Shown: piece by piece, positions 1 through 64,000 of the stretch
How positions within the stretch are numbered: the first letter of the stretch is position 1
How the letters are laid out: each line of letters opens with the position of its first letter
NCBI RefSeq assembly: GCF_003334335.1
Contig: NZ_QOWQ01000004.1
DNA from: Escherichia coli
GTDB lineage: Bacteria; Pseudomonadota; Gammaproteobacteria; Enterobacterales; Enterobacteriaceae
Reading direction: 5' to 3' (one strand)
Length of the DNA: 64,000 nucleotides
Translations under genes and position numbers: made by a program
The notes under the pieces: generated by a model
What the model saw: only the letters and a program-made list of their open reading frames with translations
Databases searched by the model: none
What the model was told of the DNA's origin: nothing

Positions 1-17
1 CATTTGACAGGCACATT

Positions 18-782
18 ATGCAAGCATTGCTGGAACACTTTATTACCCAATCCACCGTGTATTCATTGATGGCGGTGGTGTTGGTGGCCTTTCTGGAGTC
101 GCTGGCGCTGGTCGGTTTGATTCTACCCGGTACGGTGCTGATGGCGGGGCTGGGAGCGCTGATTGGCAGCGGCGAGTTAAGTTTCTGGCACGCCTGGCTG
201 GCAGGGATTATTGGCTGCTTGATGGGCGACTGGATTTCTTTCTGGTTGGGTTGGCGTTTTAAAAAGCCGTTGCATCGCTGGTCATTTCTGAAGAAAAACA
301 AAGCACTACTTGATAAAACTGAACATGCGTTGCATCAACACAGCATGTTCACCATTCTGGTCGGTCGTTTTGTTGGCCCGACGCGTCCGCTGGTGCCAAT
401 GGTGGCGGGAATGCTGGATCTGCCGGTGGCTAAATTTATTACGCCGAATATTATCGGCTGCCTGCTGTGGCCGCCGTTTTACTTCCTGCCAGGGATTCTG
501 GCGGGCGCGGCGATCGATATTCCTGCCGGAATGCAGAGCGGTGAGTTTAAATGGTTGCTGCTGGCAACAGCGGTGTTTTTGTGGGTTGGTGGCTGGCTGT
601 GCTGGCGGTTATGGCGCAGCGGTAAAGCGACTGACCGTTTGAGTCATTATTTGTCCCGCGGTCGTTTGTTGTGGCTGACGCCGTTGATTTCTGCCATCGG
701 CGTGGTGGCGCTGGTGGTGTTAATTCGCCACCCGTTGATGCCGGTGTATATCGATATTTTGCGTAAAGTGGTTGGGGTTTAG
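18..782 (+). CDS. yabI: DedA-family inner membrane protein
   Basis: 254-aa ORF, multiple hydrophobic helices, glycine-rich DedA-like core; recognised as YabI. Confidence 0.85.
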   Translation: MQALLEHFITQSTVYSLMAVVLVAFLESLALVGLILPGTVLMAGLGALIGSGELSFWHAWLAGIIGCLMGDWISFWLGWRFKKPLHRWSFLKKNKALLDKTEHALHQHSMFTILVGRFVGPTRPLVPMVAGMLDLPVAKFITPNIIGCLLWPPFYFLPGILAGAAIDIPAGMQSGEFKWLLLATAVFLWVGGWLCWRLWRSGKATDRLSHYLSRGRLLWLTPLISAIGVVALVVLIRHPLMPVYIDILRKVVGV

Positions 783-802
783 GAGATAGTCTTGTGCGGG
801 TT

Positions 803-890
<88 letters not shown>

Positions 891-895
891 GCATA

Positions 896-1594
896 CTAAC
901 CCGTAATCCCCAATAGTGCCGAAGCACTCGCCTTACCGCTCAACAACTCATTGGTCATACCCTGCCAGGCGATGCGCCCGTCGGCGACTACTACCGAGCG
1001 CGTGGCGATCCGCGCCGCATCTTCCACGCTGTGCGACACCATCAATAGCGTCATTTTTTGCTGCTGGCAGCTCGTGCTCACCAGCGTCAACATCTCCTGA
1101 CGTAACGCCGGATCGAGCGCAGAGAACGGTTCATCGAGCAATAAAATCGGCTGTTCGCGTACCAGACAACGCGCTAACGCCACTCGCTGTCGCTGACCGC
1201 CGGAAAGCTCGCCCGGTAACCGCGCCATTAAATTATCAATCCCCATCTGGCGGGCGATAGCGTGCATTTTCCCCTGCTGTACCGCGTTCAGTTTCAATCC
1301 CGGATTTAGCCCCAGCCCGATGTTCTGTGCGACCGTCAGGTGGCTGAACAGGTTGTTCTCCTGAAACAGCATCGACACCGGACGGCGTGACGGCGGCATA
1401 GTTGTGTGATCTACGCCATCGATAGTCAGCGAACCGCTGGCTGGCGTCAGAAAACCGGCGATCAAATTCAGCAGGGTACTTTTACCCGCGCCGCTTGGCC
1501 CGAGGATCGCCACCTGCTCGCCGCGTTCCACCGTTAAGCTAAAACGCATCGGCAAATGGTGGTAAAGCCAGGTGATATCAGTCAGTTTTAACAT
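896..1594 (-). CDS. thiQ: thiamine ABC transporter ATP-binding protein
   Basis: ORF 896..1615 trimmed to internal Met ([13 protein letters not shown]); Walker [13 protein letters not shown] signature [13 protein letters not shown], Walker B LLLDEP; overlaps thiP 3' end. Confidence 0.9.
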
Positions 1595-3188
1595 TTCGCC
1601 CCGGTAGTTTTTCAATCACGGTAAACAGCAGAAAACAGAGCAGCAGCAGAATTAACGCGGTGACCGCACCGTCCTGGCTGCGATAGGAGCCAATTTGCTG
1701 GTAGAGATAAAACGGCAGGGTGCGGAAATCATCGTTACCGAACAACGCCACCACGCCAAAATCACCAATCGACAGCACGCATGCAAAGGCCAGCGCCTGC
1801 GCCAGTGGACGTTTCAGGGCGCGCAGCTCCACCACTTTTAAGCGTGACCAGCCTTCAATCCCCAGCGACTGACATAACATGCTGTAGCGGGCGGTGATAT
1901 CGCGCATCGGGTTTTCCAGCACTTTCAGCGCATAAGGGATCGCCATTAACGCATTGGTGAAAATCACAATGCCGTCAGCAGATTGTGGCAGGCCGATAGT
2001 GTTGTTGAGCAGTAAAAAGAAGCCGGTAGCCAGCACAATCCCCGGCATGGCGAGGATCAACATGCCGCTCATCTCCAGCACCTGACCCGCCAGCATTTTC
2101 TGCCGCGCCCGCAGTTCGCGACTGCTCCATAGCAGCATCATGGTCAGCACTACGCACAATACACCTGCCGCCAGCGCAATACGCAACGAGGTCCACAGCG
2201 CCTGCCACAGCACCGGTTGTGCCAGCACTTCCGGCAACTGGCGATTTACCCCATCGACGATCACCGCCAGTAACGGTGGCAGCAACAGCAGCAGCGCCAG
2301 CACAATTAACACCGTGTCGCAAATGCGGCTATGCAGACGATCGTCCGGGTCGCGCCAGCCTTGCAGCAGCGTGGTGCCGGGCGCAATGGCCTTACTCAAT
2401 CGCTGACTCAACAGCACCAGCCCGAGGCAGCACACCATCTGGAGCAGCGCCAGCATTGCCGCGCGGGCAGGATCGTAGTCGTAACTCAGCGCCTGATAGA
2501 TTGCCAGCTCGATAGTGGTCGCCTGCGGACCGCCCCCCAGCGATAGCACGGTGGCGAAGCTGGCGAAACAGAGCATAAAGATAAGCGCAGCAACCGGCGG
2601 GATTTGTCGCCGTAACCACGGCCATTCGACGAAGCGGAAAAAATGCCAGCTACGCATCCCAAGCTGGGCGGCAAGTTGACGCTGTTCGCCGGGGATGTTT
2701 TCCAGTGCCTGGAGTAATAAGCGGCTCGCCATCGGCAGATTAAAAAACACATGGGCCAGCAAAATACCTTGCAGGCCGTAGGGCGAAAAGGTCCACTCCA
2801 GACCGAGCGATTGGCAGAGTGTTGCCAGCCAGCCCTGGCGACCATAGACGCTAAGAATGCCGAAAACAGCGACCAACACCGGGAGGATCAAGGTCATTGC
2901 ACACAGACGCAACAGCGCCAGCCGACCCGGAAAGCGCCTGCGATAGAGCGCGCGGGCGAGGAATATCGCGGGTATGACAGAGAGCAGTGCCGAGAGAAAC
3001 GCCTGCCAGAAGGAGAAGCGCACCACATGCCACAGATAGCTGTCCTGCCAGACTGCCACCCAGTCATCCTGCGGCGCGTTCCACCACAGGGCGAGAAACG
3101 CCGCCAGCGCAACCGCTACCACCAGCGTGGTGGCGCTTACACCTGGAATTAACCAGCCGGGAATTAACGGCTGACGGCGCGTTGCCAT
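1578..3188 (-). CDS. thiP: thiamine ABC transporter permease (duplicated TM domain)
   Basis: 536-aa highly hydrophobic ORF between thiB and thiQ with overlapping stop/start junctions. Confidence 0.9.
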
Positions 3189-4147
3189 TCGCTAATCCAT
3201 GCCTGACGTTGTGCCGCCACTTCGGCTGGCGTGAACTCCAACGTGGTTGCGGGTTTGGTCAATTTTTCAAAACCGGCAGGCAGCGTGACGTTTGCCACCG
3301 GATACATCCAGTTGCCGGTTGGGATCGCATTCTGGAAAGCCGGAGAAACCATAAACTGGAGGAATTTTTGCGCCAGCTCCGGCTGCTTGCTGGCAGCGGT
3401 GCGGGCGGCGACTTCCACTTGCAGATAGTGACCTTCGCTGAAGTTCGCGGCGGCGTAGTTATCTTTCTTCTCTTCGAGAATGTGATAAGCCGGAGAGGTG
3501 GTGTAACTCAGTACCAGATCGCTTTCACCTTTTAAAAACAGGCCGTAGGCTTCGCTCCAGCCTTTGGTGACCGTGACCGTTTTCTTCGCCAGTTTCTGCC
3601 AGGCTTGTGGGGCGTCATCGCCATAGACTTTTTGCATCCATAGCAACAGACCCAGCCCCGGTGTACTGGTGCGCGGATCCTGATAAATCACCCGCCAGTT
3701 TTGATCGCTCTCAACCAGTTCTTTCAGGCTTTGTGGCGGGTTTTTCAGTTTGTTCTTGTCATAAACGAAGGCGAAGTAGCCATAATCAAACGGTACGAAA
3801 GTGTCATTATTCCAGCCGCCGGGAACGTTAACGGCATCCGCTGCCACACCGCTTTTGGCAAACAGTCCGGTTTTACTGGCGGCGTCTAACAGGTTGTTAT
3901 CCAGCCCCAGCACCACATCGGCTTTACTGTTTTTGCCTTCCATCCGTAGACGGTTGAGAAGCGAAACGCCATCTTCCAGCGCCACCAGTTTCAGTTCGCA
4001 ATTACAGTCGGCTTCAAAGGCTTTTTTAACCACCGGACCAGGCCCCCAGTCGGCGGCGAAGGAATCGTAGGTATAAACAGTCAGAACGGGTTTAGCGAAA
4101 ACGGGCGCTGTGCACAGCAACAGCAGGGGCAGACATTTTTTTAACAC
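3164..4147 (-). CDS. thiB: periplasmic thiamine-binding protein
   Basis: ORF trimmed to MLKKCLPLLLLCTAPVFA signal peptide; periplasmic binding protein fold; first gene of thiBPQ. Confidence 0.9.
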   Translation of the reverse strand: MLKKCLPLLLLCTAPVFAKPVLTVYTYDSFAADWGPGPVVKKAFEADCNCELKLVALEDGVSLLNRLRMEGKNSKADVVLGLDNNLLDAASKTGLFAKSGVAADAVNVPGGWNNDTFVPFDYGYFAFVYDKNKLKNPPQSLKELVESDQNWRVIYQDPRTSTPGLGLLLWMQKVYGDDAPQAWQKLAKKTVTVTKGWSEAYGLFLKGESDLVLSYTTSPAYHILEEKKDNYAAANFSEGHYLQVEVAARTAASKQPELAQKFLQFMVSPAFQNAIPTGNWMYPVANVTLPAGFEKLTKPATTLEFTPAEVAAQRQAWISEWQRAVSR

Positions 4148-4182
4148 TTTGCACCTCAAAAAAGAGTGGCAAAGGACTTGAG

Positions 4183-4275
4183 AAGGAGCCTCAAATCCCT
4201 TCGCCGGCGTTATCCGGATCAGGTTCGACGGGTATTTTCTCAGCGCACGCGTACGCGTGGCACCCCGTTGAGAAC
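4183..4275 (-). promoter_or_regulatory. TPP (THI-box) riboswitch in thiBPQ leader
   Basis: On minus strand: GGGGTGCCACGCG...CTGAGAAAATACCCGTCGAACCTGATCCGGATAACGCCGGCGAAGGGA, matching conserved TPP aptamer elements (CUGAGA, ACCUGAUC, GGAUAAUGCC-like, GAAGGGA); boundaries approximate. Confidence 0.75.
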
Positions 4276-4310
4276 GGCGTTAGTGTAGTGATTTTGTTAT
4301 CAACCAGCAA

Positions 4311-5966
4311 TCATGGATCCGGTGGCGCAAACCACGCTGATTTAAAATCGAACCAGCCGAGGGTATTCATGCGCAGGCCGCGCATACTGCGTTGCCCCTG
4401 AATGATCAGCCAGTGGTGCAATAATGGCACCATCGCTTTGCTGGCGACCAGTTGCTGGCACCAGTTCGCCAGATTCATCTCGCCATTGCGCCAGCGAGCA
4501 GCGTCGGCTTGCCAGTCAATGGGAATGCAATGTTGTAGCAGTGGCACTTCGCATAAATGTGCGAAAACAGAGAAGTCCAGCGGCAGGGTAAAGTTGGCGC
4601 TGTTTAGCCAGATATCACTTTCGATCTCTCCTGTATGCCACTGATCGTAGTCGATCTCTTTGATTTTCAGCGTGACCTGGTGACTTGCCAGAATCTGCTG
4701 CATGATCCCGGCAATCACCCGATGCTCACTGTGATCCTGATAAAAGGTTAGGGTGAGGCTTTCCAGGCCAGCCGGTTTTTCGCTCTTTATGGTGCGGGCA
4801 TGGTGCCAACGGGGGAGCAGTCCATAAGCCGGGAACCACAGTTGCTGGTACTGTTCCTCAGCGAAATAGACCAGATTAGTTGGAGAAAGCACATAGCTTA
4901 CCCAGTCCCTGACTTGCTGATTCGCCCCGCGATGGGTGCGGCTGTCGAACAGTAAATAGTAGCAACCTTCCTCCAGGCGGCTTTCAATCTCTTTTTCCTC
5001 GCCCTGTGGACCTTTTAGCATCAGCCCTCCGGCTGGCTCGTCGGCAATTTCCGGCAGAACCCAGACGTTAACTTCGTCGATTAATGCCCGGTAACCGAAG
5101 AAGTCATCGAATGCCTGAATTTTCAGTTGATTGGTGCTGTTGCGAATCACCGCATACGGACCGGTGCCGATGGGATGGCTGGCAAAGTTACTGAGGGTTT
5201 CCCATTCGCGCGGCAGGATCATCGCCGGAACTTGCCCCAGCAGTAACGGTAACCAGCGGTCCGGTTGCGTGAGATGGATATCCAGCGTCCAGGGCGTCGG
5301 CGACACAATGTCAGCAATATGCGAATAGAGCGGCAGCGTATTGATTCGTTTTAAAGAGGCGATCACATCGTCCATTTCCAGTTCACGACCATGGTGAAAA
5401 TGGACTCCTGGACGCAAAAAGAAACGCCAGTGAAGCGGTGAAATTTGCTGCCAGTGGTGGGCGATGTCTGCTTCCAGTTCCCCATTTTCCTCATTTATGC
5501 GCGTTAGCGAACTGAAGATTTGCCGGGCGATATGGGTTTCGGAACGGCGCAATGCGCTGCCAGGTAGCAGATTACGCAACGGACGATAGTAGAGCACGCG
5601 CAGGATGTGCCGCCCCTGGCGGAAGCTGCGGCCCAGATGAGAAACCAGCATTTGCCGCACAGTCGCTTTGTCGCCAACCAACTGCACCAGTTGATCGATA
5701 CGATCCTGCTCCAGCAGGTCTTCCGCCCGCTGTTGCTGAAGCGCCAGCCCGGTATAGAGGAATGTCAGACGCGAGCGTTTACCGCGCCCGACTTCCGCTT
5801 CCCACGTCAGCCAGCCGCGATCCTGCATGGTGTTGAGCAGGGTGCGCATATGACGACGCGAGCAGCTCAATAACGCTGCCAGTTCGTTGAGCGTTGTGTC
5901 CTGCGATTTACCCTCGCAGCATTGCCACAGGCGGATGAACTGTTGTTGCAGACGAGCAGATGGCAT
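4311..5966 (-). CDS. sgrR: transcriptional regulator SgrR (HTH plus solute-binding domain)
   Basis: ORF 4311..5987 trimmed to [10 protein letters not shown]; N-terminal HTH, C-terminal solute-binding-protein-like domain; divergent from sgrS. Confidence 0.9.
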
Positions 5967-6033
5967 AAAAGGGGAACTCCTGTGCAAAAGACAGCAATTT
6001 TATTTTCCCTATATTAAGTCAATAATTCCTAAC

Positions 6034-6260
6034 GATGAAGCAAGGGGGTGCCCCATGCGTCAGTTTTATCAGCACTATTTTACCGCGACAGCGAAGTTGT
6101 GCTGGTTGCGTTGGTTAAGCGTCCCACAACGATTAACCATGCTTGAAGGACTGATGCAGTGGGATGACCGCAATTCTGAAAGTTGACTTGCCTGCATCAT
6201 GTGTGACTGAGTATTGGTGTAAAATCACCCGCCAGCAGATTATACCTGCTGGTTTTTTTT
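6034..6260 (+). ncRNA. sgrS: SgrS small RNA (dual-function: base-pairing RNA that also encodes SgrT)
   Basis: Divergent from sgrR; contains the sgrT ORF; 3' stem-loop CCAGCAGATTATACCTGCTGG followed by T8 ending at 6260; 5' end approximate. Confidence 0.75.
6055..6186 (+). CDS. sgrT: small protein SgrT (43 aa)
   Basis: Internal Met of ORF 5887..6186: MRQFYQHYFTATAKLCWLRWLSVPQRLTMLEGLMQWDDRNSES. Confidence 0.7.
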   Translation: MRQFYQHYFTATAKLCWLRWLSVPQRLTMLEGLMQWDDRNSES

Positions 6261-6287
6261 ATTCTCGCCGCGCTAAAAAGGGAACGT

Positions 6288-7466
6288 ATGATCTGGATAA
6301 TGACGATGGCTCGCCGTATGAACGGTGTTTACGCGGCATTTATGCTGGTCGCTTTTATGATGGGGGTGGCCGGGGCGCTACAGGCTCCTACATTGAGCTT
6401 ATTTCTGAGTCGTGAGGTTGGCGCGCAACCTTTCTGGATCGGCCTCTTTTATACGGTGAATGCTATTGCTGGGATCGGCGTAAGCCTCTGGTTGGCAAAA
6501 CGTTCTGACAGTCAGGGCGATCGGCGAAAACTGATTATATTTTGCTGTTTGATGGCTATCGGCAATGCGCTATTGTTTGCATTTAATCGTCATTATCTGA
6601 CGCTTATCACCTGTGGTGTGCTTCTGGCATCTCTGGCCAATACGGCAATGCCACAGTTATTTGCTCTGGCGCGGGAATATGCGGATAACTCGGCGCGAGA
6701 AGTGGTGATGTTTAGCTCGGTGATGCGTGCGCAGCTTTCTCTGGCATGGGTTATCGGTCCACCGTTGGCCTTTATGCTGGCGTTGAATTACGGCTTTACG
6801 GTGATGTTTTCGATTGCCGCCGGGATATTCACACTCAGTCTGGTATTGATTGCATTTATGCTTCCGTCTGTGGCGCGGGTAGAACTGCCGTCGGAAAATG
6901 CTTTATCAATGCAAGGTGGCTGGCAGGATAGTAACGTACGGATGTTATTTGTCGCCTCGACGTTAATGTGGACCTGCAACACCATGTACATTATTGATAT
7001 GCCGTTGTGGATCAGTAGCGAGTTAGGATTGCCAGACAAACTGGCGGGTTTCCTGATGGGGACGGCAGCTGGACTGGAAATACCAGCAATGATTCTGGCT
7101 GGCTACTATGTCAAACGTTATGGTAAGCGGCGAATGATGGTCATAGCAGTGGCGGCAGGAGTACTGTTTTACACCGGATTGATTTTCTTTAATAGCCGTA
7201 TGGCGTTGATGACGCTGCAACTTTTTAACGCTGTATTTATCGGCATTGTTGCGGGTATTGGGATGCTATGGTTTCAGGATTTAATGCCTGGAAGAGCGGG
7301 GGCAGCTACCACCTTATTTACTAACAGTATTTCTACCGGGGTAATTCTGGCTGGCGTTATTCAGGGAGCAATTGCACAAAGTTGGGGGCACTTTGCTGTC
7401 TACTGGGTAATTGCGGTTATTTCTGTTGTCGCATTATTTTTAACCGCAAAGGTTAAAGACGTTTGA
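6288..7466 (+). CDS. setA: sugar efflux transporter (MFS)
   Basis: 392-aa ORF with about 12 predicted TM helices; position downstream of sgrS. Confidence 0.85.
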   Translation: MIWIMTMARRMNGVYAAFMLVAFMMGVAGALQAPTLSLFLSREVGAQPFWIGLFYTVNAIAGIGVSLWLAKRSDSQGDRRKLIIFCCLMAIGNALLFAFNRHYLTLITCGVLLASLANTAMPQLFALAREYADNSAREVVMFSSVMRAQLSLAWVIGPPLAFMLALNYGFTVMFSIAAGIFTLSLVLIAFMLPSVARVELPSENALSMQGGWQDSNVRMLFVASTLMWTCNTMYIIDMPLWISSELGLPDKLAGFLMGTAAGLEIPAMILAGYYVKRYGKRRMMVIAVAAGVLFYTGLIFFNSRMALMTLQLFNAVFIGIVAGIGMLWFQDLMPGRAGAATTLFTNSISTGVILAGVIQGAIAQSWGHFAVYWVIAVISVVALFLTAKVKDV

Positions 7467-7514
7467 TGACGTGGACGATAGCGGAAAGCCCGGTCATTTG
7501 ACCGGGCAAGGGGA

Positions 7515-9531
<2,017 letters not shown>

Positions 9532-9533
9532 GA

Positions 9534-12196
<2,663 letters not shown>

Positions 12197-12244
12197 GGTT
12201 TGGGTCCTTGTCTCTTTTAGAGCGCCTCGCTTCGGGCATAAAAA

Positions 12245-12275
12245 AACCCGCGCAATGGCGCGGGTTTTTTGTTTG
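12245..12275 (-). terminator. leu operon attenuator (intrinsic terminator)
   Basis: Minus strand AAACCCGCGCCATTGCGCGGGTTTTTTT: GC stem-loop plus T-run immediately downstream of leuL. Confidence 0.7.
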
Positions 12276-12288
12276 ACTGCGTGCTGGC

Positions 12289-12375
12289 TTAATGCTGGAT
12301 GCCGCTCACTCGTCTACCGCGCAAAGAAGATGCGTTTAGTAGTAGTAGACCGATAAAGCGAACGATGTGAGTCAT
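12289..12375 (-). CDS. leuL: leu operon leader peptide (28 aa, four consecutive Leu codons)
   Basis: Minus-strand [31 protein letters not shown] with CTA CTA CTA CTA run, followed by attenuator hairpin. Confidence 0.8.
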
Positions 12376-13034
12376 TAAATCAGCTCCAGATGAATGCGAT
12401 ATGCTTTTAGAGTTACTGGATACAAAAACGGATGTCAACCCTGACGCAATAAAAACGTCCCGCCAGCGTGAGTTCTGCATCCGTAAAATTAGCTAATTGT
12501 GCTGCGGTGGTTAAAGTAAGCGATATTAATTTCTGCTTAACTACCGACGCTTTTCATCGGTTGACATATTTCAGCATAAATTTTTGCATCTAATCAACGA
12601 GGAAAAAGGGGACAAAATGCACGCGTTGCAAAACCTATCCTGATGATTTGTATTGAATTATATGTTTTGCGATTTTTTTTGATATTGATTTGGTGAATAT
12701 TATTGATCAATTAATGTTAAGAATTAATGCATTAAATATATAAATTAATTATTAAATAAGCACATTTAATCCATTTTGTAGATGATTGAGTATTCGCGGT
12801 AGTTATGATTAGATTGTTTTCGCAACAAAAACATTATGGATTATTATGCTGTGGTAAATGACTCATTCCACGGCAATGGATTCTGTTTTTATCAGAACCC
12901 GTATCTTTATGTTTTCCGAATTTTACTCATTTTGCTTTTTCTTATTTTATATGCATGATAAATCATATTCTTCAGGATTATTTCTCTGCATTCCAATAAG
13001 GGAAAGGGAGTTAAGTGTGACAGTGGAGTTAAGT

Positions 13035-13979
13035 ATGCCAGAGGTACAAACAGATCATCCAGAGACGGCGGAGTTAAGCAAACCACAGCTACGCATGGTC
13101 GATCTCAACTTATTAACCGTTTTCGATGCCGTGATGCAGGAGCAAAACATTACTCGTGCCGCTCATGTTCTGGGAATGTCGCAACCTGCGGTCAGTAACG
13201 CTGTTGCACGCCTGAAGGTGATGTTTAATGACGAGCTTTTTGTTCGTTATGGCCGTGGTATTCAACCGACTGCTCGCGCATTTCAACTTTTTGGTTCAGT
13301 TCGTCAGGCATTGCAACTAGTACAAAATGAATTGCCTGGTTCAGGTTTTGAACCCGCGAGCAGTGAACGTGTATTTCATCTTTGTGTTTGCAGCCCGTTA
13401 GACAGCATTCTGACCTCGCAGATTTATAATCACATTGAGCAGATTGCGCCAAATATACATGTTATGTTCAAGTCTTCATTAAATCAGAACACTGAACATC
13501 AGCTGCGTTATCAGGAAACGGAGTTTGTGATTAGTTATGAAGACTTCCATCGTCCTGAATTTACCAGCGTACCATTATTTAAAGATGAAATGGTGCTGGT
13601 AGCCAGCAAAAATCATCCAACAATTAAGGGCCCGTTACTGAAACATGATGTTTATAACGAACAACATGCGGCGGTTTCGCTCGATCGTTTCGCGTCATTT
13701 AGTCAACCTTGGTATGACACGGTAGATAAGCAAGCCAGTATCGCGTATCAGGGCATGGCAATGATGAGCGTACTTAGCGTGGTGTCGCAAACGCATTTGG
13801 TCGCTATTGCGCCGCGTTGGCTGGCTGAAGAGTTCGCTGAATCCTTAGAATTACAGGTATTACCGCTGCCGTTAAAACAAAACAGCAGAACCTGTTATCT
13901 CTCCTGGCATGAAGCTGCCGGGCGCGATAAAGGCCATCAGTGGATGGAAGAGCAATTAGTCTCAATTTGCAAACGCTAA
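13035..13979 (+). CDS. leuO: LysR-family transcriptional regulator LeuO
   Basis: ORF 12858..13979 trimmed to [10 protein letters not shown]; LysR HTH ([38 protein letters not shown]). Confidence 0.9.
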
Positions 13980-14296
13980 CTGATTGCAGAATAGGTCAGA
14001 CATGAATGTCTGGTTTATTCTGCATTTTTTATTGAATGTAGAATTTTATTCTGAATGTGTGGGCTCTCTATTTTAGGATTAATTAAAAAAATAGAGAAAT
14101 TGCTGTAAGTTGTGGGATTCAGCCGATTTATTATCAATTTAATCCTCTGTAATGGAGGATTTTATCGTTTCTTTTCACCTTTCCTCCTGTTTATTCTTAT
14201 TACCCCGTGTTTATGTCTCTGGCTGCCAATTGCTTAAGCAAGATCGGACGGTTAATGTGTTTTACACATTTTTTCCGTCAAACAGTGAGGCAGGCC

Positions 14297-16021
14297 ATGG
14301 AGATGTTGTCTGGAGCCGAGATGGTCGTCCGATCGCTTATCGATCAGGGCGTTAAACAAGTATTCGGTTATCCCGGAGGCGCAGTCCTTGATATTTATGA
14401 TGCATTGCATACCGTGGGTGGTATTGATCATGTATTAGTTCGTCATGAGCAGGCGGCGGTGCATATGGCCGATGGCCTGGCGCGCGCGACCGGGGAAGTC
14501 GGCGTCGTGCTGGTAACGTCGGGTCCAGGGGCGACCAATGCGATTACTGGCATCGCCACCGCTTATATGGATTCCATTCCATTAGTTGTCCTTTCCGGGC
14601 AGGTAGCGACCTCGTTGATAGGTTACGATGCCTTTCAGGAGTGCGACATGGTGGGGATTTCGCGACCGGTGGTTAAACACAGTTTTCTGGTTAAGCAAAC
14701 GGAAGACATTCCGCAGGTGCTGAAAAAGGCTTTCTGGCTGGCGGCAAGTGGTCGCCCAGGACCAGTAGTCGTTGATTTACCGAAAGATATTCTTAATCCG
14801 GCGAACAAATTACCCTATGTCTGGCCGGAGTCGGTCAGTATGCGTTCTTACAATCCCACTACTACCGGACATAAAGGGCAAATTAAGCGTGCTCTGCAAA
14901 CGCTGGTAGCGGCAAAAAAACCGGTTGTCTACGTAGGCGGTGGGGCAATCACGGCGGGCTGCCATCAGCAGTTGAAAGAAACGGTGGAGGCGTTGAATCT
15001 GCCCGTTGTTTGCTCATTGATGGGGCTGGGGGCGTTTCCGGCAACGCATCGTCAGGCACTGGGCATGCTGGGAATGCACGGTACCTACGAAGCCAATATG
15101 ACGATGCATAACGCGGATGTGATTTTCGCCGTCGGGGTACGATTTGATGACCGAACGACGAACAATCTGGCAAAGTACTGCCCAAATGCCACTGTTCTGC
15201 ATATCGATATTGATCCTACTTCCATTTCTAAAACCGTGACTGCGGATATCCCGATTGTGGGGGATGCTCGCCAGGTCCTCGAACAAATGCTTGAACTCTT
15301 GTCGCAAGAATCCGCCCATCAACCACTGGATGAGATCCGCGACTGGTGGCAGCAAATTGAACAGTGGCGCGCTCGTCAGTGCCTGAAATATGACACTCAC
15401 AGTGAAAAGATTAAACCGCAGGCGGTGATCGAGACTCTTTGGCGGTTGACGAAGGGAGACGCTTACGTGACGTCCGATGTCGGGCAGCACCAGATGTTTG
15501 CTGCACTTTATTATCCATTCGACAAACCGCGTCGCTGGATCAATTCCGGTGGCCTCGGCACGATGGGTTTTGGTTTACCTGCGGCACTGGGCGTCAAAAT
15601 GGCGTTGCCAGAAGAAACCGTGGTTTGCGTCACTGGCGACGGCAGTATTCAGATGAACATCCAGGAACTGTCTACCGCGTTGCAATACGAGTTGCCCGTA
15701 CTGGTGGTGAATCTCAATAACCGCTATCTGGGGATGGTGAAGCAGTGGCAGGACATGATCTATTCCGGCCGTCATTCACAATCTTATATGCAATCGCTAC
15801 CCGATTTCGTCCGTCTGGCGGAAGCCTATGGGCATGTCGGGATCCAGATTTCTCATCCGCATGAGCTGGAAAGCAAACTTAGCGAGGCGCTGGAACAGGT
15901 GCGCAATAATCGCCTGGTGTTTGTTGATGTTACCGTCGATGGCAGCGAGCACGTCTACCCGATGCAGATTCGCGGGGGCGGAATGGATGAAATGTGGTTA
16001 AGCAAAACGGAGAGAACCTGA
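14297..16021 (+). CDS. ilvI: acetolactate synthase III large subunit
   Basis: ORF trimmed to [11 protein letters not shown]; TPP-binding motif GDGSIQMN; followed by ilvH. Confidence 0.95.
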
Positions 16022-16023
16022 TT

Positions 16024-16515
16024 ATGCGCCGGATATTATCAGTCTTACTCGAAAATGAATCAGGCGCGTTATCCCGCGTGATTGGCCTTTTTTCCCAGCG
16101 TGGCTACAACATTGAAAGCCTGACCGTTGCGCCAACCGACGATCCGACATTATCGCGTATGACCATCCAGACCGTGGGCGATGAAAAAGTACTTGAGCAG
16201 ATCGAAAAGCAATTACACAAACTGGTCGATGTCTTGCGCGTGAGTGAGTTGGGGCAGGGCGCGCATGTTGAGCGGGAAATCATGCTGGTGAAAATTCAGG
16301 CCAGCGGTTACGGGCGTGACGAAGTGAAACGTAATACGGAAATATTCCGTGGGCAAATTATCGATGTCACACCCTCGCTTTATACCGTTCAATTAGCAGG
16401 CACCAGCGGTAAGCTTGATGCATTTTTAGCATCGATTCGCGATGTGGCGAAAATTGTGGAGGTTGCTCGCTCTGGTGTGGTCGGACTTTCGCGCGGCGAT
16501 AAAATAATGCGTTGA
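16024..16515 (+). CDS. ilvH: acetolactate synthase III small (regulatory) subunit
   Basis: ORF trimmed to [19 protein letters not shown] (ACT domain). Confidence 0.95.
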
Positions 16516-16543
16516 GAATGATCTCAATGCGCAATTTACAGCC

Positions 16544-16568
16544 CAACATGTCACGTTGGGCTTTTTTT
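16544..16568 (+). terminator. intrinsic terminator after ilvIH
   Basis: CCCAACATGTCACGTTGGGC hairpin followed by TTTTTTT. Confidence 0.55.
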
Positions 16569-16694
16569 GCGAAATCAGTGGGAACCTGGAATAAAAGCAG
16601 TTGCCGCAGTTAATTTTCTGCGCTTAGATGTTAATGAATTTAACCCATACCAGTACAATGGCTATGGTTTTTACATTTTACGCAAGGGGCAATT

Positions 16695-17699
16695 GTGAAA
16701 CTGGATGAAATCGCTCGGCTGGCGGGAGTGTCGCGGACCACTGCAAGCTATGTTATTAACGGCAAAGCGAAGCAATACCGTGTGAGCGACAAAACCGTTG
16801 AAAAAGTCATGGCTGTGGTGCGTGAGCACAATTACCACCCGAACGCCGTGGCAGCTGGGCTTCGTGCTGGACGCACACGTTCTATTGGTCTTGTGATCCC
16901 CGATCTGGAGAACACCAGCTATACCCGCATCGCTAACTATCTTGAACGCCAGGCGCGGCAACGGGGTTATCAACTGCTGATTGCCTGCTCAGAAGATCAG
17001 CCAGACAACGAAATGCGGTGCATTGAGCACCTTTTACAGCGTCAGGTTGATGCCATTATTGTTTCGACGTCGTTGCCTCCTGAGCATCCTTTTTATCAAC
17101 GCTGGGCTAACGACCCGTTCCCGATTGTCGCGCTGGACCGCGCCCTCGATCGTGAACACTTCACCAGCGTGGTTGGTGCCGATCAGGATGATGCCGAAAT
17201 GCTGGCGGAAGAGTTACGTAAGTTTCCCGCCGAGACGGTGCTTTATCTTGGTGCGCTACCGGAGCTTTCTGTCAGCTTCCTGCGTGAACAAGGTTTCCGT
17301 ACTGCCTGGAAAGATGATCCGCGCGAAGTGCATTTCCTGTATGCCAACAGCTATGAGCGGGAGGCGGCTGCCCAGTTATTCGAAAAATGGCTGGAAACGC
17401 ATCCGATGCCGCAGGCGCTGTTCACAACGTCGTTTGCGTTGTTGCAAGGAGTGATGGATGTCACGCTGCGTCGCGACGGCAAACTGCCTTCTGACCTGGC
17501 AATTGCCACCTTTGGCGATAACGAACTGCTCGACTTCTTACAGTGTCCGGTGCTGGCAGTGGCTCAACGTCACCGCGATGTCGCAGAGCGTGTGCTGGAG
17601 ATTGTCCTGGCAAGCCTGGACGAACCGCGTAAGCCAAAACCTGGTTTAACGCGCATTAAACGTAATCTCTATCGCCGCGGCGTGCTCAGCCGTAGCTAA
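16695..17699 (+). CDS. cra: catabolite repressor/activator (LacI family)
   Basis: 334-aa ORF; [25 protein letters not shown]; starts at GTG in the sequence (ORF track shows it as M). Confidence 0.9.
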
Positions 17700-18219
17700 G
17701 CCGCGAACAAAAATACGCGCCAGGTGAATTTCCCTCTGGCGCGTAGAGTACGGGACTGGACATCAATATGCTTAAAGTAAATAAGACTATTCCTGACTAT
17801 TATTGATAAATGCTTTTAAACCCGCCCGTTAATTAACTCACCAGCTGAAATTCACAATAATTAAGTGATATCGACAGCGCGTTTTTGCATTATTTTGTTA
17901 CATGCGGCGATGAATTGCCGATTTAACAAACACTTTTCTTTGCTTTTGCGCAAACCCGCTGGCATCAAGCGCCACACAGACGTAACAAGGACTGTTAACC
18001 GGGGAAGATATGTCCTAAAATGCCGCTCGCGTCGCAAACTGACACTTTATATTTGCTGTGGAAAATAGTGAGTCATTTTAAAACGGTGATGACGATGAGG
18101 GATTTTTTCTTACAGCTATTCATAACGTTAATTTGCTTCGCACGTTGGACGTAAAATAAACAACGCTGATATTAGCCGTAAACATCGGGTTTTTTACCTC
18201 GGTATGCCTTGTGACTGGC

Positions 18220-18249
18220 TTGACAAGCTTTTCCTCAGCTCCGTAAACT
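18220..18249 (+). promoter_or_regulatory. candidate Pmra promoter (-35 TTGACA, -10 TAAACT)
   Basis: TTGACA at 18220..18225 and TAAACT at 18244..18249, 18-bp spacer, just upstream of mraZ. Confidence 0.5.
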
Positions 18250-18256
18250 CCTTTCA

Positions 18257-18281
18257 GTGGGAAATTGTGGGGCAAAGTGGG
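18257..18281 (+). promoter_or_regulatory. three direct GTGGG repeats at 10-bp phasing (MraZ operator-like)
   Basis: GTGGGAAATTGTGGGGCAAAGTGGG immediately downstream of candidate Pmra; consistent with MraZ autoregulation site. Confidence 0.5.
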
Positions 18282-18300
18282 AATAAGGGGTGAGGCTGGC

Positions 18301-18759
18301 ATGTTCCGGGGAGCAACGTTAGTCAATCTCGACAGCAAAGGGCGCTTATCAGTGCCTACCCGTTATCGGGAACAGCTGCTTGAGAACGCTGCCGGTCAAA
18401 TGGTTTGCACCATTGACATTTATCACCCGTGCCTGCTGCTTTACCCCCTGCCTGAATGGGAAATTATCGAGCAAAAATTATCGCGTCTGTCGAGCATGAA
18501 CCCGGTTGAGCGCCGTGTGCAGCGCCTACTGTTAGGTCATGCCAGCGAATGTCAGATGGATGGCGCAGGTCGATTGTTAATCGCGCCAGTACTGCGGCAA
18601 CATGCCGGGCTGACAAAAGAAGTGATGCTGGTTGGACAGTTCAACAAGTTTGAGCTGTGGGATGAAACAACCTGGCATCAACAGGTCAAGGAAGATATCG
18701 ACGCAGAGCAGTTGGCTACCGGAGACTTATCGGAGCGACTGCAGGACTTGTCTCTATAA
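18301..18759 (+). CDS. mraZ: transcriptional regulator MraZ
   Basis: ORF trimmed to [19 protein letters not shown] (tandem MraZ/SpoVT-AbrB domain); first gene of dcw cluster. Confidence 0.9.
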
Positions 18760-18760
18760 A

Positions 18761-19702
18761 ATGATGGAAAACTATAAACATACTACGGTGCTGCTGGATG
18801 AAGCCGTTAATGGCCTCAATATCCGTCCTGATGGCATCTACATTGATGGGACTTTTGGTCGCGGTGGTCACTCACGTCTGATCCTCTCGCAGCTTGGCGA
18901 AGAGGGGCGTTTGCTGGCGATCGATCGCGACCCGCAGGCTATCGCCGTTGCGAAGACTATTGATGATCCGCGCTTCTCCATCATCCACGGACCTTTCTCC
19001 GCGCTGGGCGAATACGTTGCCGAGCGCGATCTTATCGGCAAGATCGACGGCATTCTCCTCGATCTTGGCGTCTCTTCACCGCAACTTGATGATGCTGAAC
19101 GTGGCTTTTCCTTTATGCGCGATGGTCCGCTGGACATGCGTATGGACCCAACCCGTGGGCAGTCAGCCGCTGAATGGCTACAAACCGCAGAAGAAGCCGA
19201 TATCGCCTGGGTATTGAAAACCTATGGTGAAGAGCGTTTTGCCAAACGCATTGCCCGCGCCATTGTCGAGCGTAACCGCGAACAGCCGATGACCCGCACC
19301 AAAGAACTGGCGGAAGTCGTGGCTGCTGCAACGCCGGTGAAAGATAAGTTTAAACATCCCGCGACCCGTACCTTCCAGGCGGTGCGCATTTGGGTAAACA
19401 GTGAACTGGAGGAGATAGAGCAGGCGCTAAAAAGCTCGCTCAACGTGCTGGCCCCGGGTGGGCGGCTTTCGATCATCAGCTTCCACTCGCTGGAAGACCG
19501 TATTGTGAAACGTTTTATGCGTGAAAACAGCCGCGGTCCGCAAGTTCCGGCAGGGTTACCGATGACTGAAGAGCAGCTCAAAAAACTGGGTGGCCGTCAG
19601 CTGCGAGCACTAGGCAAGTTAATGCCGGGCGAAGAAGAGGTGGCTGAGAACCCTCGTGCCCGTAGTTCAGTTCTGCGTATTGCAGAGAGGACGAATGCAT
19701 GA
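18761..19702 (+). CDS. rsmH: 16S rRNA m4C1402 methyltransferase
   Basis: ORF trimmed to [16 protein letters not shown]; SAM-binding GTFGRGGHS. Confidence 0.9.
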
Positions 19703-20064
19703 TCAGCAGAGTGACAGAAGCTCTAAGCAAAGTTAAAGGATCGATGGGAAGCCACGAGCGCCATGCATTGCCTGGTGTTATCGGTGACGATCTTTTGCGA
19801 TTTGGGAAGCTGCCACTCTGCCTGTTCATTTGCATTATTTTGACGGCGGTGACTGTGGTAACCACGGCGCACCATACCCGTTTACTGACCGCTCAGCGCG
19901 AACAACTGGTGCTGGAGCGAGATGCTTTAGACATTGAATGGCGCAACCTGATCCTTGAAGAGAATGCGCTCGGCGACCATAGCCGGGTGGAAAGGATCGC
20001 CACGGAAAAGCTGCAAATGCAGCATGTTGATCCGTCACAAGAAAATATCGTAGTGCAAAAATAA
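19699..20064 (+). CDS. ftsL: cell division protein FtsL
   Basis: 121-aa ORF with single TM helix and coiled-coil; ATGA overlap with rsmH. Confidence 0.9.
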
Positions 20065-20079
20065 GGATAAACGCGACGC

Positions 20080-21846
20080 ATGAAAGCAGCGGCGAAAACG
20101 CAGAAACCAAAACGTCAGGAAGAACATGCCAACTTTATCAGTTGGCGTTTTGCGTTGTTATGCGGCTGTATTCTCCTGGCGCTGGCTTTTCTGCTCGGAC
20201 GCGTAGCGTGGTTACAAGTTATCTCCCCGGATATGCTGGTGAAAGAGGGCGACATGCGTTCTCTTCGCGTTCAGCAAGTTTCCACCTCCCGCGGCATGAT
20301 TACTGACCGTTCTGGTCGCCCGTTAGCGGTGAGCGTGCCGGTAAAAGCGATTTGGGCTGACCCGAAAGAAGTGCATGACGCTGGCGGTATCAGCGTCGGT
20401 GACCGCTGGAAGGCGCTGGCTAACGCGCTCAATATTCCGCTGGATCAGCTTTCAGCCCGCATTAACGCCAACCCGAAAGGGCGCTTTATTTATCTGGCGC
20501 GTCAGGTGAACCCTGACATGGCGGACTACATCAAAAAACTGAAACTGCCGGGGATTCATCTGCGTGAAGAGTCTCGCCGTTACTATCCGTCCGGCGAAGT
20601 GACTGCTCACCTCATCGGCTTTACTAACGTCGATAGTCAAGGGATTGAGGGCGTTGAGAAGAGTTTCGATAAATGGCTTACCGGGCAGCCGGGTGAGCGC
20701 ATTGTGCGTAAAGACCGCTATGGTCGCGTAATTGAAGATATTTCTTCTACTGACAGCCAGGCAGCGCACAACCTGGCGCTGAGTATTGATGAACGCCTGC
20801 AGGCGCTGGTTTATCGCGAACTGAACAACGCGGTGGCCTTTAACAAGGCTGAATCTGGTAGCGCCGTGCTGGTGGATGTCAACACCGGTGAAGTGCTGGC
20901 GATGGCTAACAGCCCGTCATACAACCCTAACAATCTGAGCGGCACGCCGAAAGAGGCGATGCGTAACCGTACCATCACCGACGTGTTTGAACCGGGCTCA
21001 ACGGTTAAACCGATGGTGGTAATGACCGCGTTGCAACGTGGCGTGGTGCGGGAAAACTCGGTACTCAATACCATTCCTTATCGAATTAACGGCCACGAAA
21101 TCAAAGACGTGGCACGCTACAGCGAATTAACCCTGACCGGGGTATTACAGAAGTCGAGTAACGTCGGTGTTTCCAAGCTGGCGTTAGCGATGCCGTCCTC
21201 AGCGTTAGTAGATACTTACTCACGTTTTGGACTGGGAAAAGCGACCAATTTGGGGTTGGTCGGAGAACGCAGTGGCTTATATCCTCAAAAACAACGGTGG
21301 TCTGACATAGAGAGGGCCACCTTCTCTTTCGGCTACGGGCTAATGGTAACACCATTACAGTTAGCGCGAGTCTACGCAACTATCGGCAGCTACGGCATTT
21401 ATCGCCCACTGTCGATTACCAAAGTTGACCCCCCGGTTCCCGGTGAACGTGTCTTCCCGGAATCCATTGTCCGCACTGTGGTGCATATGATGGAAAGCGT
21501 GGCGCTACCAGGCGGCGGCGGCGTGAAGGCGGCGATTAAAGGCTATCGTATCGCCATTAAAACCGGTACCGCGAAAAAGGTCGGGCCGGACGGTCGCTAC
21601 ATCAATAAATATATTGCTTATACCGCAGGCGTTGCGCCTGCGAGTCAGCCGCGCTTCGCGCTGGTTGTTGTTATCAACGATCCGCAGGCGGGTAAATACT
21701 ACGGCGGCGCCGTTTCCGCGCCGGTCTTTGGTGCCATCATGGGCGGCGTATTGCGTACCATGAACATCGAGCCGGATGCGCTGACAACGGGCGATAAAAA
21801 TGAATTTGTGATTAATCAAGGCGAGGGGACAGGTGGCAGATCGTAA
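20080..21846 (+). CDS. ftsI: peptidoglycan transpeptidase FtsI (PBP3)
   Basis: 588-aa ORF; PBP motifs STVKP, KSSN, KTGT. Confidence 0.95.
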
Positions 21847-23320
21847 TTTGCGCGACCTTCTTGCTCCGTGGGTGCCAGACGCACCTTCGCGAGCACTGCG
21901 AGAGATGACACTCGACAGCCGTGTGGCTGCGGCGGGCGATCTCTTTGTAGCTGTAGTAGGTCATCAGGCGGACGGGCGTCGATATATCCCGCAGGCGATA
22001 GCGCAAGGTGTGGCTGCCATTATTGCAGAGGCGAAAGATGAGGCGACCGATGGTGAAATCCGTGAAATGCACGGCGTACCGGTCATCTATCTCAGCCAGC
22101 TCAACGAGCGTTTATCTGCACTGGCGGGCCGCTTTTACCATGAACCCTCTGACAATTTACGTCTCGTGGGCGTAACGGGCACCAACGGCAAAACCACGAC
22201 TACCCAGCTGTTGGCGCAGTGGAGCCAACTGCTTGGCGAAACCAGCGCGGTAATGGGCACCGTTGGTAACGGCCTGCTGGGGAAAGTGATCCCGACAGAA
22301 AATACAACCGGTTCGGCAGTCGATGTTCAGCATGAGCTGGCGGGGCTGGTGGATCAGGGCGCGACGTTTTGCGCAATGGAAGTTTCCTCCCACGGGCTGG
22401 TACAGCACCGTGTGGCGGCATTGAAATTTGCGGCGTCGGTCTTTACCAACTTAAGCCGCGATCACCTTGATTATCATGGTGATATGGAACACTACGAAGC
22501 CGCGAAATGGCTGCTTTATTCTGAGCATCATTGCGGTCAGGCGATTATTAACGCCGACGATGAAGTGGGCCGCCGCTGGCTGGCAAAACTGCCGGACGCG
22601 GTTGCGGTATCAATGGAAGATCATATTAATCCGAACTGTCACGGACGCTGGTTGAAAGCGACCGAAGTGAACTATCACGACAGCGGTGCGACGATTCGCT
22701 TTAGCTCAAGTTGGGGCGATGGCGAAATTGAAAGCCATCTGATGGGCGCTTTTAACGTCAGCAACCTGCTGCTCGCGCTGGCGACACTGTTGGCACTCGG
22801 CTATCCACTGGCTGATCTGCTGAAAACCGCCGCGCGTCTGCAACCGGTTTGCGGACGTATGGAAGTGTTCACTGCGCCAGGCAAACCGACGGTGGTGGTG
22901 GATTACGCGCATACGCCGGATGCACTGGAAAAAGCCTTACAGGCGGCGCGTCTGCACTGTGCGGGCAAGCTGTGGTGTGTCTTTGGCTGTGGTGGCGATC
23001 GCGATAAAGGTAAGCGTCCACTGATGGGCGCAATTGCCGAAGAGTTTGCTGACGTGGCGGTGGTGACGGACGATAACCCGCGTACCGAAGAACCGCGTGC
23101 CATCATCAACGATATTCTGGCGGGAATGTTAGATGCCGGATATGCCAAAGTGATGGAAGGCCGTGCTGAAGCGGTGACTTGCGCCGTTATGCAGGCTAAA
23201 GAGAATGATGTGGTACTGGTCGCGGGCAAAGGCCATGAAGATTACCAGATTGTTGGCAATCAGCGTCTGGACTACTCCGATCGCGTCACGGTGGCGCGTC
23301 TGCTGGGGGTGATTGCATGA
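21833..23320 (+). CDS. murE: UDP-MurNAc-tripeptide synthetase (meso-DAP adding)
   Basis: 495-aa ORF; Mur ligase P-loop GTNGKTTT; overlaps ftsI 3' end. Confidence 0.95.
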
Positions 23321-24675
23321 TTAGCGTAACCCTTAGCCAACTTACCGACATTCTCAACGGTGAACTGCAAGGTGCAGATATCACCCTTGATGCTGTAACC
23401 ACTGATACCCGAAAACTGACGCCGGGCTGCCTGTTTGTTGCCCTGAAAGGCGAACGTTTTGATGCCCACGATTTTGCCGACCAGGCGAAAGCTGGCGGCG
23501 CAGGCGCACTACTGGTTAGCCGTCCGCTGGACATCGACCTGCCGCAGTTAATCGTCAAGGATACGCGTCTGGCGTTTGGTGAACTGGCTGCATGGGTTCG
23601 CCAGCAAGTTCCGGCGCGCGTGGTTGCTCTGACGGGGTCCTCCGGCAAAACCTCCGTTAAAGAGATGACGGCGGCGATTTTAAGCCAGTGCGGCAACACG
23701 CTTTATACGGCAGGCAATCTCAACAACGACATCGGTGTACCGATGACGCTGTTGCGCTTAACGCCGGAATACGATTACGCAGTTATTGAACTTGGCGCGA
23801 ACCATCAGGGCGAAATAGCCTGGACTGTGAGTCTGACTCGCCCGGAAGCTGCGCTGGTCAACAACCTGGCAGCGGCGCATCTGGAAGGTTTTGGCTCGCT
23901 TGCGGGTGTCGCGAAAGCGAAAGGTGAAATCTTTAGCGGCCTGCCGGAAAACGGTATCGCCATTATGAACGCCGACAACAACGACTGGCTGAACTGGCAG
24001 AGCGTAATTGGCTCACGCAAAGTGTGGCGTTTCTCACCCAATGCCGCCAACAGCGATTTCACCGCCACCAATATCCATGTGACCTCGCACGGTACGGAAT
24101 TTACCCTACAAACCCCAACCGGTAGCGTCGATGTTCTGCTGCCGTTGCCGGGGCGTCACAATATTGCGAATGCGCTGGCAGCCGCTGCGCTCTCCATGTC
24201 CGTGGGCGCAACGCTTGATGCTATCAAAGCGGGGCTGGCAAATCTGAAAGCTGTTCCAGGCCGTCTGTTCCCCATCCAACTGGCAGAAAACCAGTTGCTG
24301 CTCGACGACTCCTACAACGCCAATGTCGGTTCAATGACTGCAGCAGTCCAGGTACTGGCTGAAATGCCGGGCTACCGCGTGCTGGTGGTGGGCGATATGG
24401 CGGAACTGGGCGCTGAAAGCGAAGCCTGCCATGTACAGGTGGGCGAGGCGGCAAAAGCTGCTGGTATTGACCGCGTGTTAAGCGTGGGTAAACAAAGCCA
24501 TGCTATCAGCACCGCCAGCGGCGTTGGCGAACATTTTGCTGATAAAACTGCGTTAATTACGCGTCTTAAATTACTGATTGCTGAGCAACAGGTAATTACG
24601 ATTTTAGTTAAGGGTTCACGTAGTGCCGCCATGGAAGAGGTAGTACGCGCTTTACAGGAGAATGGGACATGTTAG
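23317..24675 (+). CDS. murF: UDP-MurNAc-pentapeptide synthetase (D-Ala-D-Ala adding)
   Basis: 452-aa ORF; P-loop GSSGKTS; ATGA overlap with murE. Confidence 0.95.
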
Positions 24676-25751
24676 TTTGGCTGGCCGAACATTTGGTCAA
24701 ATATTATTCCGGCTTTAACGTCTTTTCCTATCTGACGTTTCGCGCCATCGTCAGCCTGCTGACCGCGCTGTTCATCTCATTGTGGATGGGCCCGCGTATG
24801 ATTGCTCATTTGCAAAAACTTTCCTTTGGTCAGGTGGTGCGTAACGACGGTCCTGAATCACACTTCAGCAAGCGCGGTACGCCGACCATGGGCGGGATTA
24901 TGATCCTGACGGCGATTGTGATCTCCGTACTGCTGTGGGCTTACCCGTCCAATCCGTACGTCTGGTGCGTGTTGGTGGTGCTGGTAGGTTACGGTGTTAT
25001 TGGCTTTGTTGATGATTATCGCAAAGTGGTGCGTAAAGACACCAAAGGGTTGATCGCTCGTTGGAAGTATTTCTGGATGTCGGTCATTGCGCTGGGTGTC
25101 GCCTTCGCCCTGTACCTTGCCGGCAAAGACACGCCCGCAACGCAGCTGGTGGTCCCATTCTTTAAAGATGTGATGCCGCAGCTGGGGCTGTTCTACATTC
25201 TGCTGGCTTACTTCGTCATTGTGGGTACTGGCAACGCGGTAAACCTGACCGATGGTCTCGACGGCCTGGCAATTATGCCGACCGTATTTGTCGCCGGTGG
25301 TTTTGCGCTGGTGGCGTGGGCGACCGGCAATATGAACTTTGCCAGCTACTTGCATATACCGTATCTGCGACACGCCGGGGAACTGGTTATTGTCTGTACC
25401 GCGATAGTCGGGGCAGGACTGGGCTTCCTGTGGTTTAACACCTATCCGGCGCAGGTCTTTATGGGCGATGTAGGTTCGCTGGCGTTAGGTGGTGCGTTAG
25501 GCATTATCGCCGTACTGCTACGTCAGGAATTCCTGCTGGTGATTATGGGGGGCGTGTTCGTGGTAGAAACGCTTTCTGTCATCCTGCAGGTCGGCTCCTT
25601 TAAACTGCGCGGACAACGTATTTTCCGCATGGCACCGATTCATCACCACTATGAACTGAAAGGCTGGCCGGAACCGCGCGTCATTGTGCGTTTCTGGATT
25701 ATTTCGCTGATGCTGGTTCTGATTGGTCTGGCAACGCTGAAGGTACGTTAA
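24669..25751 (+). CDS. mraY: phospho-MurNAc-pentapeptide translocase
   Basis: 360-aa polytopic membrane ORF; overlaps murF. Confidence 0.95.
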
Positions 25752-25753
25752 TC

Positions 25754-27070
25754 ATGGCTGATTATCAGGGTAAAAATGTCGTCATTATCGGCCTGGGCCT
25801 CACCGGGCTTTCCTGCGTGGACTTTTTCCTCGCTCGCGGTGTGACGCCGCGCGTTATGGATACGCGTATGACACCGCCTGGCCTGGATAAATTACCCGAA
25901 GCCGTAGAACGCCACACGGGCAGTCTGAATGATGAATGGCTGATGGCGGCAGATCTGATTGTCGCCAGTCCCGGTATTGCACTGGCGCATCCATCCTTAA
26001 GCGCTGCCGCTGATGCCGGAATCGAAATCGTTGGCGATATCGAGCTGTTCTGTCGCGAAGCACAAGCACCGATTGTGGCGATTACCGGTTCTAACGGCAA
26101 AAGCACGGTCACCACGCTAGTGGGTGAAATGGCGAAAGCGGCGGGGGTTAACGTTGGTGTGGGTGGCAATATTGGCCTGCCTGCGTTGATGCTACTGGAT
26201 GATGAGTGTGAACTGTACGTGCTGGAACTGTCGAGCTTCCAGCTGGAAACCACCTCCAGCTTACAGGCGGTAGCAGCGACCATTCTGAACGTGACTGAAG
26301 ATCATATGGATCGCTATCCGTTTGGTTTACAACAGTATCGTGCAGCAAAACTGCGCATTTACGAAAACGCGAAAGTTTGCGTGGTTAATGCTGATGATGC
26401 CTTAACAATGCCGATTCGCGGTGCGGATGAACGCTGCGTCAGCTTTGGCGTCAACATGGGTGACTATCACCTGAATCATCAGCAGGGCGAAACCTGGCTG
26501 CGGGTTAAAGGCGAGAAAGTGCTGAATGTGAAAGAGATGAAACTTTCCGGGCAGCATAACTACACCAATGCGCTGGCGGCGCTGGCGCTGGCTGATGCTG
26601 CAGGGTTACCGCGTGCCAGCAGCCTGAAAGCGTTAACCACATTCACTGGTCTGCCGCATCGCTTTGAAGTTGTGCTGGAGCATAACGGCGTACGTTGGAT
26701 TAACGATTCGAAAGCGACCAACGTCGGCAGTACGGAAGCGGCGCTGAATGGCCTGCACGTAGACGGCACACTGCATTTGTTGCTGGGTGGCGATGGTAAA
26801 TCGGCGGACTTTAGCCCACTGGCGCGTTACCTGAATGGCGATAACGTACGTCTGTATTGTTTCGGTCGTGACGGCGCGCAGCTGGCGGCGCTACGCCCGG
26901 AAGTGGCAGAACAAACCGAAACTATGGAACAGGCGATGCGCTTGCTGGCTCCGCGTGTTCAGCCGGGCGATATGGTTCTGCTCTCCCCAGCCTGTGCCAG
27001 CCTTGATCAGTTCAAGAACTTTGAACAACGAGGCAATGAGTTTGCCCGTCTGGCGAAGGAGTTAGGTTGA
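25754..27070 (+). CDS. murD: UDP-MurNAc-L-Ala:D-Glu ligase
   Basis: 438-aa ORF; P-loop GSNGKSTVT. Confidence 0.95.
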
Positions 27071-28314
27071 TGCGTTTATCTCTCCCTCGCCTGAAAATGC
27101 CGCGCCTGCCAGGATTCAGTATCCTGGTCTGGATCTCCACGGCGCTAAAGGGCTGGGTGATGGGCTCGCGGGAAAAAGATACCGACAGCCTGATCATGTA
27201 CGATCGCACCTTACTGTGGCTGACCTTCGGCCTCGCGGCGATTGGCTTTATCATGGTGACCTCGGCGTCAATGCCCATAGGGCAACGCTTAACCAACGAT
27301 CCGTTCTTCTTCGCGAAGCGTGATGGTGTCTATCTGATTTTGGCGTTTATTCTGGCGATCATTACGCTGCGTCTGCCGATGGAGTTCTGGCAACGCTACA
27401 GTGCCACGATGCTGCTCGGATCTATCATCCTGCTGATGATCGTCCTGGTAGTGGGTAGCTCGGTTAAAGGGGCATCGCGTTGGATCGATCTCGGTTTGCT
27501 GCGTATCCAGCCTGCGGAGCTGACAAAACTGTCGCTGTTTTGCTATATCGCCAACTATCTGGTGCGTAAAGGCGACGAAGTACGTAATAACCTGCGCGGC
27601 TTCCTGAAACCGATGGGCGTGATTCTGGTGTTGGCAGTGTTACTGCTGGCACAGCCAGACCTTGGTACGGTGGTGGTGTTGTTTGTGACTACGCTGGCGA
27701 TGTTGTTCCTGGCGGGAGCGAAATTGTGGCAGTTCATTGCCATTATCGGTATGGGCATTTCAGCGGTTGTGTTGCTGATACTCGCCGAACCGTACCGTAT
27801 CCGCCGTGTTACCGCATTCTGGAACCCGTGGGAAGATCCCTTTGGCAGCGGCTATCAGTTAACGCAATCGCTGATGGCGTTTGGTCGCGGCGAACTTTGG
27901 GGGCAAGGTTTAGGTAACTCGGTACAAAAACTGGAGTATCTGCCGGAAGCGCACACTGACTTTATTTTCGCCATTATCGGCGAAGAACTGGGGTATGTCG
28001 GTGTGGTGCTGGCACTTTTAATGGTATTCTTCGTCGCTTTTCGCGCGATGTCGATTGGCCGTAAAGCATTAGAAATTGACCACCGTTTTTCCGGTTTTCT
28101 CGCCTGTTCTATTGGCATCTGGTTTAGCTTCCAGGCGCTGGTTAACGTAGGCGCGGCGGCGGGGATGTTACCGACCAAAGGTCTGACATTGCCGCTGATC
28201 AGTTACGGTGGTTCGAGCTTACTGATTATGTCGACAGCCATCATGATGCTGTTGCGTATTGATTATGAAACGCGTCTGGAGAAAGCGCAGGCGTTTGTAC
28301 GAGGTTCACGATGA
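27070..28314 (+). CDS. ftsW: peptidoglycan glycosyltransferase FtsW (SEDS family)
   Basis: ORF 27067..28314 trimmed by one codon to [10 protein letters not shown]; polytopic membrane protein. Confidence 0.9.
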
Positions 28315-29378
28315 GTGGTCAAGGAAAGCGATTAATGGTGATGGCAGGCGGAACCGGTGGACATGTATTCCCGGGACTGGCGGTTGCGCACCATCTAATG
28401 GCTCAGGGTTGGCAAGTTCGCTGGCTGGGGACTGCCGACCGTATGGAAGCGGACTTAGTGCCAAAACATGGCATCGAAATTGATTTCATTCGTATCTCTG
28501 GTCTGCGTGGAAAAGGTATAAAAGCACTGATAGCTGCCCCGCTGCGTATCTTCAACGCCTGGCGTCAGGCGCGGGCGATTATGAAAGCGTACAAACCTGA
28601 CGTGGTGCTCGGTATGGGAGGCTACGTGTCAGGTCCAGGTGGTCTGGCCGCGTGGTCGTTAGGCATTCCGGTTGTACTTCATGAACAAAACGGTATTGCG
28701 GGCTTAACCAATAAATGGCTGGCGAAGATTGCCACCAAAGTGATGCAGGCGTTTCCAGGTGCTTTCCCTAATGCGGAAGTAGTGGGTAACCCGGTGCGTA
28801 CCGATGTGTTGGCGCTGCCGTTGCCGCAGCAACGTTTGGCTGGACGTGAAGGTCCGGTTCGTGTGCTGGTAGTGGGTGGTTCTCAGGGCGCACGCATTCT
28901 TAACCAGACAATGCCGCAGGTTGCTGCGAAACTGGGTGATTCAGTCACTATCTGGCATCAGAGCGGCAAAGGTTCGCAACAATCCGTTGAACAGGCGTAT
29001 GCCGAAGCGGGGCAACCGCAGCATAAAGTGACGGAATTTATTGATGATATGGCGGCGGCGTATGCGTGGGCGGATGTCGTCGTTTGCCGCTCCGGTGCGT
29101 TAACGGTGAGTGAAATCGCCGCGGCAGGACTACCGGCGTTGTTTGTGCCGTTTCAACATAAAGACCGCCAGCAATACTGGAATGCGCTACCGCTGGAAAA
29201 AGCGGGCGCAGCCAAAATTATCGAGCAGCCACAGCTTAGCGTGGATGCTGTCGCCAACACCCTGGCCGGGTGGTCGCGAGAAACCTTATTAACCATGGCA
29301 GAACGCGCCCGCGCTGCATCCATTCCGGATGCCACCGAGCGAGTGGCAAATGAAGTGAGCCGGGTTGCCCGGGCGTAA
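28311..29378 (+). CDS. murG: UDP-GlcNAc:lipid I GlcNAc transferase
   Basis: 355-aa ORF; glycosyltransferase family 28; ATGA overlap with ftsW. Confidence 0.95.
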
Positions 29379-29431
29379 TTGTAGCGATGCCTTTTGCATC
29401 GTATGAATTTAAGAAGTTAATGGCGTAAAGA

Positions 29432-31820
<2,389 letters not shown>

Positions 31821-31821
31821 T

Positions 31822-32652
31822 ATGTCGCAGGCTGCTCTGAACACGCGAAACAGCGAAGAAGAGGTTTCTTCTCGCCGCAATAATGGAACGCGTCTGGCGG
31901 GGATCCTTTTCCTGCTGACCGTTTTAACGACAGTGTTGGTGAGCGGCTGGGTCGTGTTGGGCTGGATGGAAGATGCGCAACGCCTGCCGCTCTCAAAGCT
32001 GGTGTTGACCGGTGAACGCCATTACACACGTAATGACGATATCCGGCAGTCGATCCTGGCATTGGGTGAGCCGGGTACCTTTATGACCCAGGATGTCAAC
32101 ATCATCCAGACGCAAATAGAACAACGCCTGCCGTGGATTAAGCAGGTGAGCGTCAGAAAGCAGTGGCCTGATGAATTGAAGATTCATCTGGTTGAATATG
32201 TGCCGATTGCGCGGTGGAATGATCAACATATGGTAGACGCGGAAGGAAATACCTTCAGCGTGCCGCCAGAACGCACCAGCAAGCAGGTGCTTCCAATGCT
32301 GTATGGCCCGGAAGGCAGCGCCAATGAAGTGTTGCAGGGCTATCGCGAAATGGGGCAGATGCTGGCAAAGGACAGATTTACTCTGAAGGAAGCGGCGATG
32401 ACCGCGCGGCGTTCCTGGCAGTTGACGCTGAATAACGATATTAAGCTCAATCTTGGCCGGGGCGATACGATGAAACGTTTGGCTCGCTTTGTAGAACTTT
32501 ATCCGGTTTTACAGCAGCAGGCGCAAACCGATGGCAAACGGATTAGCTACGTTGATTTGCGTTATGACTCTGGAGCGGCAGTAGGCTGGGCGCCCTTGCC
32601 GCCAGAGGAATCTACTCAGCAACAAAATCAGGCACAGGCAGAACAACAATGA
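31822..32652 (+). CDS. ftsQ: cell division protein FtsQ
   Basis: 276-aa ORF; N-terminal TM then POTRA-like periplasmic domain. Confidence 0.9.
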
Positions 32653-33911
32653 TCAAGGCGACGGACAGAAAACTGGTAGTAGGACTGGAGATTGGTACCG
32701 CGAAGGTTGCCGCTTTAGTAGGGGAAGTTCTGCCCGACGGTATGGTCAATATCATTGGCGTGGGCAGCTGCCCGTCGCGTGGTATGGATAAAGGCGGGGT
32801 GAACGACCTCGAATCCGTGGTCAAGTGCGTACAACGCGCCATTGACCAGGCAGAATTGATGGCAGATTGTCAGATCTCTTCGGTATATCTGGCGCTTTCT
32901 GGTAAGCACATCAGCTGCCAGAATGAAATTGGTATGGTGCCTATTTCTGAAGAAGAAGTGACGCAAGAAGATGTGGAAAACGTCGTCCATACCGCGAAAT
33001 CGGTGCGTGTGCGCGATGAGCATCGTGTGCTGCATGTGATCCCGCAAGAGTATGCGATTGACTATCAGGAAGGGATCAAGAATCCGGTAGGACTTTCGGG
33101 CGTGCGGATGCAGGCAAAAGTGCACCTGATCACATGTCACAACGATATGGCGAAAAACATCGTCAAAGCGGTTGAACGTTGTGGGCTGAAAGTTGACCAA
33201 CTGATATTTGCCGGACTGGCATCAAGTTATTCGGTATTGACGGAAGATGAACGTGAACTGGGTGTCTGCGTCGTCGATATCGGTGGTGGTACAATGGATA
33301 TCGCCGTTTATACCGGTGGGGCATTGCGCCACACTAAGGTAATTCCTTATGCTGGCAATGTCGTGACCAGTGATATCGCTTACGCCTTTGGCACGCCGCC
33401 AAGCGACGCCGAAGCGATTAAAGTTCGCCACGGTTGTGCGCTGGGTTCCATCGTTGGAAAAGATGAGAGCGTGGAAGTGCCGAGCGTAGGTGGTCGTCCG
33501 CCACGGAGTCTGCAACGTCAGACACTGGCAGAGGTGATCGAGCCGCGCTATACCGAGCTGCTCAACCTGGTCAACGAAGAGATATTGCAGTTGCAGGAAA
33601 AGCTTCGCCAACAAGGGGTTAAACATCACCTGGCGGCAGGCATTGTATTAACCGGTGGCGCAGCGCAGATCGAAGGTCTTGCAGCCTGTGCTCAGCGCGT
33701 GTTTCATACGCAAGTGCGTATCGGCGCGCCGCTGAACATTACCGGTTTAACGGATTATGCTCAGGAGCCGTATTATTCGACGGCGGTGGGATTGCTTCAC
33801 TATGGGAAAGAGTCACATCTTAACGGTGAAGCTGAAGTAGAAAAACGTGTTACAGCATCAGTTGGCTCGTGGATCAAGCGACTCAATAGTTGGCTGCGAA
33901 AAGAGTTTTAA
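32649..33911 (+). CDS. ftsA: cell division protein FtsA (actin-like ATPase)
   Basis: 420-aa ORF; actin/Hsp70 fold; ATGA overlap with ftsQ. Confidence 0.95.
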
Positions 33912-33971
33912 TTTTTATGAGGCCGACGATGATTACGGCCTCAGGCGACAGGCACAAATCGGAGAGAAACT

Positions 33972-35123
33972 ATGTTTGAACCAATGGAACTTACCAATGA
34001 CGCGGTGATTAAAGTCATCGGCGTCGGCGGCGGCGGCGGTAATGCTGTTGAACACATGGTGCGCGAGCGCATTGAAGGTGTTGAATTCTTCGCGGTAAAT
34101 ACCGATGCACAAGCGCTGCGTAAAACAGCGGTTGGACAGACGATTCAAATCGGTAGCGGTATCACCAAAGGACTGGGCGCTGGCGCTAATCCAGAAGTTG
34201 GCCGCAATGCGGCTGATGAGGATCGCGATGCATTGCGTGCGGCGCTGGAAGGTGCAGACATGGTCTTTATTGCTGCGGGTATGGGTGGTGGTACCGGTAC
34301 AGGTGCAGCACCAGTCGTCGCTGAAGTGGCAAAAGATTTGGGTATCCTGACCGTTGCTGTCGTCACTAAGCCTTTCAACTTTGAAGGCAAGAAGCGTATG
34401 GCATTCGCGGAGCAGGGGATCACTGAACTGTCCAAGCATGTGGACTCTCTGATCACTATCCCGAACGACAAACTGCTGAAAGTTCTGGGCCGCGGTATCT
34501 CCCTGCTGGATGCGTTTGGCGCAGCGAACGATGTACTGAAAGGCGCTGTGCAAGGTATCGCTGAACTGATTACTCGTCCGGGTTTGATGAACGTGGACTT
34601 TGCAGACGTACGCACCGTAATGTCTGAGATGGGCTACGCAATGATGGGTTCTGGCGTGGCGAGCGGTGAAGACCGTGCGGAAGAAGCTGCTGAAATGGCT
34701 ATCTCTTCTCCGCTGCTGGAAGATATCGACCTGTCTGGCGCGCGCGGCGTGCTGGTTAACATCACGGCGGGCTTCGACCTGCGTCTGGATGAGTTCGAAA
34801 CGGTAGGTAACACCATCCGTGCATTTGCTTCCGACAACGCGACTGTGGTTATCGGTACTTCTCTTGACCCGGATATGAATGACGAGCTGCGCGTAACCGT
34901 TGTTGCGACAGGTATCGGCATGGACAAACGTCCTGAAATCACTCTGGTGACCAATAAGCAGGTTCAGCAGCCAGTGATGGATCGCTACCAGCAGCATGGG
35001 ATGGCTCCGCTGACCCAGGAGCAGAAGCCGGTTGCTAAAGTCGTGAATGACAATGCGCCGCAAACTGCGAAAGAGCCGGATTATCTGGATATCCCAGCAT
35101 TCCTGCGTAAGCAAGCTGATTAA
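33972..35123 (+). CDS. ftsZ: cell division GTPase FtsZ
   Basis: 383-aa ORF; tubulin signature [12 protein letters not shown]; C-terminal [14 protein letters not shown]. Confidence 0.97.
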
Positions 35124-35202
35124 GAATTGACTGGAATTTGGGTTTCGAGGCTCTTTGTGCTAAACTGGCCCGCCGAATGTATAGTACACTTCGGTTGGAT
35201 AG

Positions 35203-36141
<939 letters not shown>

Positions 36142-36203
36142 CGACATTTATACTGTCGTATAAAATTCGACTGGCAAATCTGGCACTCTCTCCGGCCAGG
36201 TGA

Positions 36204-36884
<681 letters not shown>

Positions 36885-36945
36885 CAACAATAAACCTTTA
36901 CTTCATTTTATTAACTCCGCAACGCGGGGCGTTTGAGATTTTATT

Positions 36946-39651
36946 ATGCTAATCAAATTGTTAACTAAAGTTTTCGGTAGTCGTAACGATCGCACCCTGC
37001 GCCGGATGCGCAAAGTGGTCAACATCATCAATGCCATGGAACCGGAGATGGAAAAACTCTCCGACGAAGAACTGAAAGGGAAAACCGCAGAGTTTCGTGC
37101 ACGTCTGGAAAAAGGCGAAGTGCTGGAAAATCTGATCCCGGAAGCTTTCGCCGTGGTACGTGAGGCAAGTAAGCGCGTCTTTGGTATGCGTCACTTCGAC
37201 GTTCAGTTACTCGGCGGTATGGTTCTTAACGAACGCTGCATCGCCGAAATGCGTACCGGTGAAGGAAAAACCCTGACCGCAACGCTGCCTGCTTACCTGA
37301 ACGCACTAACCGGTAAAGGCGTGCACGTAGTTACCGTCAACGACTACCTGGCGCAACGTGACGCCGAAAACAACCGTCCGCTGTTTGAATTCCTTGGCCT
37401 GACTGTCGGTATCAACCTGCCGGGCATGCCAGCACCGGCAAAGCGCGAAGCTTACGCAGCTGACATCACTTACGGTACGAACAACGAATACGGCTTTGAC
37501 TACCTGCGCGACAACATGGCGTTCAGCCCTGAAGAACGTGTACAGCGTAAACTGCACTATGCGCTGGTGGACGAAGTGGACTCCATCCTGATCGATGAAG
37601 CGCGTACACCGCTGATCATTTCCGGCCCGGCAGAAGACAGCTCGGAAATGTATAAACGCGTGAATAAAATTATTCCGCACCTGATCCGTCAGGAAAAAGA
37701 AGACTCCGAAACCTTCCAGGGCGAAGGCCACTTCTCGGTGGACGAAAAATCTCGCCAGGTGAACCTGACCGAACGTGGTCTGGTGCTGATTGAAGAACTG
37801 CTGGTGAAAGAGGGCATCATGGATGAAGGGGAGTCTCTGTACTCTCCGGCCAACATCATGCTGATGCACCACGTAACGGCGGCGCTGCGCGCTCATGCGC
37901 TGTTTACCCGTGACGTCGACTACATCGTTAAAGATGGTGAAGTTATCATCGTTGACGAACACACCGGTCGTACCATGCAGGGCCGTCGCTGGTCCGATGG
38001 TCTGCACCAGGCTGTGGAAGCGAAAGAAGGTGTGCAGATCCAGAACGAAAACCAAACGCTGGCTTCGATCACCTTCCAGAACTACTTCCGTCTGTATGAA
38101 AAACTGGCGGGGATGACCGGTACTGCTGATACCGAAGCTTTCGAATTTAGCTCAATCTACAAGCTGGATACCGTCGTTGTTCCGACCAACCGTCCAATGA
38201 TTCGTAAAGATCTGCCGGACCTGGTCTACATGACTGAAGCGGAAAAAATTCAGGCGATCATTGAAGATATCAAAGAACGTACTGCGAAAGGCCAGCCGGT
38301 GCTGGTGGGTACTATCTCCATCGAAAAATCGGAGCTGGTGTCAAACGAACTGACCAAAGCCGGTATTAAGCACAACGTCCTGAACGCCAAATTCCACGCC
38401 AACGAAGCGGCGATTGTTGCTCAGGCAGGTTATCCGGCTGCGGTGACTATCGCGACCAATATGGCGGGTCGTGGTACAGATATTGTGCTCGGTGGTAGCT
38501 GGCAGGCAGAAGTTGCCGCGCTGGAAAATCCGACCGCAGAGCAAATTGAAAAAATTAAAGCCGACTGGCAGGTACGTCACGATGCGGTACTGGAAGCAGG
38601 TGGCCTGCATATCATCGGTACCGAGCGTCACGAATCCCGTCGTATCGATAACCAGTTGCGCGGTCGTTCTGGTCGTCAGGGGGATGCTGGTTCTTCCCGT
38701 TTCTACCTGTCGATGGAAGATGCGCTGATGCGTATTTTTGCTTCCGACCGAGTATCCGGCATGATGCGTAAACTGGGTATGAAGCCAGGCGAAGCCATTG
38801 AACACCCGTGGGTGACTAAAGCGATTGCCAACGCCCAGCGTAAAGTTGAAAGCCGTAACTTCGACATTCGTAAGCAACTGCTGGAATATGATGACGTGGC
38901 TAACGATCAGCGTCGCGCCATTTACTCCCAGCGTAACGAACTGTTGGATGTCAGCGATGTGAGCGAAACCATTAACAGCATTCGTGAAGATGTGTTCAAA
39001 GCGACCATTGATGCCTACATTCCACCACAGTCGCTGGAAGAAATGTGGGATATTCCGGGGCTGCAGGAACGTCTGAAGAACGATTTCGACCTCGATTTGC
39101 CAATTGCCGAGTGGCTGGATAAAGAACCAGAACTGCATGAAGAGACGCTGCGTGAGCGCATTCTGGCGCAGTCCATCGAAGTGTATCAGCGTAAAGAAGA
39201 AGTGGTTGGTGCTGAGATGATGCGTCACTTCGAGAAAGGCGTCATGCTGCAAACGCTTGACTCCCTGTGGAAAGAGCACCTGGCAGCGATGGACTATCTG
39301 CGTCAGGGTATCCACCTGCGTGGCTACGCACAGAAAGATCCGAAGCAGGAATACAAACGTGAATCGTTCTCCATGTTTGCAGCGATGCTGGAGTCGTTGA
39401 AATATGAAGTTATCAGTACGCTGAGCAAAGTTCAGGTACGTATGCCTGAAGAGGTTGAGGAGCTGGAACAACAGCGTCGTATGGAAGCCGAGCGTTTAGC
39501 GCAAATGCAGCAGCTTAGCCATCAGGATGACGACTCTGCAGCCGCAGCTGCACTGGCGGCGCAAACCGGAGAGCGCAAAGTAGGACGTAACGATCCTTGC
39601 CCGTGCGGTTCTGGTAAAAAATACAAGCAGTGCCATGGCCGCCTGCAATAA
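36946..39651 (+). CDS. secA: preprotein translocase ATPase SecA
   Basis: 901-aa ORF; Walker A MRTGEGKT; C-terminal zinc motif [14 protein letters not shown]. Confidence 0.97.
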
Positions 39652-39672
39652 AAGCTAACTGTTGAAGTAAAA

Positions 39673-39696
39673 GGCGCAGGATTCTGCGCCTTTTTT
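39673..39696 (+). terminator. candidate intrinsic terminator/attenuating hairpin between secA and mutT
   Basis: GGCGCAGGATTCTGCGCC followed by TTTTTT. Confidence 0.55.
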
Positions 39697-39710
39697 ATAG
39701 GTTTAAGACA

Positions 39711-40096
39711 ATGAAAAAGCTGCAAATTGCGGTAGGTATTATTCGCAACGAGAACAATGAAATCTTTATAACGCGTCGCGCAGCAGATGCGCACATGGCG
39801 AATAAACTGGAGTTTCCCGGCGGTAAAATTGAAATGGGTGAAACGCCGGAACAGGCGGTGGTGCGTGAACTTCAGGAAGAAGTCGGGATTACCCCCCAAC
39901 ATTTTTCGCTATTTGAAAAACTGGAATATGAATTCCCGGACAGGCATATAACACTGTGGTTTTGGCTGGTCGAACGCTGGGAAGGGGAGCCGTGGGGTAA
40001 AGAAGGGCAACCCGGTGAGTGGATGTCGCTGGTCGGTCTTAATGCCGATGATTTTCCGCCAGCCAATGAACCGGTAATTGCGAAGCTTAAACGTCT

Positions 40097-40100
<4 letters not shown>
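39711..40100 (+). CDS. mutT: 8-oxo-dGTP diphosphatase (Nudix)
   Basis: 129-aa ORF; Nudix box GGKIEMGETPEQAVVRELQEEVGI. Confidence 0.9.
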
Positions 40101-40300
<200 letters not shown>

Positions 40301-40315
40301 GGCATCAGACAAATG

Positions 40316-40513
40316 TCACTGCTTTGGTTCTTCGCTCCAGTCATCGCTTTCGGAAAGATCGCCACTGCTGGGGATTCGTTTTTCTTCAGCAGCCCATTCT
40401 CCGAGGTCGATCAGCTGACAACGTTTGGAGCAAAATGGCCGAAACGGGCTGATTTCACCCCACACCACCGTTTTCCCGCAGGTTGGGCAATTCACCGTAA
40501 TAGTTTCTGACAT
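40316..40513 (-). CDS. yacG: DNA gyrase inhibitor YacG (zinc ribbon)
   Basis: 65-aa ORF; CPTCGK...CSKRCQ zinc-binding motif, acidic C-terminus. Confidence 0.85.
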
Positions 40514-40522
40514 TTTTACTCC

Positions 40523-41266
40523 TTAGCAACAGGCCAGTTCGAAATCCAGACGTTCCGGTACCTGTCCGTTTTCAGTGTCCAGCGGCATAAAACGAATGGC
40601 AAAACGGCTCTTATGTCCGGAAATTTGCGGATAAAGCTGTGAATCGAGCGACAGATTCAGGCGCAGCAAGTCGGCATCGCCACCGTTATCCTGATAAAAA
40701 CCATTCAGGCTGGTTTGTTTACGGAAGGGGGCCGACTGGCGAATTAAATCCAGCACCATGGTAAGTGCCTGGGTGAGCGGGTTCAGGCTGGCAATCCAGG
40801 TTTCTACCTGGCTGTCGCGCTGCGCCTGGGGTAGATGCAGCCAAATGTGCAATGTAGGTAAATCAAAGCTGCAACAGCCGCCTGGGATGCTCAGTCGCTG
40901 ACGCACCAGAGCAATCAAACGATCTTCACGCAGAAATTGCCCGATACGCGGCGCGGAAATTAATACGCTCCCCGCCGCTTTTAACTGCTGAATTAATGCT
41001 TCAATACGGCTCTGGTCCACGCCAGGCACGCCAATCCAGGTCTGGAGTTTACGTTGCTGCCGGTCAAGTTCTTTCAACAGCTCAGTGCGGACTTCGCCGC
41101 GCTCGAAAACATCCAGTAATTCACTGACATTACGGAAGAAATGCAGCGCGCCAGCGTGGTCAACGATGGGTAAATTAACGGTGAGTTGCTGAATCAAAAA
41201 CTCAATGCGCAGCCATGTACGCATTTTTTCATTTAGTGGATGTTCAAAAAGGACCTGGGTCTGCAT
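40523..41266 (-). CDS. zapD: FtsZ-associated cell division protein ZapD
   Basis: 247-aa ORF recognised as ZapD (YacF); shares one base with coaE stop. Confidence 0.85.
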
Positions 41267-41886
41267 TACGGTTTTTCCTGTGAGACAAACTGCGACGCAA
41301 GCTGCAAATAGTGTGCGTGCAGGCGGGCAACATCCGATGCGATAGCATCCGGTGCGCCGTTATTATCAATGACGTCATCTGCCACGGCAAGGCGGGCTTC
41401 GCGCGTTGCCTGAGCAGCAAGGATTTGTTCGACATGCTCGCGAGTTACATCATCGCGCTGCATGGTGCGCTTAAGTTGCGTTTCTGGGCTGACATCCACC
41501 ACAAGCACTCGATTCGCTTTTTTATACAGTGAGTTTTCTACCAGCAATGGCACAACCCACAGTACATAGGGGGAAGTAGCTTGCTGGATCTGGTGTTGCG
41601 TCTCTTGCTGAATCAGCGGATGCAGCAGGGCGTTAAGCCAGTTTTTCTCTTCCGGGTTGGCGAAGATCCGCTCGCGCAAGGCCCGGCGCTGCAATGTTCC
41701 ATCAGCAGCAATCATGTTAGCGCCAAAGTGATCAGCAATGGCATGTAGCGCAGGTGCACCTGGTTCAACCACCTGACGCGCAATAATATCGGCATCAATG
41801 ACGTTAATTCCGAGATCAGCAAACGCATTGGCAACGGTACTCTTGCCACTGCCAATGCCTCCCGTTAAGGCAACTATATACCTCAT
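41266..41886 (-). CDS. coaE: dephospho-CoA kinase
   Basis: 206-aa ORF; P-loop GGIGSGKST. Confidence 0.9.
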
Positions 41887-42110
41887 AATTTATATTCCCG
41901 GGAATTCATCATGATTATCAAAACGTTAAAAATGAGTGCACGAAAGCGAAATTGATGAAACGTTCGCTCACTATTTACCAGGTAAATTTATGGGATTGTA
42001 GCGTAAAAAAAGACAATTTCGCAGTCTTGCGCCGCATTGATTAGTGCGTATGATAGCGTCACTGGAGTTGCGCTCTTACCCTTATAGCCATTAACCCCAG
42101 GAATCCGCAC

Positions 42111-43154
42111 ATGCGTATTGAAGAAGATCTGAAGTTAGGTTTTAAAGACGTTCTCATCCGCCCTAAACGCTCCACTCTTAAAAGCCGTTCCGATGTTGAA
42201 CTGGAACGTCAATTCACCTTCAAACATTCAGGTCAGAGCTGGTCCGGCGTGCCGATTATCGCCGCAAATATGGACACCGTAGGCACATTTTCTATGGCCT
42301 CTGCGCTGGCTTCTTTTGATATTTTGACTGCTGTGCATAAACACTATTCTGTCGAAGAGTGGCAAGCGTTTATCAACAATTCTTCCGCTGATGTGCTGAA
42401 ACATGTGATGGTTTCTACCGGTACGTCTGATGCGGATTTCGAAAAAACTAAACAGATTCTCGACCTGAACCCGGCATTAAACTTCGTTTGTATTGACGTG
42501 GCGAATGGTTATTCCGAACACTTCGTGCAGTTCGTTGCGAAAGCGCGTGAAGCGTGGCCGACCAAAACCATTTGTGCTGGTAACGTAGTGACTGGTGAAA
42601 TGTGTGAGGAGCTTATCCTCTCAGGTGCCGATATCGTTAAAGTTGGCATTGGCCCAGGTTCTGTTTGTACAACTCGCGTCAAAACAGGCGTCGGTTATCC
42701 GCAACTTTCTGCGGTAATCGAATGTGCCGATGCTGCGCACGGTCTGGGCGGAATGATCGTCAGCGATGGTGGCTGCACCACGCCGGGCGATGTGGCGAAA
42801 GCCTTTGGCGGCGGTGCCGATTTCGTCATGCTTGGCGGCATGCTGGCGGGCCACGAAGAGAGCGGCGGTCGCATCGTTGAGGAGAACGGCGAGAAATTTA
42901 TGCTGTTCTACGGCATGAGCTCCGAGTCTGCGATGAAACGTCACGTTGGCGGCGTTGCGGAATATCGCGCAGCAGAAGGTAAAACCGTTAAGCTGCCGCT
43001 GCGAGGCCCGGTTGAAAATACCGCGCGAGATATTTTGGGCGGCCTGCGTTCAGCTTGTACATACGTTGGGGCTTCACGCCTGAAAGAGCTGACCAAGCGC
43101 ACCACGTTTATTCGTGTGCAGGAACAAGAAAACCGCATCTTCAACAACCTGTAA
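42111..43154 (+). CDS. guaC: GMP reductase
   Basis: 347-aa ORF; IMPDH/GMP reductase TIM barrel with catalytic Cys loop ([11 protein letters not shown]). Confidence 0.95.
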
Positions 43155-43160
43155 TCTCCC

Positions 43161-43190
43161 AACGCTGGCGTGGAGCAACACGCCAGCGTT
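43161..43190. terminator. perfect 12-bp-stem hairpin between convergent guaC and hofC
   Basis: AACGCTGGCGTG-GAGCAA-CACGCCAGCGTT; no T-run, so classification as terminator is tentative. Confidence 0.4.
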
Positions 43191-44391
43191 ATCCCATCCC
43201 ACTCATCGCATCGCCTAAATGGAAAATTGGCAGATACATTGCCACCACCAGCGTACCAATAATTCCTCCCGTTATGATCAGCAACGCCGGTTCCAGTAAG
43301 GCTGCGAGGTTATCCGCCAGCGCCATTGTGTTTTCCCGATGATGATGGGCGAGGTTGTCTAACATGAGATCCAGAGAGCCGGATGCCTCTCCTGTTCTCA
43401 CTAATTGCAAACAGAGCGGGCTAAACTCACCGGTATTTTTTAGCGCCAGCCAGATGGGTTGACCGTTACTGATATCGTGCTGGATTTGTGTCAGAAGTTG
43501 CACCCAGTACGGGCAGCGCATTGTTTCTCTGACGCTCTCTACGCCCTGTAAAAAAGTAATGCCTGCACTTTGTGTCAGCGCCAGAATCGTAAAGATCTGC
43601 GTGAGTTTTTGTCCCCGCATCAGTGAACCCATAATCGGGATGCGTAACAGCAATTTCTGCCGCACTATAAGCCAGGTCGGTCGGCGCATCAGCAACTTAT
43701 TGGCTATCGCCAGCAGAAAGCCGAACAACACCAGCAGCCAGCTCCATTCGCCACTAAAGTCTGCCAGCGTCATGATCCCCTGCGTTAGTGCCGGTAGTGG
43801 GGTGTTGAAGGTCTTATAGATAGCGGCAAACTCCGGCAGAACAAAATGCAGCATTGCCACAACCACCATGATTGCCATCGCTAAAATGATGATGGGATAA
43901 CGTAACGCTGATTTCACTTTGTCGGTCAACTGACGCTGGGCTTTTTGCTGACGCGCCAGTTCAAAGCAGCATTCATCCAGCTTACCGGTCAGTTCACCCG
44001 TGCGGATCATCGCCTGATAGAGCGGCGGAAATACCTCTGACCAGGGTAATAAGGCATTGGAAAAAGCAATGCCCTGTTCGAGATCGTGCGCCAGCGATTG
44101 CAGCAACGCTTGCCATTGCTTACTGGGATGCTGTTCCGCCAGCAGAGCCAGCCCTTCAGAAAGCGTTAACCCTGCTTTGAGTAGCGTCGCCAGTTGATGA
44201 ATGACTTCCGCGCTTTTATCTCCTCGCCACTGCGCAGAATTGATGGCGATTCGCTTCAGGCTTAGTGGGGTAACCATCTGTTGCTGTAGTGCCATAAGCA
44301 GTAAAGTACGGCTCTCTGCCCATAGCATCCCATCTTGCGCATTGCCGTCGCCGGTTATGCCATGCCAGCGCCAGAGTTGCTTACTCGCCAT
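43189..44391 (-). CDS. hofC: type IV pilus assembly inner-membrane platform protein (GspF/PilC family)
   Basis: 400-aa ORF, duplicated GspF domain with TM helices; downstream of hofB. Confidence 0.85.
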   Translation of the reverse strand: MASKQLWRWHGITGDGNAQDGMLWAESRTLLLMALQQQMVTPLSLKRIAINSAQWRGDKSAEVIHQLATLLKAGLTLSEGLALLAEQHPSKQWQALLQSLAHDLEQGIAFSNALLPWSEVFPPLYQAMIRTGELTGKLDECCFELARQQKAQRQLTDKVKSALRYPIIILAMAIMVVVAMLHFVLPEFAAIYKTFNTPLPALTQGIMTLADFSGEWSWLLVLFGFLLAIANKLLMRRPTWLIVRQKLLLRIPIMGSLMRGQKLTQIFTILALTQSAGITFLQGVESVRETMRCPYWVQLLTQIQHDISNGQPIWLALKNTGEFSPLCLQLVRTGEASGSLDLMLDNLAHHHRENTMALADNLAALLEPALLIITGGIIGTLVVAMYLPIFHLGDAMSGMG

Positions 44392-45766
44392 GCGGCATCC
44401 CCAGTACGCGGATTAACTCTTCAAAGGTGGTTAAGCCTTGCTCTACGGCCAGGCAGCCGTTTTCAAAAAGCGTACGCATACCCGCCTGTCGTGCGTGCGT
44501 TTCCAGCGATTCAACGTCGGTATTAGCGGAAATAAGCTGACGAATGACCGGCGTTATGGGCAGAACTTCAAATAAGGCCGTACGACCATAAAAACCGTGG
44601 TAGCAATGTACACAACCGGGTGCCTGCCAGTGGGGCAGCGGCGATGGCCATACATTGTCTGGAATGTGGATGGGCTCCCCTTGCTGCCGGCGACAATGTG
44701 GGCAAAGTTTGCGTACCAGACGCTGGGCTATTACCAGCGTAAGCGCCGATGATAGCATCCAGCGGGCGACCCCCATTTGCTGTAAACGTACCAGCGTTTC
44801 GCAGGTGGAATTAGTGTGTAGGGTAGACAACACCAGGTGACCAGTTTGCGCCGCTTTAATAGCGATCTCTGCTGTTTCGCCATCGCGGATCTCTCCGATC
44901 ATGATGACGTCAGGATCCTGGCGCAATAACGCACGCAAAACGCCCTGAAAGGTGAGTCCGGCACGCGGATGGATTTGCGTCTGGTTTAGTCCGGCTATGG
45001 GGATCTCAACTGGATCTTCGACGCTACAAATATTAATGTCAGCGGTATTCAGCTTTTGCAGGGCACTATAAAGCGTGACCGTTTTGCCGCTGCCGGTAGG
45101 GCCAGTTACCAGCACCAGTCCCTGTGGTTGTTGCAAGGCATGAGCAAAGTCCGCCAGTTGTAACGGCTGCATTCCAAGCGTGTTGACATCCAGTGCCTGA
45201 CCCACCTGCTGTAACAACCTTAATACCACCTTTTCACCACCCCGACATGGTAAGGTCGCAATACGAAATGAGACGGCGTTTCCTGCCAGTTCGACAGTGA
45301 ATTGCCCGTCCTGCGGCAGGCGATGTTCCGCAATATCCAGGTTTCCCAGCACTTTTAATCTGGCGGTTAATGCGACTCCGGCATCCGGTGAAACATCCGG
45401 TAAAGGATGCAATACGCCGTCGATACGCAAGCGGATGCGGTAGGCATTGTCCGCTGGTTCGATATGAATATCAGACGCGCGTTGTTCCAGCGCAGATTGT
45501 AACGTTCGAGTTAGCAACTCTGCTTTGGGCTGATGCTTCTCCTGAACAGCTACGGGCAATGTCTGTTGTGTGCGACTGGCGTGACCTTCCATTTGTTGGC
45601 GCGTCCAGCAGGTGATCTCAATACGTTTGGTGGTAGCGAAATGCAATGCGTCCAGTAGCTCATGCGAAGGTGCATCGACTACCGCAACATGAACCACCTC
45701 TTCGCTGGCATCCAGCAAGACTCCATGATAACGCAGACACAGGGCAGTGAGCTGTGGAATATTCAT
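44381..45766 (-). CDS. hofB: type IV pilus assembly ATPase (GspE/PilB family)
   Basis: 461-aa ORF; Walker A GPTGSGKT; tetracysteine motif (CPHC...CVHC). Confidence 0.9.
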   Translation of the reverse strand: MNIPQLTALCLRYHGVLLDASEEVVHVAVVDAPSHELLDALHFATTKRIEITCWTRQQMEGHASRTQQTLPVAVQEKHQPKAELLTRTLQSALEQRASDIHIEPADNAYRIRLRIDGVLHPLPDVSPDAGVALTARLKVLGNLDIAEHRLPQDGQFTVELAGNAVSFRIATLPCRGGEKVVLRLLQQVGQALDVNTLGMQPLQLADFAHALQQPQGLVLVTGPTGSGKTVTLYSALQKLNTADINICSVEDPVEIPIAGLNQTQIHPRAGLTFQGVLRALLRQDPDVIMIGEIRDGETAEIAIKAAQTGHLVLSTLHTNSTCETLVRLQQMGVARWMLSSALTLVIAQRLVRKLCPHCRRQQGEPIHIPDNVWPSPLPHWQAPGCVHCYHGFYGRTALFEVLPITPVIRQLISANTDVESLETHARQAGMRTLFENGCLAVEQGLTTFEELIRVLGMPHGE

Positions 45767-45775
45767 TGCCGCTCC

Positions 45776-46216
45776 TTAGTTGGCGTCATCAAAGCGGAAG
45801 ACATCTTCGCAGGCTTGCTGCAATGCGCTGTCACTTTGAATATTGCAGTTGCGCGTCCAGCCGGTGACGCCGTTTGCGTTATCCCAACCCGGTGTCATGA
45901 CGACGCTTAGCCCATTGAGACTTTCTTGCCCGGTCAGCGACACCACGCCCTTTGCCACACTCATGGCTGAAACATAGCGGGTGGTGGTAGGCGAGGGAAT
46001 GCCATTGCTGCCACCGTCGCAGGTATCTAATCCACCATGTTCCAGCGCGCACAACTCTACGGCGGTACGGTAAGGCACAAAGGTTTGTAGCATGTCGGTG
46101 AGTGCGGCTTTGCGCAGGTAGTTTTGATAAGCGGGAATACCAATGGCGCTTAAAATGGCAATGATGCCAATAACCACCATCAGTTCGATAAGTGTAAAAC
46201 CGCGTTGCTTGTCCAT
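45776..46216 (-). CDS. ppdD: type IV prepilin
   Basis: 146-aa ORF; N-terminal MDKQRGFTLIELMVVIGIIAILSAIG class III signal with Gly-Phe cleavage site and Glu+5. Confidence 0.9.
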   Translation of the reverse strand: MDKQRGFTLIELMVVIGIIAILSAIGIPAYQNYLRKAALTDMLQTFVPYRTAVELCALEHGGLDTCDGGSNGIPSPTTTRYVSAMSVAKGVVSLTGQESLNGLSVVMTPGWDNANGVTGWTRNCNIQSDSALQQACEDVFRFDDAN

Positions 46217-46418
46217 CTGTTTCGCTCCTTGATTTGGTTGGCGCTACTTTGGCAAACGCCATCAGCACAGGCGAGGGGCAAAAAACGAAACGGGAAAGCA
46301 GATTCCGAGGTTTTTTATTTCGTTGCAGCGAAAGACAAGAAATTTGCGAGGCGTTACGAAGAAAGTTGGGGAAGGGGAGATTATCCGCCCGCGATGGAGC
46401 GGATAAATCTGTCAACTA

Positions 46419-47372
<954 letters not shown>

Positions 47373-47399
47373 TTAGCACCACATATAAGGAGATCCTGC

Positions 47400-47951
47400 A
47401 TGTTGTTAGAACAGGGGTGGCTGGTTGGCGCGCGCCGCGTTCCCTCACCACATTACGATTGCCGCCCGGATGACGAAACACCCACCCTGCTGGTGGTGCA
47501 CAATATTAGCCTGCCGCCAGGCGAGTTTGGCGGTCCGTGGATCGACGCATTATTCACTGGAACTATTGATCCGCAGGCACATCCTTTCTTTGCTGAGATC
47601 GCCCATTTGCGCGTCTCCGCTCACTGTTTGATTCGCCGTGATGGTGAAATAGTCCAGTATGTTCCTTTCGATAAACGTGCATGGCATGCGGGAGTCTCTC
47701 AGTATCAGGGGCGCGAACGCTGCAATGATTTTTCTATTGGGATTGAGCTTGAAGGCACCGATACGCTGGCGTATACCGATGCGCAGTATCAACAGCTTGC
47801 GGCGGTTACGCGGGCACTGATTGATTGCTATCCGGATATCGCTAAAAACATGACGGGCCATTGTGATATTGCGCCGGATCGGAAAACCGATCCCGGTCCT
47901 GCATTTGATTGGGCACGGTTTCGTGTGCTGGTCAGCAAGGAGACAACATGA
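47400..47951 (+). CDS. ampD: 1,6-anhydro-N-acetylmuramyl-L-alanine amidase
   Basis: 183-aa ORF; amidase_2/PGRP fold. Confidence 0.9.
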
Positions 47952-48802
47952 CGCTATTTACAACCTTACTGGTGTTAATTTTCGAGCGCCTGTTTAAGTT
48001 GGGCGAGCACTGGCAGCTTGATCATCGTCTTGAAGCGTTCTTTCGGCGGGTGAAACATTTTTCTCTCGGGCGCACGTTAGGCATGACCATTATTGCGATG
48101 GGCGTGACTTTTTTACTGTTACGCGCATTGCAGGGAGTATTGTTCAACGTTCCCACGCTACTGGTGTGGCTGCTGATTGGTTTGCTGTGTATTGGCGCAG
48201 GTAAAGTTCGTCTTCATTATCATGCTTATCTGACAGCTGCTTCACGTAATGATAGCCATGCCCGTGCCACGATGGCTGGCGAACTCACCATGATTCACGG
48301 CGTCCCGGCAGGCTGCGACGAACGTGAGTATTTGCGTGAGCTGCAAAATGCATTGCTGTGGATTAACTTTCGTTTTTATCTTGCACCGCTGTTCTGGCTG
48401 ATTGTGGGGGGAACCTGGGGACCCGTTACGCTGATGGGGTATGCGTTTTTGCGTGCATGGCAATACTGGCTGGCGCGATATCAGACGCCGCATCATCGTT
48501 TACAGTCCGGCATTGATGCCGTGCTTCATGTACTGGATTGGGTGCCGGTTCGTCTTGCGGGTGTGGTATATGCCTTGATCGGTCATGGTGAGAAAGCGTT
48601 ACCGGCCTGGTTTGCTTCGCTGGGTGATTTCCATACTTCGCAGTATCAGGTGTTAACGCGTCTGGCGCAGTTCTCTCTGGCGCGTGAACCGCATGTCGAT
48701 AAGGTGGAGACGCCGAAGGCAGCGGTTTCAATGGCGAAGAAAACCTCGTTCGTAGTCGTGGTGGTGATTGCACTACTGACGATTTACGGGGCGTTGGTGT
48801 AA
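47948..48802 (+). CDS. ampE: inner membrane protein AmpE
   Basis: ORF 47909..48802 trimmed to [15 protein letters not shown]; ATGA overlap with ampD. Confidence 0.85.
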
Positions 48803-48809
48803 AGATTAT

Positions 48810-48835
48810 TGCCCTCACCCTGTACGGGTGAGGGC
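48810..48835. terminator. bidirectional hairpin between convergent ampE and aroP
   Basis: GCCCTCACCC-TGTACG-GGTGAGGGC. Confidence 0.5.
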
Positions 48836-48844
48836 GTAGAGAGA

Positions 48845-50218
48845 TTAATGCGCTTTTACGGCTTTGGCGGTTTTCTCTTTAAACAGATAGCCGATACCTA
48901 ACACGATCAGCCATACCGGGATCAGGTATACCGAAATCGCCATTCCTGGGGTCATCAGCATAATCACCAGTACCGCCGCCATAAACAGCAGGCAGATCCA
49001 GTTACCCAGCGGATAAAGCAGAGCAGGGAAGCGAGTTACCACGCCTTGTTCCTGCTTGGCGCGACGGAATTTCATATGCGCCAGGCTAATCATCGCCCAG
49101 TTGATTACCAGTGCAGATACCACCAGCGCCATTAACAGTCCGAAAGCGGACTCTGGGGCAAGGTAGTTAATCAGTACGCACAACGCCGTTACCAGTGCAG
49201 ACACCAGAATGGTATTTACTGGTACACCACGTTTATCGACAGACGCCAGCGCTTTTGGCGCATTACCCTGTTGTGCCAGACCAAACAGCATACGGCTGTT
49301 GCAATATACGCAGCTGTTGTACACGGAGAGCGCCGCAGTCAGTACCACGATGTTCAGCGCATTCGCCACAAAGGTATCGCCTAACTCGTGGAAGATCAGC
49401 ACAAACGGACTGGTATCGGCGGTAACGCGGGTCCACGGCATCAGTGAGAGCAGAACGGCTAACGAACCAATATAGAAAATCAGGATGCGGTAGATAACCT
49501 GGTTAGTTGCTTTCGGTATACTTTGCTCCGGGTTATCAGCTTCTGCTGCGGTGATCCCCACCAGTTCCAGACCACCGAACGAGAACATGATAATCGCCAT
49601 CATCATCACCAGCCCGGTGAAGCCGTGCGGCAGGAAACCACCCTGATCCCACAGGTTGCTAACGGTCGCCTGCGGGCCGCCGTTGCCACTGAATAGCAGC
49701 CAGCCGCCGAAGATGATCATCGCTACCACCGCGATAACTTTGATAATGGCAAACCAGAACTCCATCTCGCCAAACACTTTAACGTTGGTCAGGTTGATGG
49801 CGTTAATCACCACAAAGAATACGGCGGCAGAAACCCAGGTGGGGATTTCCGGATACCAGAACTGAATGTATTTACCCACGGCAGTCAGCTCAGCCATGGC
49901 AACTAAAACGTACAGTACCCAGTAGTTCCAGCCAGAGGCGAAACCGGCAAAACTGCCCCAGTATTTATAAGCAAAGTGGCTAAAGGAGCCTGCGACAGGT
50001 TCTTCGACCACCATTTCACCCAGCTGACGCATGATCAGAAAGGCGATAAAACCAGCAATGGCGTAACCCAGGATAATCCCTGGCCCTGCGGACTGTATTA
50101 CGGAGGCGCTACCCAGGAATAACCCGGTCCCTATCGCGCCACCCAGCGCGATAAGCTGAATATGGCGGTTTTTAAGGCCGCGCTTTAGCTGCTCGCCGTG
50201 CTGTTGACCTTCCATCAT
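48845..50218 (-). CDS. aroP: aromatic amino acid permease (APC family)
   Basis: 457-aa ORF with 12 TM helices. Confidence 0.9.
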   Translation of the reverse strand: MMEGQQHGEQLKRGLKNRHIQLIALGGAIGTGLFLGSASVIQSAGPGIILGYAIAGFIAFLIMRQLGEMVVEEPVAGSFSHFAYKYWGSFAGFASGWNYWVLYVLVAMAELTAVGKYIQFWYPEIPTWVSAAVFFVVINAINLTNVKVFGEMEFWFAIIKVIAVVAMIIFGGWLLFSGNGGPQATVSNLWDQGGFLPHGFTGLVMMMAIIMFSFGGLELVGITAAEADNPEQSIPKATNQVIYRILIFYIGSLAVLLSLMPWTRVTADTSPFVLIFHELGDTFVANALNIVVLTAALSVYNSCVYCNSRMLFGLAQQGNAPKALASVDKRGVPVNTILVSALVTALCVLINYLAPESAFGLLMALVVSALVINWAMISLAHMKFRRAKQEQGVVTRFPALLYPLGNWICLLFMAAVLVIMLMTPGMAISVYLIPVWLIVLGIGYLFKEKTAKAVKAH

Positions 50219-50710
50219 GAAACCTCGTGCGGTGGTTGTTTTTTTGATCTACGCAGTGATGCGTGTGTAAGTTTGCAATTCCGTTTGTTGTATTAATTTG
50301 TTTACATCAAAGAAGTTTGAATTGTTACAAAAAGACTTCCGTCAGATCAAGAATAATGGTATGCGGCAGCGAATGCACCCGCTTTATGCATGGTTGAAGA
50401 TGAGTTGCTTAAAAAGAAACCGTTTGTAAAGCTCAGCCTCAACCCCTCTCAATATGTAGAATGAATTTAAATTCGTTTTAATTGAATTAAAAATCACAAA
50501 ATTGGTAAGTGAATCGGTTCAATTCGGATTTTTATAGTTTAATAATCGTTAAAAAACTCCTTTCCTACGTAAAGTCTACATTTGTGCATAGTTACAACTT
50601 TGAAACGTTATATATGTCAAGTTGTTAAAATGTGCACAGTTTCATGATTTCAATCAAAACCTGTATGGACATAAGGTGAATACTTTGTTACTTTAGCGTC
50701 ACAGACATGA

Positions 50711-50727
50711 AATTGGTAAGACCAATT
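50711..50727 (+). promoter_or_regulatory. PdhR operator-like palindrome
   Basis: AATTGGTAAGACCAATT about 30 bp upstream of the pdhR start; GntR-type inverted repeat. Confidence 0.55.
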
Positions 50728-50758
50728 GACTTCGGCAAGTGGCTTAAGACAGGAACTC

Positions 50759-51523
50759 ATGGCCTACAGCAAAATCCGCCAACCAAAACTCTCCGATGTG
50801 ATTGAGCAGCAACTGGAGTTTTTGATCCTCGAAGGCACTCTCCGCCCGGGCGAAAAACTCCCACCGGAACGCGAACTGGCAAAACAGTTTGACGTCTCCC
50901 GTCCCTCCTTGCGTGAGGCGATTCAACGTCTCGAAGCGAAGGGCTTGTTGCTTCGTCGCCAGGGTGGCGGCACTTTTGTCCAGAGCAGCCTATGGCAAAG
51001 CTTCAGCGATCCGCTGGTGGAGCTGCTCTCCGACCATCCTGAGTCACAGTATGACTTGCTCGAAACACGACACGCCCTGGAAGGTATCGCCGCTTATTAC
51101 GCCGCGCTGCGTAGTACCGATGAAGACAAGGAACGCATCCGTGAACTCCACCACGCCATAGAGCTGGCGCAGCAGTCTGGCGATCTGGACGCGGAATCAA
51201 ACGCCGTACTCCAGTATCAGATTGCCGTCACCGAAGCGGCCCACAATGTGGTTCTGCTTCATCTGCTAAGGTGTATGGAGCCGATGTTGGCCCAGAATGT
51301 CCGCCAGAACTTCGAATTGCTCTATTCGCGTCGCGAGATGCTGCCGCTGGTGAGTAGTCACCGCACCCGCATATTTGAAGCGATTATGGCCGGTAAGCCG
51401 GAAGAAGCGCGCGAAGCATCGCATCGCCATCTGGCCTTTATCGAAGAAATTTTGCTCGACAGAAGTCGTGAAGAGAGCCGCCGTGAGCGTTCTCTGCGTC
51501 GTCTGGAGCAACGAAAGAATTAG
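50759..51523 (+). CDS. pdhR: pyruvate dehydrogenase complex repressor (GntR family)
   Basis: ORF 50726..51523 trimmed to [18 protein letters not shown]; GntR HTH. Confidence 0.9.
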
Positions 51524-51683
51524 TGATTTTTCTGGTAAAAATTATCCAGAAGATGTTGTAAATCAAGCGCATATAAAAGCGCGGCAACTAAACGTAGAAC
51601 CTGTCTTATTGAGCTTTCCGGCGAGAGTTCAATGGGACAGGTTCCAGAAAACTCAACGTTATTAGATAGATAAGGAATAACCC

Positions 51684-54347
51684 ATGTCAGAACGTTTCCC
51701 AAATGACGTGGATCCGATCGAAACTCGCGACTGGCTCCAGGCGATCGAATCGGTCATCCGTGAAGAAGGTGTTGAGCGTGCTCAGTATCTGATCGACCAA
51801 CTGCTTGCTGAAGCCCGCAAAGGCGGTGTAAACGTAGCCGCAGGCACAGGTATCAGCAACTACATCAACACCATCCCCGTTGAAGAACAACCGGAGTATC
51901 CGGGTAATCTGGAACTGGAACGCCGTATTCGTTCAGCTATCCGCTGGAACGCCATCATGACGGTGCTGCGTGCGTCGAAAAAAGACCTCGAACTGGGCGG
52001 CCATATGGCGTCCTTCCAGTCTTCCGCAACCATTTATGATGTGTGCTTTAACCACTTCTTCCGTGCACGCAACGAGCAGGATGGCGGCGACCTGGTTTAC
52101 TTCCAGGGCCACATCTCCCCGGGCGTGTACGCTCGTGCTTTCCTGGAAGGTCGTCTGACTCAGGAGCAGCTGGATAACTTCCGTCAGGAAGTTCACGGCA
52201 ATGGCCTCTCTTCCTATCCGCACCCGAAACTGATGCCGGAATTCTGGCAGTTCCCGACCGTATCTATGGGTCTGGGTCCGATTGGTGCTATTTACCAGGC
52301 TAAATTCCTGAAATATCTGGAACACCGTGGCCTGAAAGATACCTCTAAACAAACCGTTTACGCGTTCCTCGGTGACGGTGAAATGGACGAACCGGAATCC
52401 AAAGGTGCGATCACCATCGCTACCCGTGAAAAACTGGATAACCTGGTCTTCGTTATCAACTGTAACCTGCAGCGTCTTGACGGCCCGGTCACCGGTAACG
52501 GCAAGATCATCAACGAACTGGAAGGCATCTTCGAAGGTGCTGGCTGGAACGTGATCAAAGTGATGTGGGGTAGCCGTTGGGATGAACTGCTGCGTAAGGA
52601 TACCAGCGGTAAACTGATCCAGCTGATGAACGAAACCGTTGACGGCGACTACCAGACCTTCAAATCGAAAGATGGTGCGTACGTTCGTGAACACTTCTTC
52701 GGTAAATATCCTGAAACCGCAGCACTGGTTGCAGACTGGACTGACGAGCAGATCTGGGCACTGAACCGTGGTGGTCACGATCCGAAGAAAATCTACGCTG
52801 CATTCAAGAAAGCGCAGGAAACCAAAGGCAAAGCGACAGTAATCCTTGCTCATACCATTAAAGGTTACGGCATGGGCGACGCGGCTGAAGGTAAAAACAT
52901 CGCGCACCAGGTTAAGAAAATGAACATGGACGGTGTGCGTCATATCCGCGACCGTTTCAATGTGCCGGTGTCTGATGCAGATATCGAAAAACTGCCGTAC
53001 ATCACCTTCCCGGAAGGTTCTGAAGAGCATACCTATCTGCACGCTCAGCGTCAGAAACTGCACGGTTATCTGCCAAGCCGTCAGCCGAACTTCACCGAGA
53101 AGCTTGAGCTGCCGAGCCTGCAAGACTTCGGCGCGCTGTTGGAAGAGCAGAGCAAAGAGATCTCTACCACTATCGCTTTCGTTCGTGCTCTGAACGTGAT
53201 GCTGAAGAACAAGTCGATCAAAGATCGTCTGGTACCGATCATCGCCGACGAAGCGCGTACTTTCGGTATGGAAGGTCTGTTCCGTCAGATTGGTATTTAC
53301 AGCCCGAACGGTCAGCAGTACACCCCGCAGGACCGCGAGCAGGTTGCTTACTATAAAGAAGACGAGAAAGGTCAGATTCTGCAGGAAGGGATCAACGAGC
53401 TGGGCGCAGGTTGTTCCTGGCTGGCAGCGGCGACCTCTTACAGCACCAACAATCTGCCGATGATCCCGTTCTACATCTATTACTCGATGTTCGGCTTCCA
53501 GCGTATTGGCGATCTGTGCTGGGCGGCTGGCGACCAGCAAGCGCGTGGCTTCCTGATCGGCGGTACTTCCGGTCGTACCACCCTGAACGGCGAAGGTCTG
53601 CAGCACGAAGATGGTCACAGCCACATTCAGTCGCTGACTATCCCGAACTGTATCTCTTACGACCCGGCTTACGCTTACGAAGTTGCTGTCATCATGCATG
53701 ACGGTCTGGAGCGTATGTACGGTGAAAAACAAGAGAACGTTTACTACTACATCACTACGCTGAACGAAAACTACCACATGCCGGCAATGCCGGAAGGTGC
53801 TGAGGAAGGTATCCGTAAAGGTATCTACAAACTCGAAACTATTGAAGGTAGCAAAGGTAAAGTTCAGCTGCTCGGCTCCGGTTCTATCCTGCGTCACGTC
53901 CGTGAAGCAGCTGAGATCCTGGCGAAAGATTACGGCGTAGGTTCTGACGTTTATAGCGTGACCTCCTTCACCGAGCTGGCGCGTGATGGTCAGGATTGTG
54001 AACGCTGGAACATGCTGCACCCGCTGGAAACTCCGCGCGTTCCGTATATCGCTCAGGTGATGAACGACGCTCCGGCAGTGGCATCTACCGACTATATGAA
54101 ACTGTTCGCTGAGCAGGTCCGTACTTACGTACCGGCTGACGACTACCGCGTACTGGGTACTGATGGCTTCGGTCGTTCCGACAGCCGTGAGAACCTGCGT
54201 CACCACTTCGAAGTTGATGCTTCTTATGTCGTGGTTGCGGCGCTGGGCGAACTGGCTAAACGTGGCGAAATCGATAAGAAAGTGGTTGCTGACGCAATCG
54301 CCAAATTCAACATCGATGCAGATAAAGTTAACCCGCGTCTGGCGTAA
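51684..54347 (+). CDS. aceE: pyruvate dehydrogenase E1 component
   Basis: 887-aa ORF recognised as AceE. Confidence 0.97.
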
Positions 54348-54361
54348 GAGGTAAAAGAATA

Positions 54362-55310
54362 ATGGCTATCGAAATCAAAGTACCGGACATCGGGGCTGAT
54401 GAAGTTGAAATCACCGAGATCCTGGTCAAAGTGGGCGACAAAGTTGAAGCCGAACAGTCGCTGATCACCGTAGAAGGCGACAAAGCCTCTATGGAAGTTC
54501 CGTCTCCGCAGGCGGGTATCGTTAAAGAGATCAAAGTCTCTGTTGGCGATAAAACCCAGACCGGCGCACTGATTATGATTTTCGATTCCGCCGACGGTGC
54601 AGCAGACGCTGCACCTGCTCAGGCAGAAGAGAAGAAAGAAGCAGCTCCGGCAGCAGCACCAGCGGCTGCGGCGGCAAAAGACGTTAACGTTCCGGATATC
54701 GGCAGCGACGAAGTTGAAGTGACCGAAATCCTGGTGAAAGTTGGCGATAAAGTTGAAGCTGAACAGTCGCTGATCACCGTAGAAGGCGACAAGGCTTCTA
54801 TGGAAGTTCCGGCTCCGTTTGCTGGCACCGTGAAAGAGATCAAAGTGAACGTGGGTGATAAAGTGTCTACCGGCTCGCTGATTATGGTCTTCGAAGTCGC
54901 GGGTGAAGCAGGCGCGGCAGCTCCGGCCGCTAAACAGGAAGCAGCTCCGGCAGCGGCCCCTGCACCAGCGGCTGGCGTGAAAGAAGTTAACGTTCCGGAT
55001 ATCGGCGGTGACGAAGTTGAAGTGACTGAAGTGATGGTGAAAGTGGGCGACAAAGTTGCCGCTGAACAGTCACTGATCACCGTAGAAGGCGACAAAGCTT
55101 CTATGGAAGTTCCGGCGCCGTTTGCAGGCGTCGTGAAGGAACTGAAAGTCAACGTTGGCGATAAAGTGAAAACTGGCTCGCTGATTATGATCTTCGAAGT
55201 TGAAGGCGCAGCGCCTGCGGCAGCTCCTGCGAAACAGGAAGCGGCAGCGCCGGCACCGGCAGCAAAAGCTGAAGCCCCGGCAGCAGCACCAGCTGCGAAA
55301 GCGGAAGGCA
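54362..55310 (+). repeat. threefold tandem coding repeat (lipoyl domains) inside aceF
   Basis: Three copies of about 300 bp each, near-identical at protein level (e.g. [18 protein letters not shown]). Confidence 0.8.
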
Positions 55311-56254
55311 AATCTGAATTTGCTGAAAACGACGCTTATGTTCACGCGACTCCGCTGATCCGCCGTCTGGCACGCGAGTTTGGTGTTAACCTTGCGAAAG
55401 TGAAGGGCACTGGCCGTAAAGGTCGTATCCTGCGCGAAGACGTTCAGGCTTACGTGAAAGAAGCTATCAAACGTGCAGAAGCAGCTCCGGCAGCGACTGG
55501 CGGTGGTATCCCTGGCATGCTGCCGTGGCCGAAGGTGGACTTCAGCAAGTTTGGTGAAATCGAAGAAGTGGAACTGGGCCGCATCCAGAAAATCTCTGGT
55601 GCGAACCTGAGCCGTAACTGGGTAATGATCCCGCATGTTACTCACTTCGACAAAACCGATATCACCGAGTTGGAAGCGTTCCGTAAACAGCAGAACGAAG
55701 AAGCGGCGAAACGTAAGCTGGATGTGAAGATCACCCCGGTTGTCTTCATCATGAAAGCCGTTGCTGCAGCTCTTGAGCAGATGCCTCGCTTCAATAGTTC
55801 GCTGTCGGAAGACGGTCAGCGTCTGACCCTGAAGAAATACATCAACATCGGTGTGGCGGTGGATACCCCGAACGGTCTGGTTGTTCCGGTATTCAAAGAC
55901 GTCAACAAGAAAGGCATCATCGAGCTGTCTCGCGAGCTGATGACTATTTCTAAGAAAGCGCGTGACGGTAAGCTGACTGCGGGCGAAATGCAGGGCGGTT
56001 GCTTCACCATCTCCAGCATCGGCGGCCTGGGTACTACCCACTTCGCGCCGATTGTGAACGCGCCGGAAGTGGCTATCCTCGGCGTTTCCAAGTCCGCGAT
56101 GGAGCCGGTGTGGAATGGTAAAGAGTTCGTGCCGCGTCTGATGCTGCCGATTTCTCTCTCCTTCGACCACCGCGTGATCGACGGTGCTGATGGTGCCCGT
56201 TTCATTACCATCATTAACAACACGCTGTCTGACATTCGCCGTCTGGTGATGTAA
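54362..56254 (+). CDS. aceF: pyruvate dehydrogenase E2 dihydrolipoyllysine acetyltransferase
   Basis: 630-aa ORF; three lipoyl domains ([11 protein letters not shown] x3) with Ala/Pro-rich linkers, E3-binding and catalytic domains. Confidence 0.97.
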
Positions 56255-56261
56255 GTAAAAG

Positions 56262-56287
56262 AGCCGGCCCAACGGCCGGCTTTTTTC
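56262..56287 (+). terminator. intrinsic terminator after aceF
   Basis: GCCGGCCCAACGGCCGGC hairpin followed by TTTTTT. Confidence 0.6.
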
Positions 56288-56578
56288 TGGTAATCTCATG
56301 AATGTATTGAGGTTATTAGCGAATAGACAAATCGGTTGCCGTTTGTTGTTTAAAAATTGTTAACAATTTTGTAAAATACCGACGGATAGAACGACCCGGT
56401 GGTGGTTAGGGTATTACTTCACATACCCTATGGATTTCTGGGTGCAGCAAGGTAGCAAGCGCCAGAATCCCCAGGAGCTTACATAAGTAAGTGACTGGGG
56501 TGAGGGCGTGAAGCTAACGCCGCTGCGGCCTGAAAGACGACGGGTATGACCGCCGGAGATAAATATATAGAGGTCATG

Positions 56579-64000: not shown

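What the first reader, a model, noticed from the sequence alone, without database searches (positions are those of the whole stretch)
50289..50306. TyrR-box-like palindrome in the aroP promoter region
TGTATTAATTTGTTTACA fits the TGTAAA-N6-TTTACA TyrR box pattern in 13 of 14 defined positions (one mismatch, TGTATT for TGTAAA in the left arm) and lies about 70 bp upstream of the aroP start on the minus strand. A weaker partially matching sequence follows at about 50311..50330. aroP is a known TyrR regulon member, so this is a plausible operator.
Basis: partly seen in the sequence, partly recalled or inferred. Interest (0 to 1): 0.25.

Follow-up and report, generated by a model that had tools for sequence, protein, structure and literature searches.

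The report
Known TyrR operator of E. coli aroP
This palindrome is the well-known strong TyrR repressor binding site in front of the E. coli aromatic amino acid transporter gene aroP, so the finding is correct but ordinary.

Summary
The window is E. coli chromosome. Its aroP-pdhR intergenic region is base-for-base identical to K-12 MG1655 (window = K-12 coordinate minus 71,333).

TGTATTAATTTGTTTACA is at 50289..50306 as reported. It matches TGTAAA-N6-TTTACA at 10 of 12 defined positions, not 13 of 14, and keeps the essential G-N14-C pair. That meets the published definition of a strong TyrR box.

The consensus match alone is no better than chance in 64 kb. Three other results make the case:
- A matrix built from eight TyrR boxes of other K-12 operons ranks it first of 63,983 window positions.
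- Its arms are at least 90% conserved across 80 Enterobacterales aroP upstream regions, 52 bp from the invariant TATTCT -10 hexamer in 59 of them.
- It has a weak partner box 23 bp away, the same spacing as in tyrP, aroF and aroL.

The weak box is at 50266..50283, on the aroP side.

Published mechanism: TyrR with an aromatic amino acid binds downstream of the aroP P1 start and recruits RNA polymerase to the overlapping divergent promoter P3, which excludes it from P1.

Already known; low interest.

The parts
50289..50306 (.). Strong TyrR box. In aroP sense it reads TGTAAACAAATTAATACA. K-12 coordinates 121622..121639. It starts at -88 from the aroP ATG.
   Evidence: 10 of 12 matches with G-N14-C. 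Scores 17.75 bits, rank 1 of 63,983, with a matrix built without aroP. G-N14-C is kept in 76 of 80 Enterobacterales, and the GTAAA and TACA arms are at least 90% conserved. The sequence is identical to K-12.
50266..50283 (.). Weak TyrR box. In aroP sense it reads CGGAATTGCAAACTTACA. K-12 coordinates 121599..121616. It starts at -65 from the ATG. Its centre is 23 bp from the centre of the strong box.
   Evidence: 8 of 12 matches with G-N14-C. Scores 7.95 bits, rank 9 in the window and second in the intergenic region. G-N14-C is kept in 65 of 80 taxa, and the TTACA arm is 80-90% conserved. The 23-bp spacing equals that of the tyrP, aroF and aroL box pairs. The order aroP, weak box, strong box, P3 fits the S. 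bongori deletion series in PMC7142922.
50350..50355 (-). TATTCT, inferred -10 hexamer of the main aroP promoter P1.
   Evidence: Present at the aligned position in 77 of 80 taxa. The literature says P1 overlaps P3 on the opposite strand. The assignment to P1 is my inference; the consensus scan found no promoter here.
50373..50378 (-). GTGCAT, inferred -35 region of P1, 17 bp upstream of TATTCT. It lies inside the conserved block AAAGCnGGTGCA.
   Evidence: Columns at least 90% conserved. Inference only.
50357..50362 (+). TGGTAT, -10 hexamer of the divergent promoter P3.
   Evidence: PMC7142922 gives the P3 -10 as TGGTAT and shows that mutating it abolishes activity. This is the only TGGTAT in the right place.
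50332..50339 (+). Approximate -35 region of P3 (AAGACTTC). The AT-rich stretch just upstream, about 50312..50331, is the reported P3 UP element and P2 -10 region.
   Evidence: PMC7142922 figure legend: the UP sequences of P3 overlap the P2 -10, and the K-12 -35 differs from S. bongori CACTCT at three bases. The exact hexamer could not be fixed here.
48845..50218 (-). aroP coding sequence, the regulated gene.
   Evidence: NCBIfam NF007594 AroP equivalog, 1029.9 bits against a cutoff of 848. RefSeq annotation agrees.

Best explanation
50289..50306 is the strong TyrR box of the E. coli aroP regulatory region, and 50266..50283 is its weak partner.

The following mechanism comes from the literature and was not tested here. 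A TyrR dimer occupies the strong box. With phenylalanine, tyrosine or tryptophan bound (and with tyrosine plus ATP, as a hexamer that also fills the weak box), TyrR activates the divergent promoter P3. It does so from roughly 70 bp upstream of the P3 start (my estimate from the P3 -10). P3 overlaps the main aroP promoter P1 on the opposite strand, so polymerase held at P3 shuts polymerase out of P1. TyrR binding alone is reported to be insufficient to repress P1. The boxes lie about +46 and +69 from the P1 start that I infer. They also lie just downstream of the minor promoter P2, which TyrR represses too. The result is that the transporter's own substrates lower its synthesis.

Shown here: sequence identity to K-12, box quality, matrix rank, pair spacing, and conservation of both the sequence and its distance to the promoter core.

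Inferred, or taken from papers: TyrR binding, the cofactor dependence, and recruitment of polymerase to P3.
For: - Identity of the locus. The window is E. coli nadC-ampD-ampE-aroP-pdhR-aceE. The intergenic region is identical to K-12. The coordinate offset is cross-checked by the published PdhR box position 122052, which maps to window 50719.
- Box quality. 10 of 12 matches with G-N14-C, which is the published strong-box definition.
- Matrix score. A matrix built from 8 boxes of tyrP, aroF, tyrR, aroL, mtr and aroG gives 17.75 bits, rank 1 of 63,983. The training sites score 13.9-24.4 bits. The weak box ranks 9th.
- Pair spacing. The -88/-65 pair has the same 23-bp spacing as tyrP -109/-86, aroF -112/-89 and aroL -128/-105. 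The pair arises by chance in 0.8% of window shuffles and 0.12% of intergenic-region shuffles.
- Conservation across 80 Enterobacterales. G-N14-C is kept in 76 and at least 9 of 12 matches in 65. The box centre is exactly 52 bp from the TATTCT hexamer in 59 and within 51-53 bp in 73.
- Literature. There are two TyrR sites downstream of the aroP start, and polymerase is recruited to P3. TyrR binding alone is not sufficient to repress P1. Strong and weak boxes lie upstream of P3, TyrR activates P3, and TyrR binding has been shown. aroP is a TyrR regulon member in 11 Enterobacteriales genomes.
Against: - The consensus match alone is not significant in 64 kb.
- I could not read the original footprint papers of Wang, Yang and Pittard. 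No open paper prints the box sequence. The assignment of these exact 18-mers to the published boxes therefore rests on elimination: they are the only two G-N14-C sites with at least 8 of 12 matches between the aroP ATG and the P1/P3 core.
- The matrix training sites were picked by consensus match in the upstream regions of known regulon genes, not from footprints.
- The promoter positions for P1 and P2 are inferred. The consensus promoter scan finds nothing in this intergenic region.
Confidence: 0.93

Rival explanations
1. The boxes act as a plain steric operator or roadblock. TyrR bound in the leader blocks initiation or elongation from P1 and P2, and P3 plays no part.
For: The boxes lie downstream of the inferred P1 and P2 starts, which is a position suited to a roadblock. 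From my own recollection, TyrR represses P2 directly (Yang, Wang and Pittard 1999, not read here).
Against: PMC3167631, citing Wang et al. [quoted passage not shown] The box-to-promoter distance is fixed at 52 bp in 59 of 80 taxa. That fits a protein-protein contact that depends on helical face better than a roadblock, which would tolerate variable distance.
Confidence: 0.04
2. The palindrome is the site of a different DNA-binding protein that prefers AT-rich DNA, for example H-NS or another regulator. Its likeness to a TyrR box is incidental.
For: The intergenic region is 35% G+C. H-NS binds this region in usp-positive strains.
Against: Conservation is concentrated on the TyrR-specific arms GTAAA and TACA, while the AT-rich spacer varies. 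The matrix built from other TyrR operons ranks it first. The reported H-NS sites lie downstream of the P3 start, not here.
Confidence: 0.02
3. It is a chance palindrome in AT-rich intergenic DNA with no function.
For: 74-86% of window shuffles contain an equally good consensus match.
Against: The arms are at least 90% conserved from Escherichia to Pectobacterium and Serratia, at a fixed distance from the promoter core. There is a paired weak box at the canonical 23 bp. The gene it precedes is a documented TyrR regulon member.
Confidence: 0.01

Closest known systems
[quoted passage not shown] 1998)
   Same: Same locus and the same sequence, base for base. Same arrangement: two boxes downstream of the P1 start and upstream of the divergent P3.
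   Different: Nothing that I could detect. The only gap is that the original figures could not be read to confirm the exact box borders.
Double TyrR operators of tyrP, aroF-tyrA and aroL in K-12
   Same: A box with at least 10 of 12 matches paired with a box of 8-9 matches. Both keep G-N14-C, and the centres are 23 bp apart.
   Different: In those operons the boxes overlap or adjoin the promoter and repress by occlusion. At aroP they lie in the leader and act through a decoy promoter on the other strand.
The TyrR-activated P3 promoter driving usp in uropathogenic E. coli and Salmonella bongori (PMC7142922)
   Same: The same boxes and the same P3 -10. TyrR with phenylalanine activates P3.
   Different: In those strains a small island (usp and imu genes) sits downstream of P3, so P3 is productive. 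In this window, which resembles K-12, no island is present and P3 has no known product. In a usp-positive strain the strong box reads TGTATTGATTTCTTTACG, 9 of 12 matches.
The akr-ipdC divergent TyrR boxes of Enterobacter cloacae UW5 (PMC4374768)
   Same: A strong and a weak box in a divergent intergenic region. The strong box activates one promoter while expression in the other direction is reduced.
   Different: There both promoters give protein-coding transcripts, the weak box overlaps the -10 of the repressed promoter, and its half-site spacing is atypical.

Membership tests
Strong TyrR box | At least 10 of 12 matches to TGTAAA-N6-TTTACA (definition quoted in PMC4374768) | tested here: met
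   10 of 12. The mismatches are at positions 5 and 6 of the left arm on the + strand (definition).
Strong TyrR box | Invariant G and C separated by 14 bp (G-N14-C), essential for TyrR binding | tested here: met
   G at 50290 and C at 50305. Kept in 76 of 80 orthologous regions.
Strong TyrR box | Scores like the boxes of other TyrR regulon operons | tested here: met
   17.75 bits with a matrix built without aroP. The training sites score 13.9-24.4 bits. Rank 1 of 63,983 in the window. Caveat: the training sites were chosen by consensus match.
Strong TyrR box | Lies in the regulatory region of a gene under TyrR control | tested here: met
   Lies 71-88 bp upstream of the aroP ATG. aroP is listed as TyrR-regulated.
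Strong TyrR box | Bound by TyrR protein without cofactor in vitro | not testable with these tools
   Reported for K-12 by Wang et al. 1997, as cited in PMC7142922. The sequence here is identical to K-12. The primary papers are not held.
Strong plus weak TyrR double operator | A weaker box (fewer than 10 matches, G-N14-C kept) next to the strong box on the same helical face | tested here: met
   50266..50283 has 8 of 12 matches with G-N14-C and its centre is 23 bp away, the same spacing as in tyrP, aroF and aroL. A 5-bp spacer is found in 45 of the 64 taxa that have both boxes.
   The best register, 50312..50329, matches 5 of 12 and has no G at position 2. It scores -6.8 bits, rank 2814. Its columns are 30-50% conserved. 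The literature places the P3 UP element and the P2 -10 here.
Decoy-promoter repression (polymerase recruited to divergent P3) | An activator site at a fixed distance upstream of a divergent promoter that overlaps the repressed promoter | tested here: met
   The P3 -10 TGGTAT (50357..50362, + strand) abuts the P1 -10 TATTCT (50355..50350, - strand). The box centre is 52 bp from TATTCT in 59 of 80 taxa and within 51-53 bp in 73.
Decoy-promoter repression (polymerase recruited to divergent P3) | Repression of P1 requires polymerase bound at P3, not TyrR binding alone | not testable with these tools
   Stated in PMC3167631, citing Wang et al. 1998.

The most novel reading that the evidence does not exclude
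The most novel reading the evidence leaves open is that the decoy-promoter design is ancestral to the whole order Enterobacterales, not a peculiarity of E. coli. The strong box, the overlapping P1/P3 core and the 52-bp distance between them are kept from Escherichia to Pectobacterium and Serratia. In the Pantoea and Mixta group the roles of the two boxes appear swapped: the distal box matches 8 of 12 and ends in TACG, while the proximal box matches 10-11 of 12. That could change which box nucleates TyrR. This would be a modest comparative extension of known biology, not a new kind of system.
Probability: 0.4. Interest if true: 0.15.

Novelty: already known. Interest (0 to 1): 0.05.

Why it matters
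It matters little for discovery. This is a textbook operator of the TyrR regulon in a stretch identical to E. coli K-12.

Its value is as a calibration case. A consensus match that is not significant alone becomes convincing once three things are added: a matrix built from other operons, the 23-bp pairing rule, and phylogenetic footprinting.

The fixed 52-bp distance to the promoter core across the order is a small independent confirmation that the distance from box to promoter is under constraint, as the published recruitment mechanism requires.

Tried and rejected
- Consensus counting alone. The site is the only hit in the window, but 2.0 hits are expected by chance, so I rejected it as evidence by itself.
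- Consensus scan for sigma-70 promoters and terminators over 50150..50800. It found nothing. P1, P2 and P3 are all non-consensus, so promoter positions had to come from the literature and from conservation.
- Reading the primary papers under the PMC ids I tried (PMC179241, PMC179242, PMC107600, PMC103777). None is held.
- Full-text search for the 18-mer on either strand. No paper holds it. The supplement of the comparative-regulon paper lists aroP in the TyrR regulon but gives no site sequence.
Rejected as a TyrR box.
- Fixing the exact P3 -35 hexamer by comparison with the published S. bongori CACTCT. Both GACTTC (17-bp spacer) and AAGACT (19-bp spacer) differ from it at three bases, so this is unresolved.
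- Searches were an incomplete script and file-location checks. They carry no result.

Full report
**What is there.** The window is Escherichia coli chromosome with the gene order nadC, ampD, ampE, aroP (minus strand, 48845..50218), pdhR (plus strand, 50759..51523), aceE. A 651-bp query across the site matches 5,424 of 5,426 complete E. coli genomes. The two flanking proteins pass the NCBIfam equivalog cutoffs for AroP and PdhR, and RefSeq annotation agrees. The 540-bp aroP-pdhR intergenic region is identical, base for base, to K-12 MG1655 NC_000913.3 121552..122091. Window coordinate therefore equals K-12 coordinate minus 71,333. A published coordinate checks this offset independently. The PdhR box AATTGGTaagACCAATT is reported at K-12 122052 (PMC7660256), which maps to window 50719. 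That is the centre of the palindrome I found at 50712..50726.

**Checking the observation.** TGTATTAATTTGTTTACA is at 50289..50306. The consensus TGTAAA-N6-TTTACA has 12 defined positions and the site matches 10 of them. TGTATT differs from TGTAAA at two bases. It is the only site in the window with up to two mismatches, but shuffles give 2.03 such sites on average and 86% of shuffles have at least one. If the G-N14-C pair is also required, the expectation is 1.45 per window, and 0.07 for the intergenic region alone. The pattern match by itself is therefore not evidence.

**Evidence beyond the consensus match.** Four lines of evidence carry the argument.
- *Definition.* Boxes with at least 10 matches are called strong, and the G and C spaced 14 bp apart are the invariant, essential feature (PMC4374768). 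The site meets both criteria.
- *Matrix score.* I fetched the upstream regions of seven other K-12 TyrR-regulated genes: tyrP, aroF, tyrR, aroL, mtr, tyrB and aroG. Six of them, all except tyrB, yielded eight boxes with at least 10 matches. I built a symmetrised weight matrix from those eight, without aroP, and scanned the window. The finding scores 17.75 bits, inside the range of the training sites (13.9-24.4), and ranks first of 63,983 positions.
- *Pairing.* A second G-N14-C site with 8 of 12 matches lies at 50266..50283 (TGTAAGTTTGCAATTCCG; in aroP sense CGGAATTGCAAACTTACA). It is the second-best matrix hit in the intergenic region and ninth in the window. The two boxes start at -88 and -65 from the aroP ATG, so they are 23 bp apart. 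This equals the spacing of the pairs at tyrP (-109/-86), aroF (-112/-89) and aroL (-128/-105). Such a pair occurs in 0.8% of window shuffles and 0.12% of intergenic-region shuffles.
- *Conservation.* I aligned the aroP upstream regions of 79 other species of Enterobacterales (one labelled Aeromonas) found with the AroP protein. At the aligned position, 76 of 80 rows keep G-N14-C and 65 match at least 9 of 12. The arm bases GTAAA and TACA are at least 90% conserved, while the six spacer bases vary. The box centre lies exactly 52 bp from the end of a TATTCT hexamer in 59 rows and within 51-53 bp in 73. TATTCT itself is present in 77 rows. The weak box keeps G-N14-C in 65 rows.

The stretch at 50311..50330 is not a TyrR box. 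Its best register matches 5 of 12 positions and lacks the G. It scores -6.8 bits, and its columns are only 30-50% conserved. The literature places the AT-rich UP element of P3 and the -10 of the minor promoter P2 in this interval (PMC7142922 figure legend). The same paper's deletion series in Salmonella bongori removes the weak box first when trimming from the aroP side. It also retains activity with a 111-bp fragment holding only the strong box and P3. The order is therefore aroP, weak box, strong box, P3, which agrees with my assignment.

**How it works.** The mechanism below comes from papers and was not tested here.
- aroP has a main promoter P1, a minor promoter P2 21 bp downstream of it, and a divergent promoter P3 that overlaps P1.
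- TyrR binding alone is not sufficient to repress P1 (PMC3167631, citing Wang et al. 1998).

In the window the P3 -10, TGGTAT, is at 50357..50362 on the plus strand. The conserved TATTCT, which I take to be the P1 -10, is at 50355..50350 on the minus strand, so the two cores abut. By my estimate the strong box is centred about 46 bp downstream of the P1 start and about 71 bp upstream of the P3 start. Both start sites are inferred from the hexamers, and the consensus promoter scan found nothing here. The near-invariant 52-bp distance across the order fits a mechanism that needs TyrR and polymerase on a defined face of the helix.

**Comparison with what is known.** This is the aroP operator itself, not a relative of it. 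All sequence-level defining features of a strong TyrR box were tested and met. Binding by the protein could not be tested here, but it is reported for this exact sequence. aroP was already placed in the TyrR regulon of Enterobacteriales by comparative genomics, in 11 genomes. The finding is therefore already known.

**Limits.**
- I could not read the primary footprint papers, and no open paper prints the 18-mer.
- The link between 'the published boxes' and these coordinates rests on three points. The sequence is identical to K-12. The stated location is between the P1/P3 core and the aroP start. These are the only two G-N14-C sites with at least 8 matches in that interval.
- The matrix training sites were selected by consensus match, not taken from footprints.

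**Verdict.** The interpretation as a TyrR operator of aroP is supported with high confidence. Novelty: already known. Interest: low.

Noticed in passing
window 50712..50726 (full palindrome 50711..50727): A perfect PdhR operator, AATTGGTAAGACCAATT, lies 33 bp upstream of the pdhR ATG. It is the only hit in the window (0.14 expected by chance). It matches the published PdhR box at K-12 122052, which has the strongest SELEX peak (PMC7660256).
   Followed up: yes
window 50510..50521: A palindrome TGAATCGGTTCA fits, from my memory, the Cra (FruR) half-site pattern TGAAnCGnTTCA. It is the only hit in the window (0.07 expected by chance). It is conserved as (C)TGAAnCGATTCA(G) in most Enterobacteriaceae rows of the alignment (columns 60-73). 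PMC7660256 says in general terms that PdhR targets are also under CRP and/or Cra. I did not confirm a Cra site at this position.
   Followed up: partly
window 50406..50430: A conserved block TTGCTTAAAAAGAAACCGTTTGTAA lies about 60-90 bp upstream of the inferred P1 start. In aroP sense it reads TTACAAAnGGTTTCTTTTTA, with the TTTCTTTTT core 80-90% conserved within Enterobacteriaceae. It may be the UP-like element proposed for P1 or another factor's site. This is not resolved.
   Followed up: no
window 50499..50509 and 50709..50719: The 11-base string AAATTGGTAAG occurs twice in the intergenic region. One copy is the left half of the PdhR operator. The other lies directly next to the Cra-like palindrome. 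The upstream copy could be a PdhR half-site; I did not test this.
   Followed up: no
L090 (E. coli 23CRST013) 3449..7050; about 1,000 of 5,426 E. coli genomes: About a fifth of complete E. coli genomes do not match the K-12 form of this intergenic region at full length: 4,364 of 5,424 do, and 4,412 of 5,426 match the 110-bp core. The one such genome I examined carries an inserted gene cluster downstream of P3, consistent with the PAIusp island (usp plus immunity genes) that PMC7142922 places at this site. In that strain the strong box reads TGTATTGATTTCTTTACG (9 of 12, G-N14-C kept) and the weak box and P3 -10 are unchanged, but the DNA between the box and P3 is replaced. RefSeq labels the first gene of the cluster, at the expected usp position, a frameshifted 'tssD'.
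   Followed up: partly
L040, L049, L058, L060-L062 (Pantoea, Mixta); L059 (Pantoea stewartii); L068-L070 (Tatumella): In the Pantoea and Mixta group the distal box is weaker (CGTAAA..TACG, 8 of 12) and the aroP-proximal box is the better one (TGTAA..TTACA, 10-11 of 12), with a 3-4 bp spacer. P. stewartii has lost the distal box, and Tatumella lacks recognisable boxes at both positions.
   Followed up: no
alignment A1, first base of the strong box: Most species have CGTAAA rather than TGTAAA at the left arm in aroP sense: 60 of 80 rows have C and 16 have T. Position 1 of the consensus therefore seems weakly constrained at this operator, and E. coli is in the minority.
   Followed up: no
window 49897..49914 and 12739..12756: The next-best TyrR matrix hits in the window are TGGCAACTAAAACGTACA (10.9 bits, inside the aroP coding sequence about 300 bp from the start) and TATAAATTAATTATTAAA (12.5 bits, no G-N14-C). 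I did not check conservation. They are probably chance matches.
   Followed up: no

Follow-up and report, generated by a model that had tools for sequence, protein, structure and literature searches.

A short inverted repeat lies just upstream of pdhR in the stretch of Escherichia coli DNA analysed here (64,000 nucleotides, referred to below as the window), and part of it recurs 211 bp further up in the intergenic region between aroP and pdhR. This raises the question of whether the repeat is the operator through which PdhR, the repressor encoded by the adjoining gene, controls its own operon, and whether the partial copy is a second binding site for the same protein. We favour, with a probability of about 0.97, a joint reading in which the palindrome is the pdh operator, bound by PdhR in pyruvate-relieved autoregulation, and the 11-nt upstream copy is a lineage-specific coincidence. 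Our own analysis provides the sequence, its distance from the start codon, its matrix rank, the extent to which it is conserved and the finding that the cognate gene is present; the transcription start site, the footprint, the gel-shift, ChIP and gSELEX data, and the evidence that PdhR represses in vitro, that pyruvate relieves repression and that the box can be transplanted are taken from the literature.

The palindrome and its place in the pdhR promoter

The window around the palindrome is E. coli chromosome, its coordinates being converted to those of MG1655 by adding 71333, and a 582-nt query spanning the aroP-pdhR intergenic region was 100% identical to several complete E. coli genomes, with pdhR annotated at its 3' end. 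The features on which the argument draws are as follows.

48845-50218, minus strand: aroP (ORF list and annotation)
50510-50521: Cra (FruR)-like box TGAATCGGTTCA, adjoining the partial copy, ~185 bp before the transcription start of pdhR
50666-50694, plus strand: putative core promoter, with -35 TGGACA (50666-50671), a 17-nt spacer and -10 TACTTT (50689-50694)
50759-51523, plus strand: pdhR coding sequence, 254 aa, which opens the pdhR-aceEF-lpd operon and encodes its cognate repressor (RefSeq annotation)
51684-54347, plus strand: aceE (ORF list and annotation)
54362-56254, plus strand: aceF (ORF list)

The pdhR product matches the NCBIfam equivalog NF007001 (PdhR) over its full length, with 495.7 bits against a cut-off of 330, and the two domains of PdhR are represented by PDB entries 5KVR and 5TPM. 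The ORF list offered an in-frame TTG at 50726 as the start of pdhR, which was ruled out because RefSeq has the ATG and the protein N-terminus is conserved from this ATG across species. Downstream, aceE and aceF belong to the operon under the pdh operator (operon structure from PMC7660256 and PMC2759082).

Positions 50711-50727 read AATTGGTAAGACCAATT, a perfect 7-3-7 inverted repeat whose arms, AATTGGT and ACCAATT, are fully complementary around the 3-nt spacer AAG. The sequence-only reading had placed a PdhR operator-like palindrome at exactly these coordinates and was right that it is an inverted repeat, but it understated the case in calling the repeat near-perfect. Between the end of the palindrome (50727) and the pdhR ATG (50759) there are 31 nt, in agreement with the distance of about 30 bp given in that reading. 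Palindromy by itself is ordinary, there being 7 perfect 7-3-7 palindromes of any sequence in the window compared with 3.9 in shuffles. What is unusual is the exact match to the PdhR consensus AATTGGTnnnACCAATT, which the site fits at 14 of 14 positions and for which only 1.7e-4 exact matches would be expected per 64 kb. The same site is the sole zero-mismatch match to ATTGGTnnnACCAAT in the 64-kb window, the runners-up carrying 2 mismatches.

The position of the repeat within the promoter depends on the transcription start site. A simple sigma-70 scan of 50219-50780 called no promoter, having missed that of pdhR because its -10 element matches the consensus at just 3 of 6 positions and is weak by that standard. 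With the scan blind to this promoter, the start site was therefore taken from the literature: 5'RACE and earlier mapping put the start of pdhRp at an A 58 nt before the ATG (Olvera 2009, PMC2759082), and the same paper likewise terms the recognition elements of the pdhR promoter poor. The promoter string printed there, GTATGGACATAAGGTGAATACTTTGTTACTTTAGCGTCA, ends at window position 50701, which is thus the transcription start on the plus strand; the putative core promoter listed above was placed by its spacing to this mapped start. It follows that the palindrome occupies exactly +11 to +27, with its centre at +19 (50719).

These positions tie the palindrome to a site that has been studied directly. 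The first table of Anzai 2020 (PMC7660256) lists AATTGGTaagACCAATT, with 14/14 matches, at genome position 122052 in the aroP/pdhR spacer, and since 50719 + 71333 = 122052 this is the same site; in that work, where gSELEX was performed with and without pyruvate, the spacer box gave the strongest PdhR peak, at an intensity of 9,234-9,889. The DNase I footprint of Quail & Guest 1995, as cited in PMC10572922, sets the operator as running from +11 to +27 and consisting of AATTGGT, aag and ACCAATT, with which the position derived from the mapped start at 50701 agrees. According to the same paper, PdhR represses Ppdh more than 1000-fold in vitro, and its binding centred at +19 prevents effective binding of RNA polymerase. 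Göhler et al. 2011 obtained an EMSA shift with a 37-mer that is exactly window positions ~50700-50736 and contains just this palindrome, and reported an 11.6-fold enrichment by ChIP-qPCR. More recently, a 2025 preprint describes how a 15-bp box, ATTGGTAAGACCAAT, placed 11 bp after the +1 of a constitutive promoter, confers PdhR-dependent repression. Positions 50711-50727 are, then, the pdh operator itself, already footprinted in 1995, catalogued in regulon databases and engineered into pyruvate biosensors. Being the textbook case of autoregulation in the pyruvate dehydrogenase operon, it is of little value as a discovery. The call of a PdhR operator from the sequence alone was right.

Recurrence of the motif and conservation of the operator

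We constructed weight matrices from other published PdhR boxes only, in 5-site and 26-site versions, leaving out the pdhR site. With the 5-site matrix, 50711-50727 was the top match in the window, scoring 23.8 of a possible 24.6 bits, compared with 15.2 bits for the next match in the window and 18.6 bits for the best of 50 shuffles. With the 26-site matrix the site scored 21.5 bits, and the scan for PdhR motifs that had been proposed as a check thus places it first in the window. The second match to the 26-site matrix was 21341-21357, inside ftsI, a site that had itself been excluded from the matrix. This ftsI site is a perfect 7-3-7 palindrome, TAATGGTAACACCATTA, with 10/14 matches to the PdhR box, and it is the box of a published gSELEX type-D PdhR peak at MG1655 position 92682.

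A second proposed check was whether the motif recurs at other promoters regulated by PdhR. Taking the best consensus match in each MG1655 region of 4-5.5 kb around other PdhR targets, we found it in the promoter regions of cyoA (AATTGGTATAACCAATG, 13/14), lldP (AATTGGCCCTACCAATT, 13/14), grcA (AATTGGTAAAACCATTG, 12/14) and ndh (TTTTGGTATGACCAATG, 11/14), in each case as the best match in the region.

Conservation was assessed in pdhR loci taken from one genome per species and selected by a 12-residue pattern in the coding sequence (codons 35-46), a selection which ignores the operator and which covers close PdhR orthologues only. At least 120 loci were collected in this way, of which 115 had enough upstream DNA. 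Among the loci listed, a perfect 12/12 ATTGGTnnnACCAAT lies within 600 nt upstream of pdhR in 112 of 115, and the remaining three carry a single mismatch to it; the other flanking DNA of the listed loci, 859,621 nt in all, contains no perfect ATTGGTnnnACCAAT. The loci listed come from ~37 named genera, which belong to Enterobacterales, Vibrionales and Alteromonadales. With its half-sites perfect in 112 of the 115 species listed, the PdhR box is an extraordinarily conserved motif. Its half-sites are constant whilst the spacer takes eight forms among the listed loci (AAG, ATT, AAT, CAG, CTT, CAT, ATG and CTG), a pattern that would be expected of base-specific contacts made by a dimer and that is unlike that of an RNA stem. 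Two observations on individual loci may be added. In three Photorhabdus species (L007, L038 and L061) the sole perfect box is 164-288 nt away from the ATG on its upstream side, compared with 53 nt in congeners, which suggests an insertion in the leader, and in Kluyvera genomosp. 3 (L100) the pdhR N-terminus is out of frame, possibly through a frameshift or a sequencing error.

Among 34 Enterobacteriaceae in which aroP and pdhR diverge as they do here, the half-sites show 100% identity and stand at a fixed distance from the core promoter, the block from -40 to +1 is 94% identical, and the rest of the aroP-pdhR spacer averages 55-75% identity. The 102-nt stretch of promoter, operator and leader is at least 99% identical, a threshold that permits one mismatch, in 5424 of 5426 complete E. 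coli genomes. The proposal that this operator is placed for the autoregulation of pdhR-aceEF-lpd matches its published identity, and the matrix scan, the recurrence of the motif and its conservation across species all agree with it. The outcome that would have told against the proposal, a failure to match the PdhR motif, did not occur, the fit being 14/14, and none of our observations conflicts with it.

The upstream partial copy and the aroP-pdhR spacer

An exact 11-nt direct repeat, AAATTGGTAAG, occupies 50499-50509 and 50710-50720, 211 bp apart. The sequence-only reading had mentioned a partial second copy near 50501; such a copy does exist, and begins at 50500, but as a PdhR site it does not hold up, being a single half-site with a low score and no conservation. 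It comprises the left half-site (7/7) and the spacer, while the right half, TGAATCG, matches ACCAATT at 1 of 7 positions, such that 50499-50516 lacks one of the two half-sites of a PdhR box. The two matrices gave scores of 3.3 and 1.5 bits at the copy, ranking it 167 and 419 of ~64,000 positions. Of random 562-nt sequences of the same composition, 6-12% contain some exact repeat of 11 nt or longer and 1.5% contain a recurrence of an operator 10-mer, so the repeat is only weakly above chance.

The distribution of the copy points the same way. Ten positions of the copy have a mean identity of 37% in the 34 Enterobacteriaceae and are the least conserved of the region, and the copy occurs only in Escherichia among them, with Salmonella, Enterobacter and Kluyvera carrying unrelated sequence; the E. 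albertii version reads AAGTTGGTAAG. Within E. coli, a 139-nt segment containing the copy is found in 4365 of 5426 genomes and is absent from 1061 (~20%), in which the operator is retained, and in a strain with a T6SS island the copy has diverged to TTGTTGCTTG. We have rejected the copy as a PdhR site on the grounds that it is a half-site only, scores 1.5-3.3 bits, is not universal in E. coli and is not conserved beyond Escherichia, and it should not be annotated as one.

As a side observation, the aroP-pdhR spacer is an insertion point: ~1060 of the 5426 complete E. coli genomes are without its aroP-proximal ~350-400 nt, which are replaced by a type VI secretion tssD/bacteriocin-immunity island (L003) or an IS3 transposase (CFT073, L002). 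The insertion junctions lie at ~50569-50617 and the interruption upstream of these, leaving the pdhR core promoter and operator intact.

Second boxes upstream of pdhR do exist in other bacteria. In the Vibrionaceae among the loci listed, the proximal box is preceded by another PdhR-like box, complete or nearly so, whose distance from it is fixed and characteristic of the genus; a weaker one, with two mismatches, occurs in some Enterobacterales. The spacings between distal and proximal boxes are given below.

Vibrio (L006, L017, L056, L110): 136-139 bp
Photobacterium (L037, L046, L086): 189-190 bp
Enterovibrio/Grimontia (L069, L077, L107): 126-127 bp
Serratia, Dickeya, Brenneria, Chimaeribacter (L024, L041, L052, L092), weaker two-mismatch box: 139-142 bp

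A C-n-G spacer like that of the LldR box is present in many of these distal boxes. The spacings of the Vibrionaceae pairs (115, 126-127, 136-139, 147 and 189-190 bp) lie near multiples of 10.5, but helical phasing was dropped as a claim because the boxes of Serratia, Dickeya, Brenneria and Chimaeribacter, at 139-142 bp, are out of phase. A distal PdhR-like box was sought in the Enterobacteriaceae loci listed and none was found. A relic of one was also sought ~140 bp upstream of the E. coli operator (~50579), where the 17-mer, judged by eye, fits the consensus at 3 of 14 positions only.

The best surviving alternative to coincidence is that the 11-nt copy is an auxiliary PdhR site, or the remnant of a second operator, acting together with the main operator over a distance of 211 bp. 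The exact repeat contains a full half-site, its operator 10-mer would recur by chance in just 1.5% of random sequences, 211 bp corresponds to ~20 helical turns, and the two-box arrangements described above provide a precedent. Set against this are the poor right half and the low score of the whole site, and the mean identity of 37% at the copy contrasts with the conservation of the Cra-like box right beside it. Furthermore, the segment is missing from the 1061 E. coli genomes that nonetheless keep the operator, the distal boxes of other taxa stand 115-190 bp upstream rather than 211, and no listed Enterobacteriaceae locus has a second box with two or fewer mismatches. We therefore consider an auxiliary site improbable. 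A more specific version, in which the Escherichia-specific left-half copy would act as a weak auxiliary half-site that aids looping to the main operator or competes with Cra, is somewhat more doubtful again. Were it true, the sensing of pyruvate and of fructose-phosphate would be coupled at one promoter, and Escherichia would have acquired the copy recently as a regulatory element, in a loose parallel to the paired boxes of Vibrionaceae.

Coincidence remains the preferred reading of the copy. The 12 nt of TGAATCGGTTCA that adjoin it match TGAATCGATTCA at 11 of 12 positions, the only match in the window with at most one mismatch, and the palindromic consensus for Cra is given as gcTGAAtCGaTTCAgc (PMC5888115). 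Of the 34 Enterobacteriaceae, 29 retain the pattern TGAAwCGsTTCA and one more has TGAACCGGTTCA, and both flanks of the element vary. Because these 12 nt are conserved and fit the Cra consensus, whereas the adjoining copy varies, the conserved element beside the partial copy is most likely a Cra box and not a PdhR site, and the resemblance to a PdhR half-site that abuts it is most likely a lineage-specific coincidence. Kim et al. 2018 (PMC5888115) have Cra repressing pdhR-aceEF-lpd but describe its binding as downstream of the promoters; a weaker Cra-like match is present inside the pdhR coding sequence at 50914-50925. A full-text literature search for the string TGAATCGGTTCA returned unrelated primer lists only.

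Three further elements of the spacer deserve mention in their own right. Just upstream of the core promoter, 50619-50660 contains strongly conserved blocks, GTTGTTAAAATGTGCAC ... TTTCATGATTTCAATCAAAA, which hold CRP-like (TGTGCACAGTTTCATG) and FNR-like (ATGATTTCAATCAA) half-site patterns and probably correspond to activator sites described in the literature. On the upstream side of the partial copy and close to it, 50476-50492 is a perfect 7-3-7 palindrome, TTTTAATTGAATTAAAA, which is AT-rich and only moderately conserved in Enterobacteriaceae. Finally, TGTATTAATTTGTTTACA at 50289-50306 resembles a TyrR box (TGTAAA-N6-TTTACA), the TTTACA part being conserved across Enterobacteriaceae, and presumably belongs to the regulation of aroP.

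Other roles for the palindrome, its mechanism and comparison with known systems

Since the palindrome lies within the transcript, at +11 to +27, it could in principle act as RNA, with a 7-bp hairpin in the pdhR 5'UTR controlling translation or mRNA stability, and the minimum-energy fold does pair the 7-bp stem around a 3-nt loop. The fold of the 5'UTR is, however, no better than that of shuffles (-11.8 compared with -11.7 kcal/mol, z = -0.04), and across the 115 listed species the stem is unchanged, with no compensatory changes, while it is the loop, or spacer, that varies. The motif is also found upstream of other promoters and, in Vibrionaceae, as distal copies 126-190 bp further up, and the binding of protein to this DNA is documented. 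We have rejected an RNA hairpin role on the strength of the unremarkable fold and the lack of covariation, and regard it as highly unlikely.

Less credible still is that the palindrome chiefly serves a paralogous regulator of the GntR/FadR type, LldR or GlcC, rather than PdhR. The case for this rests on the close similarity of the LldR box, AAnTGGTCnGACCAnTT, on LldR and GlcC being the families closest to PdhR, and on the lldP operator AATTGGCCCTACCAATT being bound by both LldR and PdhR. At the pdh site, though, it is PdhR itself that footprints, shifts and is recovered by ChIP, and the site is the top PdhR gSELEX peak. Its spacer is AAG and not the C-n-G preferred by LldR, and in 112 of the 115 species listed the box accompanies the pdhR gene. 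The LldR gSELEX paper names PdhR three times only and never as a target row, pdhR not being among the LldR targets that it reports. Some cross-binding of LldR at the pdh operator may occur.

That the palindrome is a functionless chance inverted repeat is excluded, for although 7-3-7 palindromes as a class are frequent (the window has 7, where 3.9 would be expected), an exact match to the consensus should turn up by chance only 1.7e-4 times in a window of this size, the site is invariant at the same position across the ~37 genera of the loci listed, and its binding is published.

With PdhR as the protein acting at this operator, the mechanism with the best support is the following, in which binding, the response to pyruvate and the step that is blocked come from the cited literature. 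A dimer of the GntR/FadR-type PdhR, encoded just downstream, binds the half-sites AATTGGT and ACCAATT, and the site, centred at +19, overlaps the downstream end of the region covered by RNA polymerase, such that productive binding of the polymerase is prevented. The whole pdhR-aceEF-lpd operon is thereby repressed, the synthesis of PdhR itself included, which amounts to negative autoregulation. Binding of pyruvate to PdhR lowers its affinity for DNA and derepresses the operon, and as a consequence the supply of pyruvate dehydrogenase follows the level of pyruvate.

The known system to which this locus corresponds most directly is the pdh operator of K-12, which has the sequence AATTGGTaagACCAATT at MG1655 122044-122060 (centre 122052) and lies at +11 to +27, and whose sequence, position and downstream genes are all identical here. 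The operator shows no difference from that of MG1655, although over the 3.2 kb compared the strain of the window is not base-for-base MG1655.

Within the GntR regulators, the operators recognised by the FadR subfamily have a geometry like that of the 7-3-7 palindrome. The LldR box shares the 7-3-7 palindrome with its TGGT...ACCA core and is likewise recognised by a dimeric winged-helix regulator. LldR and the FadR subfamily differ from PdhR in the C-n-G spacer (in the case of LldR), in an effector that is lactate or acyl-CoA and in their target genes.

The other PdhR boxes of E. coli (cyoA, ndh, grcA/yfiD, lldP and glcD) present the same 17-bp hyphenated palindrome with its GGTnnnACC core, and they too lie in promoter regions. 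They are imperfect, matching at 11-13 of 14 positions and standing 50-228 nt before their start codons; only the pdhR site reaches 14/14, and it is also this site, compared with the other PdhR boxes, that shows the highest gSELEX intensity (PMC7660256).

What the first reader, a model, noticed from the sequence alone, without database searches (positions are those of the whole stretch)
54362..55310. aceF carries three tandem lipoyl-domain repeats joined by Ala/Pro linkers
Three copies of about 300 bp each encode near-identical lipoyl domains, each with the [10 protein letters not shown] lipoyl-lysine motif. Tandem coding repeats of this length are substrates for recombinational gain or loss of domains. 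The minus-strand 230-aa Ala/Gly/Ser-rich ORF at 54619..55311 is a shadow of these repeats.
Basis: partly seen in the sequence, partly recalled or inferred. Interest (0 to 1): 0.3.

Follow-up and report, generated by a model that had tools for sequence, protein, structure and literature searches.

The report
Three lipoyl-domain repeats in aceF
This is the textbook E. coli aceF gene, whose three tandem ~300-bp repeats encode the three lipoyl "swinging-arm" domains of pyruvate dehydrogenase; the repeats are real and do occasionally recombine in nature to give two- or four-domain alleles, but the feature itself is long known.

Summary
The window is E. coli K-12-like DNA. aceF (54362..56254) encodes a 630-aa E2p, identical to PDB 7b9k. 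[quoted passage not shown] The unit spacing is 309 and 303 bp. "Near-identical" overstates it: the domains are 76–86% identical in protein and 77–86% in DNA. The linkers are 66–70% Ala+Pro.

The minus-strand 230-aa ORF (54619..55311) is a pure shadow. Its frame shares wobble positions with aceF. Stops there need a sense Tyr, His or Gln, and every synonymous recoding keeps it open.

The recombination idea is supported by natural alleles:
- Six of 5,426 complete E. coli genomes carry intact two-domain aceF genes with a lip1/2 or lip2/3 hybrid domain.
- Four-domain alleles with the reciprocal hybrids occur in draft E. coli assemblies and in two Salmonella chromosomes.
- Each E. coli hybrid examined at DNA level (drafts and complete genomes) shows one clean switch in the conserved stretch around the lipoyl-lysine motif.

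All 83 free-living species representatives with a complete gene 5' end keep three domains; endosymbionts have fewer.

Verdict: already known biology and low interest. The within-species copy-number polymorphism is a modest add-on.

The parts
54362..56254 (+). aceF CDS, the dihydrolipoyllysine-residue acetyltransferase (E2p) of the pyruvate dehydrogenase complex, 630 aa
   Evidence: ORF. NCBIfam NF008814 at 1101.5 bits against a cutoff of 722. Identical over 1-630 to PDB 7b9k. Matches E. coli genomes at 100% where the gene is annotated aceF.
54383..55200 (+). Tandem DNA repeat array: period 303, 2.7 copies, 80% matches
   Evidence: Tandem Repeats Finder score 1008. The repeat finder family D1 with spacing 309 and 303.
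54365..54586 (+). Lipoyl domain 1 (aa 2-75); lipoyl-lysine K41 is the codon at 54482-54484
   Evidence: Pfam Biotin_lipoyl at aa 4-73, E=1.3e-21. Motif position. Domain bounds.
54587..54673 (+). Linker 1, 29 aa, 66% Ala+Pro
54674..54895 (+). Lipoyl domain 2 (aa 105-178); lipoyl-lysine K144 is the codon at 54791-54793
   Evidence: Pfam Biotin_lipoyl at aa 107-176, E=5.4e-23.
54896..54976 (+). Linker 2, 27 aa, 70% Ala+Pro
54977..55198 (+). Lipoyl domain 3 (aa 206-279); lipoyl-lysine K245 is the codon at 55094-55096
   Evidence: Pfam Biotin_lipoyl at aa 207-277, E=4e-22. Matches the NMR structure 1qjo over aa 206-284..
55199..55312 (+). Linker 3, 38 aa, 68% Ala+Pro. It varies in length between strains: a 4-aa AAPA deletion in strain W444.
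55340..55447 (+). Peripheral-subunit (E3/E1) binding domain, aa 327-362
   Evidence: Pfam E3_binding, E=7.5e-16.
55556..56248 (+). Acetyltransferase catalytic core domain, aa 399-629, containing DHRVIDGA
   Evidence: Pfam 2-oxoacid_dh, E=3.4e-80. PDB 4n72 matches aa 382-630.
54736..54823 (+). Stretch of lipoyl domain 2 (domain nt 62-149, around the lipoyl-lysine motif) where every crossover mapped in the six draft four-domain alleles falls. The equivalent stretches are 54427-54514 in lip1 and 55039-55126 in lip3.
   Evidence: Switch intervals 62-68, 86-116, 95-101, 95-116, 116-149 and 95-149 in the hybrid domains. Per-position labels place the two-domain switches in the same central region. 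The longest exact shared words between the K-12 repeats (32, 26 and 23 nt) lie here.
54619..55311 (-). Shadow ORF: 230 aa, TTG start, rich in Ala, Ser, Thr, Gly and Pro. Not a gene.
   Evidence: ORF. No NCBIfam match. Frame analysis and 2000 synonymous shuffles. Not annotated in the RefSeq records examined.

Best explanation
The region is the 5' half of E. coli aceF.

What the protein does. It encodes three tandem lipoyl domains of about 74 aa each. Each domain carries a lipoyl-lysine in a DKA motif (K41, K144, K245). The domains are separated by flexible Ala/Pro-rich linkers of 27-38 aa. A peripheral-subunit-binding domain follows, and then the acetyltransferase core, which assembles into a 24-mer. 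The lipoylated domains act as swinging arms that carry acetyl groups and reducing equivalents between the E1, E2 and E3 active sites. This mechanism is established knowledge and is not shown here.

What the DNA does. The three units form a diverged in-frame tandem repeat of 309 and 303 bp. Homologous or unequal exchange in the best-conserved stretch, around the lipoyl-lysine motif, occasionally deletes or duplicates one unit. The products are intact two-domain or four-domain alleles that carry one hybrid domain. Nearly all genomes keep three domains, which points to selection for that number.

The minus-strand ORF. The 230-aa ORF is a non-coding by-product. In its frame a stop can arise only opposite a sense Tyr, His or Gln codon, and the lipoyl-linker region almost lacks these.
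For: Identity of the gene:
- Domain architecture from Pfam.
- NCBIfam equivalog NF008814 above its cutoff.
- Identical over the full length to PDB 7b9k; lip3 matches 1qjo.
- Matches E. coli genomes at 100% where the gene is annotated aceF, downstream of aceE, with lpd next downstream.
- Repeat structure.

Recombination:
- Four-domain proteins contain lip2N/lip1C or lip3N/lip2C hybrid domains.
- At DNA level each hybrid shows one clean parental switch. The switch intervals do not overlap between carriers, and the aceE backgrounds differ, so the events are independent.
- A calibrated hybrid-unit search (true hybrids at least 531 bits, normal genes at most 446 bits) found 6 of 5,426 complete genomes with the reciprocal deletion hybrids.
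- All six are intact genes of 527 or 529 aa, on at least five different aceE backgrounds.
- Four-domain alleles also sit on Salmonella chromosome-size records CP075029.1 and CP006575.1.
- An Arsenophonus endosymbiont has a single lip1N/lip2C hybrid domain.
- Within-genome lip2-lip3 DNA identity exceeds both orthologous identities in 40% of ordered species pairs, against 1% for lip1-lip2. This suggests gene conversion between lip2 and lip3.

Selection for three domains:
- 83 of 83 species representatives with a complete gene 5' end and three detectable motifs come from free-living Enterobacterales; no free-living member had another number.
- Fewer domains lower growth rate and yield (Dave et al. 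1995, as cited in PMC10579247).

Shadow ORF:
- Frame offset, codon mapping and 2000 of 2000 synonymous shuffles staying open.
Against: - The repeats are only 77-86% identical, and the longest exact shared words are 32, 26 and 23 nt. That is near the minimum usually quoted for RecA-dependent exchange (my recollection, not checked here), so exchange should be rare. It is: about 0.1% of complete genomes.
- The four-domain E. coli alleles come only from draft or metagenome assemblies. None was found among the 5,426 complete genomes.
- No read-level validation was possible.
- Whether the exchanges depend on RecA or arise by replication slippage or template switching is not determined.
- The concerted-evolution comparison does not use a phylogeny.
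Confidence: 0.96

Rival explanations
1. The two-domain and four-domain alleles are assembly artefacts (collapse or expansion of a tandem repeat), not real alleles. In that case the repeats would be evolutionarily inert in E. coli.
For: - The four-domain E. coli alleles were seen only in draft or metagenome contigs.
- None was found among the 5,426 complete genomes.
- Several odd-length entries look like possible misassemblies (P0023, P0032, P0035).
- The contig holding L086 breaks inside the repeat array.
Against: - The two-domain alleles are in six finished chromosomes from different projects and at least five aceE backgrounds. All are intact and in frame, with one clean switch each.
- Four-domain alleles occur on two Salmonella chromosome-size records.
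- The K-12 repeats share no exact word longer than 32 nt, which gives assemblers little reason to mis-join them.
- The same protein (P0003) is encoded by DNAs with different crossover intervals.
- Endosymbiont lineages show the same hybrid structure as a fixed state.
Confidence: 0.1
2. The minus-strand ORF 54619..55311 is a real overlapping gene encoding an Ala/Ser/Thr-rich protein.
For: It is 230 codons long and has a possible TTG start.
Against: - Its openness is forced by the AceF amino-acid sequence: 2000 of 2000 synonymous recodings keep at least 239 codons open.
- Its composition is a one-to-one image of AceF residues: A to A, P to G, G to P, E and D to S, V to T.
- It has no NCBIfam family.
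- It is never annotated in the RefSeq records examined.
- It is shortened or lengthened by one unit in the two- and four-domain alleles.
- Even longer shadow ORFs lie opposite aceE (757 aa) and opposite the aceF core (409 aa).
Confidence: 0.01
3. The apparent DNA repeat is only a compositional effect of Ala-rich low-complexity coding sequence, not a true duplication.
For: The linkers are GC-rich, GCN-dominated short repeats (family D2).
Against: - The repeat covers the 222-nt domain cores, not just the linkers.
- First and second codon positions are 84-95% identical.
- There are three independent Pfam Biotin_lipoyl matches.
- Tandem Repeats Finder scores the array at 1008.
Confidence: 0.005

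Closest known systems
E. coli K-12 AceF (E2p, dihydrolipoyllysine-residue acetyltransferase; PDB 7b9k; lip3 NMR structure 1qjo; core 4n72)
   Same: The 630-aa sequence is identical. The domain order is the same: lip1-lip2-lip3-PSBD-core. The context is the same, aceE upstream and lpd downstream. The literature states three lipoyl domains per chain and 72 per 24-mer (PMC8421416).
   Different: Nothing; it is this protein.
Engineered aceF alleles with fewer lipoyl domains (Guest et al. 1985 J Mol Biol 185:743; Dave et al. 1995 Microbiology 141:1839, both as cited in PMC5013485 and PMC10579247). Constructs with up to nine domains (Machado et al. 1992) are my recollection only.
   Same: The natural two-domain alleles found here have the same architecture as those constructs: whole-unit, in-frame changes in domain number.
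   Different: The alleles here arose spontaneously in wild isolates. They carry hybrid domains created by crossover inside the domain, not by restriction-site engineering.
PDH E2 chains with one or two lipoyl domains in other bacteria and in reduced endosymbiont genomes (Serratia symbiotica, PMC5013485)
   Same: Same protein family. The domain number varies by whole units. The scan here found Ferrimonas with 2, Candidatus Arsenophonus triatominarum with 2, an Arsenophonus endosymbiont of Bemisia with 1, and S. symbiotica with 1.
   Different: In those lineages the reduced number is the fixed species state. In E. coli it is a rare polymorphism of about 0.1%.

Membership tests
PDH-complex E2p, AceF (NCBIfam NF008814 / TIGR01348) | Whole-protein score above the curated equivalog cutoff | tested here: met
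   NF008814 scores 1101.5 bits against a cutoff of 722. TIGR01348 scores 1041.6 against 552.1.
PDH-complex E2p, AceF (NCBIfam NF008814 / TIGR01348) | N-terminal lipoyl domain(s) with a lipoyl-lysine in a DKA motif | tested here: met
   Three Biotin_lipoyl domains. [10 protein letters not shown] occurs three times.
PDH-complex E2p, AceF (NCBIfam NF008814 / TIGR01348) | Peripheral-subunit-binding domain followed by a 2-oxoacid_dh catalytic domain with the DHRxxDG active-site motif | tested here: met
   E3_binding at aa 327-362 and 2-oxoacid_dh at aa 399-629. DHRVIDGA is visible in the translation.
PDH-complex E2p, AceF (NCBIfam NF008814 / TIGR01348) | Operon context pdhR-aceE-aceF-lpd | tested here: met
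   ORFs in the window. RefSeq annotation of a homologous locus, strain 463; identical-sequence records are annotated aceE-aceF.
PDH-complex E2p, AceF (NCBIfam NF008814 / TIGR01348) | Actual lipoylation and acetyl transfer | not testable with these tools
   Taken from the literature on the identical protein (PMC8421416).
Tandem coding repeat that undergoes unequal exchange | Head-to-tail in-frame units whose length is a multiple of three | tested here: met
   Spacing of 309 and 303 nt.
Tandem coding repeat that undergoes unequal exchange | Natural alleles that differ by whole units and carry a hybrid unit with a single parental switch, including reciprocal deletion and duplication products | tested here: met
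   Duplications with 2N/1C and 3N/2C hybrids. Deletions with 1N/2C and 2N/3C hybrids.
Tandem coding repeat that undergoes unequal exchange | Dependence on homologous recombination (RecA) rather than slippage | not testable with these tools
   All that can be shown is that the crossovers fall in the longest shared tracts.
Shadow (non-coding antisense) ORF | Openness explained by the sense-strand protein sequence alone | tested here: met
   2000 of 2000 synonymous shuffles keep at least 239 codons open. The ORF is bounded by A86-Q87 and A325-Y326.
Shadow (non-coding antisense) ORF | No independent homology or annotation | tested here: met
   No NCBIfam hit. Only aceF is annotated there in the eight RefSeq records examined.
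Shadow (non-coding antisense) ORF | No expression of a product | not testable with these tools
   This needs ribosome profiling or proteomics.

The most novel reading that the evidence does not exclude
Lipoyl-domain number in AceF is a recurrent, naturally segregating polymorphism in Enterobacteriaceae. It is produced by exchange at the lipoyl-lysine motif. Two-domain alleles occur in about 0.1% of finished E. coli genomes. Four-domain alleles occur in E. coli drafts and in finished Salmonella chromosomes, which exceeds the 'one to three' range stated in reviews. The papers I could search did not describe such a within-species polymorphism or natural four-domain E2p chains. If these alleles are real and not simply deleterious transients, they would be a natural dosage series for the swinging-arm mechanism.
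Probability: 0.5. Interest if true: 0.3.

Novelty: already known. Interest (0 to 1): 0.12.

Why it matters
The feature itself is a classic of enzymology and gives no new biology. The add-on has modest value. It shows with natural alleles that these diverged repeats still recombine. It shows that three domains are held by selection: nearly all of 5,426 E. coli genomes and all 83 free-living species representatives with a complete gene have three. It shows that annotation pipelines can mislabel the intact two-domain allele as a pseudogene. It also gives a clean worked example of why long antisense ORFs appear opposite Ala/Pro/Glu/Val-rich coding sequence.

Tried and rejected
(1) Coverage threshold. 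I queried with the repeat region alone and expected copy-number variants to fall below 80% coverage. This failed because the tool joins pieces that overlap in the subject. Strain 463 still showed 83% coverage.

(2) Short junction probes. I built probes of less than 55 nt with no native 28-mer for every in-register hybrid. The full set was too large (86 kb). The reduced set gave false hits when concatenated, because native words re-form across probe boundaries and because strain polymorphism mimics hybrids (for example in L001). I abandoned this.

(3) Same-strand concatenation. Joining six 312-nt hybrid units on one strand produced long low-identity alignments spanning several units. Alternating the strand orientation fixed this.

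(4) Finding two-domain proteins in the protein search. This was not possible, because they score below the thousands of 630-aa entries and only the best 120 are listed.

(5) No structure prediction was run, because an identical solved structure exists.

(6) About 36 of the 43 records with less than 95% identity remain unexamined. They may be divergent lineages or other structural variants.

(7) The hybrid search would miss crossovers near the ends of the domains or inside the linkers.

Full report
**What is there**

The window matches E. coli K-12-type genomes at 100% over 54300-56300, where the records annotate aceE and aceF. The ORFs around the finding are a pdhR-like regulator, aceE (51684..54347), aceF (54362..56254, 630 aa), lpd and yacH.

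AceF scores 1101.5 bits against the NCBIfam equivalog NF008814, whose cutoff is 722. It is identical over residues 1-630 to PDB chain 7b9k. Its third lipoyl domain matches the NMR structure 1qjo, and its core matches 4n72.

Pfam finds three Biotin_lipoyl domains at aa 4-73, 107-176 and 207-277. It also finds an E3_binding domain at 327-362 and a 2-oxoacid_dh catalytic domain at 399-629.

**The observation**

Tandem Repeats Finder reports an array at 54383..55200 with period 303, 2.7 copies, 80% matches and score 1008. The repeat finder gives a 300-nt family with spacing of 309 and 303 nt.

[10 protein letters not shown] occurs exactly three times, which puts the lipoyl-lysines at K41, K144 and K245. 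The three linkers are 29, 27 and 38 aa long and 66-70% Ala+Pro.

The domains are less alike than "near-identical" suggests:
- Protein identity is 76-86%.
- DNA identity is 77-86%.
- Third codon positions are only 57-73% identical.
- The longest exact words shared between units are 32, 26 and 23 nt.

So this is an old triplication kept similar by selection on the protein. A structural paper quotes 73% identity across all three domains (PMC8421416).

**The shadow ORF**

The minus-strand ORF 54619..55311 (230 aa, TTG start) exists. Its codons are offset so that their wobble position pairs with the aceF wobble position. In that frame an antisense stop can arise in only two ways:
- opposite a sense Tyr codon that follows a codon ending in T or C;
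- opposite a sense His or Gln codon that follows a codon ending in T.

The ORF is bounded exactly by A86-Q87 (GCT CAG) and A325-Y326 (GCT TAT). Between these points AceF has no Tyr or His. Its four Gln codons all follow Glu or Lys codons, which cannot end in T.

All 2000 synonymous recodings of aceF kept at least 239 codons open. The composition of the ORF is a one-to-one image of AceF: Ala gives Ala, Pro gives Gly, Gly gives Pro, Glu and Asp give Ser, and Val gives Thr.

The ORF has no NCBIfam match, and none of the eight RefSeq records examined annotates it.

**Do the repeats recombine?**

A protein search with AceF returned, above the normal 630-aa entries, about forty longer proteins of 723-738 aa. 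Their sources name them E. coli, Salmonella or Citrobacter. Dissecting them showed four lipoyl domains, one of which is a hybrid:
- P0001 (733 aa) has lip1, a lip2N/lip1C hybrid, lip2 and lip3.
- The fifteen 731-aa proteins of the P0003 type have lip1, lip2, a lip3N/lip2C hybrid and lip3.

The encoding contigs place these genes in the normal pdhR-aceE-aceF-lpd context. At DNA level each hybrid shows one clean switch from one parent to the other, with no back-switches. The switch intervals, in domain nucleotides, are 95-101, 116-149, 95-116 and 95-149 for the 3N/2C type and 86-116 and 62-68 for the 2N/1C type. Some of these intervals do not overlap, and the aceE backgrounds differ by 4-25 SNPs. 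There were therefore at least two independent events of each type.

All the crossovers lie in the stretch around the lipoyl-lysine motif, which is where the longest shared words are.

**Finished genomes**

I built six 312-nt hybrid-unit queries. Locally, true hybrids scored at least 531 bits and normal genes at most 446 bits. I searched them against 5,426 complete E. coli genomes with an E-value cutoff between the two classes.

Six genomes matched:
- Four carry the 2N/3C deletion hybrid: strains C2, C4, Rb-50 and VTB97379v.
- Two carry the 1N/2C hybrid: strains 01_3327 and 03_3013.
- None carries a duplication hybrid.

The annotated or re-translated genes are intact, at 529 and 527 aa, each with two domains. 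The four 2N/3C carriers differ from one another by 24-32 SNPs in aceE, so they represent separate lineages. The two 1N/2C carriers have identical aceE sequences. PGAP labels the intact 1N/2C genes as pseudogenes "missing N-terminus".

These deletions are the reciprocal products of the duplications seen in the drafts. Four-domain alleles also sit on two Salmonella chromosome-size records, CP075029.1 and CP006575.1.

There are out-of-register events as well:
- Strain 463 has an in-frame 64-aa deletion between the VGDKV motif in the second half of lip2 and the one in the first half of lip3.
- P0038 has a 38-aa internal duplication between SLITV and SLIMV.

**Across species**

A once-per-gene DNA pattern from the subunit-binding domain hit 112 species-representative genomes. 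Eighty-three had a complete gene 5' end and three detectable lipoyl motifs, and all 83 are free-living Enterobacterales; no free-living member showed any other number. The exceptions were Ferrimonas with 2, Candidatus Arsenophonus triatominarum with 2, an Arsenophonus endosymbiont of Bemisia with 1 (itself a lip1N/lip2C hybrid), and Serratia symbiotica with 1. The last agrees with PMC5013485.

Domain 1 keeps its positional identity: in 82 of 83 species it best matches E. coli lip1. Domain 3 matches E. coli lip2 about as often as lip3, 34 against 37.

Within a genome, lip2-lip3 DNA identity exceeds both orthologous identities in 40% of ordered species pairs, against 1% for lip1-lip2. This suggests gene conversion between units 2 and 3. 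No phylogeny was used, so it is only suggestive.

**How it works**

The swinging-arm function of the lipoyl domains, the flexible linkers and the 24-mer core are established for this exact protein (PMC8421416, PMC6270654) and are not tested here. One domain suffices for activity (Guest 1985, cited in PMC5013485). Fewer domains lower growth rate and yield (Dave 1995, cited in PMC10579247). That fits the near-universal three-domain state seen here. The repeat exchange is shown by the alleles; its enzymology (RecA or slippage) is inferred.

**Novelty and verdict**

The finding as written is textbook. Reviews give "one to three" lipoyl domains per chain. I found no paper in the searchable library describing within-species two- or four-domain polymorphism. 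That library misses most subscription journals, so this is weak evidence of novelty.

The caveats are the lack of read-level validation and the fact that four-domain E. coli alleles come only from drafts. Interest is low.

Noticed in passing
L011:3543-5126 and L012:3543-5126 (NZ_CP074961.1, NZ_CP074958.1): RefSeq/PGAP annotates the intact two-domain aceF (ATG start, no internal stop, 527 aa) as a pseudogene, 'incomplete; missing N-terminus'. This looks like an annotation artefact of the unit deletion.
   Followed up: yes
L001:3001-4701 (E. coli strain 463, NZ_CP183105.1); corresponds to window ~54851-55042: An in-frame 64-aa deletion joins the VGDKV motif in the C-terminal half of lip2 to the VGDKV motif in the N-terminal half of lip3. 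The result is an out-of-register fusion with two lipoyl-lysine motifs and no linker. Whether it folds or functions is unknown.
   Followed up: partly
window 51933..54206 (-) and 55070..56299 (-): Further very long antisense ORFs lie opposite aceE (757 aa) and opposite the aceF catalytic half (409 aa). They are presumably shadows of the same kind. Not analysed.
   Followed up: no
window 56255..56578 (aceF-lpd intergenic); compare L003 with L004: The aceF-lpd spacer is polymorphic by about 117 nt between E. coli strains. lpd starts 207 nt after aceF in L003 and L007, and 324 nt after it in L004, L005, L008 and the window. Possibly a REP-type insertion; not examined.
   Followed up: no
window 58074..59927 (-), yacH / DUF3300: The C-terminal half of YacH holds tandem repeats of about 30 aa (ARERIQSASPEQRQAVREKMQTNP...) and a His/Asp-rich stretch. 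The product length varies between strains, with 572, 585 and 617 aa among the loci fetched.
   Followed up: no
P0032 (707 aa) and P0035 (680 aa): AceF variants with a 77-aa or 50-aa tandem duplication covering the peripheral-subunit-binding domain. P0032 is on a single ENA metagenome contig; P0035 is named E. coli by nr but no encoding contig is on record. They may be real or may be misassemblies.
   Followed up: partly
L095 (Arsenophonus endosymbiont of Bemisia tabaci) compared with L068 (Candidatus Arsenophonus triatominarum): The Bemisia endosymbiont AceF has a single lipoyl domain. Its N-terminal half matches lip1 and its C-terminal half matches lip2 of the two-domain relative. The same central-crossover deletion appears to have been fixed during genome reduction. 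Both use EGEKASMEVP rather than [10 protein letters not shown].
   Followed up: partly
window 55199..55312 (linker 3); L002 and P0014: A 4-aa AAPA (12-nt) length polymorphism in linker 3 is seen in strain W444 and again in the four-domain protein P0014. P0118 has a 1-aa Ala deletion in linker 1. Linker lengths drift by short-repeat slippage.
   Followed up: partly
L086 (Kluyvera ascorbata ATCC 33433, 7,118-nt contig): The contig ends inside the lipoyl-repeat array. This shows that the repeats can break short-read assemblies, which bears on how far draft copy numbers can be trusted.
   Followed up: no

Follow-up and report, generated by a model that had tools for sequence, protein, structure and literature searches.

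The perfect 18-bp palindrome at the Escherichia coli lpd promoter is the central part of a known ArcA operator

The perfect 18-bp palindrome found upstream of lpd in Escherichia coli is the central part of an ArcA operator that had already been mapped at this gene. It is, in that sense, a known and ordinary element. We consider it very probable that the palindrome marks the middle of the binding site for phosphorylated ArcA (ArcA-P) at the internal lpd promoter, and that its symmetry is a by-product of the repeats that ArcA-P recognizes. What the palindrome signals at lpd is hence a direct-repeat operator and not a dyad operator. Publications describe the operator from 1998 onward, and a genome-wide map of 2013 includes it. 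The product of lpd is common to the pyruvate and 2-oxoglutarate dehydrogenase complexes, and the operator explains how lpd is shut down under anoxia independently of the pdhR promoter.

We analyzed a stretch of 64,000 nucleotides (the 64-kb window; position 1 is its first letter). The palindrome, AAAATTGTTAACAATTTT, occupies positions 56353-56370. It consists of two 9-nt arms, AAAATTGTT and AACAATTTT, that are perfect inverted repeats with a 0-nt spacer, and it has no strand of its own. In the window it reads in the context ...GTTTGTTGTTTAAAAATTGTTAACAATTTTGTAAAATACCGACGG..., where its extension is blocked by A at 56352 facing G at 56371. The spacer between aceF and lpd is 324 bp long (from the end of the aceF open reading frame at 56254 to the start of lpd at 56579), limits with which the RefSeq annotation of an identical E. 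coli sequence is consistent, and it is 100% identical in E. coli K-12, BL21 and many other strains. The lpd ATG lies 209 bp beyond the end of the palindrome. The preliminary description had reported a perfect inverted repeat at this place in a 324-bp spacer, about 210 bp upstream of the lpd start; its coordinates, sequence and distance are all confirmed.

Perhaps a perfect palindrome of this length is remarkable in itself? It is the only perfect even palindrome of at least 18 bp in the 64-kb window. However, windows simulated with a first-order Markov model contained on average 0.29 such palindromes per 64 kb, and at least one was present in 51 of 200 simulations. Because the simulated windows average 0.29, we judge the palindrome unremarkable: as a palindrome, it is within chance expectation. 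The lesson for scans of this kind is that a perfect 18-bp palindrome arises by chance in about one of every four 64-kb windows. The window also has the long perfect palindromes CCAAAGTTAACTTTGG (16 bp, 36535-36550), AGCAGAAATTTCTGCT (16 bp, 31292-31307) and CACGCGTACGCGTG (14 bp, 4246-4259), and the numbers of these remaining ones (16, 16 and 14 bp) likewise match the expectation from the Markov simulation.

Besides being reached by read-through from pdhR-aceEF, lpd is known to have a regulated promoter of its own; this had been stated in the preliminary description and is supported by the literature. The published transcription start site lies 195 nt upstream of the ATG (PMC2759082), at position 56384 on the + strand (MG1655 coordinate 127717), which gives a 195-nt 5' leader (56384-56578, +) ahead of the lpd (lpdA) coding sequence, the regulated gene (56579-58003, +). 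Relative to this start, the palindrome occupies -31 to -14, and the earlier placing of the element in the lpd promoter region thus holds. A consensus scan found a -10 hexamer, TAAAAT, at 56372-56377 (+; -12 to -7 of the published start) and, 17 bp upstream of it, a predicted -35 hexamer, TTTAAA, at 56349-56354 (+). The palindrome falls between these elements, overlaps the predicted -35 hexamer in part and ends just before the -10 hexamer. At the upstream end of the spacer, an inverted repeat and direct reading of the sequence identify the aceF intrinsic terminator, a GC-rich hairpin followed by a T run (56257-56287, +). Though this terminator is evident on the + strand, the consensus scan called it on the - strand only; its flanking A and T runs give it a bidirectional look.

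ArcA binding has been mapped to exactly this place. Adding 71333 to a window coordinate gives the MG1655 coordinate, an offset that we verified at three published ArcA boxes (lpdA, acnB and pdhR). Park et al. (2013, PMC3798270) saw ArcA ChIP-seq peaks in each of two replicates, at 127646 and 127683; for lpdA they list an 18-bp ArcA box, ttgtttaaaaattgttaa, of 21 bits, and three repeats at 127682, 127693 and 127705 scoring 9.4, 11.7 and 10.7 bits. They assigned the site to the top strand at -38 to -6 relative to the transcription start, with the third repeat 12 bp from the second instead of the canonical 11 bp (PMC3798270). In the same work, lpdA expression was 6.1-fold higher in an arcA mutant, and sigma-70 occupancy at lpdA was reduced without oxygen (Park et al. 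2013, PMC3798270). An earlier footprint of ArcA at lpd is credited there to Cunningham et al. 1998, whose limits for the site we take second-hand from PMC3798270. In Salmonella, too, aceEF-lpdA expression is higher in an arcA mutant. In vivo occupancy, ArcA-dependent expression and the transcription start have therefore all been shown by publication. Our literature searches found no mutational test of the lpd ArcA operator and no ChIP-exo data on lpdA.

Mapped onto the window, the ChIP-seq peaks place ArcA in vivo at the palindrome, and the ArcA-P operator is the 33-bp sequence TTGTTTAAAAATTGTTAACAATTTTGTAAAATA at 56346-56378 (+; MG1655 127679-127711; -38 to -6), which contains both the -35 and the -10 hexamers. 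The start site at 56384 is consistent with this published placing. The three published direct repeats, scored here on a 7-nt repeat matrix, are DR1, TTGTTTAAAA (56346-56355, +; 7.1 bits); DR2, TTGTTAACAA (56357-56366, +; 10.8 bits, on both strands); and DR3, TTGTAAAATA (56369-56378, +; 8.9 bits), which begins 12 bp from DR2 and overlaps the -10 hexamer. The preliminary description had offered ArcA as a candidate and had held that the binding factor could not be assigned. The candidate was well chosen, since ArcA is the documented factor at this coordinate; the reservation falls, since the assignment was in print in 1998 and 2013.

A weight matrix independent of the lpdA site singles out the same position. 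Its training set was 114 published ArcA boxes other than that of lpdA, and with it we scanned both strands of the 64-kb window, a scan that the preliminary description had proposed. The best match in the window, at 22.2 bits, was at 56346-56363 (+). This score is higher than that of every one of the 114 training sites (maximum, 21.9 bits; median, 16.2 bits), and none of 150 simulated windows reached it: their best scores averaged 15.0 bits and never exceeded 20.6 bits. Hence the ArcA match at lpd, unlike the palindrome itself, is beyond chance. It has the TGTTAA-like direct repeats at 11-bp spacing, at least two in number, that define an ArcA box. The scan also recovered the published acnB box (60129-60146, 17.6 bits) and the published pdhR box (50535-50552, 16.6 bits) among its top matches. 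An additional match of 13.8 bits was seen near the pdhR promoter, at 50674-50691.

How does a direct-repeat site come to look like a palindrome? The palindrome is there because the middle repeat, DR2, carries TTGTTAA on both strands. Its variant, GTTAAC, is self-complementary and makes up the center of the palindrome, and it is a common variant of the repeat, present in the first repeat of 9 of the training boxes listed. The two T residues preceding GTTAAC would mirror the C-A-A following it by coincidence, and the A/T-rich linkers, AAAA and TTTT, would then fill out the arms. The symmetry accordingly looks incidental. The model that we favor runs as follows. Under anaerobic or microaerobic conditions, phosphorylated ArcA would bind the three direct repeats at 56346-56378 (-38 to -6) and lie over both promoter hexamers and the spacer between them. 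Sigma-70 RNA polymerase would be kept off the lpd promoter by the bound ArcA-P, and lpd would therefore be repressed along with the 2-oxoglutarate dehydrogenase genes. Where an ArcA site overlaps a promoter, occlusion has been the published reading (Park et al. 2013), and we infer that this is the mode of repression at the lpd promoter specifically.

If the symmetry were itself the functional feature, it should be visible in the pattern of conservation. Within E. coli there is little variation to read: of 5426 complete genomes, 5425 carry one copy of an 82-bp promoter stretch, and in 5145 of these the identity is 99% or more. (One of the 5426 genomes gave no match to the promoter stretch, and three matches were on plasmid-labelled records.) For a wider comparison we used a single Lpd scan of species-representative genomes, which yielded 80 loci, all from Enterobacterales; 79 had enough upstream sequence, representing 63 distinct sequences. 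Across the 79 loci the right arm and the -10 element were near-invariant, with a variable left arm, as were TTAAC and TGTAAA (TTAACA was exact in 57 of the 63 distinct sequences, and TGTAAA also in 57), and variation fell at low-information positions of the repeats.

The two arms did not behave as equal half-sites. Against E. coli, the right arm has a mean identity of 0.92 and the left arm one of 0.77. All nine palindrome pairs were kept in 16 of the 63 distinct sequences and eight of nine in 12, while 32 kept five or fewer, a group that includes Erwinia, Pantoea, Yersinia and Serratia; the dyad is not conserved outside Enterobacteriaceae-type sequences. Every change that we read in the Enterobacteriaceae-type sequences listed hits one arm only, giving AACGAT (in Kosakonia and Pectobacterium), AACATT, AAAAAT or AAATTT. 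The position flanking the palindrome is likewise instructive. Most Enterobacteriaceae carry C at the equivalent of 56352, which extends the dyad to a perfect 20-bp palindrome, CAAAATTGTTAACAATTTTG, in 19 of the 79 loci; E. coli and Kluyvera carry A, with which DR1 scores 7.1 instead of 5.8 bits and the 20-bp palindrome is broken. Judged from the aligned sequences, this pattern of variation is in keeping with selection for the promoter and for the ArcA repeats, and not for symmetry. Some of the conservation of the TTAAC-to-TGTAAA block arises because the -10 hexamer falls inside it, and what keeps the right arm conserved could be promoter function instead of ArcA binding. Like the matrix match, the pattern itself is shown directly by our data. 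The idea in the preliminary description of a palindromic operator with two inverted half-sites is not supported by these results: ArcA-P uses direct repeats, the site exceeds the palindrome on both sides, and the dyad is unconserved beyond Enterobacteriaceae-type sequences.

The distribution of promoter types among genera does not track family boundaries. Rahnella and Ewingella (Yersiniaceae) and Pectobacterium have the Enterobacteriaceae-type lpd promoter with the palindrome (loci L042, L056 and L058), and Serratia, Yersinia, Rouxiella and Erwiniaceae have a different upstream half of the promoter (compare L034, L047 and L070).

We wondered whether the dyad might matter to ArcA itself. Because it makes the bottom strand a strong box of 20.2 bits, the orientation of ArcA-P is not settled by sequence. 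This bottom-strand, ArcA-box-like reading, ATTTTACAAAATTGTTAA (56360-56377, -), is the second-best match in the window, and it is the portion conserved across the order. ArcA-P might then use the bottom-strand box (TTGTTAA plus ATTTTAC), or either orientation, with the center of the palindrome under selection, and ArcA sites are indeed found in both orientations relative to promoters. The orthologs lend this some weight: the bottom-strand box reaches at least 14 bits in 59 of the 63 distinct Enterobacterales sequences, the top-strand DR1-plus-DR2 box in only 29, and the near-invariant TTAAC and TGTAAA belong to the conserved block. However, the -10 hexamer inside that block accounts for part of its conservation, and the literature assigns the site to the top strand, where E. 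coli has three good repeats (7.1, 10.8 and 8.9 bits) as against one good and two weak ones on the bottom strand (4.9, 10.8 and 4.2 to 6.1 bits). We regard a functional dyad for ArcA as unlikely. A related and equally doubtful scenario is that the operator grew by strand switching around a palindromic half-site, its self-complementary GTTAAC core allowing it to be read from both strands. The half invariant across the order, a bottom-strand box, TTAACAATTyTGTAAAmT, that covers the -10 hexamer, would be the older element, to which the top-strand DR1-DR2 pair and the 18- to 20-bp palindrome would have been added in the lineage with Enterobacteriaceae-type sequences. This scenario is drawn from the Enterobacterales loci alone, which do not fix the direction of change, and the patchy distribution bears on it, with Pectobacterium, Rahnella and Ewingella being Enterobacteriaceae-type and Erwiniaceae not.

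Might another protein bind the palindrome beside ArcA? Candidates for a second dimeric regulator are Fis and the GntR-family relatives of PdhR, LldR or UxuR, whose operators have AATTG...CAATT arms. The AATTGTT and AACAATT arms do resemble the PdhR operator, AATTGGTaagACCAATT, the palindrome is perfect over 20 bp (CAAAATTGTTAACAATTTTG) in those 19 of 79 loci, and the degenerate Fis consensus fits 56348-56362 with 1 mismatch. However, binding of PdhR to the lpd promoter is reported to be absent in E. coli and Plesiomonas alike, and the PdhR consensus fits the palindrome with 5/12 mismatches and the wrong spacing. Other dyad consensus sequences fared no better: FNR had 3/10 mismatches, Fur 8/19 and TyrR 3/12, and CRP had no match on the palindrome. 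Fnr, IHF and FIS had been named as candidates for scanning in the preliminary description; scanned as consensus sequences, Fnr and IHF matched poorly, and the single-mismatch fit of FIS is weak evidence, its consensus being very degenerate. We have set aside FNR, CRP, IHF, PdhR, Fur and TyrR as binders for their poor consensus matches. The left arm, moreover, is unconserved beyond Enterobacteriaceae-type sequences and its changes are one-sided, and literature searches returned no report of another factor at the lpd palindrome. A second dimeric regulator thus seems very improbable. Less credible still, to the point that we give it almost no weight, is an action of the palindrome through structure, whether by a DNA cruciform at the promoter or by a hairpin in the pdhR-aceEF read-through RNA. 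The 9+9 bases are perfectly complementary, and the stretch is transcribed within the read-through mRNA; but the arms are short and nearly all A-T, the RNA fold reaches only -5.9 kcal/mol (z-score -0.59; 55 of 200 shuffles fold equally well or better), and no compensatory changes were seen among the orthologs, where changes are one-sided. A scan of the aceF-lpd spacer against Rfam gave only sub-threshold chance matches and none at gathering score. The hairpin reading was dropped for the weakness of its fold.

The leader downstream of the operator contains a segment, at 56402-56549 (+), that is not part of the ArcA operator. This segment is an ERIC/IRU repeat and matches the ERIC2 primer with 1 mismatch and the ERIC1R primer with 2. 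Consistent with this, it is present in several copies per genome (a median of 5 matching places per E. coli genome versus 1 for the promoter part). Of the 5426 complete E. coli genomes, 3433 matched the full spacer, and the others matched its first 148 nt only. In strain 2013C-3264, the one short-spacer strain that we aligned, about 31 unrelated bases replace 56402-56549 and the spacer is 207 bp. We conclude that the ERIC/IRU repeat in the lpd leader is polymorphic in E. coli. Because of this repeat, the 195-nt leader folds as a long hairpin of -81.8 kcal/mol (z-score -5.26). ERIC-like elements were also seen in the lpd leaders of E. albertii, Entomohabitans, Enterobacter, Raoultella, Serratia, Pectobacterium betavasculorum, Erwinia persicina and Yersinia pekkanenii (loci L004, L020, L021, L024, L034, L039, L043, L064, L065, L073 and L075). 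Close relatives of the species that bear them lack such elements, which suggests repeated gain or loss of ERIC at this place. Searching the literature for this repeat in the lpd leader gave no relevant papers.

The ArcA-P operator at lpd is best compared with those of icdA and acs, which also have three direct repeats (Park et al. 2013; Park and Kiley 2014). Like them, the lpd site has 10-bp TGTTAA-type repeats about one helical turn apart, overlaps sigma-70 promoter elements, represses a gene of aerobic carbon oxidation and appears in the same published tables. Unlike them, it has its third repeat at 12 bp and not 11 bp, all three of its repeats are strong (9.4 to 11.7 bits), and its middle repeat is self-complementary, which places an ArcA box on both strands. 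The PdhR operator of the pdhR promoter, a GntR/FadR-type dyad, resembles the lpd palindrome in being an A/T-rich dyad with AATTG...CAATT arms that overlaps a promoter of the same operon; the lpd palindrome differs from it in lacking the GG/CC pairs and the 3-bp spacer and in 5 of 12 consensus positions. PhoB and OmpR boxes belong to the same response-regulator family: they too are tandem direct repeats bound by a phosphorylated dimer in head-to-tail fashion, the arrangement on which ArcA-P, like PhoB, has been modelled, and they too form multi-repeat arrays. Unlike these boxes, the lpd operator has a different repeat sequence, and it represses by covering the promoter, as we read it, instead of activating from the -35 region.
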